Source: Macrostomum lignano (lineage: Eukaryota). Taken from it: DNA of 64,000 bases. The translations under genes were made by a program, and so were the position numbers. How positions within the stretch are numbered: position 1 is the stretch's first letter; every line of letters begins with the position of its first letter. Below are positions 1 through 64,000 of this stretch, piece after piece. The stretch is from the NCBI GenBank assembly GCA_002269645.1, contig NIVC01003244.1, positions 97,219 through 161,218 of the forward strand, given 5' to 3'. Below the pieces are notes generated by a model. The model saw only the letters and a list, made by a program, of their open reading frames with translations. It ran no database searches and was not told where the DNA came from.

Positions 1-78
1 TGGGTTGTCACTCTTCTAGATGGGTTGTCACGATCCTAGATGGGTTGCCACTCCTCTAGATGGGTTGCCACTCCTACC
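1..78. repeat. 20-bp tandem repeat (TGGGTTG(T/C)CACTCYTCTAGA), about 4 copies, truncated by the window edge
   Basis: Units start at 1, 21, 41 and 61. Confidence 0.85.
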
Positions 79-167
79 GATGCACACAAATGCCACTTCT
101 CTAAATATGGTTCGCCAACCCCCAAGTCTATTAAACTGTTGCTGTTTTCATTTCCAATTAATCGAAA

Positions 168-1280
168 ATGGTCTGGGACGACAGGCTCATGGCCAGCGCC
201 AACAAATGGGTGCAGAAGTGCCGGGCTGGTCTCGAGTCAGCGGCGGACAGAAAGTTGCCCCCATTCGGCTGGGTCGGACAGAACTGGGCTGGCGGAAGAA
301 GTGACGACTTTACAAGGTAAATATGTTGTCGCATTGCGCTAAACCCTAATCCCTAAACCCTATCATACATATAAAGCCACGGGCCAAGCATCAAAGGGAG
401 AGTTAGGGTTATGCTATGGCTTAAAGGGATTTGGTATCAAAGTTAACATCGGCTGAATATCTTATAACTTAGATAGGCTATAGGTTTAGTAGCAGGGGCG
501 TCGCCACCGGGGGGGACAGGATCCCCCCAGAAACGTTATGGGTGGGGGACATATTCTAAGGCTTTGTCCCCTACCCCACTTTTGTTGACCTGGAAATCAA
601 TAATTTTGCTTCAGGGCGACAAAACAGCGCCTGCGGCGCTAAAATGATCGCTGACAATACCGATTCTGAAAATAATGTACATGTAGAATTTTAATAATGT
701 ACATGCACATGTAGAATTTTAGCTTTGTCCCCTTCAACATTAAATCCATAGCGACGCTCCTGGTTAGTAGGTTATAGGTTATAGGTTAGATAATATAGGT
801 TGGATTGCTGGCCTTCAGGGCTTTGCTTTGTAGTGTTAAAAAATTCCCTCGTAGCTTCTCTGTAACGTCAACAACGATTATAGTTATATAAAAAATAAGC
901 ATTCAATTCGATTTCAGCAACGTGCAGTTGTGGTTTGACGAGTACAAAGACTACAACTACAATAGTAAGAGCTGTAGAAAAGTGTGCGGTCATTACACTC
1001 AGATGGTATGGGACAAGACCACCTTAATTGGTTGCGGGGTGGCCAGGTGCGGCAAGTACCCCACCACATGGTGTGCAACTATGCCACAGGCGGCAACTTC
1101 AACAACCTGCAGCTCCCCTACTTGCAAGGTGCCGCCGGCAGCAAATGCAAAAGCGGCAGCAGGAGCGGTCTGTGCTTAGAAACATCCGTGAACAAAGATT
1201 ATCTTGTTAAAACAAATAAATTCGCTTGCTGGGTGAACTATAATAAAGATTTATGTCTGAAATATTTTCTATTACTGTAA
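168..1280 (+). CDS. CAP/SCP (CRISP/GLIPR/venom-allergen-like) protein, 3' exons, with a 1-nt frameshift
   Basis: Exon about 168-316 reads [18 protein letters not shown]...[10 protein letters not shown] and ends at AG|GTAAAT (phase 2). Acceptor TTTCAG|918 continues in phase: [15 protein letters not shown]...[22 protein letters not shown] (CAP signature). One extra C in the C-run at 1059-1062 joins this to [13 protein letters not shown]...PY, stop at 1278-1280. No AG acceptor is visible just before 168. The 5' exons are outside the window. Confidence 0.85.
493..762. mobile_element. hAT-type MITE (270 bp) in the CAP intron
   Basis: TIRs CAGGGGCGTCGC (493-504) and GCGACGCTCCTG (751-762), 11/12 match. 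Flanked by near-perfect 8-bp TSD TTTAGTAG (485-492) / GTTAGTAG (763-770). No coding capacity. Confidence 0.8.
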
Positions 1281-1931
1281 TTTAAAGTCACAATTATAAA
1301 TCGTTAGAAGGGTTTGCACAAGAATACACAAGGCCAATAAGATTTAAAATAGGCTAAATTGAAAACCTTTTTACGAGCTCGTCAATGTGTATATTTTTTA
1401 ATCAGTAAATTTTGTTAATGTAACAAACCGCATTTAAAAAATTCGGTTAAAAATCGTGAGTAGTTATAAACTTTTGTTATAAACAGGGATAAATTTTAGC
1501 GTCGCTCTTGAACATCAGACTAAGGTCGGAATATCTACAAAAGCAGATACAAAATATGGCAATAGTCAAAATTTGAATTTGAATTTGAATGCTGAATAAA
1601 TATTTTAAGCAACTTCTGACGCGTAACAATAGCTAAGCTATAGAAACCAAAAATAAAACGAAAATTAACGGAGTGAGCTAAAATTTGAACTAAGCATCGA
1701 TTGAACTATTCAATAAACTTAACTCTGATACAAATATACAAAGACTTATATAGTGAAAAAAACATGCTCGTAGTTAAAGCTAGCTGTTGCAGCTATGAAC
1801 AAAAATTAAAAAAATATAGATTAACAAATTCGGGAGTAAAGTTTCGAGTAAGTAGATATGAATATAAAAAATTGTCAATAAAAATCCTTTGGCAGAGTAA
1901 TTTTGAAATGTTTTGTTAATATATAGCAATC

Positions 1932-4900
1932 TTAATAAATCGGAGTTATTTTGCAACTTGTGGCTACGAAGAATAGCGCTACAATCAAAGCCGCTAATGA
2001 TGTAATGATGGCCCCGGCGCCGTCCGTAGGATTATTTCCACCAGTTTCGCCAGTCTGGACTGTAAGTTCGCGGCAGTCATCTCCTGAATAACCTCCGGTA
2101 CACTGGCAAGCTCCAGAGAGGCAGATTCCATTGCCCGAGCAGCCATTGGGACAGATCTCAGCCTCCAGGTCTTGGATGATGCTGCTGGCTTTGCTGTTTA
2201 GCACAATCGACACGTTGTAGCTGAGACTCCTGACGCATTCGCCAGCGAAAGAGTTGAACAGAGACTCGGTCAAGTTGAATGAATTTAGCTGGATAGCGTA
2301 TTGACTGCAAACAGTCTTGAATTTAGATATAAAATCCATAGATCCAATGATGCCGGTTGCCTTTGAACACTCGGTGACGATCTTGCCTCTTTTGTCTAAT
2401 ACGGATTGGACGTAGTCGTTGCAGTGCTGCGTCGCTTTCTCCGCTGTAACTGTATCGGTACTGCTGCTCTGAGCTGACTGTCTGGCTGCTCCTGCGATTA
2501 TTTGCGACAGGATGGGACCAAGAGGAGGAACTGACCGCTTTTTTCTTGAGTAGCGTATCAACGTTTTATTTTGTTTGATAACACACCTACCAGCCAGGTC
2601 TAACGGTTTGTATTCGTCACTGTCGTAGCAGGAGCAAAAATTTAGCGTCTGAACTGGCTTCAAAAGACTCTCTGGAACTGAATCTGGTACAAAGTTGTTT
2701 GAGAACATATCTCTAGTGCTTTCCAAGGCAATGGTGTCAGATACTGTCCACGATGCTGCATTAGGTTTGTACATGAGACCCTCCACTCTGCTAGGAGTAT
2801 CGTAGAACCCAGGGATTACCATGGTATCCAGTGCATCGAACCCAGCCGTTGTAGCACGTGAAGAAGAGCACCGCGTAGCATCAAATTCAAGCATTGATTT
2901 TCGACTCTGAATAAAGGTGTGTGCGCAGCCTCGAGATCCGGTGCGAAAGCCCCAGGTGTAAATTATTGTGCCATACAGGTCAAGCTTCAGCCGCACTCCA
3001 GTTTTGGCTTTTTCAATCGTTACTCCCCAGGGAACATCGTCATCAGTCAGCGGCAGTACACTAGTTGCTGCTGCTTTCCTTGTTGTATAAGCAAATGTAC
3101 CACCTACGCTGTACGTTTGAATTACGTAATTCTCGTATCTTAAAGCCAACTGAGTGACAAACGACGCGAATGAATTTCTCGAATTCTGGACGCACTCCTT
3201 CGCTTGTACTTCGTATGGCAGAGTACTGTGTCGCAGCAAAGACAGTACTCTGCATTGGTCGCCGGAAATGAAAGATCCATATGCTGAATCTAAGTTCGCC
3301 GGCTTGATATAGGGGTCATAATAAACGTGCAAATAGTCCTTGCGTTCGACCCGTATAGCGGACTCAGATCAATGGTTAGCTTGCGCGACTGAATTTTCAC
3401 CCATCGATTTCCAGTGTAAACTCCTTTTAATGCCATTGAAGAGTAACTGACATTCACTTCGATCTGAGAAGTCCACTGGGATTCGGTGAGACCGGCAACA
3501 ATCAAGCCATCGTCGTCCTCGTTCATCAGTGTCAGCGTTGTGCAAGCTCTTGTTGCACCGATAAACATGGGAGGAAACTCTACCGAACAAGGAGTTGCTG
3601 TCTCGTTTCCTATCGACGAGTTGACCTTAATAGTGATTTTGTCCTTCAAAATTAGAGCTTTTCGGCGCGTTGTAATTCGAAACTTAATGCCGCCCTCGTT
3701 TCCTACATTGGCTGTCGGCACTTTCGAAACATTAATGCATATTTGAATAGGCTTGGAAGGCGTTATCACGGACGTGGTTGCATTGGTGTCGGGATCAACC
3801 AGGTTGTATAGGAACTCAAATCTGTGCGGTACGGAGCTAAGCTCTTGGGAAATGTAATTCGAGGTTGCCGAGTTGCACTTCGCTTGCAGCACGCATTCCA
3901 GCGTTCCACCGTAGATGTTAGAATGCGGTCTAAGAAATTTGTCGTGCCTGCAGGACACTGTGGTTGTTTCATTTGAATTCGATGCAATGTTCAAATCGGC
4001 AGCCGTGCAGTCTGGGATATCGATTTTTGTACCATTGTGAAATGTCAGCCGGTAAGTTACTCTGTATCGAAGTCCCAGCGTGAAGTTGCTCGGAGCTTGA
4101 AATACGTTTTGAAACGAGCAGTTGAAGTAACTGTGGTAATTGTATTGGTTTAAATTGATTCTGACTTGTCGTAGAATCGGAGACGTAGCAGCTTTAGGTT
4201 TCAACGTCGGCAAGCAGGAAGTGGCATCGTGACACGGCTCGTAGCCGCTGCCATCTGCTGAAACGAACCCAGTTGCGCACACTTTCCTGTCTCCAATGCA
4301 GTAGTGATGCTCAGCGTAGCTTGTCGGTCTTAGGTAGTAAATTTTGTACGATCCACATTCCAGGATTTTCACCGGATAGTTGTCGCCACTGGAATCGTAA
4401 CAGTTGGGCCCGGACCTAACTATCTTAGATAGTTTAGCAGAATAAAGTTGCCTGTTGGCGTTCTGTTCTTGGACAATGTTTGTGACGATGAATGGCGCGG
4501 AGCTTCCACAGGTGCTTGTTGTGTCAGGACACCTGCTTGTCAGTGCATTCCCGACCGGAGAGTTAATCCTATACCATCCGGTTGAAATTTTGGAGAAGTC
4601 AAAGCAAGTATCCGTTTCTGTGCAGGACTGAGTTCTCGCTGGTCCATGAGAGCCCGTTGAATCGGCTATCTCCGGGATGCTGGGATCCGAGCACGGATCG
4701 TTGTCAATGTAGGATGACTCACAACTCTCTCCATAGAACTCAGTGGTGCAGAAGCATCTGAAAGTGCTATAATCGAATGTACCTCCATTTTGGCAACTGT
4801 TAACGGCAAGATTTCCAGATGTTTGGATTAGAACCAACAGGAACCTGTAAGAAAGTTTGATCCCGATGCGCCATATTCAGCTCACAAATCAAAAATTACA

Positions 4901-5477
4901 TGTAGGAACTGTTCTCCCTGGAAAACTGCATGTACTCAATGGGGAACTGTCCACAATGGGGCCTGTACTCAATGAGGAACTGTACTCAATGGGGAACTGT
5001 ACCCAATGGGGAACTGTACTCAATGGGGAACTGTACTCAATGGGGAACTGTACCCAATGGGGAACTGTACTCAATGGGGAACTGTACTCAATGGGGAACT
5101 GTACTCAATGGGGAACTGTACTCAATGGGGAACTGTACTCAATGGGGAACTGTACTCAACGGGGAACTGTGCTCAATGGGGAACTGTACTCAACGGGGAA
5201 CTGTGCTCAATGGGGAACTGTACTCAATGGGAAACTGTACTCAATGGGGAACTGTACTCAACGGGGAACTGTACTCAATGCGGAACTGTACTCAATGGGA
5301 AACTGTACTCAATGGGAAACTGTACTCAATGGGGAACTGTACTCAACGGGGAACTGTACTTAATGGGGAACTGTACTCAATGGGAAACTGTACTCAATGG
5401 GGAACTGTTCTCAATGGAGAACTGTACTGCCTGTAGGCTCAAAGAATGTAATAATATGCTTACCAAACCAGCACCAT
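1932..5477 (-). CDS. VWDE-like surface protein: signal peptide, EGF, UMOD/GP2/OIT3-like D8C, VWD, furin site, EGF, C-terminal TM/GPI signal; 1-nt frameshift near 3330
   Basis: Exon 5477-5464 (ATG GTG CTG GTT TG|GTAAGC) splices in phase to TTACAG|4844, giving MVLVWFLLVLIQTSGNLAVNS. Then EGF (CQNGGTFDYSTFRCFC...GESC), D8C-like GWYRIN...CGSSAP, VWD-like C..YDPYI...D, RKKR, EGF CPNGCSGNGICLSGACQC and a hydrophobic tail. ORFs 3290-4837 and 1932-3332 overlap in different frames. Confidence 0.8.
4931..5427. repeat. 17-bp minisatellite (TGTACTCAATGGGGAAC)n in intron 1 of the VWDE-like gene
   Basis: Direct periodicity; it produces the repetitive ORFs 4857-5548. Confidence 0.95.
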
Positions 5478-5729
5478 CTTTGCTCTTCTTATTCTTCTTT
5501 AACCTGATATTGAGAAGGCGTGATTTTGGGATTATTATCAGTAGATAAACGAGAAAATTACATTTTTCTATATAAAAGTCAAGTGTGTTGGACTTCAGTG
5601 GATTTTTATATTTTTTGTCTGCTTCTAAAAGACGCTCTAAAAGGAAGCTGGCCATCCGAGCAAGATGGCTTGGCTCGTGTACGAGTAAAGCGCCAATTTC
5701 GCGATGCAATCTCCGAGGTGTAATTAGGC

Positions 5730-6140
5730 AGCACTATTCTGAGGCACCGTCATCGGGGGCGCTGTCCTCAAGGGCGGTGTCCTCGGGGGGGGGGCACTGT
5801 CCTGGGCGGTACTATCCTGGAGCCACAGTTCCTGGGGGGAGCCACTGTCTTTAGAAATACTACAGTATTTTGGGGGGGGGAACTATTCTGAGGGCACTGT
5901 CTTCGGGGGGCCACTGTCCTCGGGGGGCACTGTCTTCGGGGGGCACTGTCTTTGGAGACACTATCCTGGGGGGCACTATTCTGGGGACTACTGTCCTCTG
6001 GGGGGGCACTGTCCTCGGGGGCACTGTCCTCGGGGTGTCCTTGGGGGCACTGTCCTCAAGTGGGGCACTGTTTCTGGAGACACTAAAGAGGGCAATGTCC
6101 TCGTGTTCACGAGTGGGGCACACTATACTGGGGGAGGGCA
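5730..6140. repeat. Degenerate G-rich ~15-bp repeat (GGGGGCACTGTCCTC-like)
   Basis: Recurrent GGGCACTRTYCT motifs with G-runs. Confidence 0.75.
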
Positions 6141-6524
6141 CTATCAATGGATAGGGGGATTGTTACACTTAGGCCCTATAATGATGAATAATATGCTTGA
6201 TCCCTGTAATTGCTCATCTGAACAGAAATAAAACTCACGAAGTCCGATGTCTCAAAGGTAAAAGCGCAGCTTCTTTCTCAGCAGTTTTACACACATTTTT
6301 CTGCCGCCTCGTCTTGCATTTATACCCATTCTGCATGCGGATGCTACGGAATCGAAAAAATGACGAAGTTCTAAGAATAGATTTTTTTATTCATATTTAA
6401 AGGACGAAGATAGTTTTTTTGGTTATAATAGAGTAGCATCACAGATAAGAAATAAATAAAACTCAAGAGGACAGACATCCTTCAGCCTCTGCTCTATGCT
6501 CTGTCTGCAGTCTCTGTCTGCTTC

Positions 6525-6770
6525 TTAAAATTGTTCTCTTAGATCCGTGTTTCCATAGCCTGGTCGTAGTACGCTATTATTAGAGAATAAGAAAAGAGAG
6601 TTGAGACTGAGACAAGTCTCGATTGTAGCGGGCCACTGCGACGTGTTTAAAGTTCGTCTCGCCGGTGCTACAATTGCGAGGGCCGGCTCCAAAAAGTAAT
6701 TATACTCATGAAGACTGAGAACTCTGTCAATACGAACTTAGCTTTCGGGTTATAGTAGAATGTTACTGTT
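6525..6770 (+). repeat. Dispersed ~240-bp repeat, copy A (homologous to 14113-14390 plus 15157-15195)
   Basis: Shared blocks TTCTTAAAATT, ATCCGTGTTTC, AAAGAGAGTTGAGACTGAGRCAAGTCTC, GTGTTTAAAGTTCGTC, AATTATACTCATGA, GAACTTAGCT and TGTTACTGTTC in the same order. Confidence 0.7.
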
Positions 6771-7334
6771 CAAGAATAATGTAGTGATCCGCTAGTTTGG
6801 TGTTAGGCGCCCCCCTTTGTCAGCAGTTTCCCTCGCCCTCGCCCTCGCTCGCACGGGCATATTAAGCATGCCAGTGAAGTATGAGACAGACCAGGCCTAT
6901 GGGCTAAGGTCTGCGATGCTCCACGCCTGCCCCTATCTTCAGCAGGTAAAGGCTGGAGGGAGGTCTGCACCCTCTATTTGCCGCTGGCAGCCGCAGACCC
7001 CCCCCACGCTGTCTCGCAAGCCGACCCAGGGTACTCGTCCCCGCGTGTGTTCAAGGCAGACCCTAGGGCTGCCGGACAGACTGGGCTCCGGCGCTGGGGA
7101 CCCATCCAGTGGCTTTGCCGAACTTGTGTATGCGGGTCTGGCTCGCCAGTCCGCAGGCCGTGGTACTGCTCAACGCACCCTCTAATACCTAAGGTGTTCG
7201 ACCGTGCCGATGGCCGGGGAGTAGTCCGGTCGCAAGCGGTCCCTCTCCTGGTGTCGGGCCGGCCTACTGCCCGGTCAGGTGGAGCGGCCGGGTGGGTACC
7301 GCGCCCCTTCGAGGGTAGCCCACCAATCTTTATC

Positions 7335-8838
7335 ATGGCCTTCAAGCCGACTATGGATAATCAAGCTAATTCTAGGGACGGGGACCCTTCTAAACCCCAA
7401 CCTCAGTCCGAAGGACCGGCCGGCCCTGCTGGCAGATCCCAACCGACTGATTCAACTGTGGCAAAGGAAGGACCGGCTGGCCTTCCAACCAGATCCAACC
7501 AGAGCTACCAAAACCAAAACACCCAAAGACCTGCCAGCTCTGCTGGTAGATCAAAGGGAACCGCGGGCTCTGAGCCTAAAGGACCGGCCAAATCTGGCAG
7601 ATCCGACGAAGCTCAGCGGGCTCGGCTCGAGCGCAAACGCGCTAAGCGACGCGCCAAAAGGCAGGCCAAGAAGGGAGCTGCGGGGACCAAAGCGGCGGCG
7701 TCCACCACGGACGCTGAAGCGACTGGCGTCCCAAGGCAACTAGACGGGCCGGCCGGTGGAAGCTCCGGTAGTTCGGCGGCGGCGCTCCCTGGAGATGCTG
7801 CTGCGGCTGCTGAGGCCGAAACCACGGCGCAACAAATGGCCACTGCCAACAAGGAGGTTTCTTCGGGAACTACCTTTGCGGCGAAGGCCAAGGCCAAAAT
7901 CCCGGGAGTGATCATTCAAGGTCGCGACCAGGACTAGACCACTGATCAGCTTCAAAAAGTGTGTGGTGCTATTGACTCCTATCTGATTGAGCTGACTGTC
8001 GAGGAGGGAATCTCCATCGGCATTGAGCGGATGGTGCTGCGAAGCACATTCGTTCTTACCGCTCCTAGCAGTGATGAGGACGCTCAGCAGCTGCTCCAGC
8101 GGCTGCCAACGGTCTCCTTGGATGTTGACCACGGCGGAGCCCTTTTTCTTCGCAAAGGCCAGCGTCCAAAGACAATACCCTATGTGGTTTTTGTCCCTGC
8201 AAAAAGCACCGCAGCTGGACCAGACGTTTTTCGCCGGGTCCTACTGCGCCTGAATCCCGACCTCTCTGCTAGTGGACTGGTGTATCATCGTAATGTCCGC
8301 AGGGGGGAAACGGGCAAATTAATCGTCCTCGGCCTTTCCAACGCTTGGGCGAGTCGGTACCCTAACGGATCCTCTTTCCAGCTGGGTGCCCTCAAGCTCA
8401 AGATGCGCCGAGGAAAGTCTGCCAAAGGGAAAGCTTCTGCCAACCCCGGCATCTCCGGCAAGAGCGGGGTGCAGTCTAAGGCCCAAGGAAAGGCGCAAGC
8501 CGATCCCAAAGCCGGAGCTGCGTCTCGCCCCTCTGCTAGCAGCAGTTCGACGACCGCGGTGACGGCTCCGGCCAAGCCCCGGGAACCGAACCTGCCAGCC
8601 GGAGAAGGAGTTGAGGACGAGGCCGGGTCTTCGGAATCCGAGCTCTCCTCAGCCACCCTGGTGGGGTCTGAAGGCAAAGATGAGATGAGGAAGCTTCCTC
8701 CATCCTGTCATCGGAGCCCGAGGACTCTGCTGGGGGGCTGGTGGGGGTCAGGATGCCATGGACATCGACCAACTCCCATCTCCCAGTCAAGCCCCAACGG
8801 CCTGGGACGAGGACGATTTGCTGTCCAAGTCTCCTTGA
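7335..8838 (+). pseudogene. LINE copy 1 ORF1 (DUF4780-like), with internal stop and frameshift
   Basis: ATG at 7335. In-frame TAG at 7935-7937 sits where copy 2 has Leu (VIIQGRDQD*TTDQL vs [15 protein letters not shown]). Core RPKTIPYVVFVP...LLRLNPDLSASGLVYH aligns with copy 2. Ends DEDDLLSKSP* at 8836-8838. Confidence 0.75.
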
Positions 8839-11800
8839 TGGCCTGGGGTTCTAGCCAGCTGACTAAGCTCCACGCTGCCAAAGGAGCGACACTCTGTCTG
8901 CAAATAAATTTAAAGCATTGCGTCAGTCATTCTGATGAAGATTTCTGAGGTGTAAAGGCCAGGCCTCATTCTGATCCAGGAGCCCTGGATGCGCAACGGT
9001 AAGTTGCCCAACATTCCTTCTGGCTACTCTGATTTTTATGTGTGTGGCCCGGGGAACAGCCGCCCTAGAGCGGCTATCCTCGCTGCCAGCCATCTCCAGG
9101 CTTGGCTGAGAACTGATCTCTCAGATGAAGACCTCTGCGTCATCCAATCTAATCATCTCTCTCCGCGGACGTGTCTCGTTGCTTCGATTATTTCAGGCGA
9201 CAGAGACCCTGCACCTGAAAGTCTACTGCGCCTTGCGCAGTACTGCGAGTCCCAGAACGCTGAGCTGTGCTTAGGGGGGCGACCTCAACGCGCACCACAA
9301 GCACTGGGGCAGCAAAGACACCAATACTAGAGGGGAGGAGCTTCTGGCCCTTATCTCTAACACAAACCTCATGCTCTGCAACCGCGGTAGCACTCCTACC
9401 TTTAACAATGGCAGATGGACTGAGGTCCTCGATGCCACACTCGCTACCCCAAGACGCTTTGACAGAGTTGAGAAGTGAAGTCTGGTCTAAGGAGCCCTCC
9501 CTCCTCCCTGTCTGACTACTACTTTATCGCCTTTAAAATCGTGGACACTAAACTCCAGTCCTCGATCACTTGGATGCGTAACATCCGCAACACTGATTGG
9601 GCAGCCTATAAGGCTACCCTTGATCTGCACCTGCAGGAACTCACGGACTTACGTCCGATTGAGACCTGCGAGGATGTGGACTATGTGGCTGAGACGCTGA
9701 CAGGTTGCATTATTGCAGCCTATGAAGCGGCCTGCCCTGTCCGTGCCTACAAAGCCCTCTCCGTGCCTCGGCGCCGTGGTGGAACCCGGAGCTGGGGAAA
9801 CTCAGACGGAAGGCCAAAAGCCTTCACCGGCGTACCATGAAGACCGGAAACCAGGAGGACATGGAACTTTTCCGACAAGCCTCCCACAACTTCAAATCTA
9901 AGTGCGCAAGGCCAAGGAATGTAAATGGCGCCAATTCTGCAATGAGTTGGATTAAGACAGACCTACTTCTAGGCTTGTCAAGGCCCTTACAATGGACAAA
10001 ATATCCAAATTAGCCATGATCGGAAGAGAAGACCCTGAAGAAGTGATTCAGCATATGCTCAGCACATTCTTCCCGAGGGTACCCACTGCTAGATCGGAAC
10101 CCAACCATTCGATGGATGGAGCCACCCTAGCGGCGGGCATTATCTCTGAAGACTTAATCGCTCGTGCGGTCAGAACCTTCAAGCCCTTCAAATCTCCTGG
10201 ACCTGATGGTATCTACCCTGTTCTTCTTCGTGAAGCAGCCAAGATACCCTCGTTCTTGAGACTTACCCGCAATCTCACGTGGGCCTCTATCCAGATGGGA
10301 TACGTTCCCAAGTGCTGGACCGAAGCTCGGGTAGTCTTCATTCCCAAACCTGGGAAGGTGACTACCAGAGCGTCAAGGCCTTTAGGCCAATTAGCTTAAC
10401 GTCAGCAATACTTAAGCTCACTGAGAGGCTTATTCTCTGGCGGCTGCTTTCATGCGAGCTGACAGCAATGCACCTCAGCAATCACCAGCACGCCTTCCGT
10501 ACCGGGAGGTCGACTGACAGCGCCCTGCATGCGATAGTCGAGAACATTGAACGGGCGGTAATGGATGACGGTTACGCCCTGGCTCTTTTTTTCGAAATTT
10601 TTGGCGCCTTCGACAACGTTATCTTTGAAGGGTTTCAAGGGCCCTTAAAAACCGCAAAGCTCACGCTACCCCCATACGGTGGATCATGTACATGATCTCT
10701 AACCTTACGGTCACTGCCCAACTTCTTTGGCAAACTGCCTCCGCCAGAGTTTGTAAGGGCGGACCCCAAGGTGAAGTCCTCACCCCGACGCTCTGGAACC
10801 TGGTCATGGACGCTCTTCTGGGCGACTCCCGACCTGATCCCGTCTTCAAAGTCGGGTATGCTGACGACGTCACTGCCATTGTGGCAGAGCCGTCCCCAGC
10901 ACGCTCAGGGATCTGATGCAGAGCTTTATCCGCAAAGCAGAATCCTGGGCCAATGACAACGGTCTGGAACTCTCTGAGCCCAAAACTGTTGCCATTATGT
11001 TCACCAGCAGAATACGCTGGAACATACGACCTCTGCAGTTATACGGCAGAGATATTGCCTTCGCGCACCAGACCAGATGTCTCGGGGTCATACTTGACCA
11101 CCGGCTCAACTGGTCCTTCCACGTGAAAGCAAAAGCCAAGCATGCCTCAGTCATCCTGGCCCAGCTCCGACGAGCACTTGGCACTTCTTGGGGTCTTTCT
11201 CCAAAGCGGCTTTGGTGGATCTACACTTCCGACCTGCCATTACGTACCTGCCTCGGTTGTCTGGGTTGCGCTACCCAGGTCAAAAGCCATGCAGATTTGC
11301 TCAACACGATCCAGGACAGAGCGTGTAGGCTTATCTGCAACGCCACCAGGTCCACGCCCTTTGCCGGCATGGGGGCCTTCCTTAATCTACCGCCTCTTGA
11401 CCTCTTCTCAGGGGTGAGGCGGCTAGAACGACGCGGCGTCTTAATTGATGCCGGTCAAATTCCTTTACATGAGAGCACCTGCTAAGCGGAACCTTGTCCC
11501 GCATAGCGATCTGTGCCTCAACTTCTCAACGAGTGTCAGGCCAATCGCGTCTTCACCGATGCATTGCCTCAACAACGCTCAACCTGAGACAACGCTACTC
11601 CGTAGCTTTCGACTCGCGCGATACCATCAATGACCACTGGAACCATGGGGAGCTTCACTGCTACACCGATGGTTCTAAGAAGTCAGCCAAAACCGGTTTT
11701 GGTGTTGGAATCTTCCTGAACGGGAGGGTCATCGCAACCCACGCTCAGTACACTGGGGTCAACTCCAGTGTCTTCCAAAGTGAAGTTCTCGCCATCAGCT

Positions 11801-12496
11801 CCTGCATTTCAGAGCTTCTCACCACTGGCGTATCCGGTAAGAACATCATTTTCCATTCGGACAGCCAAGCTGCCTTGCACGCCATCAGTGGCTGTAGTCC
11901 CAGTTCTGCTACAGTGCTCGTATCCAACTCCTCAACATGTTGAGCTCCACCAACAAAATCACCCTTAAGTGGGTTCCGCGCATGTGGGGATCCGAGGGAA
12001 TGAGTTGGCTGACGCCTTAGCAAAAGTTGGCGCTCCGGCTCCTCTCTCGGTCCGAACCCCTTGTCCCGATTCCTGGCTGTGTCATCGACTCGCGCATCAA
12101 CGCGTGGATCAGGACCCAGCACCGCTCGGCTTGGGCGAACTGCACTACCTGCAGGCAATCCAGAGGCGCTGTCCCTCAGCCCTCTCACCAGCCCGGAAGC
12201 TCCTCTTGCGCCTGTCGCGCAGAGACATCCGGGCTGCCACCATGACCCTCTCAAGTCACGGCTGCTTCTCTAGGCACAAGTACCTGCAGGGCAACGCCAC
12301 CAACGCCATCTATAGTTTCTGTAACTCAGGTGACGAAACCGCTGAGCATTTCGTCAGCATCTGTCCCGCCTTTACGCGAGCCAGACTCACTTACCTCGGG
12401 CCACACACAGGGCTGAACTCTTTTTTCTGCAGAGAGTACATAGCTGCTGGCGACACTGGGGGACCTCCTTGGGCGGCGCCAACCCTTCGTCCATAG
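8838..12496 (+). pseudogene. LINE copy 1 ORF2 (APE-RT-RNaseH), fragmented
   Basis: Motif-bearing fragments in ORFs 8989-9330, 9475-9840, 9992-10399, 10279-10695, 10686-10916, 10916-11485 and 11969-12496, in alternating frames. Confidence 0.9.
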
Positions 12497-12788
12497 CGAC
12501 GCGTCGGCCGTTCAGGGATTAGCGGAATGGGCGCTCGCGGGTTCCCTCTGTGTCCCCCCGGGACAGCCCTGCAGCTAAGTCAAGTAAGTCAAGCCCTCGC
12601 CCTCGCCCTGGGTCGCTGTCTGCCGCTGATCAGCTTCCCGCCTTCCCTTTGTCTGCCTGTATGCGGTCCCCCCTTTCCCGTTTTCTGCCCGTTTTCTGCG
12701 CTCTCGTTTGCAGCCACAAGATTCTCTGCTGTGGTCTGGGCCCTTGTTTCGTTCCAGTCTTGAGGTCAGGCTGTTGGCCTGTTTCCCC

Positions 12789-13075
12789 TGTCATGTGAGC
12801 AAGTCACATGACAGATCTTGTTTTCTTGGAGTCCTAAAGTGCAGTAAAAATGTTTGTGTTTACGGGAGAATCACGTGCCTAAGGCCCTTCCCTTCTCTAA
12901 GGAGAGGAGTGACTCATGTTTCTAAAAATAGACACTGAGTCACAGCCTTGTGCACTCTGCCCGGAGACCCCAGTGACGTCAGTTCTAAAAATAGAACAAA
13001 GTCACGAGGTCTTGTGTGTTGGGGCAGGGGTGAATCCCACTATAAATGCAGACCCCTCACCCTTGGTTCAGTCAA
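12789..13075 (+). promoter_or_regulatory. Dense enhancer plus core promoter cassette
   Basis: Inverted pair TGTCATGTGA-N5-TCACATGACA (12789-12813), TGTTTAC (12857), CACGTG (12872), TGACTCA (12910), CTAAAAATAG (12922), TGAGTCA (12936), TGACGTCA (12974), CTAAAAATAG (12985), TATAAAT (13041), and TCAGTC Inr-like with its A at 13070 (29 nt after the TATA start). Confidence 0.65.
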
Positions 13076-13937
13076 GGAGGTTCTTCAACCGCCAGTTCAA
13101 TCTTGTGTTCCCTAAGAATCTCGTCTGAGTCTGTGTCTCAGTGTACATGTACGTTTAACTCTGTTATTGGTCTGTCTGGGACCCATCTAAAACCAACTCC
13201 TAGCCTACGAGAGGCTAACACAGCTTTTCCATCCACCCACCAAGCCCGGTAGGATCTGCTGACGAGACTCCTTGTCCGTTGAGCTGCAAATCTGCAGACG
13301 GTGCTGAGTTCGTTGAATTGTTTCTTTCTTTCCGACGAGAAGCTCACCTCACCGAAGGCCGAGACCTGAAGGAACTGGTGGCAGTACTACCTACTCTACT
13401 AAGAGCTAAGAAGGCTTCCGACAGAAGAGGCTCGAGACTTAAGGTAAAGCTTAAGTGATAAAAATCGGGAAGCAAACAGCAACTATCTCACTAACTTAAA
13501 TTCATTAGTTCGATATTGAAATAGGCAATTAGCCAACCGGACCGAAAGGAACGAGGAAAAAACGCAGGGGGTGGCGGCGAAAAGGCGGGCGAAACGAGCC
13601 CAGCGAGAGCGAGTGTATTTGACGCGAATTGAAGTATTTACAAGCAATGGGATAAAAGCAGAGGGATAAAATCAGAAGGGAAATGCAGAGGGTAAAGGCA
13701 AGCACACACGAAAAAAAAATTTGCCAAGCATGCCAACGCTGAGGGGCAGAGCACGCGAATAAAAGGGCCAGCGCGACCCCAACCCCCACCACCCCACACC
13801 ACGCACACCGCACCCACACCCCCACCCAGCGGACAGAGGCACCGGCCCCGGTCAGCTAAAACCGATTACAGAGCCAGTAAAACCGGCCCTGAAATCGCAA
13901 CATTTTGGTAAGTTTAAAACGAGTGCGAAATTATGTT

Positions 13938-14100
13938 TGTCAGAGTGCCAAAGCGGTTGTCAGAGAGCCAAAGTGAGTGTTAGAGTGCCAAATTGGTTGT
14001 CAGAGTGCCAAACTGAGTGTTAGAGTGCCAAATTGGTTGTCAGAGGGCCAAAGTGAGTGTTTGAGTGCCATATTGGGTATCCGAGTTGCCAAATTGGGCG
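13938..14100. repeat. 20-bp tandem repeat alternating as a 40-bp dimer (GT(C/T)AGAGTGCCAAA...)
   Basis: About 8 units. Confidence 0.85.
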
Positions 14101-14112
14101 TCTTTGCTTTTC

Positions 14113-15195
14113 TTCTTAAAATTATTCTTTTTAAGAATAATAGTTCGCTTAGTAATGAATCCGTGTTTCTCTAGCATTACTGCAAGCTTATTAAAGAAGA
14201 AAAAAGAAAGAGAGTTGAGACTGAGGCAAGTCTCCATTGTAGTAGCAGTAGGCCACTGGGTGTTTAAAGTTCGTCGCGCAATTGGTATACGAGTTATTGG
14301 TATACTTCTCCAGTACTATACCAGTACTATTGGTATACTAGTACGCTAGTACAAGCGAGGGGTGTCCAAAAATTAATTATACTCATGACAAAACGAAAAA
14401 GCTGTAGTGCAACATGAGTGTGTGCTCTGTTTTATACTGACAGTATCTACTTTCTACAATCAAAAATCGTTTGAAAAAAATTATGGTTCTATTTTGGGTT
14501 GCCGTTGAAAAGAATTACGCTGAAACAAATACTTCTGTGGGATAATACGCTATTCCGATTTCACTTACTCTAGCGAGTGCTGACTGCCGATGTTCAGTCA
14601 AGTGCACTCTCAGATGCCATGTTTTTGATGGCACGTTCAATCAGTAGAAAAAATGAGGATCACTTCCGACCCAACTGAGAATGATTACGAATGAGAATGA
14701 AAGAGACTGCGGGGCTGCGTGCACCCTGGCAACACTTAAAGCGACATTGTCACACAATCGGCGAGAGACATTGTTACTGCCCATTCCGCCGACTCCCCTG
14801 AGGCACACAGGCGCGCGGATACGTACATGTACGCCCCTCAAGCTAATTGGCATTAATTGCGAAAGCAGAGCCAAGCCGAGATCCCAATTTAGCCCCCAAA
14901 AATACTGTGACTGCACTTGGAATCGAGCCTGGGCCGCTGCCGGCTGGTACATGAGAGCGCCGCGCTAGTATACTGATTATTTGACTGTTAATTTATTAAT
15001 AAATTGTCCTGTTTGAACACCTACTGACCGCGGTAGTTGTTTTCTATTGCGTACCTTCTCAATGGCTATCGATTGAAGCATAAATTTTCTAACTAATGAG
15101 GTTCTGTTATTGCTAATGTGGCTAATCTTTTTTTGTTGTTGAAGTACTTTGTTAATATGAACTTAGCTCTCGAGTTACTAGAATCTATGTTACTG
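14113..15195 (+). repeat. Dispersed repeat, copy B, interrupted by a ~760-bp insertion (about 14390-15156)
   Basis: Colinear with 6525-6770; the last blocks (GAACTTAGCT...TGTTACTGTTC) resume at about 15157. Confidence 0.6.
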
Positions 15196-17534
15196 TTCTA
15201 ATCCACAACGCAAGCAATTATCACATCTATAAAGCGTGTGCCAAGTACATGTATTGAATAAGTGCCAAATATATGTCTAGAGTGGCAAAAGACAAGTGTG
15301 GAGCTTGGGTGTCGAGTGCTATTTTTTCTAATTTCTAATTAGTTTTAAATTTAAAGTACCAGCAGAATATGCTAATTGATTAAATTTGATGGTCTGATAT
15401 GACATATTTAGGAATGTTCGATACCTTATGATTTGTACATATGCAGCTAAACATATAGAAACTGTGGACTGAGTGGTCGTGATCACACAGCAAGATGGCT
15501 GGAAGTGCTTGTACAGATAATGTAACAAATAAAAACGCAGATTTCTTGGGTAAATTGTAGAGAGTACGAGCGTACATCAAACTGATTAAAGCGAGCGGAA
15601 TAACGTAGGAATTTATTTTTTCTGTAACACATTAACACAAATATAGCAATGATTTTTGACAAATTTTAATTCTTAGACAATACAAAAAATGTATAGGGAA
15701 AATTTTAATATTACTGTAATAGTAATAGTTTTAATAGTACTTTTAATATTAGTACTCGTATTTCTCCGATGCTTTGCAATTATATACCATCCCCATGCAG
15801 GGCCAAATTCAACCAAAAAAATTAAATGCGCATGCTAAGTACAGGCACAAACACGAAAGAGTTTAGCTATAACAAAATTATGACCCATCAAAATTTGATC
15901 GTTTATCTGAATTGCATATAATTCATTGACAACATTGCTATAGCTATATATACTGTATATGTATTTGGCAACAAAAATATACTATAGTACTTTCTTTATA
16001 TTAACGTGTGCACAAAGTTTTCAGCTATTAGCTATAAAATGTTAGCGAAAAGTGAACAGAAAATAAAACTGACAAAGGAAAGTATATTTATTCAGTCGTA
16101 ATACGCTCGTATATGCCAAGCACGCGATAATAAAAATAAAAATGTATGTTTTAAATAATTAGAGTAACAGTAACTGGTTAAAAAACCAAAGCTACTATCT
16201 ATATTGGTAAGTAATCAAATTCTTTTTTCTTTTACGTTTTATTCGGATAGCTATAATCTTTACAAAATTTCCGGAACAAAAAAGTGACAATCTTTTAACG
16301 AATATGTATTTTAAACCAGTGCAACAGCAATTAAAGATACTATTATTACATGTATTTAAAATTAAGGACAAATACTTTGGTCCAAATATGCTTGAACAAT
16401 GCAATAAGAAATGTTTCGAAAGAAGGTATAACATTATCAGAATTCAGAATTGCAAAAATACTATAACTTTAAAATCTGTAGGTCTAAATGATAAAAACTA
16501 ATAAGTGCTGAAATGAGTTAAGAATTTAATTGATGTTTTAAACTAAACCACATACATGTACCATGGCATAATAACATTTTGCAGTACATATCGAATAAAT
16601 TATTAATTAGCATAGTCAATTATATCGTTTGTGCGGTTTGCACACAGGCTCTAAATCTGCGTTCGCGGAGACCAACAACAAACAGAACAATTATAATATA
16701 GACAGAAGATTAAATTTAATATGGTTAGACTTAACAAAATAAGCTAAAAGTTAAAGAAATTAATAATCTGTTTCTGGTGTCAATAATAATTATAGAACAA
16801 TTCAATTCAAGAATTAGATTAAAACAACAAAAATAATCAACGCATGTATCACACTACTACAAGTAGGAGGAGTGTGTCATTTTAATGAGAAAGCGGACTA
16901 TTTCGAATTAAAAATAGCTTTTAAATATTAAGACAAACTAGTAACATGAGACTAAGAAAAAATAACCCCAAAAAACAAGAAACGTTATAGAGAAGAAGCA
17001 AAGAGAGACTGAAGGATCAACAGCAGAGGAAGCTGACTATTGCTGTTCTCTGCACAGCTGCTGACACGTTGGATTGCATTTAATATTCCGAAGGGCACAG
17101 TGGCCCAGTGGCATTTTGGTTGAGCTTTCGGCGCGCCTGCCTTCGCTATCTAATTTCCCATAGCTAGCTAAGCCAAGAGCCGGGCGCAATTCCCTGGGGC
17201 AATTGCTATAAGCCACTACCCTACATGTACATGTATAAGCCTTCGATGCTTGTACCGATGGATTATTCATGAGTAGCCGAAGCCCGTCCGCGGTCTCTTG
17301 CAAGCTCTATTTGCCCATCGTTCATTATAATCCCCTTGCTGAGCTGTGCGGCTATGCTGTGTAGCCAATCGCTAATCCTAAAGATTATAAATGTCTTCAA
17401 CTAAATGTATCTTTATGTTTGACAAGATGACAACTGTCGGGTGTTTATATGTCAACCGAGTATAAATTTAAACAATTTCATGTTTTCGATTAGACATAAG
17501 AATGCTGTTAGGAGCAGTAGAGTGCAGACACAGG

Positions 17535-17648
17535 CTGGATCAGTACAGTACAGACTTGATCAGTACATTACAGACTGGATCAGTACATTACAGACTTGAT
17601 CAGTACATTACAGACTGGAACAGTACGAGCGTACATTACAGACTGGAG
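17535..17648. repeat. 20-bp tandem repeat (GATCAGTACATTACAGACT(G/T))
   Basis: About 5 units, downstream of the SYT12 stop codon. Confidence 0.85.
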
Positions 17649-17971
17649 CACAACAAAAATACAAAATCAGTACAATGAAAACAGAAAAGTCTATAAAAGA
17701 TCAGAACAGAACCTTACAGATCCAAACAGTATATAAACATGAATCATAAATATCAGGTCATAACAACACACGCGAGCAGCATATTAACAGACCAGAACAG
17801 AAACATTCGTGTAAGAAAAGACAAGAGACGAGCTTTGTCAGCACAGGCAAAACTCATGTTTAATCGAATTCACTATCTGCTTTTTTCTGCTCGTGCTCAC
17901 GCATACTCAGATCGATAAGATGGGGGTAATCCAGCCATCCTCACTCAGCCTAAATAGTTGTTTCTTAGAAT

Positions 17972-20900
17972 TCATTTCTTCCGCAAATGATGCCACATGG
18001 CAACGGGTTTGCGCAGCGAGGTGACCATCTGCTGCCAGTGCGTCAGCTCGGCTCCGCCAGCCTGCGAGCCGATTATCACGTGACCGATGCTGCTGAGCCG
18101 GCCGTCACTGCGCAATTCGGCCACGGTTAGGCGGAGCTGGACGGACTGGAGATGAAAGAGAGAGTAGAAGGTACTGTCTCCCTCTGTCTCTCCCCCCGTC
18201 TCTTCCTCCGTCTCTCCCTCCGTCTCTCCCTCCATCTCTCCCTCTGTCTCTCCCCCCGTCTCTCCCTCCGTCTCTCCCTCCGTCTCTCCCTCTGTCTCTC
18301 CCCCGTCTCTCCCTCCGTCTCTCCCTCCGTCTCTCCCTCTGTCTCTCCCTCTGTCTCTCCCTATGTCTCTCCTTCTGTCTCTCCCCCCGTCTCTCCCTCC
18401 GTCTCTCCCTCCGTCTCTCCCTCCGTCCCTCCCTCCGTCTCTCCCTCTGTCTCTTCATGTATCTCATTGTCTCTCCCTCTGTCTCTCCATGTCTCTCATT
18501 GTCTCTCCCTCTGTCTCTCCCTCTGCCTTTCCCTCTGTACGCTCATATTCTTCTCGGTATCTCCCCCTGTCTCTCCATGTCTCTCTATGTCTCCCCCTCT
18601 GTTTGTCCCTCTGTCTCTCCCTCTGTCTCTCCATGTCTCTCCCTCTGTCTCCCTATAAAATTATTTCAGCATAATAACCCATAAATCAATTGTGCCGTGC
18701 GCTGTCTCAAGTCTGGTCCAATTTGCAGACACTTTATATTTTATAAACTCTAAAGCCGCTTAGCTAGTGTAATAGAGCTGATTATGGTATATAATTTGGC
18801 TATTTAAATGGTAATTTTAAGGCCAACTGGAACAAATAAACATGTAATTGTAAAACAGTTCTCACCGACAGAGAGGCCTGTGACACACTAAATATCATCG
18901 CCTCGTTGTAGGTGGGCTGGCTTTCGCTGCGCTTTACCGATGTCTTCTTTTTGGTTACTCGCTTGCCGCCCTGCAGAAGATGCACTTTTACCAGCACGTC
19001 TGCAATGGGTATTGAGTGCCAAATGCTTGTCCGCCTGACGAGGTTAAGGGCGGCAAATCAAAGGGATTCGAAGGGAATCTCGTGAGGGCGGCGGAACATC
19101 AAAGAGATTGGAGGGGAATCTCTTGAGGGGGGGGGCGGCACATCAGAGAGATTGGAGGGGAATCTCGTGAGGGCGGCGGCACATCAAAGGGATTGGGGGT
19201 TGAGAATCTCTGGAGGTCGGTGGCATATCGAAGGGATTAAAGAGGAATCTCTGGAGGGCGGCGGTACATCAAAGGAATTGGAGGGGAATCCCCGGAGGGC
19301 GGTGGTACATTAAAGGGATTGGAGGGGAATATCTGGAGGGCGGCGGTACATCAAAGGGATTCGAGGGGAATCTCTGGAGGGCGGCGGTACATCAAAGGGA
19401 TTGGAGGGGAATCTCTGGAGGGCGGCGGTACATCAAAGGGATTCGAGGGGAATCTCTGGAGGGCGGCGGTACATCAAAGGGATTGGAGGGGAATCACTGC
19501 AGGGCGTGGCACATCAAAGGGATTGCGATCTTTGGAAATAAATTTTATCGAGTTAATCTGCCTCCCTCCACTTGTAATATTTTATTCCTTGCCTTAGATG
19601 CAGTCTGAACTGTTAGCAATCGTGACAAATAATTAGCTGAATCATCGTATTGATTTAATGTACGTTCGCTCTCTATGTACATCGCAGGCTTAACTTCAAC
19701 TTGCATAAATAAAGCGATCACTGCCTCACGGGGCCTTCGTGTTTGTGGTGCTGCCAAATACCGCGTGTTACACACTCACCGCCAACCGACTGATCTTGGC
19801 GAGGCCACTTCAAGTTCTTTGCCTTCACAATGACCACGGTGAGTCGTTCGGCAGTTGGCAGGTAGCTGAGAGAGAACATCAGCTCGCCAAAGTCTGACGG
19901 TTTCTGCAATGTTGAGATCGAAAGCACGCGGCTGTTTTGATATTTTTATTGGGTCATTGGGGTTGGGGGGGGGGGGTAGCAGTTAAAGAAACAGCTGCTC
20001 ACCTGGTCGAGTTCGCGCAGGTTGAGCCATAGACGAAGCGGTCGCTGCAGATCCACGTCAGCGAGCCTGATTTCAGTCTCGCCGATGTGCTTCTGCCTGG
20101 CGTACTTGTCAACGCTGAACATCTGCAGCTGCAGCGACTTCTGGGCCAGCTGGTGCGGCTCCAGGCTGTACAGGAACCGCTCTTTGAATACGGGATTGGG
20201 GTTCCGCTTGACAACCTGCGATGTTGAGGATATGTTGACACATTGGTTATAACCTGTCCCATACAACATTATACCTGTCCTATGCAGATTGTAGCACCAT
20301 CAATCCTCATGCGTTTTCGTAGAACTGGATTTTAACAATCCGTCTAGTCTAGTTTTCTATGGATCAAGGTCCCAAAGATCGATCGCCTGAAGATAGTCTA
20401 GTTTATAGATCTAAACTCTAATATCGATGATCTAGTTCATAGATCTAGACTCTAATATCGATGATCTAGTTCATAGATCTAGACTCTAATTATCTATCTG
20501 GTATATAGATCTAGACACTGATGATCTATTTAGTATATAGATCTAAACTAATGATTTATATAGTTTATAGATCTAGACTCTAATGATCTAATGATCTATC
20601 TGATTTATAGATCTAGATTCTAATGATCTATTTAGTTTTCGTCAAGAGCCGCTCACCTTAGTCTGGGACTTCATGTTGGCCACGTCGGGCACTACGGCCA
20701 GGCAGGCGAAGAAGTCCATGTCGCAGACTCCGGTGGCGTCGCTGGAGGCCAGATCCCGACCCTGGATGAGCGACACCACCAGCTCGGAGACGTCCCTGTC
20801 GTACTCAAGCCCCATCTCCACCTGACCGATTGGCGACACGTCCGGCTGCATGTCCATCACGGATGTGTCCGAGGCCAGCGACTCGGCCGAGCCAACGCGG

Positions 20901-23900
20901 GGAAGGTTGTGTCCGGGCTCGTACTCGGAGCCTGCGGGCGCATGAACGGAGGGCGAACGAATCTTATTATTGCTGTTTAATAAGTTGATCACAGTCGTCT
21001 TTTGGCGCGACTCTGACAGTCGTCTTTTGACGCCACTCTGACAGTCGTCTTTTGTCCCACTCTGACAGTCGTCTTTTGGCGCCACTCTGACAGTCATCTT
21101 TTGTCCCACTCTGACAGTCGTCTTTTGTCCCACTCTGACTGTCGTCTTTTGTCCCACTCTGACAGTCGTCTTTTGGCGCCACTCTGACTGTCGTCTTTTG
21201 TCCCACTCTGACAGTCGTCTTTTGGCGCCACTCTGACTGTCGTCTTTTGTCCCACTCTGACAGTCGTCTTTTGACGCCACTCTGACAGTCGTCTTTTGTC
21301 CCACTCTGACAGTCGTCTTTTGGCGCCACTCTGACTGTCGTCTTTTGTCCCACTCTGACAGTCGTCTTTTGGCGCCACTCTGACTGTCATCTTTTGTCCC
21401 ACTCTGACAGTCGTCTTTTGGCGCCACTCTGACAGTCATCTTTTGTCCCACTCTGACTGTCGTCTTTTGTCCCACTCTGACAGTCATCTTTTGTCCCACT
21501 CTGACAGTCGTCTTTTGGCGCCACTCTGACTGTCGTCTTTTGGCGCCACTCTGACTGTCATCTTTTGTCCCACTCTGACAGTCGTCTTTTGGCGCCACTC
21601 TGACAGTCGTCTTTTGGCGCCACTCTGACAGTCATCTTTTGTCCCACTCTGACAGTCGTCTTTTGGCACCACTCTGACAGTTGTCTTTTGTCCCACTCTG
21701 ACTGTCGTCTTTTGGCGCCACTCTGACAGTCGTCTTTGCACGCGAAGGCGTATTCAGCATGCCAGTGAAGTATGAGACAGACTAGGCCTACGAGCTAAGG
21801 TCTGCGATGCTTCACGCCTGCCCCTATCTTCAGCAGGTCAAGGCTGGTGGGAGGTCTGCACCCTCTATTTGCCTCTAGCAGCCGCAGACTCGCCCACGCT
21901 GTCTCGCAAGTCGACCCAGGGGTACCCGTCCCCGCGTGTGTTCAAGGCAGACCCTAGGGCTGCTGGACAGACTGGGCTCCGGCGCTGGGGACCCATCCAG
22001 TGGCTTCGGCCGAATTTGGGTATGCGGGTCTGGCCCGCCAGCCTGCAGGCCGTGGTGCTGCTTAACGTACCCTCTAATGCCTAAGGTGTTTGACCGTGCC
22101 GATGGGCTGGAAGGCCGGGGAGTAGTCCGGTCGCTAGCGGTCCTTTTTTCAAACCGGCTGGCTTGAGGTGTCGGCCAGTCGGGTACTCAACTCGCGTAAC
22201 GAGGAGCCCTCCCCCGCTTTTCAGCTATGGCCACTAACGCCAATTTTATCAATGAAACTGACCCGGTCGCCACTGGCCCACCGGGATCAGCCGCTCCGGT
22301 AGCTACCACTGGTAGCAACAACGCCCAACCTGGTCCAACCGGGCCAGCTGACGCTGCCGCCGAGTACCCTGGCCGCCAGTCTAGCCGACCGCGCACGGCC
22401 GAGTCCCGACGGTAGCGAAATATCCGCCGTAATCGTAAGCGGCAGGAGAAGCGGGCTGCTGTTGCGTCCGCGGAGAGCGGGCAAGCCGCGGTGAGGCTTT
22501 CGGGAGCCACCGCAGCGGGGAGGCCCTCTGGGGAGCCCAGTGGCGCGGCTGGGCCGTCAGAAACCGCCGTGTCCTCGGACTCTCAGGGGGGCAACCCTGC
22601 CGGCCTACCGCCTTCCAAGGACAAAGCGGCCCCGCTCAAGACCTCCGAGTCCTACGCCTCCAAGGTCAAGCAGCCGCTGCAACCCGCCGTGATGATCCTC
22701 GGCGGGGATTTTGACCTGACGCCCGAGCAGCTCGACGTCGCGTGGCGCACCATCGACGAGGGCTTGCTCAACCTAACCCTGGAGGGCGTCTTCGTGGACA
22801 TCGTCAAGTCCACCAAGGCGAACGGGTGCATCCTACTGTGGTGCAAATCCGAGGAGAGCACCCAGCTCCTGCGGGATCAGCTGCCCAAGTTCGACTGGCA
22901 CAGCGACCTGGGCCAGCTGACCTTCGCCCTGGTGAGCGAGCGGCCGAAGACCATCCGCCATCGGATTTGGGTCCCGGCCGACAGTGCGATCAAGTCCGGG
23001 GAGCAGCTGCGGCAGCTCCTGCTCAAGCGGCACCCGGATCTCGACGCCAGTGGTCTTGTGTACCACAGCACGGTCCGCAAGGGCACGACCGGGGCCACCG
23101 TCATCCTCGGCCTGACGGAGGGATGGGCCAAGCGGCTACCGCACGGCACAAACCTCCACCTTGGTCTCCATCAACTGACCATCCTCCGCTGTGAGGAGGG
23201 AAAGGTGGAGACTAAGAACGACGGGAAGCGCGCCTCTCCCGGAGCTGGGGCTCAGGCTCCGCCGGCCAAGCGGCAGCAGCAACCCGATCCCAAGCCTAAC
23301 AAGGCTATTCGCGCTGCTGAGTCCGCCTCGCGCGGACGTAGACCCGCCCGCAGTAACCGGCGGTCCGGGCTAATCCAGCGCGCACTTGACGAAGCTCAGT
23401 CTCTGAGACTTCACCTCGAGCAGACTCGTGCTGCTCGCAAAAACACCGAAAGCCAGCCGAGGGAACTGGACGACGGCATGGCTCAGCTTTCCAACTGGTG
23501 GGATTACCACCAGGAGGACGCTGCCGGCCGAGCTCAGACTCCCGACGGCGGGGCGCAAGGCGAAGGCAGCAGCCGTACCCCAGTCGCTGGGGGGGGGGCG
23601 GCATACATGCGCAACAGTCGGCCGAGTCGGCCGATCCGGCCGACCGATTTGGTGGCCAACCAAGGAAGTCGCAAAAATGCCAACCCGAAAAAACACCGAG
23701 TAGTAGTACTAAGTAGCTGACGAGGCATTTTGGCTTTATAAGACAGTCATAGTTACTCCTGCCGTTTACCCAAAGTTGCATTAATTTTGCTTTCGGGTTT
23801 TTTTACATGTAAGTCGCATTTTTGGCCAAAAACTACGTCGCATTTTTGTTAAAACTAAGTCGCATGGCCGACCGAAATTTGGAGGTTGCGCATGTATGGG

Positions 23901-26900
23901 GGGCGGTGTAGCGCGGCTAGGTGACTCACCTGCCGTGGGCGCCGTGTCCGCCTCCGCGGCGGCTGGTGAGGCGGCTGGGCCTGAGCCAATGGAAACTGGC
24001 GACTCAACTCTCACCGATGAGGCTGAGAATGAGTTGCTTTTCTCCTCCCCTGGACAGTAGACATGACCGTCTCCCAGGGCATCCACTGCTTGCAGGTCAA
24101 CCTGCAGCACAGCATTGCAGCACACTGACCAATACGCGCCAGGGATTATCCTTATCCAGGAACCTTGGACGCTAAGGGGCAGGCCCCAACATGTCCCCAC
24201 CGGCTACCAGTGTTTAACCGCTGGCACCCGGGAGGGTACCTGACACCAAGATCCTGCATCATGGTGTCCAGTTCTATTAACGCATGGCTCAGATCGGACC
24301 TGTCCACCAGGGACATCTGCGTCATCCAATTTGAAGACATACTCCCTGGGAGGACTACCCTCATCGCCTCGGTTTACCTACCGGGCGACGGCGAGATGAT
24401 CCCAGGGGAGCTTGTCACATTGGTCGAGCTCTGCTCCACCAGAAATTATGAGCTGCTTGTGGCAGGCGATATCAACGCCCACCATACCCACTGGGGCAGT
24501 TCTGATATTAACCAGAGAGGTGAAGACTTCCTGGTTTATATTGCTACTACAACCCTTGAGTTCTGTAACTCGGGTAGTACCCCTACCTTCAATAACGGAC
24601 GCCGATCGGAGGTGCTGGATGCCACCCTCGCCACGCCCAGGCTCTTCCTGAGCACTAGGGAGTGGCGGGTGCTTCCTGAGGCGTCCCTCTCCGATCACAA
24701 GTTCATCTCTTTCACGCTGGCCAGCGCTCGAAACGCAGGCCAGCTTTACTGGAAACGGAATGCTAGGAATACTGACTGGACCGCCTTCAGGCTTGCCCTG
24801 GAGGAGACCTATCGTTGCACTAGCGCTCCAGTCTCCATCAACACCTGCGAGGAAGCAGATGATTTTGCGGCCGCACTTACGGACTCGCTCACTGCTGCCT
24901 TCGAAGCCTCATGCCCACTAAAGGCATATAAAGGCAAACAGTCGGCCCCATGGTGGAACCCGCAGCTTGGCGACCTCCGTCGCAGAGCCAAAAGGCTTCA
25001 CCGCAGGGCCCAAAAAACTAAAAACCCGGCCGACCAAACCGCCTACCTGAACTCTATCCACGAGTTCAAGAGGCAGGTTAGGAACGCCAAAACCAACAAG
25101 TGGCGCGAATACTGTGAGGAACTTGAGGGCTCCCGCCCCACCTCCAGAATTGTTAAAGCCCTCACCCTGGACAAAATGTCCAAACTCTCCTCAGTCAAGA
25201 GAGCCGACGGCTCGCTCACTGAGAACCCAGGAGAAACACTGGAAGCGATGCTAACAGCGTTTTTGCCGAACGAGCCAGCCAGGCCCGACCCCCCTGACCA
25301 CTCAGTGGGCGGTCACGTACTGACTGACTCAATCATCACGGAGGACCGCGTTACTAAAGCAGTCTCCTCCTTCAAACCCTTCAAATCCCCAGGACCGGAC
25401 GGCGTTGTGCCAGCCTTCCTGCGGTAGGCGGTGAAATGCACCGGTTTCCTGCGGAACCTTTGCCGGCTTCTGAAAGCTTGCATTGCTCTCGGCTTTGTTC
25501 CGAAACCCTGGACCGAGGCCAAGGTGGTTTTTATCCCCAAGCCCGGCCGACCGGACTACCGGCCCATTAAATCCTTCAGACCAATTAGCCTCACCTCCTC
25601 ACTGGTGAAGCTGTTAGAGAGACTGGTGCTCTGGCGCCTCCTCTCTGTGGAACTGAAGAACAAGCCGCTCAATGAGAACCAGCACGCCTTTCGGGCAGGC
25701 AGGTCCACGGAGAGCGCGCTTCATGTCTTGGTCGACGTGCTGGAGAAAGCCGTTCTTGGCAATGGCTACGCTCTCGCTGTCTTCATCGACATTGTTGGAG
25801 CCTTCGATAGTGTCCTCTTTGAGGCTTTCGACAGAGCTCTACGTGCTAGAGGAACCCACTCGCACCTCACCCGGTGGATCATGTATATGATCAGCCACAG
25901 TACTGCCACCGCACACCTGCTGGGCCACCAACGGACGGTAACCGTCTGCAAAGGCAACCCCCAGGGCGGTGTCCTCTTTCCAGTCCTCTGGAACATGGTC
26001 ATCGATGAGCTCCTCCAGGACAGCCATCTTGACCCCATTCTTAAGGTCGGTTACGCCGATGATGTCACAGCCGTGGCATCCGGTCCGTCACCTGAAACCC
26101 TTAGGGACCTTCTGCAAAACTTTATTCGCTCTGCTGAACAATGGGCGGACAGGTGCGGCCTCAGGCTCTCTGAGACCAAAACTGTCGCGATCATATTCAC
26201 CAGCAGGGTTAACTGGCGTATTCGCCCACTAAAGCTTTACGGGGTGGAAATCCCATCCTGCAAGCAAGCCAAGTGTCTCGGCGTTACGCTGGACCACCGG
26301 CTGAGCTGGTCCACCCACGTCCAGGCCAAAACCAAAAAAGCCCTCGCGATTCTTGCGCAGCTGCGCAGAGCCGTCGGCACCACCTGGGGCCTCACCCCAA
26401 AACGGCTCTGGTGGATCTATACCGCAATGGTCCGACCGGCCGTCACTTACGCCGGCCTGGTCTGGACCAGCGCCTTGCAGATTAAAACCTTCCACGAAGC
26501 CCTCAAAAAGGTGCAGGGACGCGCGTGCCGCATGATCGTGAATGCCCCGCTCTCTGCTCCCTTTGACGGCCTCAACGCCTTTCTTTGCCTCCCGCCTCTG
26601 GACATTTTTGTCCGTCGCGAGGCTGCTAAAACCACCCGCCGGCTCATCGAGGCTGGCGTTAGCTTCAAGCCACAAAGAGCGATGGCGAAGCGCAAGCTCC
26701 TGCCGCACTCTGACCTGAGCCTTAAAGTTCTGGAGGAGAGTGGGAATGCGGCTGTCCTTTCGGACGCTGAGTCGCGCTCCCTCAATCTCTACCAACGCTT
26801 CAAGGTCACTATCCCCTCTAGGGAGAACGCCAACGACAGCTGGGCCCCTCTGGAGGTTCACTGCTTTACTGACGGATCCTCCAAAGACGATCTATCCGGC

Positions 26901-29900
26901 TTTGGAGTCTGTATCCTTATCAATGGCCGCGTGATCGCTACTCACGCCCAACACACTGGCAGACTCTCCAGCGTCTTCCAAAACGAAGTCTTTGCCATCA
27001 GCTCCTGTGCAGCTGAGCTCCACTGCAGGGAGTTCAAGGACAGAAGAATCTTCTTCCACTCTGACAGCCAGGCCGATTTGCAGGCCCTGTGTCACACCAC
27101 TACGAACTCCCGAACAGTCCGCGACTGTATCGGGCAGCTCAACAAGCTGGCTCGGAGGAACACCGTCCGGCTTACGTGGATCCCAGGACACGCCGGCTTC
27201 AAAGGTAACGAGCTCGCCGACTCCCTCGCTAAGGCAGGCTGTTCCGGCTCGCCCCTTGGCCCCGTGCCCCTGGCCCCCATCCCCGCCACTGTCATTAATC
27301 GTCAGATTAACGACTGGGCGGACATCCTGCACTTGCGCAGATGGGATGGTATCTCCAACTGCCGCCAATCCCGTGCGGCAGTGCCCAATCCGTCCCTCAA
27401 GCTGCGGAGAATCCTTTTGAACCAAAATCGAAAAGATATCCGCGCTCTCACTATGACCTTCACAGGTCACGGTTGCTTTGCCAGGCACTGTTTCCTCCGA
27501 AGTGCCCGCCGGAGCGAACTCTGCCCTTTCTGCAACCTCGAGAACGAAGACGCCAAGCACTTCGTCTGCTACTGCCCGGCCTTCAACCGAGACCGGCTCA
27601 AACACCTCGGGCCCAACCCGTCCCTGAACATCCCACAGCTCATCCGGTTCCTCCAGGCCACCAAGCGAGCCTCCGTCTTCCCCACCGAAGACAACGCTGC
27701 AGACAGGACTGGCAGACCTCCCTGACCGGCCCCGCGCCCTAGCCTATGCGGGTCTTTCAGGGATTAGCGGAATGGGCGACGCTCGCCTCCCCGCTGCGTC
27801 TTCGGACCGCCCTGCAGCTAAGTCAAGTAAGTCAAAAGACAGTCGTCTTTTGTCCCACTCTGACAGTCGTCTTTTGTCCCACTCTGACAGTCATCTTTTG
27901 TCCCACTCTGACTGTCGTCTTTTGTCCCACTCTGACAGTCATCTTTTGTCCCACTCTGACTGTCGTCTTTTGTCCCACTCTGACAGTCATCTTTTGTCCC
28001 ACTCTGACAGTCATCTTTTGACGCCACTCTGACAGTCGTCTTTTGGCGCCACTCTGACAGTCATCTTTTGTCCCACTCTGACAGTCGTATTTTGGCGCCA
28101 CTCTGACAGTCGTCTTTTGACGCCACTCTGACAGTCGTCTTTTGTCCCACTCTGACAGTCGTATTTTGACGCCACTCTGACAGTCATCTTTTGACGCCAC
28201 TCTGACAGTCGTCTTTTGTCCCACTCTGACAGTCGTCTTTTGACGCCACTTTGACAGTCGTCATTTGGCGCCACTCTCACACACGTCTTTTGGCGCCACT
28301 CTGACACATGTCTTTTGGCGCCACTCTGACACACGTCTTTTGGCGCCACTCTGACACACGTCTTTTGGCGCCACTCGATTTTTGGCGCCTCCCTCATTAT
28401 CTCTCTACTGCGTCTCTGCCTCCCTTGGCGCTTTAACCCTTACTGACACTAACAAAAGAAAACGGTTCGGATAGTACGGCGCTTTTATTGACATTCAATT
28501 TGGCGCCATTTTTGGCATTTAATTCGGCGCCATTGTTGACATTTAATGTAACGCCATAGCTGACATCTAGTTTGGCGCTATTTTTGAAATTCTATTTGGC
28601 GTCATTGCTGACACTAATTTCTGCCGTATGTGACCCTTATCCCAGGTCCCGAATGACTTACCGGTGGTGTCTCCGGGGCTGTGACGCCCTGGCCCGGTGT
28701 CGCTGTCCTCAACGGCATCGTCTCGGAATTCGCGCCGCGAGAAGCTGCCACCGGCAGAGGCGCCCTGGCGCCCGATTGGCGCCGTCTGCGCCACCTGAGC
28801 GCCCGTCTCCGGGTGCTGCTGCTCCGAGGATTAAAAAATGAATAGTTTCATTTTAGATAGTGATTTCTAATTAAAAAACTTGGTAATACTAGAAATCTCA
28901 TCATTTAATGATTGGATATAGAAAATCTGGTCATTGCATGACTTTAAATTGGAAACCTCTGGTCATTCTGCATGCATGACTCTAGATTAGAAATTTATTC
29001 TTTGTATGACTCTAGATTGAAAATCTGGTCATTTTATGACTCTAGATTGAAAATCTGGTCATTTTATGACTCTAGATTGAAGCTCTGGTCATTGTATGAC
29101 TCTAGATTGAAAATCTGGTCATTTTATGACTCTAGATTGAAGCTCTGGTCTATCTATGACTCTAGATGGAAAATCTGGTCATTTTATGACTCTTTATTGA
29201 AAATCTGGTCCATCTATCACTCTAGATGGAAAATCTGGTCATTTTATGACTCTTTATTGAAAATCTGGTCCATCTATCACTCTAGATGGAAAATCTGGTC
29301 ATTTTATGACTCTAGTCTGAAAATCTGGTCATTTTATAACTCTAGATTGAAAAAAAATATCGAAAGTTAATACTATATCGACTATACATTTACTATACTG
29401 TCTCCATATGTATGACATGCTGAAAAATCCAAAGCGCTGATAATTATTAGTCACTCAGCAAAGTTCGTCGTAATCACAGTCTATTCTCAGTAGACTTATA
29501 CATAGCTCTGGAATCAAGATTTTCCTCCATTTGACTGACAAGGGCTATAGCCAACCTGTCAGACACCATCACCTATAGGTCTTGACTGATGGCCACTGCA
29601 TGAGTTTAAATAGTCGCGGATAGACTACTCGCATGGGGTGCATCCAGCTGAGGGTTCAGGGGCCGCCCAAACCCATGTTGATATGCAGCATCGGCGTCCC
29701 GACTCCCGTCCTTGAAATGGTGACAATAAACAAGACAAAAGTACATCTATATAGCGCCTCATGGTGCTGGCGCCTCATGGTGCTGGCGTCTCATGGTGCT
29801 GGCGCCTCTAATGCTGGCGCCTCTAATGCTGGCACCTCATGGTGCTGGCGCCTCATGGTGCTGGCGCCTCTAATGCTGGCGCCTCATGGTACTGGCGCCT

Positions 29901-31746
29901 CTAATGCTGGCGCCTCATGGTGCTGGCGCCTCTAATGCTGGCGCCTCATGGTACTGGCGCCTCATGGTGCTGGCGCCTCTAATGCTGGCGCCTCATGGTG
30001 CTGGCGCCTCTAATTCTGGCGCCTCTAATGCTGGCGCCTCACGGTGCTGGCGTTACTTGAATAAAATGGCGCCTTCAAGGGGGCGCCAACCTTCCCCCCT
30101 AATACATGTAGAACCCTCGCAGCGAGATGTCAGATGAAGAGGAGAGACAGGAACTAAGGCGGCAGCTATGAGTTGTTGCACTGCACTGACTGTCAAGGGA
30201 CACAAAAAAGTGCGAAGAGTCACGCACGCAGAAACTCTCCCTAGGCCTAGGAGCCCCATCGTGTTGTGCAGCCCCCAAGGACTCTGAATGCCAGCCGTCA
30301 GGAGGGTCACTCAGCCATGCGGGACTGGCTGTCACTTTCTCTCATATGCAAGGCCTCTAGCAGCAGGCAGTGCGAGAGGGAAGTGGGATTGGAAATCAAA
30401 TTACAGAGGCTCCAGGGCTAGACGGCATCCTGACAGCAGTGACAGCTGATGGGGGAGAGGGTGAATGTCGCTGCCTCTGCACTCTCCCTGCGGCTCTGGA
30501 GTGTCGCTAAAGCCGGCGGCACTCCACTGAATTTGCACTGCGCGAATTGGCACTTGGGAAATATGATTACGGTATGATGCAGTTTGGATGCTGGGAATAA
30601 TAGCACTTGCTAATTAGGATTATTAGATGAAAATATTGTGGATGGATGGGTGGGGGATGAATGGGTGGATGGATGGGTGAATGGTTGGGTGGGGGGTGGG
30701 TGGACGGGTGAATGGTGGGCGGATGGATGGGTGGTAGATGGATGGGTGGGGGATGGAGGGGTGAATTGATGGATGGATGGGTGGATGGATGGGTGGGTGG
30801 GGGATAGATGGATGGATGGATGGATGGATGGATGGATGGATGGATGGGTGGATGGGTGGGGGATGGATGGATGGATGGATGGATGGATGGATGGATGGAT
30901 GGGTGGATGGGTGGGGGATGGATGGATGGATGGATGGATGGATGGATGGATGGGTGGGTGGGGGATGGATGGATGGATGGATGGATGGATGGATGGATGG
31001 ATGGATGGATGGGTGGATGGGTGGGGGATGGATGGATGGATGGATGGATGGATGGGTGGATGGGTGGGGGATGGATGGATGGATGGATGGATGGATGGAT
31101 GGATGGATGGGTGGGTGGATGGGTGGGTAGATGGGTGGATGGATGGGTGGGTGGATGGATGGATGGATGGATGGATGGATGGATGGATGGGTGGGTGGAT
31201 GGGTGGGTAGATGGGTGGATGGATGGGTGGGTGGATGGATGGATGGATGGATGGATGGATGGATGGATGGATGGGTGGGTGGATGGGTGGGTAGATGGGT
31301 GGATGGATGGGTGGGTGGATGGGTGGGTGGATGGATGGATGGATGGATGGATGGATGGGTGGATGGGTGGGGGGATGGATGGATGGGTGGATGGGTGGGT
31401 AGATGGGTGGGTGGAAGGATGGATGGGTGGATGGGTGGGTAGATGGGTGGGTGGAAGGATGGATGGGTGGATGGATGGGTAGATGGATGGCTGGATGAGG
31501 TGGATAGATGCGCAGCCATGAAGACAGATCGGCACATGGACAGATGAGGCAGCTACACAGACCCCAGCTCACCGCAGCATAGTAGTTGGCCCGGCTGTCG
31601 GATTTAGTCAGGGAGAGCCGCTCCTCTCCTATAGCAAACAGAGTCTCCAGCTGGTTAGGGAAAAATATCCTCAAGATGATGTAGGCCAGCAGGGCAATCA
31701 CAATCACAGTGAGCAGTGAGATCACAACGGCGGCCCAGGGCTGCAT
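17972..31746 (-). CDS. SYT12: Synaptotagmin-12-like (N-terminal TM, C2A, C2B; 7 coding exons)
   Basis: Exons 31746-31573, 28818(or 28815)-28662, 20931-20657, 20215-20003, 19903-19780, 18999-18866 and 18145-17972. All are GT-AG with consistent phases (0,1,0,0,1,0). Motifs [43 protein letters not shown] and GHVIIG...[20 protein letters not shown] match SYT12 as recalled. Confidence 0.9.
18175..18655. repeat. Pyrimidine-rich 12-bp repeat (CTCTCCCTC(C/T)GT)n, SYT12 intron 6
   Basis: Direct periodicity abutting the exon 7 acceptor. Confidence 0.9.
19040..19520. repeat. 41-bp minisatellite (GGAGGGGAATCTCTGGAGGGCGGCGGTACATCAAAGGGATT), SYT12 intron 5
   Basis: About 11 variably degenerate units. Confidence 0.9.
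20390..20635. repeat. Degenerate ATAGATCTAGACTCTAAT repeat, SYT12 intron 3
   Basis: Recurrent AGATCTAG palindromic cores. Confidence 0.75.
20991..21737. repeat. 24/25-bp minisatellite (CTCTGACAGTCGTCTTTTGTCCCA / ...TTTTGGCGCCA), left part, SYT12 intron 2
   Basis: Direct periodicity; interrupted by LINE copy 2. Confidence 0.95.
22227..24060 (+). pseudogene. LINE copy 2 ORF1 (DUF4780-like), with a nonsense codon and a MITE insertion
   Basis: ATG at 22227. In-frame TAG at 22413-22415, then the frame continues into ORF 22491-23720. After removing the MITE and correcting the G10 run (23589-23598) it ends [25 protein letters not shown] (TAG 24058-24060), which resembles the copy 1 C-terminus. Confidence 0.75.
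23602..23898. mobile_element. hAT-type MITE (297 bp) nested in LINE copy 2 ORF1
   Basis: Perfect 14-bp TIRs CATACATGCGCAAC / GTTGCGCATGTATG. Perfect 8-bp TSD GGGGGCGG (23594-23601 and 23899-23906). Subterminal GGCCGA and GTCGCATTTT repeats. Confidence 0.9.
24063..27725 (+). pseudogene. LINE copy 2 ORF2: APE endonuclease, reverse transcriptase, RNase H, CCHC finger
   Basis: [94 protein letters not shown]...H....C. Lesion near the 5' end and an in-frame TAG at 25425-25427. Confidence 0.95.
27838..28375. repeat. 24/25-bp minisatellite, right part
   Basis: Same units as 20991-21737, degenerating towards 28375. Confidence 0.95.
28960..29350. repeat. 30-bp minisatellite (GACTCTAGATTGAAAATCTGGTCATTTTAT), SYT12 intron 1
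   Basis: About 13 units. Confidence 0.95.
29755..30050. repeat. 15-bp minisatellite (GGCGCCTCATGGTGCT/GGCGCCTCTAATGCT-type), SYT12 intron 1
   Basis: Two alternating unit variants. Confidence 0.9.
30640..31505. repeat. (GGAT)n/(GGGT)n compound microsatellite, SYT12 intron 1
   Basis: Direct; it produces the spurious HPSI and MDGW ORFs. Confidence 0.97.
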
Positions 31747-32777
31747 TATTTAATCAGTCAAAGCTCAATAGCAGCTATAGAAGCCAAACTCTGCCTTTAG
31801 AAGCAACAGCTTGGATCGCCAAAATGCGTCGACAGCATAAGAGGGGGGGTGTGTGAGAAGTCTACTTTAAAAAACTGGACCTATTCCATCCGCGTACCCA
31901 CCGGTCCTTTCTCCTCCTCTGTTCTCTACCCCCGGTCCATCTGTTCCCCTCATCAGCTCTTTCAGACTTCCCCTAGCTCAGCTATCCCAGCTATGTCTGC
32001 CCGCCTGTCTCACGAACTGCATAACGGCTTGGGGAGAGATGGGAGCAGCTGGGAAGTGTACTTCTACTCCCCTACAGTAGAAGGGAGAGAAGAAAATTTG
32101 GGATGGCACTCCAGGGATGCTGCAAAGAACGAGCTCTTTTTTCTCCCTATTTCGTCCCCAACCAACCCCCCCATAGCAACTAGCCAATGGGAGTCTTAGA
32201 TATGATGATGCTGAATTACACCCCGGCTACAGCTATAGATATAGAAGATATCCAATACATAGATCCCAGCGATAGATTATATTTGATATTAAATAGCCAG
32301 CATAAAATTTTCCGGCAGAGAGGAAGGCAGAGACTGAGAAGAGTACATGCGAGTGAGTGAGTGAGTACACACACACCCCCAAAGCTAGAGCATAACGTGG
32401 AGAGAGAGACAGGGAATTTGGGACTCCCAACTATGAAATACTGGCTGCAGTTACTGGGCGGACAACAACTGGTCTCTGCAGATGCTCCCATCAGACCCGC
32501 ATCAGCCCCCAACAGACCCTGATCCGCCCTTCTCCCAAAGCCGCGGCCTTATTCAGCTAAGCAATCAATACTAATTAATTTATATGGCTTCCTGGCTCGG
32601 CTCATTTCGCTATTCCAGGTGAATAAAGTACAGAGATAAGAGAGATTTGGGGCTGGGTTCACCTGCTCCACCTGTGCTGTGTGCCAAAAGGAATTCCGCG
32701 TCAAGTTCTTTATCTGAGCTCTGGCCTGCTAAGAGGGAGGCTGGTGGCCGAGCAACTGAAGATTTGGGGGGGGGGGT

Positions 32778-33032
32778 TAGCCCAGCAACTGAGGATCTGG
32801 GAGGCTGATGGCCCAGCAACTGAGGATCTGAGAGGCTGATGGCCCAGCAACTGAGGATCTGAGAGGCTGATGGCCCAGCAACTGAGGATCTGGGAGGCTG
32901 GCCCAGCAACTGAGGATCTGGGAGGCTGGCCCAGCAACTGAGGATCTGGGAGACTGATGGCCCAGCAACTGAGGATCTGGGAGGCTGGCCCAGCAACTGA
33001 GGATCTGAGAGGCTGGTGACCCAGCAACTGAG
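32778..33032. repeat. 28/31-bp minisatellite (GGCCCAGCAACTGAGGATCTGGGAGGCT[GAT])
   Basis: About 8 units. Confidence 0.92.
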
Positions 33033-33514
33033 ATCTGGAAATGTAATTTCAATGAAAAGACAAGTAAATAAAAAACTCGATTAAGTTCTTGAGCGTGAAG
33101 AAGTCAGGTTAAAATTAAGCTACACCAGGCAAAAGCCAACATATAGTGGCGGTAAATTCTGAAACAAGCTTTTATTTATGATATACATTTAATAAACAAA
33201 CAGATTGGTAGTTGAAAAACAAACAAGCAAAATCATGCATTCAATTTCGTTTTACAAAAAATCATTTAAAAAAACTGGTTTTGCTACTACTTACAGTAGC
33301 TTAACAGCATCAGGTTTGCATGGAATTAGACGCAAATTGCAGAATGTAATATAAAATACTATTTGATTTACAAACACTGCATGCCTTCTCTGCATTTTTC
33401 GGGGCGATCTTTTTACTGTGTGAATACGGCTGGTAAGCCAAAACTGTTGAGAATAGTAGATGAAATAAACATTCAACTGAATCAACTGGGGTTCTTTCGG
33501 AAGATCGAGCGAAA

Positions 33515-33595
33515 CATACACACACAGACAGAAAAACAAACAGACACACACACAGACAGACATAGGCAGGCAGACAGACAGACAGACAGACAGAC

Positions 33596-33632
<37 letters not shown>

Positions 33633-33653
33633 CACACAGACAGACAGACAGAC

Positions 33654-33708
<55 letters not shown>

Positions 33709-33715
33709 TACAGAG

Positions 33716-33795
<80 letters not shown>
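33515..33795. repeat. (CAGA)n microsatellite
   Basis: Direct. Confidence 0.97.
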
Positions 33796-34589
33796 AACAA
33801 TATTGCCGCTGGCTGTACTCCCTAAAAATGTAGTGGGTTATTAATCATACTACTGAGTGAAAGGCGCCAGTAGTATTATTAGAGAGAATTGTAACGAATA
33901 CAAGTCGTTATATTGTAATATTTGCAGTACACGGAACAGCTGTGAGCACAGTGGATATAACATAGATTAAAACATGCAGTAAAACTGAAGTAACAAAACT
34001 TTTAGATAATAAAACTTACTAATTAAAGTTACAAGCTATTAGCTAAAAAAGTTCAGGAAACCAACTGTATTATTAAACTCAAATTATTACAAAATTGTCT
34101 AATAAACAATATGTGTAGGTGTTTGTTTATTAATTTATTTCTGACGCATAGGATATCGATGTATTTAAGATTTTAACGACGGCTGGGTTTACGAAAAGAA
34201 CTTTAGCAATGCACTTTTCAAGACAATTTCCGTTATAGAACTTTATACTGTTAAATCATTATTGATACATTTTATTGTGAAACTGAGCTCATTGAAAAGC
34301 ATATTGTTACAATAATACTTACACAAATGTATGCATCTCAATACGATAAAACATGATAAAATATACTTGATAGGTCAAAAATTTTAACACGCTACAAATC
34401 ATCTTCCGTTTACATGCAAGCACGCGAAGTTGGGCTATATTATTGCATCACTGAGTGTTTTATGATCAAGAGATACTAAACAAATTGATTTTATTATAAA
34501 AAGTCAATAATAAAAATTGATCATTTTAATAGCCACGAGAGAAGAAAGGAATTCCTTTGAAAATAAAAAAGATCAAGGGAAAAAGGAAA

Positions 34590-35445
34590 GGACGAAAAGA
34601 GGGGAAAAAGGCGACAGAGGGGAAAAGCGGAAAGAGGGGAAAAGGGGGAAAGAGGGGAGGAGGGGAAATGGGGGAAGAGGAGAACAGGGGGAAAGAGGGG
34701 AAAAGGGGGAAAGAGGGGAGGAGGGGAAATGGGGGAAGAGGGGAGGAGGGGAAAAGGGGAAGAGGGGAGGAGGGGAAATGGGGGAAGAGGGGAACAGGGG
34801 GAAAGAGGGGAAAAGGGGGAAGAGGGGAGGAGGGGAAATGGGGGAAGAGGGGAACAGGGGGAAAGAGGGGAAAAGGGGGAAGAGGGGAGGAGGGGAAATG
34901 GGGGAAGAGGGGAACAGGGGGAAGAGGGGAGGAGGGGGAAGAGGGGAGGAGGGGAAATGGGGGAAGAGGGGAACAGGGGGAAAGAGGGGAAAAGGGGGAA
35001 GAGGGGAGGAGGGGAAATGGGGGAAGAGGGGAACAGGGGGAAAGAGGGAAAAGGGGGAAGAGGGGAGGAGGGGAAATGGGGGAAGAGGGGAACAGGGGAA
35101 AAGGGGGAAGAGGGGAGGAGGGGAAATGGGGAAGAGGGGAGGAGGGGAAAAGGGGGAAGAGGGGAGGAGGGGAAATGGGGGAAGAGGGGAACAGGGGGAG
35201 AGGGAACAGAGGGGGAGGGAAAAGAGGGAGAGTGGAAAAGAGGGGAAAGAGGGGGGAAAGAGGGGAGAGGGAAAAGAGGGGAGAGGGGAAAAGAGGGGAG
35301 GGGAGAGGGAAAAGAGGGGAAAGAGGGGGAAAAGAGGGGAGAGGGAAAAGAGGGAAGAGGGGAAAGAGGGGAAAAGAGGGGAGAGGAGAAAGAGGGGGAA
35401 AGGCGGGAGAGGAGAAAAAGGAAATGGGTAAAAGTGGAAAAGGGC
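34590..35445. repeat. Polypurine (G/A) low-complexity tract with internal repeated blocks
   Basis: Almost pure A/G with recurrent GGGGAGGAGGGGAAATGGGGGAAGAGGGGAACAGGGGG blocks. Confidence 0.95.
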
Positions 35446-35794
35446 AATAATAGTAAGTTACTGACCAACAAGTTTCATAACTCCTTCAATAATGATATAA
35501 GAAGAACGAGGCCCATTATATCAACATGTATATTTGATTATTTAACGATCCAGGCAGACAGAAAATGAAAATCTCTGGACTCGTAAATGTATAGCAGGAG
35601 AAAAATTCAGAGTACACACAATACTTTACATTCTACATGTTACTCTGCAACAAGGCAGGTGCTAAAAAACCTTAAAAAGCAAGTTTTTACCCAGGTTAAA
35701 AACAATGCACAATAGAATTAGAAGAGAAATAAATTATTATTAATTAATGAAAATAGATAAGCAATAAAAATCGATAATTGATTTATTAATTCGC

Positions 35795-36628
35795 TCAGTT
35801 CGCGGAGTGATCAGCCACGCAGAAAAGTCGTTGCAACAAGCCGGAAGATTTCTGCTGCTGCTGCCTGGCGCCATCCGCGCCTCTTTTAGCCATCAACTTG
35901 CAGCCGCTCTGGTCGCTCACCTTTGAGCTTTTGGATTTCTTGCCTCGCGACTTGCCAGACTTGCCGGACGCCGCCGCCCCAGTAGCCAGGGCTTCTTGAA
36001 CACTCGAACCGGCCCAGATGGCCGTGTCGAACACTTCTTTGAGACATTTCTGAGTCAGCGCGCTGCACTCGATGTACTCCAGTGCGCCAAGCTGTCTGCA
36101 GGCCTTCTCGGCCTCCTCTTTACTAACCGGTGCAGAATTCTTCAACGACAAGTCTAACAATATCGACGCGTCGTCGCGTTGATCGGATTTCAAACCAATG
36201 AGCAGCCGAGCGGCGTGCGCGGGAGCGTGTTCATTCAGCTCCGGCAGCCACTTGGCTTTCAAGGACTCCAGCGACTCCGGCTGGGCGACTGCGAAGCACA
36301 ACAGAAAGACGTGCGCGTCCGGATAGGCTAAGGGGCGGATCTGCTCGAAATGGTCCAAGCCGGGAGTGTCGCACAGAGCCACCCGGCACCAGCGGTGATC
36401 AACGCGAACATCAATAGAATAAGTGTCATACGTAGTTGGCGTATAGGCATTGGGGAAGCCGTTAGTTGTGTAGCTGATCAGGCTGGCTGTTTTGCCTACG
36501 CAGGAATCTCCAACTGCGACGCATTTCAAAGTAACTGGCGGCTGCTGAGGACTGGTGGCTGAGGCGCCATCTGACACAACAGAAGAGTCCTGCTGTTGCT
36601 GCTGTTGCTGCTGTTGCTGCTGGTCCAT
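35795..36628 (-). CDS. Atypical Rho GTPase of the RhoU/RhoV (Wrch-1/Chp) subfamily, intronless
   Basis: 277-aa ORF with KCVAVGDSCVGKT, SYTTNGFP..Y.PT, LCDTPGL, FLLCFAV..PESL, KW.PEL, GLKSD and ECSALTQKCLKEVFDTAIWAG (RhoU/V-type). Poly-Q N-terminus. C-terminus LFCVADHSAN has no CAAX box. Confidence 0.92.
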   Translation of the reverse strand: MDQQQQQQQQQQQDSSVVSDGASATSPQQPPVTLKCVAVGDSCVGKTASLISYTTNGFPNAYTPTTYDTYSIDVRVDHRWCRVALCDTPGLDHFEQIRPLAYPDAHVFLLCFAVAQPESLESLKAKWLPELNEHAPAHAARLLIGLKSDQRDDASILLDLSLKNSAPVSKEEAEKACRQLGALEYIECSALTQKCLKEVFDTAIWAGSSVQEALATGAAASGKSGKSRGKKSKSSKVSDQSGCKLMAKRGADGARQQQQKSSGLLQRLFCVADHSAN

Positions 36629-36845
36629 TAAGAGGCAGCCAAATTAACAGCGGTGAGTTTCTTTGATAAGTCTGGCACACTCCTGTCTCTGATAGTGGAG
36701 AGGTATTTTGATCTGGCTGAAATTGTATAATTGAAACAAATTAATAATTTAGGATTTACAATAAATGTCTTCATCAAAGAAAAAACTCGAGATCTTACTC
36801 CCTTGCTAACAAGCCTAAATCTTAACTTTTAAATAGAATAAAGTA

Positions 36846-39800
36846 TGAGATGCCATGGCTTTCTGGGGAGTTGCTGAGATGCCAATTGACTCAATGGGGA
36901 GTTGCTGAGATGCCAATTGGCTCAATGGGGAGCTGCTGAGATGCCAATTGACTCAATGGGGAGTTGCTGAGATGCCAATTGACTCAATGGGGAGTTGCTG
37001 AGATGCCAATTGACTCAATGGGGGAGCTGCTGAGATGCCAATTGACTCAATGGGGGAGCTGCTGAGATGCCAATTGACTCAATAGGGAGTTGCTGAGATG
37101 CCAATTGACTCAATGGGGAGTTGCTAAGATGCCAATTGACTCAATGGGGAGCTGCTGAGATGCCACTTGACTCAATGGGGAGTTGCTGAGATGCCATGGC
37201 TTTCTGGGGGAGTTGCTGAGATGCCAGTTGACTCAATGGGGGAGTTGCTGATATGCCAATTGACTCAATGGGGGAGTTGCTGAGAAGCCGATTGACTCAA
37301 TGGGGAGTTGCTGAGATGCCGATTGACTCAATGGGGAGTTACTGAGATGCCATGGCTTTCTGGGGGAGTTGCTGAGATGCCAATTGACTCAATGGGGGAG
37401 TTGCTGAGATGCCGATTGACTCAATGGGGAGTTGCTGAGATGCCAATTGACTCAATGGGGAGTTGCTGAGATGCCATGGCTTTCTGGCGGAGTTGCTGAG
37501 ATGCCAATTGACTCAATGGGGAGTTGCTGAGATGCCATGGCTTTCTGGGGGAGTTGCTGAGATGCCAATTGACTCAATGGGGGAGTTGCTGAGATGCCGA
37601 TTGACTCAATGGGGAGTTGCTGAGATGCCATGGCTTTCTGGGGGAGTTGCTGAGATGCCAATTGACTCAATGGGGAGTTGCTGAGATGCCATGGCTTTCT
37701 GGGGAGTTGCTGAGATGCCAATTGACTCAATGGGGAGTTGCTGAGATGCCAATTGACTCAATGGGGGAGTTGCTGAGATGCCAATTGACTCAATGGGGGA
37801 GTTGCTGAGATGCCGATTGACTCAATGGGGAGTTGCTGAGATGCCATGGCTTTCTGGGGGAGTTGCTGAGATGCCAATTGACTCAATGGGGAGTTGCTGA
37901 GATGCCAATTGACTCAATGGGGAGTTGCTGAGATGCCAATTGACTCAATGGGGGAGTTGCTGAGATGCCGATTGACTCAATGGGGAGTTGCTGAGATGCC
38001 AATTGACTCAATGGGGAGTTGCTGAGATGCCATGGCTTTCTGGGGAGTTGCTGAGATGCCAATTGACTCAATGGGGGAGTTGCTGAGATGCCGATTGACT
38101 CAATGGGGAGTTGCTGAGATGCCATGGCTTTCTGGGGGAGTTGCTGAGATGCCAATTGACTCAATGGGGAGTTGCTGAGATGCCATGGCTTTCTGGGGGA
38201 GTTGCTGAGATGCCAATTGACTCAATGGGGAGTTGCTGAGATGCCAATTGACTCAATGGGGGAGTTGCTGAGATGCCAATTGACTCAATGGGGGAGTTGC
38301 TGAGATGCCGATTGACTCAATGGGGAGTTGCTGAGATGCCAATTGACTCAATGGGGAGTTGCTGAGATGCCATGGCTTTCTGGCGGAGTTGCTGAGATGC
38401 CGATTGACTCAATGGGGAGTTGCTGAGATGCCATGGCTTTCTGGGGGAGTTGCTGAGATGCCAATTGACTCAATGGGGGAGTTGCTGAGATGCCGATTGA
38501 CTCAATGGGGAGTTGCTGAGATGCCGATTGACTCAATGGGGAGTTGCTGAGATGCCAATTGACTCAATGGGGAGTTGCTGAGATGCCATGGCTTTCTGGG
38601 GGAGTTGCTGAGATGCCAATTGACTCAATGGGGAGTTGCTGAGATGCCATGGCTTTCTGGGGGAGTTGCTGAGATGCCAATTGACTCAATGGGGGAGTTG
38701 CTGAGATGCCGATTGACTCAATGGGGAGTTGCTGAGATGCCATGGCTTTCTGGGGGAGTTGCTGAGATGCCAATTGACTCAATGGGGAGTTGCTGAGATG
38801 CCATGGCTTTCTGGGGGAGTTGCTGAGATGCCAATTGACTCAATGGGGAGTTGCTGAGATGCCAATTGACTCAATGGGGGAGTTGCTGAGATGCCAATTG
38901 ACTCAATGGGGGAGTTGCTGAGATGCCGATTGACTCAATGGGGAGTTGCTGAGATGCCAATTGACTCAATGGGGAGTTGCTGAGATGCCATGGCTTTCTG
39001 GCGGAGTTGCTGAGATGCCGATTGACTCAATGGGGAGTTGCTGAGATGCCATGGCTTTCTGGGGGAGTTGCTGAGATGCCAATTGACTCAATGGGGGAGT
39101 TGCTGAGATGCCGATTGACTCAATGGGGAGTTGCTGAGATGCCGATTGACTCAATGGGGAGTTGCTGAGATGCCAATTGACTCAATGGGGAGTTGCTGAG
39201 ATGCCATGGCTTTCTGGGGGAGTTGCTGAGATGCCAATTGACTCAATGGGGAGTTGCTGAGATGCCAATTGACTCAATGGGGGAGTTGCTGAGATGCCAA
39301 TTGACTCAATGGGGGAGTTGCTGAGATGCCGATTGACTCAATGGGGAGTTGCTGAGATGCCATGGCTTTCTGGGGGAGTTGCTGAGATGCCAATTGACTC
39401 AATGGGGAGTTGCTGAGATGCCATGGCTTTCTGGGGGAGTTGCTGAGATGCCAATTGACTCAATGGGGAGTTGCTGAGATGCCAATTGACTCAATGGGGA
39501 GTTGCTGAGATGCCAATTGACTCAATGGGGGAGTTGCTGAGATGCCGATTGACTCAATGGGGAGTTGCTGAGATGCCAATTGACTCAATGGGGGAGTTGC
39601 TGAGATGCCATGGCTTTCTGGGGGAGTTGCTGAGATGCCAATTGACTCAATGGGGGAGTTGCTGAGATGCCGATTGACTCAATGGGGAGTTGCTGAGATG
39701 CCATGGCTTTCTGGGGGAGTTGCTGAGATGCCAATTGACTCAATGGGGAGTTGCTGAGATGCCATGGCTTTCTGGGGGAGTTGCTGAGATGCCAATTGAC

Positions 39801-40232
39801 TCAATGGGGAGTTTCTGAGATGCCAATTGACTCAATGGGGGAGTTGCTGAGATGCCAATTGACTCAATGGGGGAGTTGCTGAGATGCCGATTGACTCAAT
39901 GGGGAGTTGCTGAGATGCCAATTGACTCAATGGGGAGTTGCTGAGATGCCATGGCTTTCTGGCGGAGTTGCTGAGATGCCAATTGACTCAATGGGGGAGT
40001 TGCTGAGATGCCGATTGACTCAATGGGGAGTTGCTGAGATGCCGATTGACTCAATGGGGAGTTGCTGAGATGCCATGGCTTTCTGGGGGAGTTGCTGAGA
40101 TGCCAATTGACTCAATGGGGAGTTGCTGAGATGCCATGGCTTTCTGGGGGAGTTGCTGAGATGCCAATTGACTCAATGGGGGAGTTGCTGAGATGCCGAT
40201 TGACTCAATGGGGAGTTGCTGAGACGCCATGG
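36846..40232. repeat. 3.4-kb satellite of 29-32-bp units (GGGGAGTTGCTGAGATGCC+AATTGACTCAAT or +ATGGCTTTCT) with higher-order structure
   Basis: Direct periodicity. ORFs 38348-38536 and 38966-39154 translate identically, 618 bp apart. Confidence 0.97.
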
Positions 40233-41149
40233 CTCAAAGCGGAGTTGCTTGACCCTCAAAAAAGAAAAAAACTGACAACTTAGCCCTAAAATCCAGATAT
40301 CAAAGTAAATGCTTTTCAAATTTCCAAATCAAAGAACTGAGACCGGAACAAATCTTACACAATAGCCAGGCAATTTTGAGATCCTTGCTGCTCCTTCAGT
40401 AATTGGCAATTTCAGAAAAAACTTGAAAAAATTAAAAGAACACTAACAAAAGCATTTACGAAGTAATTAATAAACAATAAAGTTAAGTAAATCAATAAAT
40501 AAGCAAGCATTAAATAAAGAAACAGCTGTTCTAAAAATATTTTAAAGTCAACTACTAATAGTAATATATAAATTAGTTTACACGACAGCAAAATTAAAAG
40601 CAACAATCTGCTTTTGAACTATGGAGCTTAGTAATAAAATGCTTTATAAATTATAATAGATGCCATGGCAACTAAGTCATTGGTAAATTAAATAAATCAT
40701 ACATGGCCAAGTGAAAAAATCAGCATTACGCTGGAGATTACAAAAACTCAAAAAATCATTAAATAAGAGAAATATAAAGCACGCTTGACATACTACTGAT
40801 AAGCTTATAAAATGCTCATTAATATTAGAATTTTAAATAGCTATATTGACTATATTGATAAGCTGTTTATTGCGTTACAAATGTATAAAAATTATAGCAT
40901 ACACAATACTCAGGTACAAAAAAATACATTAAAAATTAAATATTTTGCAATTAATAAATATCTACAATCGGCAATACATGTTGGTTGAAGCGAAAACAAT
41001 TGCCATTATTTTTGGAGGACTAGAAGTGTGCTGCAGCCTTTGGCAAATAAGACTAACTGCTGTTGGCTCAGTGGAAGGGGAATGATTAGAGAACTTTTAA
41101 AATACAAAATGAGAGACCAGCAGAGGATAGCAATGTGGGTGATTAAAGA

Positions 41150-41435
41150 AAGGGAAGAGGGCAAAGAGGGGAAGGGGGTAAAAAAGGAAGAGGGCAAAGG
41201 GGAGAGACGAGGGGGAATAAGGTAAAGAGGGGAAAGAGGGAAAAGAGCGGGTAGAGGGAAGAGGGTAAAGAGGGAAGAGGGTAAAGAGGGAAGAGGGTAA
41301 AGAGGGAAGAGGGTAAAGAGGGAAGAGGGTAAAGAGGGAAGAGGGTAAAGAGGGAAGAGGGTAAAGAGGGAAGAGGGTAAAGAGGGAAGAGGGTAAAGAG
41401 GGAAGAGGGTAAAGAGGGAAGAGGGTAAAGAGGAT
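41150..41435. repeat. Purine-rich 16-bp repeat (GAGGGTAAAGAGGGAA)n
   Basis: About 10 perfect units at 41265-41430. Confidence 0.9.
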
Positions 41436-41546
41436 AAGGACAGTAAGGTGGAAAAATTAAAAGATAATGTATAACCGTAATTCACAAGACAAATTATTGC
41501 AGACAGGGTAAATGAGAAAGAATAGGACACTTGCAGTATTTAAGTC

Positions 41547-43383
41547 TTACTCAAACTTTGTCTGCTGTTGTTGATGAAGCTTTCGCAAGCTGTAGCCGCC
41601 GCTACCCGCAGAGCAGCTCTCGGCTTCAACTAGCAGGCTCTCTTCTAAGCCAGCAGTAGCGGCCGGCGATTCCACCACTACAGACATCTGGCTGCGCAGA
41701 CAACGAGACGACGGTTTCGTTGAAGTTGTCGACGATGTCGAGGCGGTTTCTTGAACGCTGGCCGACCGGAGCAGCCGTCGAGGCCGGCCGCCGCCAGATA
41801 TCAAAGCGGCGGCGGCAGCGGCCGCGGCAGCTCTGCGACTCTGGCGTTTAGTAGCCTTCGGGCGGTGCACGACTTTCCTGACGGAGCCTGGCGTAGCCGC
41901 CGATCCTGACGCTGTGGATGCCGGCGTAGAATTCGCCGGCTTAGTTGGCGTCAGCGGCATCGCTTGAATTGGCCGGAAATGCTGATTGAGCTCCGGCCCG
42001 ATGCTGTCAACCGAGTCGCAGCGCAGGTAGGCGGCGGCGGTGGCGGAGAACAGGCGACAACGATTGTCGACAATTGCCGAAGACTCGTCTGAGTCGTGAC
42101 GGCGAATTGGCGGAGCGGCAAGCGGGTCGCCTGGCTCGGACTGGGGCTCGTCTGGGATCGCCGCTGGGAGGGGGTGATTTTTTATGACGATTTTTATTGC
42201 GGAGATTTATTAGGAGCGATTCTTTAAGGGCGATTTTTAATAGAGCGATTCTTTAGGGACGATTCTTCAAGGGCGATTTTAAGGGCGATTCTTTTTGGGG
42301 CGATTCTTTTTGGGGCGATTCTTTAGGGGCGATTTTTAATGCGGGGGTTCTTAAGAGGCGAGTTTTAATGGGGCGATTCTTTAGGGGGCGATTTTTAATT
42401 GGGAGATTCTTTAGGGGGTGATTTTTATTGGGGAGATTTTTAGTGGTGATATTTATTTGGACGATTCTTTAGGGGACGATTTTAATGGGGATTCTTTAGG
42501 GACGATTTTTAATGGGGTGATTCTCAAAGGCTGGAATTTTTAATTGCGGAGATTTTTAGGGGGCGATTTTTAATGTGAAGATTCTTTAGGGGGCTATTTT
42601 TTAATGGCCGATTTTTTAGAAAGGAGTTTTAATTAGGGGGGGGGGGTTTAGAGGCGATTTTTTGGAAGCGATTTTTGAGGGCGGTTTTTAAAAGAGAATT
42701 TTGAGGTGTTCCTAAGGAAGGAGAATTTTTTACAAAGTCATTCTCATGGTGATAGATTATAGCAATCTTTTCAAAGAAGTGGCGATTTTTCAGAGGCCAC
42801 CACAGCACTCACCGTCAGCCAGAGCGATATCCTCAGCCATGCTCTGCTCCGCCGGTGACATCGCTGTCGCCGTAGCTTCGGCCAGACGCAGTCGGCGAAT
42901 CAACGCCAACGAAGCCGCCTCCTCGGCCGCCTGCTGTGCCCGACGCTCGGCAGTCAAGGCGTCCACCGCGGCCTGCCACTCAGCTTGCAGCTCGCCCGGC
43001 TGCGCCAGCTGACGCCGCTCGGCCCCGTTGTCGGCGCTGCCGCCAGCCTCGACAACTTCAACTAGCCGCGGGTGCAGCTGTTGAATGCGCCGCCATTTGT
43101 CCTGGTTGACCAGCAGCTCCGGATTGCGAGCTCGGCGCATCCACACGGACAGCCGGCGGCGGCACAGGGGGCAGACCAGGCTGCACCAGTCGCCTGAGCA
43201 GGCCTGCATCAGGCAGCCCAGACACAGCTCGTGTTGGCATGGCAACAGCACCGGCTTCACCATCACCGACAGGCAGACTGGGCAGGTGAACGATTCTAAA
43301 TCCGATGATTCTGACGAGGCCGATGATGAAGAGCTTGACGATTCGATTGGAGTCTGGTGCTGCTTCTTTCTGCGAGTTTTCAT
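41547..43383 (-). CDS. RNF168: RNF168/RNF169-like RING E3 ubiquitin ligase (2 coding exons)
   Basis: Exon 43383-42813 (phase 1, GTGAGT) has RING CPVC...LPCQHELCLGC...CPLCRRRLSVWMR...LVNQDKW..IQ..HP and UMI/MIU-like PGELQAEW...ERRAQQAAEEAASLALIRRL. Exon CAG|42163-41547 has CDSVDSIGPELNQHFRPIQAMPLTPTK and a terminal YSLR LRM-like motif. Confidence 0.85.
42175..42700. repeat. Degenerate ~17-19-bp repeat (GGGGCGATT(C/T)TTTA) filling the RNF168 intron
   Basis: Recurrent GGCGATT motifs. Confidence 0.8.
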
Positions 43384-43466
43384 GCTTTGTTTTATTGCGG
43401 AAGCAGAAACAGATGGAGGTGGAGATGCAGTTACCCTGGTGCATCTAGAGCTGATGGCAGTTCTGC

Positions 43467-44390
43467 CCTGATATTACACAACTACAGTAATGTGATATTA
43501 CACAACTACAGTAATCTGATATTACACAACTACAGTAATGTGATATTACACAACTACAGTAACCTGATATTACACAACTATAGTAATGTGATATTACACA
43601 ACTACAGTAATCTGATATTACACAACTACAGTAATGTGATATTACACAACTACAGTAATCTGATATTACACAACTACAGTAATGTGATATTACACAACTA
43701 CAGTAACCTGATATTACACAACTATAGTAATGTGATATTACACAACTACAGTAATGTGATATTACACAACAACAGTAATCTGATATTACACAACTACAGT
43801 AACCTGATATTACACAACTACAGTAATGTGATATTACACAACTACAGTAATCTGATATTACACAACTACAGTAATGTGATATTACACAACTACAGTAATC
43901 TGATATTACACAACTACAGTAATGTGATATTACACAACTACAGTAACCTGATATTACACAACTATAGTAATGTGATATTACACAACTACAGTAATCTGAT
44001 ATTACACAACTACAGTAATGTGATATTACACAACTACAGTAATCTGATATTACACAACTACAGTAATCTGATATTACACAACAACAGTAATCTGATATTA
44101 CACAACTACAGTAACCTGATATTACACAACTACAGTAACCTGATATTACACAACTACAGTAACCTGATATTACACAACTACAGTAACCTGATATTACACA
44201 ACAACAGTAATCTGATATTACACAACTACAGTAACCTGATATTACACAACTACAGTAACCTGATATTACACAACTACAGTAACCTGATATTACACAACTA
44301 CAGTAACCTGATATTACACAACTACAGTAATCTGATATTACACAACTACAGTAACCTGATATTACACAACTACAGTAGTCTGATATTCTA
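43467..44390. repeat. 24-bp minisatellite (CTGATATTACACAACTACAGTAA(T/C))
   Basis: About 38 units; it produces the spurious ILHNYSN ORF. Confidence 0.97.
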
Positions 44391-45179
44391 AAATTATTAA
44401 CAAACTGATATTACATAACTACAGTAAAAGAAACGTCATTACACAAGAGCAAAAATCCAGAATAAGACACCCTACCCTCACTAAGACTAACAAGTACTAA
44501 TTGCTCCAATATCGATTACTAAACTCAACCAATCTGCAGTACAAATGCTAAACAGATAAAGAAGAGTGCAAATAAGAGCTTGCATGATACAAAAGCAGAG
44601 TAATACCTAATGACCCAGAGGAGAGAAAAAGGGCCTTTAGAGAGAGAATACCTCATACACACAGAGAGAGCCATGACACAGAAAGTGCGTGAGAACGACT
44701 GGTCCACTCAACAAGCAAACTCTAATGCAATCTAGTGTTGTTGGCCCAGTGCCAGAAAACTGCACACCCACCACAAACGCACACACTAAAAAGACTTAAT
44801 AAAGAATAGAAAAACTTCAAATATGCAACTCAGCCGCTCGCTAAATATCTACTGCCATTTAAGGATATTACTATTTTTAGACTATACTTTCGGAAACAGT
44901 ACTACTTGGAAAAAAAATTCCTCAACTAATATAATTGGTTTTATAAAAAAGTATAATAGTCATAAAATTATGCAGACGAAGATCTCTACTTATGATATAT
45001 TTTTATAGTAACAGTTTTAGTATTATAAGCAGTAATACATTTATTAGTACAGTATTACTGATAATAAATTGTGTAATATTATCAATTTTTACAAAAAATA
45101 AATGCTTGAATTTTTTTATCTATTGGATGCATTTAATTAGTTAGACACATGAAACAAAAAAACATTTAACTCCTTATCC

Positions 45180-45770
45180 GGGGAGACCCTAAGGATTCGG
45201 GGGAATCTCTTAGGATTCGGGGGAATCCCTTAGGATTCGGGGGAATCCCTTAGGATTCGGAGGAATCCCTTAGGATTCGGGGGAATCCCTTAGGATTCGG
45301 GGGAATCCCTTAGGATTCGGGGAATCCCTTAGGATTCGGGGAATCCCTTAGGATTCGGGGGAATCCCTTAGGATTCGGGGGAATCCCTTAGGATTCGGGG
45401 GAATCCCTTAGGATTCGGGGGAATCCCTTAAAATTCAAGGGAATCTCTTAGGACTCGAGAGGAATCTCTTAAAACTTGAGAGAATGCCTTAAAAAAATTG
45501 GGATTTTGGGGAATCCCTCTAAATTCAAGGGAATCTCTTAGCACTCGTGTCAATCTATTAGGATTCAAGCAAGGGAATCCCTTAGAATTCTGGGGAATCC
45601 CTTACGATTCTAGGGAATTTTTTAGGATTCTGAATAATCTCTTAGGATTCGGGGCAATCCATTAGGATTCTTGGGAATTCTGGGGAATCCCTTAGGATTT
45701 AGGGCAATCTATTAGGATAATTGGGAACTCTGGGGAATCCCTTAGGATTCGGGGCAATCCCGTTTAAAGA
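45180..45770. repeat. 20-bp palindromic minisatellite (GGGGAATCCCTTAGGATTCG), perfect to about 45430 then degenerate
   Basis: Each unit contains the inverted pair GAATCC-N4-GGATTC. Confidence 0.92.
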
Positions 45771-45891
45771 CGTGGCGGAAATCCATAACGATTTTTCTAA
45801 AATTTGCGAGGTTTCAGTAGAACAATCACAGAATCTTCGGGGATCATTCCTGATTCGAATAAATCCCAAACAAAGAGAGTAAGGCAAAGCT

Positions 45892-48458
45892 TCAGTTCCC
45901 TCTGGCGGACTCCTGCTTGTAGCGCTTATAGAATCGGCAGATATCGTCGTGGCCGGCATTGGTAACCACCAGAATCATTCGATCATCAACGCTATGCAAC
46001 AGCACGCCGCAATCGGACGCGTACGACTTCACCGCTTGATAATCGCGTTTATTAGCAAACTTTTCGTACAGAACGCTGTCAGTGAAAGTGAACCGATTGC
46101 GCTCGCGTTCCCATAGCAACATCTGGTCGCACACTGTGGGCGGTAGCACGGTTGGCAGCTGTCTCTGCCGCAGCTGCGGGTGCGCGCTGGCGGTCATAAA
46201 AGACAGCAGTTGCCTAGCCGTGATGCCGTGAGACAGGGCGTCAGCCACGCTCTGGCGGGTGATGTGACCGCAGAATAGATTGGGAAATCGGTACAGCGGC
46301 TGGGTGAATAGGGCAACCAGAGCTACCTGCAGTGACAGAGGCATTTTACGTCGTATTGTACTCGTAAAATTAAATAATTAAATAACTGCAACTTTGACAA
46401 ATTGTGCAAACATGTCAACAAGTGGATTTTGACTTTTAAGCTGGATCCTTAGCTAGATCATTAGCTAGACCATTAGCTGGATCCTTAGCTAGATCATTAA
46501 CTGGATCTTTAGCTATATCATTAGCTAGACCATTAGCTGGATCATTAGCTAGATGATTAGCTAGATCATTTACTAGATAATTCCCTAGATCATTAGCTAG
46601 ATCATTTACTAGATATTCACTATATCATTAGCTGAATCATTTACTAGATCATTAACTGGATCAATAGCTAGATCATTCACTAGATCATTGGCTAGATAAT
46701 TCAGTAGATAATTAGCTAGATAATTCACTACATCATTTACTAGATCATTATCTAGATAATTCACATCATTTACTTCGGGTGTGTCATAAATAATGTAGGC
46801 CCATGAACTTGTGGGTAGTGTAGCTGCAAAGTATACTTAGTGAAGCAATAGCAGTGCATTTGAGACGTGCATAGGTGTTTATGGCCCAAGGTATCGCAAG
46901 AATACGCCAAGCAGATTTAGCAAGTGCAACGCGATGAAAAATTGTCCATGCAGCGAACAAAAATCATCATGAATCTCGACAAGACGCCTGCACCTAGCAG
47001 ATCCGCAAGGTGTTTAGCAGCCGGGGCTTGAATGACATCCTAAACTGCCTGGTTGCTGAGGATGAAAGCTGGCTCCACCTGGATGGCAAGGGCAGCAAGG
47101 CAGACAATCGCTGCTGGTTGGGAGCTGGGGACTTCAGGCCGATGGTGACTAGGAAGTCCATCTCGGACAAGAAGACCATGCTGCTGGTAGCCTTCACGCC
47201 AAACAAACGAGTCTCCATCTGCACAACTTCACCGAACACCAAGGTCGATGGCCAGTACTTTATCGACTTTTTCCGGCACACTGGGGACCTCTGGTGCACT
47301 CTCCGGTCAAATCCATGTCACCTGGACGAGGTTCTGTGGCAGATGGACACCGCACGGCTGCACACCTGAAGGCTGTTTCGAATTTTCTGCCTGCACAGCA
47401 AGTGAATATTCTCTGACAGTCCCTACAGCCCAGACTTCAACTTTTGCAAGAGATTCCTGTTCAAATGGCTGAAGGCTGACTTTTCCAAGAAGAGTTTCGC
47501 AAACCATGAAGAGGTCAAACAGGCTGCGTTGCACTGGTTATGGCAGTTGGAGGAAAAACACCTGCAGGCTGAGGTGGACAAGCTGTATGAGCACTGCCAG
47601 AGGGTGATTGATATTGGGGGACTCTATGTTGTTGAGTGGTACAGTTTTGTTCATCTGCGATTGCAAGTTCGTCTGTTTTCACATCAGTGACATTACTTAT
47701 GACACACCCGAAGTACTAGATCATTAACTAGATCACTAGCTACATCATTAGCTACATCATTAGCTAGATAATTCACTAGATTCTCAGAGAGTTCAGCGTC
47801 AATCTGTTTATTGTTGTCCATAACAATGGCACTGGTTTATTAATATTAGAAAAAGATTAAACAAATCCTACACACACCTGAAGTGGAGAATTAGTAAATG
47901 CGAACACCCGGAAGTTTGTCTCAACAATTAGATAACCTCCGTCACCACCGCCGCTACCGTCAGCACTTCCGGTAGAATCGGCCAGTCCCAGCCGACCGGA
48001 AGTGGCTCTGGTAGCCAGCCTAGTCGGGTAGAATCTGCCCGGATAGCGTTTGCGCCAATACACCAGGCCGAGAGCGCGGCAGTGCCGCAGGCAGGACTGC
48101 TGGCTGGGACTGGGCAGGCAGGCTGTTGGATAGCTGCGGCCCAGGGTGGCCGAGCTCAGCTGGAACAACAGGTTGATGGCTTCGGACAGGTCAATGCCTG
48201 CCATCTTGCCCGAGCCTTTTTGCACTGCGCGTAGAAAATGTACTACTATGGTTTGCACCTGCGGTTCGAGCGAGGGTACAGGGTGGGTTCGAGTCACATT
48301 CGAAGCGTCTGGTTAGCTGACGAGGAAAGCCACTGGTATTGACAGGTAGGGCATAAAGCTGAATTAGCACAAAAAAGGCAGATGTCAGATTGATATAGAG
48401 GGAAACAGACAGACAGGCAGACAGACAGACAGACAGGCAGGCAGACAGACAGGCAGGC

Positions 48459-48511
<53 letters not shown>

Positions 48512-48522
48512 GGCAGGCAGAA

Positions 48523-48567
<45 letters not shown>

Positions 48568-48602
48568 GGCAGACAGACAGAAAAACAGACAGGCAGGCAG
48601 AA

Positions 48603-48679
<77 letters not shown>

Positions 48680-48690
48680 GGCAGGCAGAA

Positions 48691-48735
<45 letters not shown>

Positions 48736-48770
48736 GGCAGACAGACAGAAAAACAGACAGGCAGGCAGAA

Positions 48771-48819
<49 letters not shown>

Positions 48820-48854
48820 GGCAGACAGACAGAAAAACAGACAGGCAGGCAGAA

Positions 48855-48919
<65 letters not shown>

Positions 48920-48930
48920 GGCAGGCAGAA

Positions 48931-48975
<45 letters not shown>

Positions 48976-49010
48976 GGCAGACAGACAGAAAAACAGACAG
49001 GCAGGCAGAA

Positions 49011-49063
<53 letters not shown>

Positions 49064-50935
49064 GGCAGACAGACAGAAAAACAGACAGGCAGGCAGAAAG
49101 ACAGACAGACAGACAGACAGACACCCACCTGAGTGGCCTGATCCAAAAGCAGGAACCGGAAGCCGCTTTCGCCGACTGTGAAGCCACCGCCGCCGCCGCC
49201 CTCGCCGTCGTCATCCTCGTCGTCATCTTCATCGCTGCCGCTGCCGCGACTTCCGCCGCCGCCGCCACCGCCGGGCACGCACAGTCCGGAGTCCACTAGG
49301 AGCTGTTCAACAGCTTTGCTAACTTTTCCCCGTTCAAGTTCGCGCGAGTTCACCATGAACTGCAGCAGAGAGTCCCAGTGCTCTTTGGCGAACTGGTCCA
49401 ACTGTTCGATGCTGCGACCTCCTTTGTCACTGCCAGCCGAATCTACTGAGCCGGTTTCGTACCAGGCCTGGCCGCCGCCTTGCAGTCCGCGACGGAGGCT
49501 CTCCTGGGATAGTTTGAGAGAATTTGTTTAGAAAGTACAGCCTGTTTTTTGTCAGACGGAGGCGTATAGTTCATTTATTAGAAAGTAAATACAGATGCTA
49601 CAGATTTTGCTAAAGAAAAGGCGCCAGCTACAGAGGGGGTGGCGGAGGAGGCGGCAGCTACAGATGAGGCGCAAGCTACAGAGATGAGGCGCCAGCTACA
49701 GATGAGGCGCCAGCTACAGATGAGGCGCAAGCTACAGAGATGAGGCGCCAGCTACAGATGAGGCGCCAGCTACAGATGAGGCGCAAGCTACAGAGATGAG
49801 GCGCCAGCTACAGATGAGGCGCCAGCTACAGATGAGGCGCCAGCTACAGATGAGGCGCAAGCTACAGAGATGAGGCGCCCGCTACAGAAGAGGCGGCAGC
49901 TACAGATGAGGCGCAAGCTACAGAGATGAGGCGCCAGCTACAGAAGAGGCGCCAGCTACAGATGAGGCGCCAGCTACAGAGATGAGGCGCCAGCTACAGA
50001 GGGGGTCAGGGGTGGTGGCAGCTACAGAAGAGGCGCCAGCTACAGATGAGGCGCAAGCTACAGAGATGAGGCGCCAGCTACAGAGATGACGCGCCAGCTA
50101 CAGATGAGGCGCCAGCTACAGATGAGGCGCAAGCTACAGAGATGAGGCGCCAGCTACAGAGATGAGGCGCCAGCTACAGATGAGGCGCCAGCTACAGATG
50201 AGGCGCCAGCTACAGATGAGGCGCAAGCTACAGAGATGAGATGCCAGCTACAGATGAGGCGCAAGCTACAGAGATGAGGCGCCAGCTACAGAGATGATGC
50301 GCCAGCTACAGATGAGGCGCAAGCTACAGATGAGACGCCAGCTACAGACGAGGCGCCAGCTACAGAGATGAGGCGCCAGCTACAGAAGAGGCGCCAGCTA
50401 CAGATGAGGCGCCAGCTACAGAGATGAGGCCCCAGCTACAGAGATGAGGCGCCAGCTACAGTTGAGGCGCCAGCTACAAAGATCTCTGTGACGAGTCATT
50501 AAATTTGGTAAATTTGGTAAGTAAGCAACTAAGTAAGCTTTAGTAGAACTGACCTGAAATTCTGGTTTTATCCGATAACTGGCCATCCCACCAGCAGCGT
50601 CAACTGATTCCAATATTCTAAGCCGTTCAAGCACTTTTAAAGCCTCCGGCAGTTCAGACTGCTGGGCCTCTTTAGTAAACCAGGCCAATACCACTTTCTT
50701 GGGTATTACAGATGGAATAAAAAGCAGTCGGACAAGCAGGTGCTTGCCTAGCGTTGGGAGCTCACTAAAAATGCCAATTAATAAACAGTATTTTATAAAC
50801 TGCAATTTTTTTTACAAAAAAATGAATACAATTACCATACCTGAACAAACTTGTAACTGTGTAAGAATTGCTGTAAATCTTGTTAATAACTGTCAAGTCC
50901 AGCGAGGACAAAAACTCAAACATAGCCTTCACCAT
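45892..50935 (-). CDS. GTF2H4: General transcription factor IIH subunit 4 (p52/Tfb2), 5 exons
   Basis: Exons 50935-50841, 50764-50554, 49503-49129, 48258-47878 and 46326-45892, with consistent phases (2,0,0,0). Motifs ELPTLGKHLLVRLLF, LDQFAKEHW, GFRFLLLD, FYPTRLA, GYLIVETNFRVFAFT, LYRFPNL, GITARQLLSF, VLPPTVCDQMLLWERERNR. Confidence 0.96.
46436..47782. repeat. Degenerate 12-bp array (ATTAGCTAGATC)n in GTF2H4 intron 4, split by the mariner element
   Basis: Units at 46436-46772 and 47714-47782. Confidence 0.85.
46773..47713 (+). mobile_element. Internally deleted Tc1/mariner DNA transposon
   Basis: 24-bp TIRs CTTCGGGTGTGTCATAA(A/G)TAATGT (1 mismatch) with TA TSDs. Transposase remnant AEDESW...KKTML.VAF...MDTARLH...PYSPDF...GG.YV, with a stop and frameshifts. 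Confidence 0.92.
48405..49122. repeat. (CAGA)n compound microsatellite with higher-order blocks, GTF2H4 intron 3
   Basis: Direct; begins a few nt after the exon 3 donor. Confidence 0.97.
49620..50480. repeat. 18/20-bp minisatellite (GAGGCG(C/-)(C/A)AGCTACAGA[GA]T), GTF2H4 intron 2
   Basis: More than 40 units. Confidence 0.95.
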
Positions 50936-52399
50936 AGCAACTGATTGGCATGAAATAATAAGCATTGGAATGTGCATTGATGCAAAGTAAAATGAAGTTT
51001 CTTTAAAAAATAGTTTTATAGATCAATGACAATCAATCAATCAACATTTTGTGACAACATAGCTTTGCTTAGCATGCAATTTAAATCTTATTTCCTATTA
51101 GCCTCATCAATCATCATAAGGCTCTCTTTTGATTTGTTTGTTTTTTAATTACTTATAAGTTCATTACTCTTTTTTTATTTTTCTTCACTTTTAGGCATAG
51201 GCCTAACATGCTTAGGCACAACCTAGGGATTAACCTGGCCATATGAGGCCTAACATAATTAGATATAAAAACCTTCTTACTTGTATATATTTCTATACTC
51301 TAAATAGATTAATACTACAGGTCTACTTGGATCTTGTTTTGTTTCTAATTTCAATTTCTTAAATATCAATAATTGCATAAATAACTTATTGATTAAATTG
51401 GTATTTACTATAGATTATTTTCCATTTTTATTAGCTAAGGCCTAAACAAATAGAGTATTCAGTTTATTTGCAAGGATCAATCAAGCTTTATCTTTTCTCT
51501 ATAAAATATATTGTCTTTAGTTTTAAATGGTATAAATGGAAAATAGTATCCAATATATTTCAATATATCAATAATTTTAGCTTCAAACAGTAGTTTTTAC
51601 CTTGTCAGATGCCTTTTGTCCACTTATTTCAATAGGGCAGTTGATTATCAAATTATATAGTTTATCAATAGAAAAATAATAGATTCATTAGGTCCTTTAT
51701 AATAGATAGACATTATAGCTTTAGTTCTTAGATAAAAGCTAAGCTAAAACAAAAACATTTGTTTTACTACCCTTCTTTTATGCAATATTCATAAGCCTCT
51801 AGCCTAGTAAATGCATCATATTATAAAACAAAAGTAATTAGTTGTTTACCTTAAACCATTTTATCGTAGACTTTTCCTAGACTACTTTGCACCTAAAACA
51901 AATTTAGTCATAAATATTAATAGTTACTTTTATAGCCTTTTTTTCATTGTATATTTTTAACTAAGTTCTATGACTAACTAAGAAATTGACTATATCATAA
52001 CTTCTTTAATCAACTTGATTTAAAATGATTCTAAATCAAAATATATAGTATAATTTATAAATGATATAATCAGGAAGGCAGTAGATTTCATTGAATTTTC
52101 TGGTACAAATAGGCTTTTTTCTAGCATACTTGGTATATTTGGCATATTCAGTATAGAAATAGGCCTAATATTAACAATAAAATTATGTAAAAAAATTTAA
52201 TTATAGTAACTTTTACAACAATCATTCATTTTATTATAAACATGAAAGTTTGCTCAAAGTTTAAGTTTAAGTTTAATTCAATTTGAATGAAAACAAAGCG
52301 ATTGCAAGTGATTGAGTCTAGGAATAACATTGATAGTATAAGTTATAAACAGATTTTTAAAGTTTGTTTTTGGGATATTGACGCCAACCAAAAAGGCAC

Positions 52400-52835
52400 C
52401 AAATGCCAATGATCTTGCCCTGCTGTCCTTGACCATCAAGGGTGCCCAAAGCCAGCTGGACTAGCTAGTGAGCATTGTGGCAAGCATTGGCCTGGTGGTC
52501 AACATGCAGAAGACCATTGTGCTTTGTGCACTGGACAACATCAAGGCTGCAATTTTCTTCCCAACAAGACAGAAGACAAAGCTTCCATGTTGTCAGCAGT
52601 CTGTCTACCTTGGCAGTCTGGTACCTGACATTTGCGAGGACCTATGATGTTGCCATAGACTTGCCTAGGCTGCCTTCTGTTCCACGAGGGTTGTCCTACA
52701 GTCTGAGGCCCTGTCTACTACTAGAGACTATTGGTTCAGGCAGTGATCAAGACCATCCTATTGTACAATGCCGAGACCTGGACACTGATGGATTTGCTTG
52801 AACAGATGATTGATGTAGTGCACACTGGCCTGCTG
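52400..52835 (+). mobile_element. Decayed RTE-clade LINE fragment (RT C-terminal part)
   Basis: Translates across frameshifts as A(N)DLALLS..GAQSQLD*L...IGLVVN..KT...VYLGS...AVIKTILLYNAETWTL..LLEQMIDVVHTGLL, resembling RTE YADD...YLGS...LLYG.ETWTL. Confidence 0.75.
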
Positions 52836-53255
52836 TTTTGTGCAGTTTTTTTGTTGTATATTCCAATGTAGGGGCCTATACTCAACATGATCTAAGAGTA
52901 TGGAATATAGGTCCTATACTCCCAAATATGCTATTTTTTGGGGACATTCTTGTATGCAATAAGGTCCCACTTTAGGCAATCTAGTACTGCCTGCATTGCA
53001 TGCATTAAGGAGTTAGCAAAGTTTTTTGGTATGTTTGTGTAATAGTGCTATATATAAAAATTACAAATACATGCCAAATATAGCTCTATAGTCAAAGCTA
53101 TTTAGTAGCTATGCCATATAAAATTTTTAGTACTTTTAAAACATGAGATGATACTTATCATTTTTGATTGATTTTTTTTTAATTTGATTTTAATATACAT
53201 TGTTAATTTAATAGCCTAACTGAAAAGCAAAGAAATACATTTATTTAAAAGGCCA

Positions 53256-53704
53256 TAGTCAGGAAGGTGGCCTTTGCCATGGAAAATTTCTGCACACACA
53301 AGGGGTCCTCAGTGCACTTGGCACACAATCATGGTGTACACTGAGGTCCTTCGCGCATATGGCGCACAATCATGATGCACACGGCACACTGAGATCCCTA
53401 GCGCATGCGGCGCATAATTGTAGCATATAAGGTCCCTGACATATGCAATGTTATGCATAACTTTGATACATAAGGAATCAGAATAGAATCTTTATTAGCA
53501 TAAAACCAGTGTAGCATATTGAGTCTGTATGAATTCTAAAAATTTTGTAAATTTGTTATAATATATATAATTTATGTAAATTATGTAAATTACATAAAAT
53601 AAAGGCATAGACATAGCACATAGATGGTGTACAAATGGCGCATAGATGGCACAGAGTTTGTCTCAAAAAATTTATTCTGGCGCACACTGCCACTTTCCTG
53701 ACTG
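53256..53704. mobile_element. Possible old MITE
   Basis: Imperfect TIRs TAGTCAGGAAGGTGGC / GCCACTTTCCTGACTG and internal GCACAC/GGCGCA repeats. No TSD found. Confidence 0.4.
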
Positions 53705-56700
53705 GATTTAACGTAGCAAAAAGGGAAGCATTTCAATAAGCATTGTTAATTTATAACTTATATAAATTTGGTAGATTTGGTCCAACTTTCCTGTACCCTG
53801 TATGCATGCAGAGCAAAAAAATATTGCATGTATGGTAGGCCCTACATACTTGGGACTATAATATAGGCCTAAGATTAGCTTAATATACATAATACAAATA
53901 TAATTATAATATATTTTTTGTATATTATATAGGCCTAATGAGTTTTATAATGGCCAAAAGAGCCTATGCTATGGCTAGACCTAGCCCTAGGCCTATAGGA
54001 GTATAGCTAGGCCTAAACTAGCTTATGGGCCAAATGGTCTGGTTTACATAAAAAATTAAAAATGTATATAGTTAAAATGGTTTGTGGCAAAACAACCAGA
54101 ATTTAAATAAGAGCAAAATTAATTGTTAGTAGTAGTACTACTTGTATAATTGAGATACTTCTATTGTATTTCTTTCTATAGAATTTTTATTAACTAGGCT
54201 AGGGGCCTAGCCAATGAAATGAATGGCAAGAAACAAGTTGACTAGCTGGCTGGGGTTGTATGAAATTTATTGCTCTAATTTGCATTAAAATACAGTTCAT
54301 ATACATTTTACCAGTTTTTTTCAATTTAAAGCATTTAAAGCAAAGTATAGGCTTAACATGCATAGGTAATGCGTAGCTTCTGCTTATACAACATTGCAGA
54401 ATCAGTAGTAACTACCCCTACTAACTTAGTAACTTGCTTAGGCCTACTGTCTGTTAGTGTTAATTGAGTAGACAATTAAAGCAAGGCAGCTTGTACACAG
54501 TTAGGCAGTTTTTTGAGAAAAATAGGGCTATAGGTGTACAGTATATCGTTATTGTTCCAAATGTTCAATAGATTGACATGAATATCCAATCTAACTCAGA
54601 AATTGACAATTGAGTAATAAATAACTCATGCCAAATTTGTTTTAGGATAAAATTGTTATAAAATATAACACAATCTCCGTCTTAAAATTAAATGTGTCTA
54701 TCTATTTTCTATGAAGCTGCTAGTAACGTTAAAACAATTTTGTACTAGACTTATAAATAATCGACAGATATAGTAGATTTAAAGTTACTTTGGACAAACT
54801 TAACTGTATTTTAGTAAACTTTGTAATAGAAAATAGTCAAATACCATTGTTAGTGATGATGTCATCGATGCTATCGCAGCCCGCTTTATTTTCTTGCAAG
54901 CGTGCGCACGCACGCTCAAAACGGCTTGCAATTTTGACTCTCGCGGCATTTGCTAGCTTTTGGGTGACTAACCATATAGTACAATGGAATATTATTTTCA
55001 CTTTGGCATACTTACTTGGATTACTAAACAAATATTTACCCCATTGGAATTAGCTTTTTACGGCCAAAAATGTTAAGTATGCAGCAGAATAATATTCCTC
55101 TTCTCAATTAGTCATTCCTTTTTGATGCTCTTGATCTTCCTACGCGTAGCCTACTTTAATCTAAATAATAACTGGTCCAGATAGCAAGGTTCCTGACCCC
55201 TATAACCCTTTTTGTTAATATGAATGATGGCAGAATTCGATATATCCACTATCCTTCCTAGGAAAGAAAGAAAACGTACCGAATACATGGACTAAGTAAG
55301 AGCTGCTATAGCTATTATTCACAGACACAATTTAAACCTGCTTCAGCTGTCCCTAGTATCAGGATGTGTATGCAAATTGCGCGTACTGCATACATGTGTA
55401 CACAAGCTGTCCCTGCGTAACAAATTAAGCAACAATCGATCATTAATGGGGTTATTTGGCAGAGCAATTTCTAAAGATACATGTATTTTTTGACGGTTAG
55501 TCAAGTTTAAGCTGTGTGTACTTTTTTTGCTCCAAGGGCAAAATGCAGTCATATATTGGAATATGTAGATAATCGAACGCATAAATAACCGTGCATGTAC
55601 ATGTAGAATTGCTTCAGCAGGCCAAGGGTTTTATGGTATACAGTGCATTTGCATGTAGATTAAAGTGAAGTTCCTAAATAGTGCTGCTCCTATATTACAT
55701 GTACACTGTGATAGATTGTCTTACGAAGCCATAAATTGTTTCGCCGCAGTTGTATGTACTTTATTGTTATTCATTTTTTACGAGCGCGTACGGATTCTTG
55801 CCGCGGCCGGCAAAAAAAGAATACGAGTGTAAAGAAATAAAAAATCGATGCAACATGTACCTATGATATGCACGCGAGGCCTGATCGTAGCCTTCTTCCA
55901 AGTCACATCCGCAACTGATACCGATACTAACATAAACTGTTGCATCGCCATTTTTGGTTCATGCACATCCATCTACATGCGTGTGTGCATGCTGCAGCTA
56001 ATATTGTAGGAGCAGCTGTTGTGCATATAAAGCCCGTCCTCCAACCACTCCAAAGCATTTCGTGCGGCTTTGGGCCTTTCCATCGACAGCACACCGTGAA
56101 GTGAATGGGGGGGCGACTACTGCAAATGGCAAGATGGCTGCACACACTGCGCGCTTTTTCCTTGAAGCCTTGTCAGTGGGCAACCCAATATCGCGGCGTT
56201 GGTGCAGTGCTGGCACACAGTCAGTTGTTTAGCGATGGGAAGATACGAGCTAACCCATATATAGCTTTGAAAAGCGTATTGCAAATACGGCCTGAAGCGT
56301 TTACCAACGAATAGAAGAGTGGAGATTCGGTAGTTTCTGCGCACGGGGTTGACCCGAATAGGGAACGCACTAACAATCGATTTTTCGCTTCTCCATTCCT
56401 GATGCAGCTTCCCCCCCTCTCTCTCTCCGTCTGTGTTTCGTCAAAAATGTGCGCAAAGTCATGGGGGTTAGAATATATTTCCTAGAATGGCCAGCGGATG
56501 CCTTCTATGCTGCATCTACGTGGGCTGAAGGGCCAAGGTTACCGCCATGGTGATCCATTGCGCCTGCACAATCGAGGAAAATGTATGTAATTTGCTCGCT
56601 AGAATGTACGCTTGGGTCTGGGTAGCGGGGGAGTTAAACTTGCAGCAACTTATGGGATGCGGCGAAGGACGTCGCAGAAGGAGGGGGAAAGGAAAGAGAC

Positions 56701-56913
56701 GGAAGAGGTCTAGAGATGAATCGCTGCGAAGGGAGACGGGGGTAAACGATTTAAAAGTCACGTCCCATAGAATTTTTGCTTCCGTGTTCGTACTGTTCGC
56801 AAGGAATATTTGGAATTTGAAAAAGAAATACGATTTCTTTGGTACATCGCACTCAAAGCTTAAGACTCAGAGTGGTACTCAAGTCTACGAGATTCGAACG
56901 AGGTCTCGTTGTC

Positions 56914-59900
56914 ATGCGATTTTTAGGTCCTAGAACAGCAACGCCGTTAGCATTGTCTCTGATGGTGCTGACGCTGATGTTGCAGAGTCTGCTTGTTCCA
57001 ACGGACGCCTTGTCAACTAGCTGCAGCAGTCCCTGGCAGCTCGATCTGGAGGTTCTGTTTAAAGGTGACTCAGCGGCCGGCTCAAGGCGCAGCATGCTAG
57101 GTCTGTCTGACGAAGAGTCCGCCCAGTTGCTCCTGACAACCAGCGGCGACGCGAAACTCGGCCTAAAGTCGTCGGCATCGCTGAACGAGGAGGCTGAAAT
57201 AGCCGCATCAACTGGAAGACTGCCGCGCCATCGCTGGGTCAATCTGACTGTGCGGCTATCCACCAACTCGGATGGCAGCGACACCGTCTGGCTGCTGCTG
57301 GTGGATGGAGTGCCGAGCGCTCGGGCTCCAACAACGACTCCTCCTCTCCTAATCGGCCCACTGAGAGTCACCTGGCTGCTAGGCAAAAATGACACTGGCA
57401 CTGTGGTTAGAAACACCTTCGTAACTTTTGGCTGCAACGCCACACCCGAACGGCTGGTCGGAGGAGCCAATTGGCCCTATTTTGACAACTGCGTTGGCAA
57501 GTCCAATAACTGCCCTGTCGGCTGCGAGTGCCGAGCCACTGACGGCGACAATGTCTGCTCCTGTCCAAAAGCAGCAGGTGAGTTTTGCTTAGTATAGTTA
57601 ATACTATCAGATAGCTGCATCATTAAAGCACTTCTGTCTAAGCTCTAATAAAAGTAAAATTGAGATAATAGCCACCTAGTTTATGACAACTGGCAACAAC
57701 TCTGGAATCTACGACTCTACAAGTTATGACAGTGTCCAGTCGTCACTGAAGGAAAGTTCAAGATTATTCTATCCAGCTTTCATCAGGGCATAGGGCCAAG
57801 AAGATTAGTTTAGTGGGAATTTCTCTCCCCTCCCCCGTTGCTGATAACAGTTGCTGCTATTTAGGAATTGGTTGGGCCCTTATCAGTGCGAGGTTGTGAA
57901 CGTTTATGACCTCAGCTGGGTTGCATGAGTGGGGATTAGTGTTGGAGCGGAGTGGACGCGAGCGCTGGGTGAAAAGTGGTGAATAGGGATCCCCCTGCAA
58001 CTGACAAGCGAATATCTTTATGCGTACCTTAGATCCCCCTCCAGTGATGACTCATTGTATCCGTTTGGCAAACTGGCTTCATGACGAATGGTCGTCCATT
58101 TTGTCCAATATTCTTTTTCAAAAAAATTTCTTCAAGCATAATCTTGCACATCCTTTTCGTCTGATATGGAATGCCAATCAATAGCACTGGCACTGATTAT
58201 TTCATGGGATTTCATCAGAATTTCATGGGATCTGGAACTCTAATAGCCACAGAATTTCATGGGATCTGGAACTCTAATAGCCACAGAATCTCATGGGATC
58301 TGGAACTCTAATAGCCACAGAATCTCATGGGATCTGGAACTCTAATAGCCACTGGATCTCATGGGACCTGGAACTCTAATAGCCACAGAATCTCATGGGA
58401 CCTGGAACTCTAATAGCCACAGAATCTCATGGGACCTGGAACTCTAATAGCCACAGAATCTCATGGGATCTGGAACTCTAATAGCCACTGGATCTCATGG
58501 GACCTGGAACTCTAATAGCCACAGAATCTCATGGGACCTGGAACTCTAATAGCCACAGAATCTCATGGGATCTGGAACTCTAATAGCCACTGGATCTCAT
58601 GGGACCTGGAACTCTAATAGCCACAGAATCTCATGGGACCTGGAACTCTAATAGCCACAGAATCTCATGGGATCTGGAACTCTAATAGCCACTGGATCTC
58701 ATGGGACCTGGAACTCTAATAGCCACAGAATCTCATAAGACCTGGAACTCTAATAGCCGCAGGATCTCTTAGGATCTGGAACTCTAATAGCCTCTGAATC
58801 TAGTGAAAATTTCATTGCCAATAGAACTGGATATTTTGTGACTTATAGAATTTAATATTGCCTCTGTATATGCAACAACTAACAGCTGGCTATAACAAAA
58901 CTACACGCTCGAGGAGTGCTACAGAAGCAGTTTGAACGAAGAAAGAAAAATCTCTGTGCTGCATTTAGGCAGAGCATCGCAGTTTCGCACAGAATGCGTC
59001 TGTGTGAAAATGTGAGCTGCAAGTTCCAACTATTATAACAACTGCGGTAACTAAGTCTTCATAAGCGTCTGGCTGAACAGAAAACTCTTTGTATAAATTA
59101 TTTATACGCGGCATCTCGGCAAAATTAATAACAGCTTAAAGATTATTACAAAACAACACGTCTTATAACTATAATTTCATCATGCCTTGCGGCCAAATTT
59201 TGGCTTGTGTCGTTTTGTTCGCTGCTGCCGCCAAACCACTGATTATGGATCAAATTTGTAAGTCTTTCACTCGTTGAGGGGGGAGTTGATCTTCCAAGAG
59301 CAACCGGTATATTTCCAGGAATGTCCAGCATCGGAATGTATTGTGAAATTATTGAGTCAGACACGTACTCCTATTAACCTCAAAACCTTCACATCGGTTG
59401 TAATCTTGGCCAACATTCTTGGTCACTTTCACAAGCTAGAAACTGATTAGTTGAATTGGTTTAAATTGTGAACTGACGGAAATGATTAGCAAGACTTTTC
59501 GAGCAGTGAAGTTTCGAGTTTCTGAAACGCCTTAGTTAATGATACATTGGTTCTCCTCAAAACACATTACTGAATCACCAAAACCTTTGAATCACCAAAT
59601 GCTTAACTTTTTTGCAAATTTAAGGGAGTTTAGAATGTACGTGTTTTGTACAAGCAAGATGGTTGTAGCTTATTACTAGTTAGAGCGTAGGACTCACGAC
59701 TGAAATGTCGGGGGTTCGATTCTGGACCCAATCGAAACCATTTGTGTCCTTGAGCAAGACATTTTCCTTGAGCATTGCTTCAGTTCACCCAGCTGTAAAA
59801 TGGGTGCCAGCATTAGCTGTGGTAATTGAGGCTGTGTGTGGCGACCCCCCAGTCCTTGGACTGAACAGCCGTACGCAGCCTTCAGATGCGCCGCGCAATA

Positions 59901-60836
59901 GCTGCGGCTGAGCTGTCGGCTGCACATCTGGCCCAATGGGGGCAGGTGTAATCACCTATTATTATTATTAATATTATTATTAATTTTGTTATACTACTAT
60001 ATAAGCAAGACACTTCGCACCTTAAATAAACCATTTTAGCCGGCTGTCCTCAGGAGCGCTACAGCCTTCGATTCGCCTCGCCATCTCTATCAAACGCTTT
60101 ATTTGACGTATTCGGCGACGGAGTCACCTTTTCTGGCATCGCCGGCGTCAGCCTGACGGAGGGCGCCAACTACCTGACGCTGAGGCCGTCAGCCGCTGGC
60201 CAGAGTCGCTGCTTAGCCAACGGAGCCTGCGCGAGCTGCGGCTTCTACATCCGACTGGTGTTCAAGACCGGCCTGGGGCATCAGGACTTCGCGCTGCTGT
60301 ACGCTGGCACCCTCGGCCTAAGCGTTGGCGTGGATTCGAGCAATCGTCTCATTGCTAGCCTGGTTTCTAAGGACGCCGAGGGTCGTTGGTATCGATGGAC
60401 AGTCGCTGGAGGAGTTGTGGCCGAGAATGAATGGAGCCTGGCCGAGATCGCCTGGCATCCGGCCATGGCTGGCGGCTTGAGACTCGAGCTGAACGGCCAC
60501 CGTGTCGGACAGTCGACGGGCACCGAGATGAGCGCGGCGTTGCCATGGGAGTCCCAGCCCAAGGATTGGTACCTCGGCCGGGATCCGGTCTCGCCAGCCA
60601 AGCCCGTCATTGAGGATAAGAAATTGACGGTGGGAGATAAATCCTGTTTCATATTTTAGACTATGCTAAAGATGTACTGTAAGTAAAGATGTAAAGATTT
60701 ACTCAGAAATAGAAGGTACACTGAGTCCTATAAATCTTTGACCAACCCGCCACCTCAGGTGTTATCTCTGCTAGCGCTTTCAGCCGACGGAAAGACTATA
60801 ATGGAGGCGAAAAATTCCAGCAGTCTTGGCGCGCTG
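56914..60836 (+). CDS. Secreted/membrane protein with two laminin-G/concanavalin-like domains and a Cys-rich linker (5' exons only)
   Basis: Exon 56914-57577: signal peptide, LamG-like RWVNLTVR...LLVDG, Cys cluster, G|GTGAGT phase 1. Exon TTTTAG|60040-60629 is in phase (CLANGACASCGFYIRL...EWSLAEIAWH...GLRLELNG...WYLGR). Probable exon 60759-60836 (donor GTAAGT). Later exons were not identified. Confidence 0.7.
58205..58800. repeat. 34-bp minisatellite (ATCTCATGGGA(T/C)CTGGAACTCTAATAGCCAC(AGA/TGG))
   Basis: About 16 units in intron 1 of the LamG-like gene. Confidence 0.95.
59658..59985 (+). mobile_element. tRNA-derived CORE-SINE
   Basis: Degenerate A box GTAGCTTATT..GTTAGAGCG and B box GGTTCGATTC (59713). 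CORE-like TGTGTCCTTGAGCAAGACA...CAGTT...CTGTAAAATGGG. (TAT)n tail. Confidence 0.8.
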
Positions 60837-61339
60837 GTAAGTAGTATATGTTGCGAATTTTGCACTTTTGTATAAACTTATTGACGTTATTAAAAAGGTT
60901 TCCCTGACACTTCTGCAACTTCTAACATTCATAGGCGAAGTAATTTTTGCCCAATACATGTTTATAACAATCTAATTATTTCTTGCTTGAGATTGGTTAA
61001 CAAAAGGTCAAAGGGTGCGACTGGCTAACTTACATTTATGTACTTCTAACGATACTAAGTATTCGAGTGCTGATAATGCTTTGCGCTGCAATGTTATTAA
61101 TCAGAGTCAAACGATGCACCGATGTCATTAAATTTTGATCATTATAACCGCTGACCTCCCAGCTGATGTGCAAGCGAAAAACCCGCATTATACTCGTATG
61201 TGCTATGCGTGACACCGAATCATGAGTTACGCGCAACTTCAAGCAGGGACACTGGATGTGAGGAAACCATTAACCAAGCCAGTCTAGCTAATACTTAGAT
61301 TTTTCTGAGACAGATCTCTTTAGAAAGTCATATTCTTCA

Positions 61340-61690
61340 GACCCTTAGACAGACAGACCCTTAGACAGACAGACCCTTAGACAGACAGACCCTTAGACAG
61401 ACAGACCCTAAACAGACAGACCATCGACAGACAGACCATCGACAGACAGACCATCGACAGACAGACCATGGACAGACAGACCCTAAACAGACAGACCATC
61501 GACAGACAGACCATCGACAGACAGACCATGGACAGACAGACCATGGACAGACAGACCATAGACAGACAGACCATAGACTGACAGACCATAGACAGACCAT
61601 AGACAGACCCCTAGACAGACAGACCCCTGGGCAGACAGACCCATAGATAGACACACCCTTGGACAGACAGACCATATTAGACAGACAGGT
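61340..61690. repeat. 15-bp CAGA-derived repeat (GACAGACAGACCAT(C/G))
   Basis: Direct. Confidence 0.9.
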
Positions 61691-62759
61691 CAAGCGCTTT
61701 GAAGCCAGCATCCTTGTTAAGTTCTAAAAGCTTGACCCAAAGCATCCGGTACTCGTTGCAATTATTTACCATTACGTTGCAATAAATCAGTAAACTGCTT
61801 ATTCAATGTTTAATAATCGTATTAAAGGAGTCGAAATCGCATTGTACCAAAGTAAAAGTTAGAAAGAAAAACAATGATGAAAATTATCGACCTCGAAATG
61901 AATTTTTGTAGCCAACGGACCAGGGCCGGAGGCATCAGAATTGAATTGGGCATGCAACATGACCAACCGCAGCTTGGACTCAATCATTATTAATCTCTTT
62001 GTATTGTTCTGCGCCATTTAGTGAGCTTACAGCTCATGCCAACCTTTATTTTCATTAGCTATAGTTATAGTGTCTGACGTCTAAATGCATTTTCAGTTCA
62101 CACGACGCTTTTCCTTCTTACTTACATGTAATATAGTAGACATTGTTTTAGCTAAGCAACTATTGCTATTATCCATTAGCTATAATTATATTTACTTTTG
62201 TTTCTAGTTGACTGTCTCACCTGCATGCTATAGTTAGTTATGTCGAATTATAGTTTTATTTGACCCTTATGAGTGGAAAATAACTTTGGTTTTTATCCTG
62301 CATTGACAGCGGCAGTAGAATGATTTTACACTCCGTTTTCTTAGAAACGATCTGGAGGAACGTATATTGTCGGCTGATTTTCCATGCAAGAATGGCATTC
62401 TTGCACTCTTTTGCGTGCAGGAATGGATGTCTATGGTAAAATCTCACTGAAAAAGCATTAGGCGCAGAAATGCATTCCTGCACAGTTTTGTGCATTCCTG
62501 CACGATGAATCATCCGACAATGGAATTCCTTCACGTTCACTCGTGCGTGAAGGACATCGTGCACTCGTGCGCTAGCGCGCACTCGTGCAGATGTCATTCC
62601 CGCACTCGTGACCGTGCAGGAATATATCATTCCTGCTTGATTTTGCAGGCAAGACTGCTTAAGAAATGGCCCATTCTCTGCCCGATATCGGGCTGGGCCA
62701 TAGACGAAGCCGAACGAACGATTGTATTTAAAACGTTAAAAGTGCAACATTACAAAGAG

Positions 62760-63210
62760 GACAACAGTAACGATTTAATATAGTCTTGTGGTGCAACCCA
62801 CGCCGTCGTTACAGTACATGGCGTTCAGAGGTACTCACTTATAGGAAAAATAGAACACTGGATCCATTTTTCTCTAGCACTGCAGTCGCAGAACTCCATT
62901 AAAGTCCCTTTGTTCGCAGTCAGTATCAGAATTTCTCCACACACTGTCTTGTTTTTGTTTCGGTAGAGACGACGCGTGAGGCATTCTCCACATCCAAAAT
63001 GGCGCTCACTTCATCACTTGTTAGCTCCCGGAGTTGATTGTCGCTGCTCGCTTCAGCAGAAAGATCGTTTACTAGATCATCCAACAGGCCGTTGTCGAGC
63101 GCCTTGCTGACTCCAATTCCAGGCACAGGCAAGCCAGTGTACTGATTGAACATTCGCCCACGGCCACGGAGTTGGCATACAAAGTCGATTTCTTCGCGCT
63201 GCAACCCAGA
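62760..63210 (-). mobile_element. Possible decayed Crypton/DUF3504-like (tyrosine recombinase) N-terminal remnant
   Basis: ELTSDEVSAILDVEN...STETKTRQCVEKF*Y*LRTKGL resembles the l..eel..l......T...T.w.v..F..wl pattern by eye. Catalytic region not seen. Confidence 0.3.
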
Positions 63211-64000
63211 AATCTCGCCTCCTTCTACAGGAGTAGTCTATCATGTTCTCAGAACGCTCGGGTCAGGAGTTAATGAAATTCATTTTTAATAAAAAGTTAG
63301 ACTAATTACGAGCGTATTACTTTTCAGTCGCTCTTTTAGGCTCAGAGCTAAAATGAAATACAGTTTGCATTTTGTGCCATAGACAAATTCCATTTTCTTG
63401 CGGGCCGAGAATCAGGACTTGCACTGAACTTAGACTGAAGCAAATGCAGTTTGACTCGCGGCCGAAGAATGTCGTTTCTCGGCCCGCCCGCAAAATCAAG
63501 AAGGAATACAAATCCAGCAGGTTATCTAGGCGCAAAAAGTCGGAAATCCTCGTGCCGCTTCGCGGCCCTCGGATTCTCTCCTTTCTGCCCTAGAAAGCCT
63601 GAAGGATTTATATATTTGTCGTTAAAGAACGCTAAATGGGGTTTGGCCACAGACAAATCGATTAATCAAATACAAATCAGATACAAATCAATTTATGTCG
63701 AGAAAAACATAATTTCGCGATAAGACAAATGTACGAGTACGTTCCTTCACAGGGCTCCACTCGTTTCTAAGGAAATCAAGCGTAGCGCTCTACTCGAGTT
63801 GTCTTTTAATTTATACAGCTTTCCTAAGTTAGAACTTATTAGTTAAAATCTATTTATTTAGTAAAACAAATTTATATGGCTACAGTACACGTTTCTTCAA
63901 GTCTGTCTGTTAACACCTTTTGATCGCAGTTTGCGGTTTCAAAAAATATTTTTCCGATCATCTTTAGCCCCAATTATCCTCAAAGAGAATCGTTAGTTTT

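What the first reader, a model, noticed from the sequence alone, without database searches (positions are those of the whole stretch)
35795..36628. RhoU/V-like GTPase naturally carrying G12S, A59P and Q61L equivalents
The P-loop reads GDSCVGKT (Ser42, codon TCC at 36505-36503, equivalent to Gly12) and switch II reads DTPGL (Pro89 = Ala59; Leu91, codon TTG at 36358-36356, = Gln61). Q61L and G12 substitutions are the classic hydrolysis-dead activating changes. Vertebrate RhoU/V keep G12 and Q61, whereas Rnd and RhoH are GTPase-deficient through other residues. This would be an independently evolved, constitutively GTP-bound Rho regulated by expression or turnover. Switch I also has Tyr at Phe37, and there is no CAAX box. 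The ORF is intact and intronless, possibly a retrocopy.
Basis: partly seen in the sequence, partly recalled or inferred. Interest (0 to 1): 0.7.

Follow-up and report, generated by a model that had tools for sequence, protein, structure and literature searches.

The report
Flatworm Rho GTPase lacking catalytic residues
This is a real, conserved gene of the flatworm Macrostomum lignano for a very divergent RhoU/V-like signalling switch whose three key 'off-switch' residues are naturally replaced, so it is probably always 'on', much like the known Rnd and RhoH proteins of vertebrates.

Summary
Window 35795-36628 (- strand) is an intact 277-aa, single-exon ORF for a Rho-family GTPase of Macrostomum lignano. 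It has Ser42, Pro89 and Leu91 at the Gly12, Ala59 and Gln61 positions, plus Tyr67 (Phe37) and Leu146 (Thr115). Three syntenic genomic copies share these residues. They differ by 21 synonymous and 1 conservative change (dN/dS 0-0.04), so this is a selected gene, not an error or pseudogene. The G domain models confidently as a Rac/Cdc42-like fold.

RhoU/V assignment is only moderately supported: best PDB hit, 70% NJ bootstrap, and +13.5 bits for a RhoU HMM over a Rac/Cdc42 HMM. The branch is very long (51% identity or less to anything else).

The interpretation needs correcting. Rnd3 is substituted at exactly the same three positions (GDSQCGKT, DTSGS), and RhoH at 12 and 61. RhoU/V-type proteins of nematodes (including CHW-1), a scorpion, copepods and a locust carry subsets of these changes. 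A RhoU-like Cys motif (LFCVA) is retained near the C-terminus.

GTPase deficiency is inferred, not shown. Verdict: a new member of a known kind (constitutively GTP-bound atypical Rho), of modest interest.

The parts
35795..36628 (-). Complete single-exon CDS, 277 aa, of a divergent RhoU/V-like Rho GTPase. It is the third genomic copy of the gene annotated elsewhere as M. lignano BOX15_Mlig003733g2 and BOX15_Mlig034410g2.
   Evidence: (Pfam Ras 2e-36)
36590..36622 (-). N-terminal poly-Gln tract (res 3-13, CAG/CAA). Its length varies among the three copies (11, 9 and 8 Gln). It lies in a 32-aa N-terminal extension predicted to be disordered.
36488..36511 (-). G1/P-loop GDSCVGKT: Ser42 at the Gly12 position and Cys43 at the Ala13 position. 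Lys46 and Thr47 are retained.
36419..36466 (-). Switch I / effector loop TNGFPNAYTPTTYDTY. Phe58 occupies the F28 position (not the Tyr of vertebrate RhoU). Thr65 (T35), Asp68 (D38) and Tyr70 (Y40) are retained. Thr66 (V36), Tyr67 (F37) and Thr69 (N39) are changed.
   Evidence: PMC13236570
36335..36370 (-). G3 / switch II DTPGLDHFEQIR: Pro89 (A59), Leu91 (Q61), Glu95 (D65), Gln96 (R66) and Ile97 (L67). Asp87 and Gly90 are retained. The preceding Cys86 and Phe94 are RhoU-type residues.
36182..36193 (-). G4 LKSD: Leu146 replaces the Thr that is invariant in 51/51 homologues (Rac/Cdc42 T115, Ras N116). Lys147 and Asp149 are retained.
36140..36181 (-). Rho insert region (res 150-163). It aligns without gaps to the RhoU and Cdc42 insert and is modelled as a helix (154-162).
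36056..36067 (-). G5 CSAL (the ECSAL motif), canonical.
35921..35965 (-). Polybasic stretch GKSGKSRGKKSKSSK in the C-terminal extension, which is predicted to be disordered.
35813..35827 (-). LFCVA motif containing Cys270. It resembles the RhoU C-terminal palmitoylation motif (for example Octopus ...GWKKFFCVF), but five further residues (DHSAN) follow it.
   Evidence: PMC6959303
35782..35787 (-). AATAAA hexamer starting 8 nt after the stop codon; a candidate poly(A) signal.
   Evidence: sequence only
36717..36722 (-). TTTCAG acceptor-like site after an AT-rich tract, about 89 nt upstream of the ATG. It is a candidate cis- or trans-splice acceptor. The gene is named 'g2' of its transcriptional unit in the other two copies.
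   Evidence: PMC5730564; inference only

Best explanation
A lineage-restricted, fast-evolved RhoU/V-type atypical Rho GTPase of Macrostomum lignano.

Shown:
- It is an intact gene under purifying selection, present in three syntenic copies of this neopolyploid genome.
- It has a complete Rho G-domain fold, Rho insert included.
- The residues needed to bind Mg2+ and guanine nucleotide are retained: K46, T47, T65, D87, G90, K147, D149 and SAL.
- The two residues needed for hydrolysis are replaced: the Gln61 equivalent, which positions the attacking water, is Leu; the Gly12 equivalent, which leaves room for a GAP arginine finger, is Ser. Ala59 is Pro.

Inferred:
- The protein binds GTP, but hydrolyses it very slowly and is insensitive to conventional RhoGAPs. 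It therefore sits constitutively in the GTP form, as Rnd1-3 and RhoH do.
- Its output is set by transcription, turnover and localisation.
- Membrane attachment is probably through the polybasic stretch plus S-acylation of Cys270 in the RhoU-like LFCVA motif, not through prenylation.
- Effector coupling is probably to CRIB or Par6-type partners, because T35, D38 and Y40 equivalents are kept. Specificity may be altered by V36T, F37Y and N39T.
For: - Identity and residues.
- Organism and three copies in conserved synteny (Tfb2, 401-aa gene, Rho, C2-domain gene).
- All three copies have identical motif residues.
- 21 synonymous versus 1 conservative nonsynonymous difference; dN/dS 0.00-0.04 at dS 0.04-0.10; binomial p = 1e-12. 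The only indels are in-frame changes in poly-Q length, while the flanks carry many indels.
- S42 (TCC) and L91 (TTG) are each two nucleotide steps from any Gly or Gln codon, so the changes are old.
- AF2 pLDDT is above 90 over residues ~33-215. Foldseek gives TM 0.92-0.96 and rmsd 1.1-1.5 A to Rac1, Rac3 and Cdc42.
- RhoU/V affinity: best PDB hit is RhoU 2q3h. NJ bootstrap is 70% for monophyly with RhoU-type sequences. The protein matches RhoU at 6 of 19 diagnostic sites and Rac/Cdc42 at 2. The RhoU HMM scores 213.2 bits against 199.7 for the Rac/Cdc42 HMM, and still +6.5 to +8.3 with the motif regions masked. The C-terminal Cys motif is RhoU-like.
- Precedent that these positions make Rho proteins GTPase-deficient: Rnd3 sequence; RhoH and Rnd reviews; CHW-1 Ala18.
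- The deposited gene models for the other two copies derive from an RNA-seq-based transcript assembly (PMC5730564).
Against: - No biochemical data exist. Ser at position 12 is a milder change than Val.
- Pro59 alone is compatible with a normal Gln61 in a whole copepod clade.
- Leu146 at the otherwise invariant T115 position could weaken nucleotide binding rather than merely block hydrolysis.
- RhoU/V placement is only moderate: identity to Cdc42 (49%) is nearly equal to identity to RhoU (49-51%).
- No transcript contig with this protein was found in the searchable assemblies. The gene IDs appear in no searched paper or supplement.
- The N-terminal extension lacks the multiple PxxP motifs of vertebrate RhoU.
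- The conserved Trp of the RhoU/V tail is absent.
Confidence: 0.6

Rival explanations
1. It is not a RhoU/V orthologue. It is a fast-evolving duplicate of Cdc42 or Rac (or an orphan Rho lineage) that converged on some RhoU-like residues. The prediction of GTPase deficiency would still hold.
For: Identity to human Cdc42 (48.9%) and to an oomycete Rac (50.6%) is about the same as to RhoU (47-51%). 11 of 19 RhoU-diagnostic sites are neither RhoU-like nor Rac/Cdc42-like. 30% of bootstraps break RhoU-type monophyly. The HMM preference is only +13.5 bits, against +32 to +57 for other divergent RhoU-types. A clam Cdc42-like protein (P0237) has independently acquired A12, S59 and L61.
Against: The best PDB hit is RhoU. 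The majority of bootstraps, the HMM preference (which persists with motifs masked), Cys86, Phe94, the TNG[FY]P and ALTQK.LKEVFD signatures, and the long C-terminal extension ending in a RhoU-like Cys motif instead of CAAX all point to RhoU/V.
Confidence: 0.25
2. It is a pseudo-GTPase or a non-canonical cycler. Either nucleotide binding is compromised (Leu at T115, Pro59, Cys13), so it acts as a nucleotide-independent scaffold, or GTP is still hydrolysed with help from a dedicated GAP that supplies the catalytic residue in trans, as RapGAP does for Rap, which lacks Gln61.
For: Leu146 replaces a residue invariant in 51/51 homologues that links G4 to the P-loop. Twelve deviations at highly conserved columns cluster in the nucleotide-contacting and switch regions. 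The Rap/RapGAP precedent rests on established knowledge, not on a test made here.
Against: All direct phosphate-, Mg2+- and guanine-binding residues are kept: K46, T47, T65, D87, G90, K147, D149 and SAL. Other Rho proteins carry Leu at this G4 position (LVGLK.D in P0082, P0089, P0090 and P0117). No candidate dedicated GAP is known.
Confidence: 0.12
3. It is a non-functional retrocopy or pseudogene, or the odd residues are sequencing or assembly errors.
For: The CDS is a single exon, whereas M. lignano genes average 4.9 introns (PMC5730564) and Lingula RhoU spans 8.9 kb. No transcript contig was retrieved.
Against: Three independently assembled syntenic copies have identical unusual codons. dN/dS is 0-0.04 with 21 synonymous differences, and the only indels are in-frame. 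There is no poly(A) tract or other retrocopy hallmark after the 3' end. No parental paralogue above 51% identity exists. The other two loci carry transcript-derived gene models.
Confidence: 0.03

Closest known systems
Rnd3/RhoE (and Rnd1, Rnd2), vertebrate GTPase-deficient Rho proteins
   Same: Substituted at exactly the same three positions: Rnd3 has Ser12, Ser59 and Ser61 (GDSQCGKT, DTSGS; PDB 1m7b), against Ser, Pro and Leu here. Rnd proteins also have N- and C-terminal extensions, and are constitutively GTP-bound and controlled by expression and turnover (PMC13236570).
   Different: Not orthologous: 39% identity, and Rnd3 groups with RhoA in the tree. Rnd proteins are farnesylated through a CAAX box, which this protein lacks. 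The residue at 61 is Leu, not Ser.
RhoH
   Same: Non-Gly at 12 and non-Gln at 61, GTPase-deficient, and regulated by protein level (PMC2980477; PMC13236570).
   Different: RhoH is a vertebrate, haematopoietic-specific protein with a CAAX box. It was not in the sequence sets compared here.
C. elegans CHW-1 and other nematode RhoU/V orthologues
   Same: They belong to the same subfamily candidate and naturally lack Gly12. CHW-1 has Ala18, is thought to be partly active, and A18G/A18V mutants change its activity (PMC5982818). Relatives retrieved here carry S12+K61 (P0069), S12+N61 (P0080, Panagrolaimus-like), A12+R61 (Ditylenchus P0215) and A12+S59 (Strongyloides P0180). They have Phe or Tyr at the F28 position and Thr at V36, as here. 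In 27% of bootstraps they are the sister group of the Macrostomum protein.
   Different: None has Leu61 or Pro59. Their C-terminal tails end in ...MTRKLI or ...MTRRFV without the Cys motif. Identity to the Macrostomum protein is only 45-47%.
Vertebrate RhoU (Wrch-1) and RhoV (Chp)
   Same: Best structural-database match (2q3h, 4e-53). Shared features: an extended N- and C-terminus, no CAAX box, a Cys-containing hydrophobic C-terminal motif after a basic stretch, and Cys before DT and D.F in switch II (PMC6959303).
   Different: RhoU keeps G12, A59 and Q61 and is 'atypical' through fast nucleotide exchange, attributed to Tyr at the F28 position (PMC13236570). The flatworm protein has Phe there. 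It lacks the multiple PxxP motifs and the tail Trp, and its Cys motif is followed by 5 extra residues.
Engineered or oncogenic Q61L and G12 mutants of Rac1, Cdc42 and Ras
   Same: The same substitution (Gln61 to Leu) that is used to lock Rac1 and Cdc42 in the GTP state. Several PDB entries hit are such mutants, for example 1nf3 Cdc42 Q61L and 8q0n Rac1 Q61L.
   Different: Here the substitutions are natural, fixed and under purifying selection, in a background with about 50% divergence.

Membership tests
Rho family of Ras-superfamily small GTPases | Ras-type G domain with G1-G5 nucleotide-binding motifs | tested here: met
   Pfam PF00071 at 2.1e-36. G1 GxxxxGKT, T65, DxxG, xKxD and SAL are present. 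Catalytic G12 and Q61, and T115, are substituted.
Rho family of Ras-superfamily small GTPases | Rho insert helix between G4 and G5 | tested here: met
   Ungapped alignment through the insert against RhoU and Cdc42. The AF2 model has a helix at 154-162. TM 0.92-0.96 to Rac and Cdc42 structures over 174-179 columns.
RhoU/V (Wrch/Chp) subfamily | Phylogenetic placement within the RhoU/V clade | tested here: inconclusive
   In the NJ tree it is a long branch at the base of RhoU-type sequences. Monophyly has 70% bootstrap support, and 27% of replicates put it sister to the nematode CHW-1-like proteins. No ML tool was available.
RhoU/V (Wrch/Chp) subfamily | Higher profile similarity to RhoU/V than to Rac/Cdc42, and shared signature residues | tested here: met
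   RhoU HMM 213.2 bits against 199.7 bits for Rac/Cdc42; +6.5 to +8.3 bits with the P-loop and switches masked. It matches RhoU at 6 of 19 diagnostic sites and Rac/Cdc42 at 2. The margin is modest compared with other divergent RhoU-types (+32 to +57).
RhoU/V (Wrch/Chp) subfamily | N-terminal extension with proline-rich PxxP SH3-binding motifs (PMC6959303) | tested here: not met
   A 32-aa extension is present, but it is poly-Q/Ser-rich with a single minimal PQQP (res 27-30). CHW-1 also lacks the extension (PMC5982818), so this feature is not universal in the subfamily.
RhoU/V (Wrch/Chp) subfamily | C-terminal extension ending in a palmitoylated Cys motif (CFV) after basic residues, with no CAAX prenylation (PMC6959303) | tested here: inconclusive
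   There is a ~70-aa tail with a polybasic stretch and ...GLLQRLFCVADHSAN, compared with Octopus ...GWKKFFCVF. The Cys motif is present but 5 residues follow it, and the tail Trp is missing. Amphioxus and many insect RhoUs also have residues after the Cys motif. Acylation cannot be tested here.
RhoU/V (Wrch/Chp) subfamily | Fast intrinsic nucleotide exchange, attributed to Tyr at the F28-equivalent position (PMC13236570) | tested here: not met
   The residue is Phe58 (NGFP), as in insect and some nematode RhoU-types. The exchange rate itself cannot be tested here.
RhoU/V (Wrch/Chp) subfamily | Binding to PAK/CRIB effectors through the effector loop | not testable with these tools
   T35, D38 and Y40 equivalents are retained; V36T, F37Y and N39T are changed.
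GTPase-deficient, constitutively GTP-bound atypical Rho proteins (functional class: Rnd1-3, RhoH) | Non-Gly at position 12 and non-Gln at position 61 (plus non-Ala at 59 in Rnd) | tested here: met
   Ser42, Pro89 and Leu91. Rnd3 has Ser, Ser, Ser at the same columns.
GTPase-deficient, constitutively GTP-bound atypical Rho proteins (functional class: Rnd1-3, RhoH) | No measurable intrinsic or GAP-stimulated GTP hydrolysis; GTP-bound in cells | not testable with these tools
   This needs recombinant protein assays.
Rnd subfamily (orthology) | Sequence or phylogenetic affiliation with Rnd1-3, and a CAAX farnesylation box | tested here: not met
   39% identity to Rnd3. Rnd3 branches with RhoA, far from the Macrostomum protein. 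There is no CAAX box.

The most novel reading that the evidence does not exclude
Macrostomum (or a wider flatworm lineage) has converted its RhoU/V-type GTPase from a fast-cycling switch into a hydrolysis-dead, permanently GTP-bound signalling module. It did so by changing the same three positions (12, 59, 61) that define vertebrate Rnd proteins. This would be an independent, convergent origin of an 'Rnd-like' always-on Rho in a protostome, possibly replacing the canonical RhoU altogether, in a model animal where it can be tested by RNAi and transgenesis.
Probability: 0.4. Interest if true: 0.45.

Novelty: new member of a known kind. Interest (0 to 1): 0.3.

Why it matters
Constitutively GTP-bound 'atypical' small GTPases are increasingly seen as a regular regulatory design rather than an oddity (PMC13236570). 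Almost all functional work, however, is on vertebrate Rnd and RhoH and on C. elegans CHW-1.

This gene is a natural triple substitution (S12, P59, L61) held under strong purifying selection, in a genetically tractable flatworm. It could show how a Rho switch evolves into an expression-controlled module. It could also show which compensating changes accompany the loss of hydrolysis; candidates are the diverged switch II, Leu at T115 and Tyr at F37.

The survey made here also shows that loss of Gly12 or Gln61 has happened repeatedly in RhoU/V-type proteins of protostomes: nematodes, a scorpion, a locust, and Pro59 in copepods. None of the literature I searched here mentions this beyond CHW-1. 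The result does not change any principle.

Tried and rejected
1. Sequencing or assembly error: rejected, because three separately assembled copies have identical codons.
2. Pseudogene or dead retrocopy: rejected by dN/dS of 0-0.04 and in-frame-only indels. No poly(A) remnant follows the 3' end.
3. Search for orthologues carrying the same residues:
   - The word-indexed search and the exhaustive phmmer search of 1.84 billion representatives found nothing above 51% identity outside M. lignano.
   - A scan for proteins sharing the derived residues found only scattered, evidently convergent cases; the best, locust P0136, shares 5 of 18.
4. Search for a canonical RhoU in M. lignano or other flatworms, using Octopus RhoU as query: none among the 120 hits listed out of 1439. 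This is uninformative because the list is truncated.
5. Direct expression evidence: no Logan or transcript contig carries the protein. The gene IDs Mlig003733 and Mlig034410 are absent from full texts and from the supplements of two M. lignano papers.
6. Literature search on flatworm Rho-family evolution returned nothing relevant.
7. The bacterial-type promoter and terminator scan is irrelevant for a eukaryotic gene and was ignored.
8. Rnd orthology was considered and rejected.
9. P0171, a 'natural' Leu61 hit, turned out to be an engineered PDB construct and was discarded.
Full report
**Observation.** Window 35795-36628 on the minus strand is an uninterrupted ATG-to-TGA ORF of 277 codons. An in-frame stop lies six codons upstream of the ATG. 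The translation contains the following motifs (coordinates):
- P-loop GDSCVGKT (res 40-47)
- effector loop TNGFPNAYTPTTYDTY (55-70)
- switch II DTPGLDHFEQIR (87-98)
- G4 LKSD (146-149)
- G5 CSAL (188-191)

HMMER alignments to human RhoU (PDB 2q3h) and Cdc42 place Ser42, Cys43, Tyr67, Pro89 and Leu91 opposite Gly12, Ala13, Phe37, Ala59 and Gln61. In a 52-sequence alignment these columns are G in 48/51, A in 46/51 and Q in 49/51 of the other sequences. The protein departs from the consensus at 12 of the 65 columns that are at least 90% conserved, the highest count in the set (median 2). Five of these departures are in switch II. One, Leu146, is at a Thr that is invariant in all 51 homologues.

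**Organism, copies and selection.**
- The protein is 100% identical over the shared length to GenBank PAA72496.1, 'hypothetical protein BOX15_Mlig003733g2' of the free-living flatworm Macrostomum lignano.
- Its 90% cluster has three members, of 275, 274 and 277 aa. The 277-aa member is the window's own copy.
- The two other copies lie on different contigs of assembly GCA_002269645.1. They share the gene order Tfb2, a 401-aa protein without Pfam hits, the Rho gene, and a C2-domain gene.
- M. lignano is a neopolyploid with two subgenomes (PMC10733133 abstract), which explains the multiple copies.
- All three copies have identical motif residues. At the protein level they differ only in poly-Gln length and by L34V.
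- At the DNA level there are 22 substitution columns, 21 synonymous and one conservative. This gives dN/dS of 0.00-0.04 at dS of 0.04-0.10 (binomial p about 1e-12). The only indels are in-frame CAG/CAA units, whereas the flanks carry many indels.
- Ser42 (TCC) and Leu91 (TTG) are each two nucleotide steps from any Gly or Gln codon, so the substitutions are old.
- Sequencing error and pseudogene status are thus excluded.
- The deposited annotation derives from a genome-guided RNA-seq transcript assembly cut at experimentally mapped trans-splice and poly(A) sites (PMC5730564). The existence of the two gene models is therefore indirect evidence of transcription.
- I could not obtain direct read-level evidence. 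No transcript contig carries the protein, and the gene IDs appear in no searched text or supplement.

**Fold.** An AlphaFold2 model built on a 52-sequence alignment has pLDDT above 90 over residues ~33-215 and low confidence in both tails. It superposes on Rac1, Rac3 and Cdc42 crystal structures with target-normalised TM of 0.92-0.96 and rmsd of 1.1-1.5 A over 174-179 columns. It includes a helix at 154-162 that corresponds to the Rho insert. Rho-family membership is secure (Pfam Ras 2e-36).

**Which Rho?**
- The best solved-structure match is human RhoU (4e-53), but only marginally ahead of Cdc42 and Rac.
- An exhaustive phmmer search of 1.84 billion cluster representatives found no protein more than 51% identical outside M. 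lignano. By contrast, canonical RhoU is 57-79% identical between octopus and animals from fish to arthropods. This is a very long branch.
- A bootstrapped NJ tree puts it at the base of the RhoU/V-type group, which comprises canonical RhoU, copepod RhoU-like and nematode CHW-1-like proteins. Monophyly has 70% support. In 27% of replicates it is sister to the nematode proteins.
- Of 19 sites that distinguish canonical RhoU from both Rac1 and Cdc42, it matches RhoU at 6 and Rac/Cdc42 at 2, and is unique at 11.
- A RhoU-type HMM scores it 13.5 bits above a Rac/Cdc42-type HMM, and 6.5-8.3 bits above with the P-loop and switches masked. Other divergent RhoU-types score +32 to +57, and a clam Cdc42-like protein scores -14.
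- The C-terminal extension carries a polybasic stretch and ends ...GLLQRLFCVADHSAN. This resembles the RhoU tail (...GWKKFFCVF in Octopus) with five extra residues and without the Trp. Amphioxus and many insect RhoUs also have residues after the Cys motif.
- The N-terminal extension is poly-Q/Ser-rich, with only one minimal PxxP.
- The F28-equivalent residue is Phe, not the Tyr held responsible for fast cycling of vertebrate RhoU (PMC13236570). Insect and some nematode RhoU-types also have Phe.
- I therefore call it 'RhoU/V-like' with about 65-70% confidence.

**Mechanism (inference).**
- The residues that bind phosphate, Mg2+ and guanine are retained: K46, T47, T65, D87, G90, K147, D149 and SAL.
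- The catalytic Gln is Leu, and the Gly that accommodates the GAP arginine finger is Ser. These are the positions whose mutation locks Ras, Rac and Cdc42 in the GTP form. This is established knowledge, and several PDB hits are such Q61L or G12V mutants.
- The most likely behaviour is a GTP-bound, GAP-insensitive protein controlled by expression, turnover and localisation. It would be anchored by its basic stretch and an S-acylated Cys270, and would signal through CRIB or Par6-type effectors, since T35, D38 and Y40 are kept.
- Leu at T115 and the diverged switch II leave room for weakened nucleotide binding or for a non-canonical GAP. I rate those rivals at about 0.12.

**Comparison with what is known.**
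PDB chain 1m7b_A (Rnd3/RhoE) reads GDSQCGKT and DTSGS, that is Ser at 12, 59 and 61, the very same three positions. RhoH is altered at 12 and 61 (PMC2980477; PMC13236570).
- Within the RhoU/V group, C. elegans CHW-1 has Ala at position 12 and has been analysed genetically (PMC5982818).
- In the sequences retrieved here I also found:
  - nematode relatives with S12+K61, S12+N61, A12+R61 and A12+S59;
  - a scorpion RhoU with the identical P-loop GDSCVGKT but Gln61;
  - a whole copepod clade with DTPGQ (Pro59) and CAAX boxes;
  - a Schistocerca gregaria RhoU-like protein with DTAGL, whose congener has Gln;
  - a clam Cdc42-like protein with A12, S59 and L61.
- The combination S12+P59+L61 in a RhoU/V-like protein was unique in my data. 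The phenomenon itself is recurrent and its functional class is well known.

**Retrocopy question.**
- The CDS has no intron, whereas M. lignano genes average 4.9 introns and Lingula RhoU spans 8.9 kb. The three neighbouring genes also span more DNA than their coding length.
- There is no poly(A) remnant after the 3' end, and no parental paralogue above 51% identity.
- All three polyploid copies share the intronless structure.
- An ancient retroposition or intron loss is possible but cannot be decided here.

**Verdict.** This is a new, strongly diverged member of a known kind: GTPase-deficient atypical Rho proteins, most probably of RhoU/V descent. It is of modest interest, mainly as a tractable natural example of convergent evolution toward an always-on Rho.

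Noticed in passing
window 36864-40249: A 31-bp tandem repeat (consensus TGGGGAGTTGCTGAGATGCCAATTGACTCAA, about 109 copies, 86% matches) starts 236 bp upstream of the Rho ATG. In the two other genomic copies (L001 about 9478-9784; L002 about 9377-9871) the same array is only about 0.3-0.5 kb, so it has expanded roughly 7-10 fold in this copy. It lies between the Rho gene and the upstream 401-aa gene, and produces spurious repeat ORFs (for example 37452-37730).
   Followed up: partly
window 34596-35444: A purine-rich (GA) degenerate tandem repeat (periods 8, 17 and 25, about 850 bp) lies 350 bp downstream of the Rho stop codon. It gives long spurious Gly/Lys/Arg/Glu-rich and Pro/Ser/Leu-rich ORFs on both strands (34517-35568). 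There is also an (ACAG)n microsatellite at 33520-33795.
   Followed up: no
window ~41550-43440 (-), ~45900 onward (-), and ~31746 downward (-): Neighbouring genes, inferred by mapping the annotated copies onto the window: a 401-aa protein with no Pfam hit upstream of the Rho gene, a TFIIH Tfb2 subunit gene beyond it, and a C2-domain gene downstream whose first exon matches ORF 30610-31746. The order is conserved in all three copies. The Rho gene is labelled 'g2' of its transcriptional unit, hinting at a polycistronic, trans-spliced precursor.
   Followed up: partly
proteins P0015, P0026, P0040 and about 30 related hits (not in the window): Copepod RhoU-like GTPases (Acartia, Tigriopus, Neocalanus and many metatranscriptome contigs) uniformly have Pro at the Ala59 position (DTPGQ). 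Unlike other RhoU-types, they end in a CAAX box (for example KKKKCSIL).
   Followed up: partly
proteins P0136 and P0420 (not in the window): The desert locust Schistocerca gregaria RhoU-like protein has Leu at the Gln61 position (DTAGL), while the S. serialis cubense orthologue (76% identical) has Gln. This could be a very recent natural Q61L or an annotation or isoform issue.
   Followed up: no
protein P0237 (Ruditapes philippinarum, not in the window): A clam 'Cdc42 homolog' with a CAAX box carries Ala12, Ser59 and Leu61 (GDACVGKT, DTSGL). This is another independent natural loss of all three positions, in a Cdc42-type rather than a RhoU-type protein.
   Followed up: no
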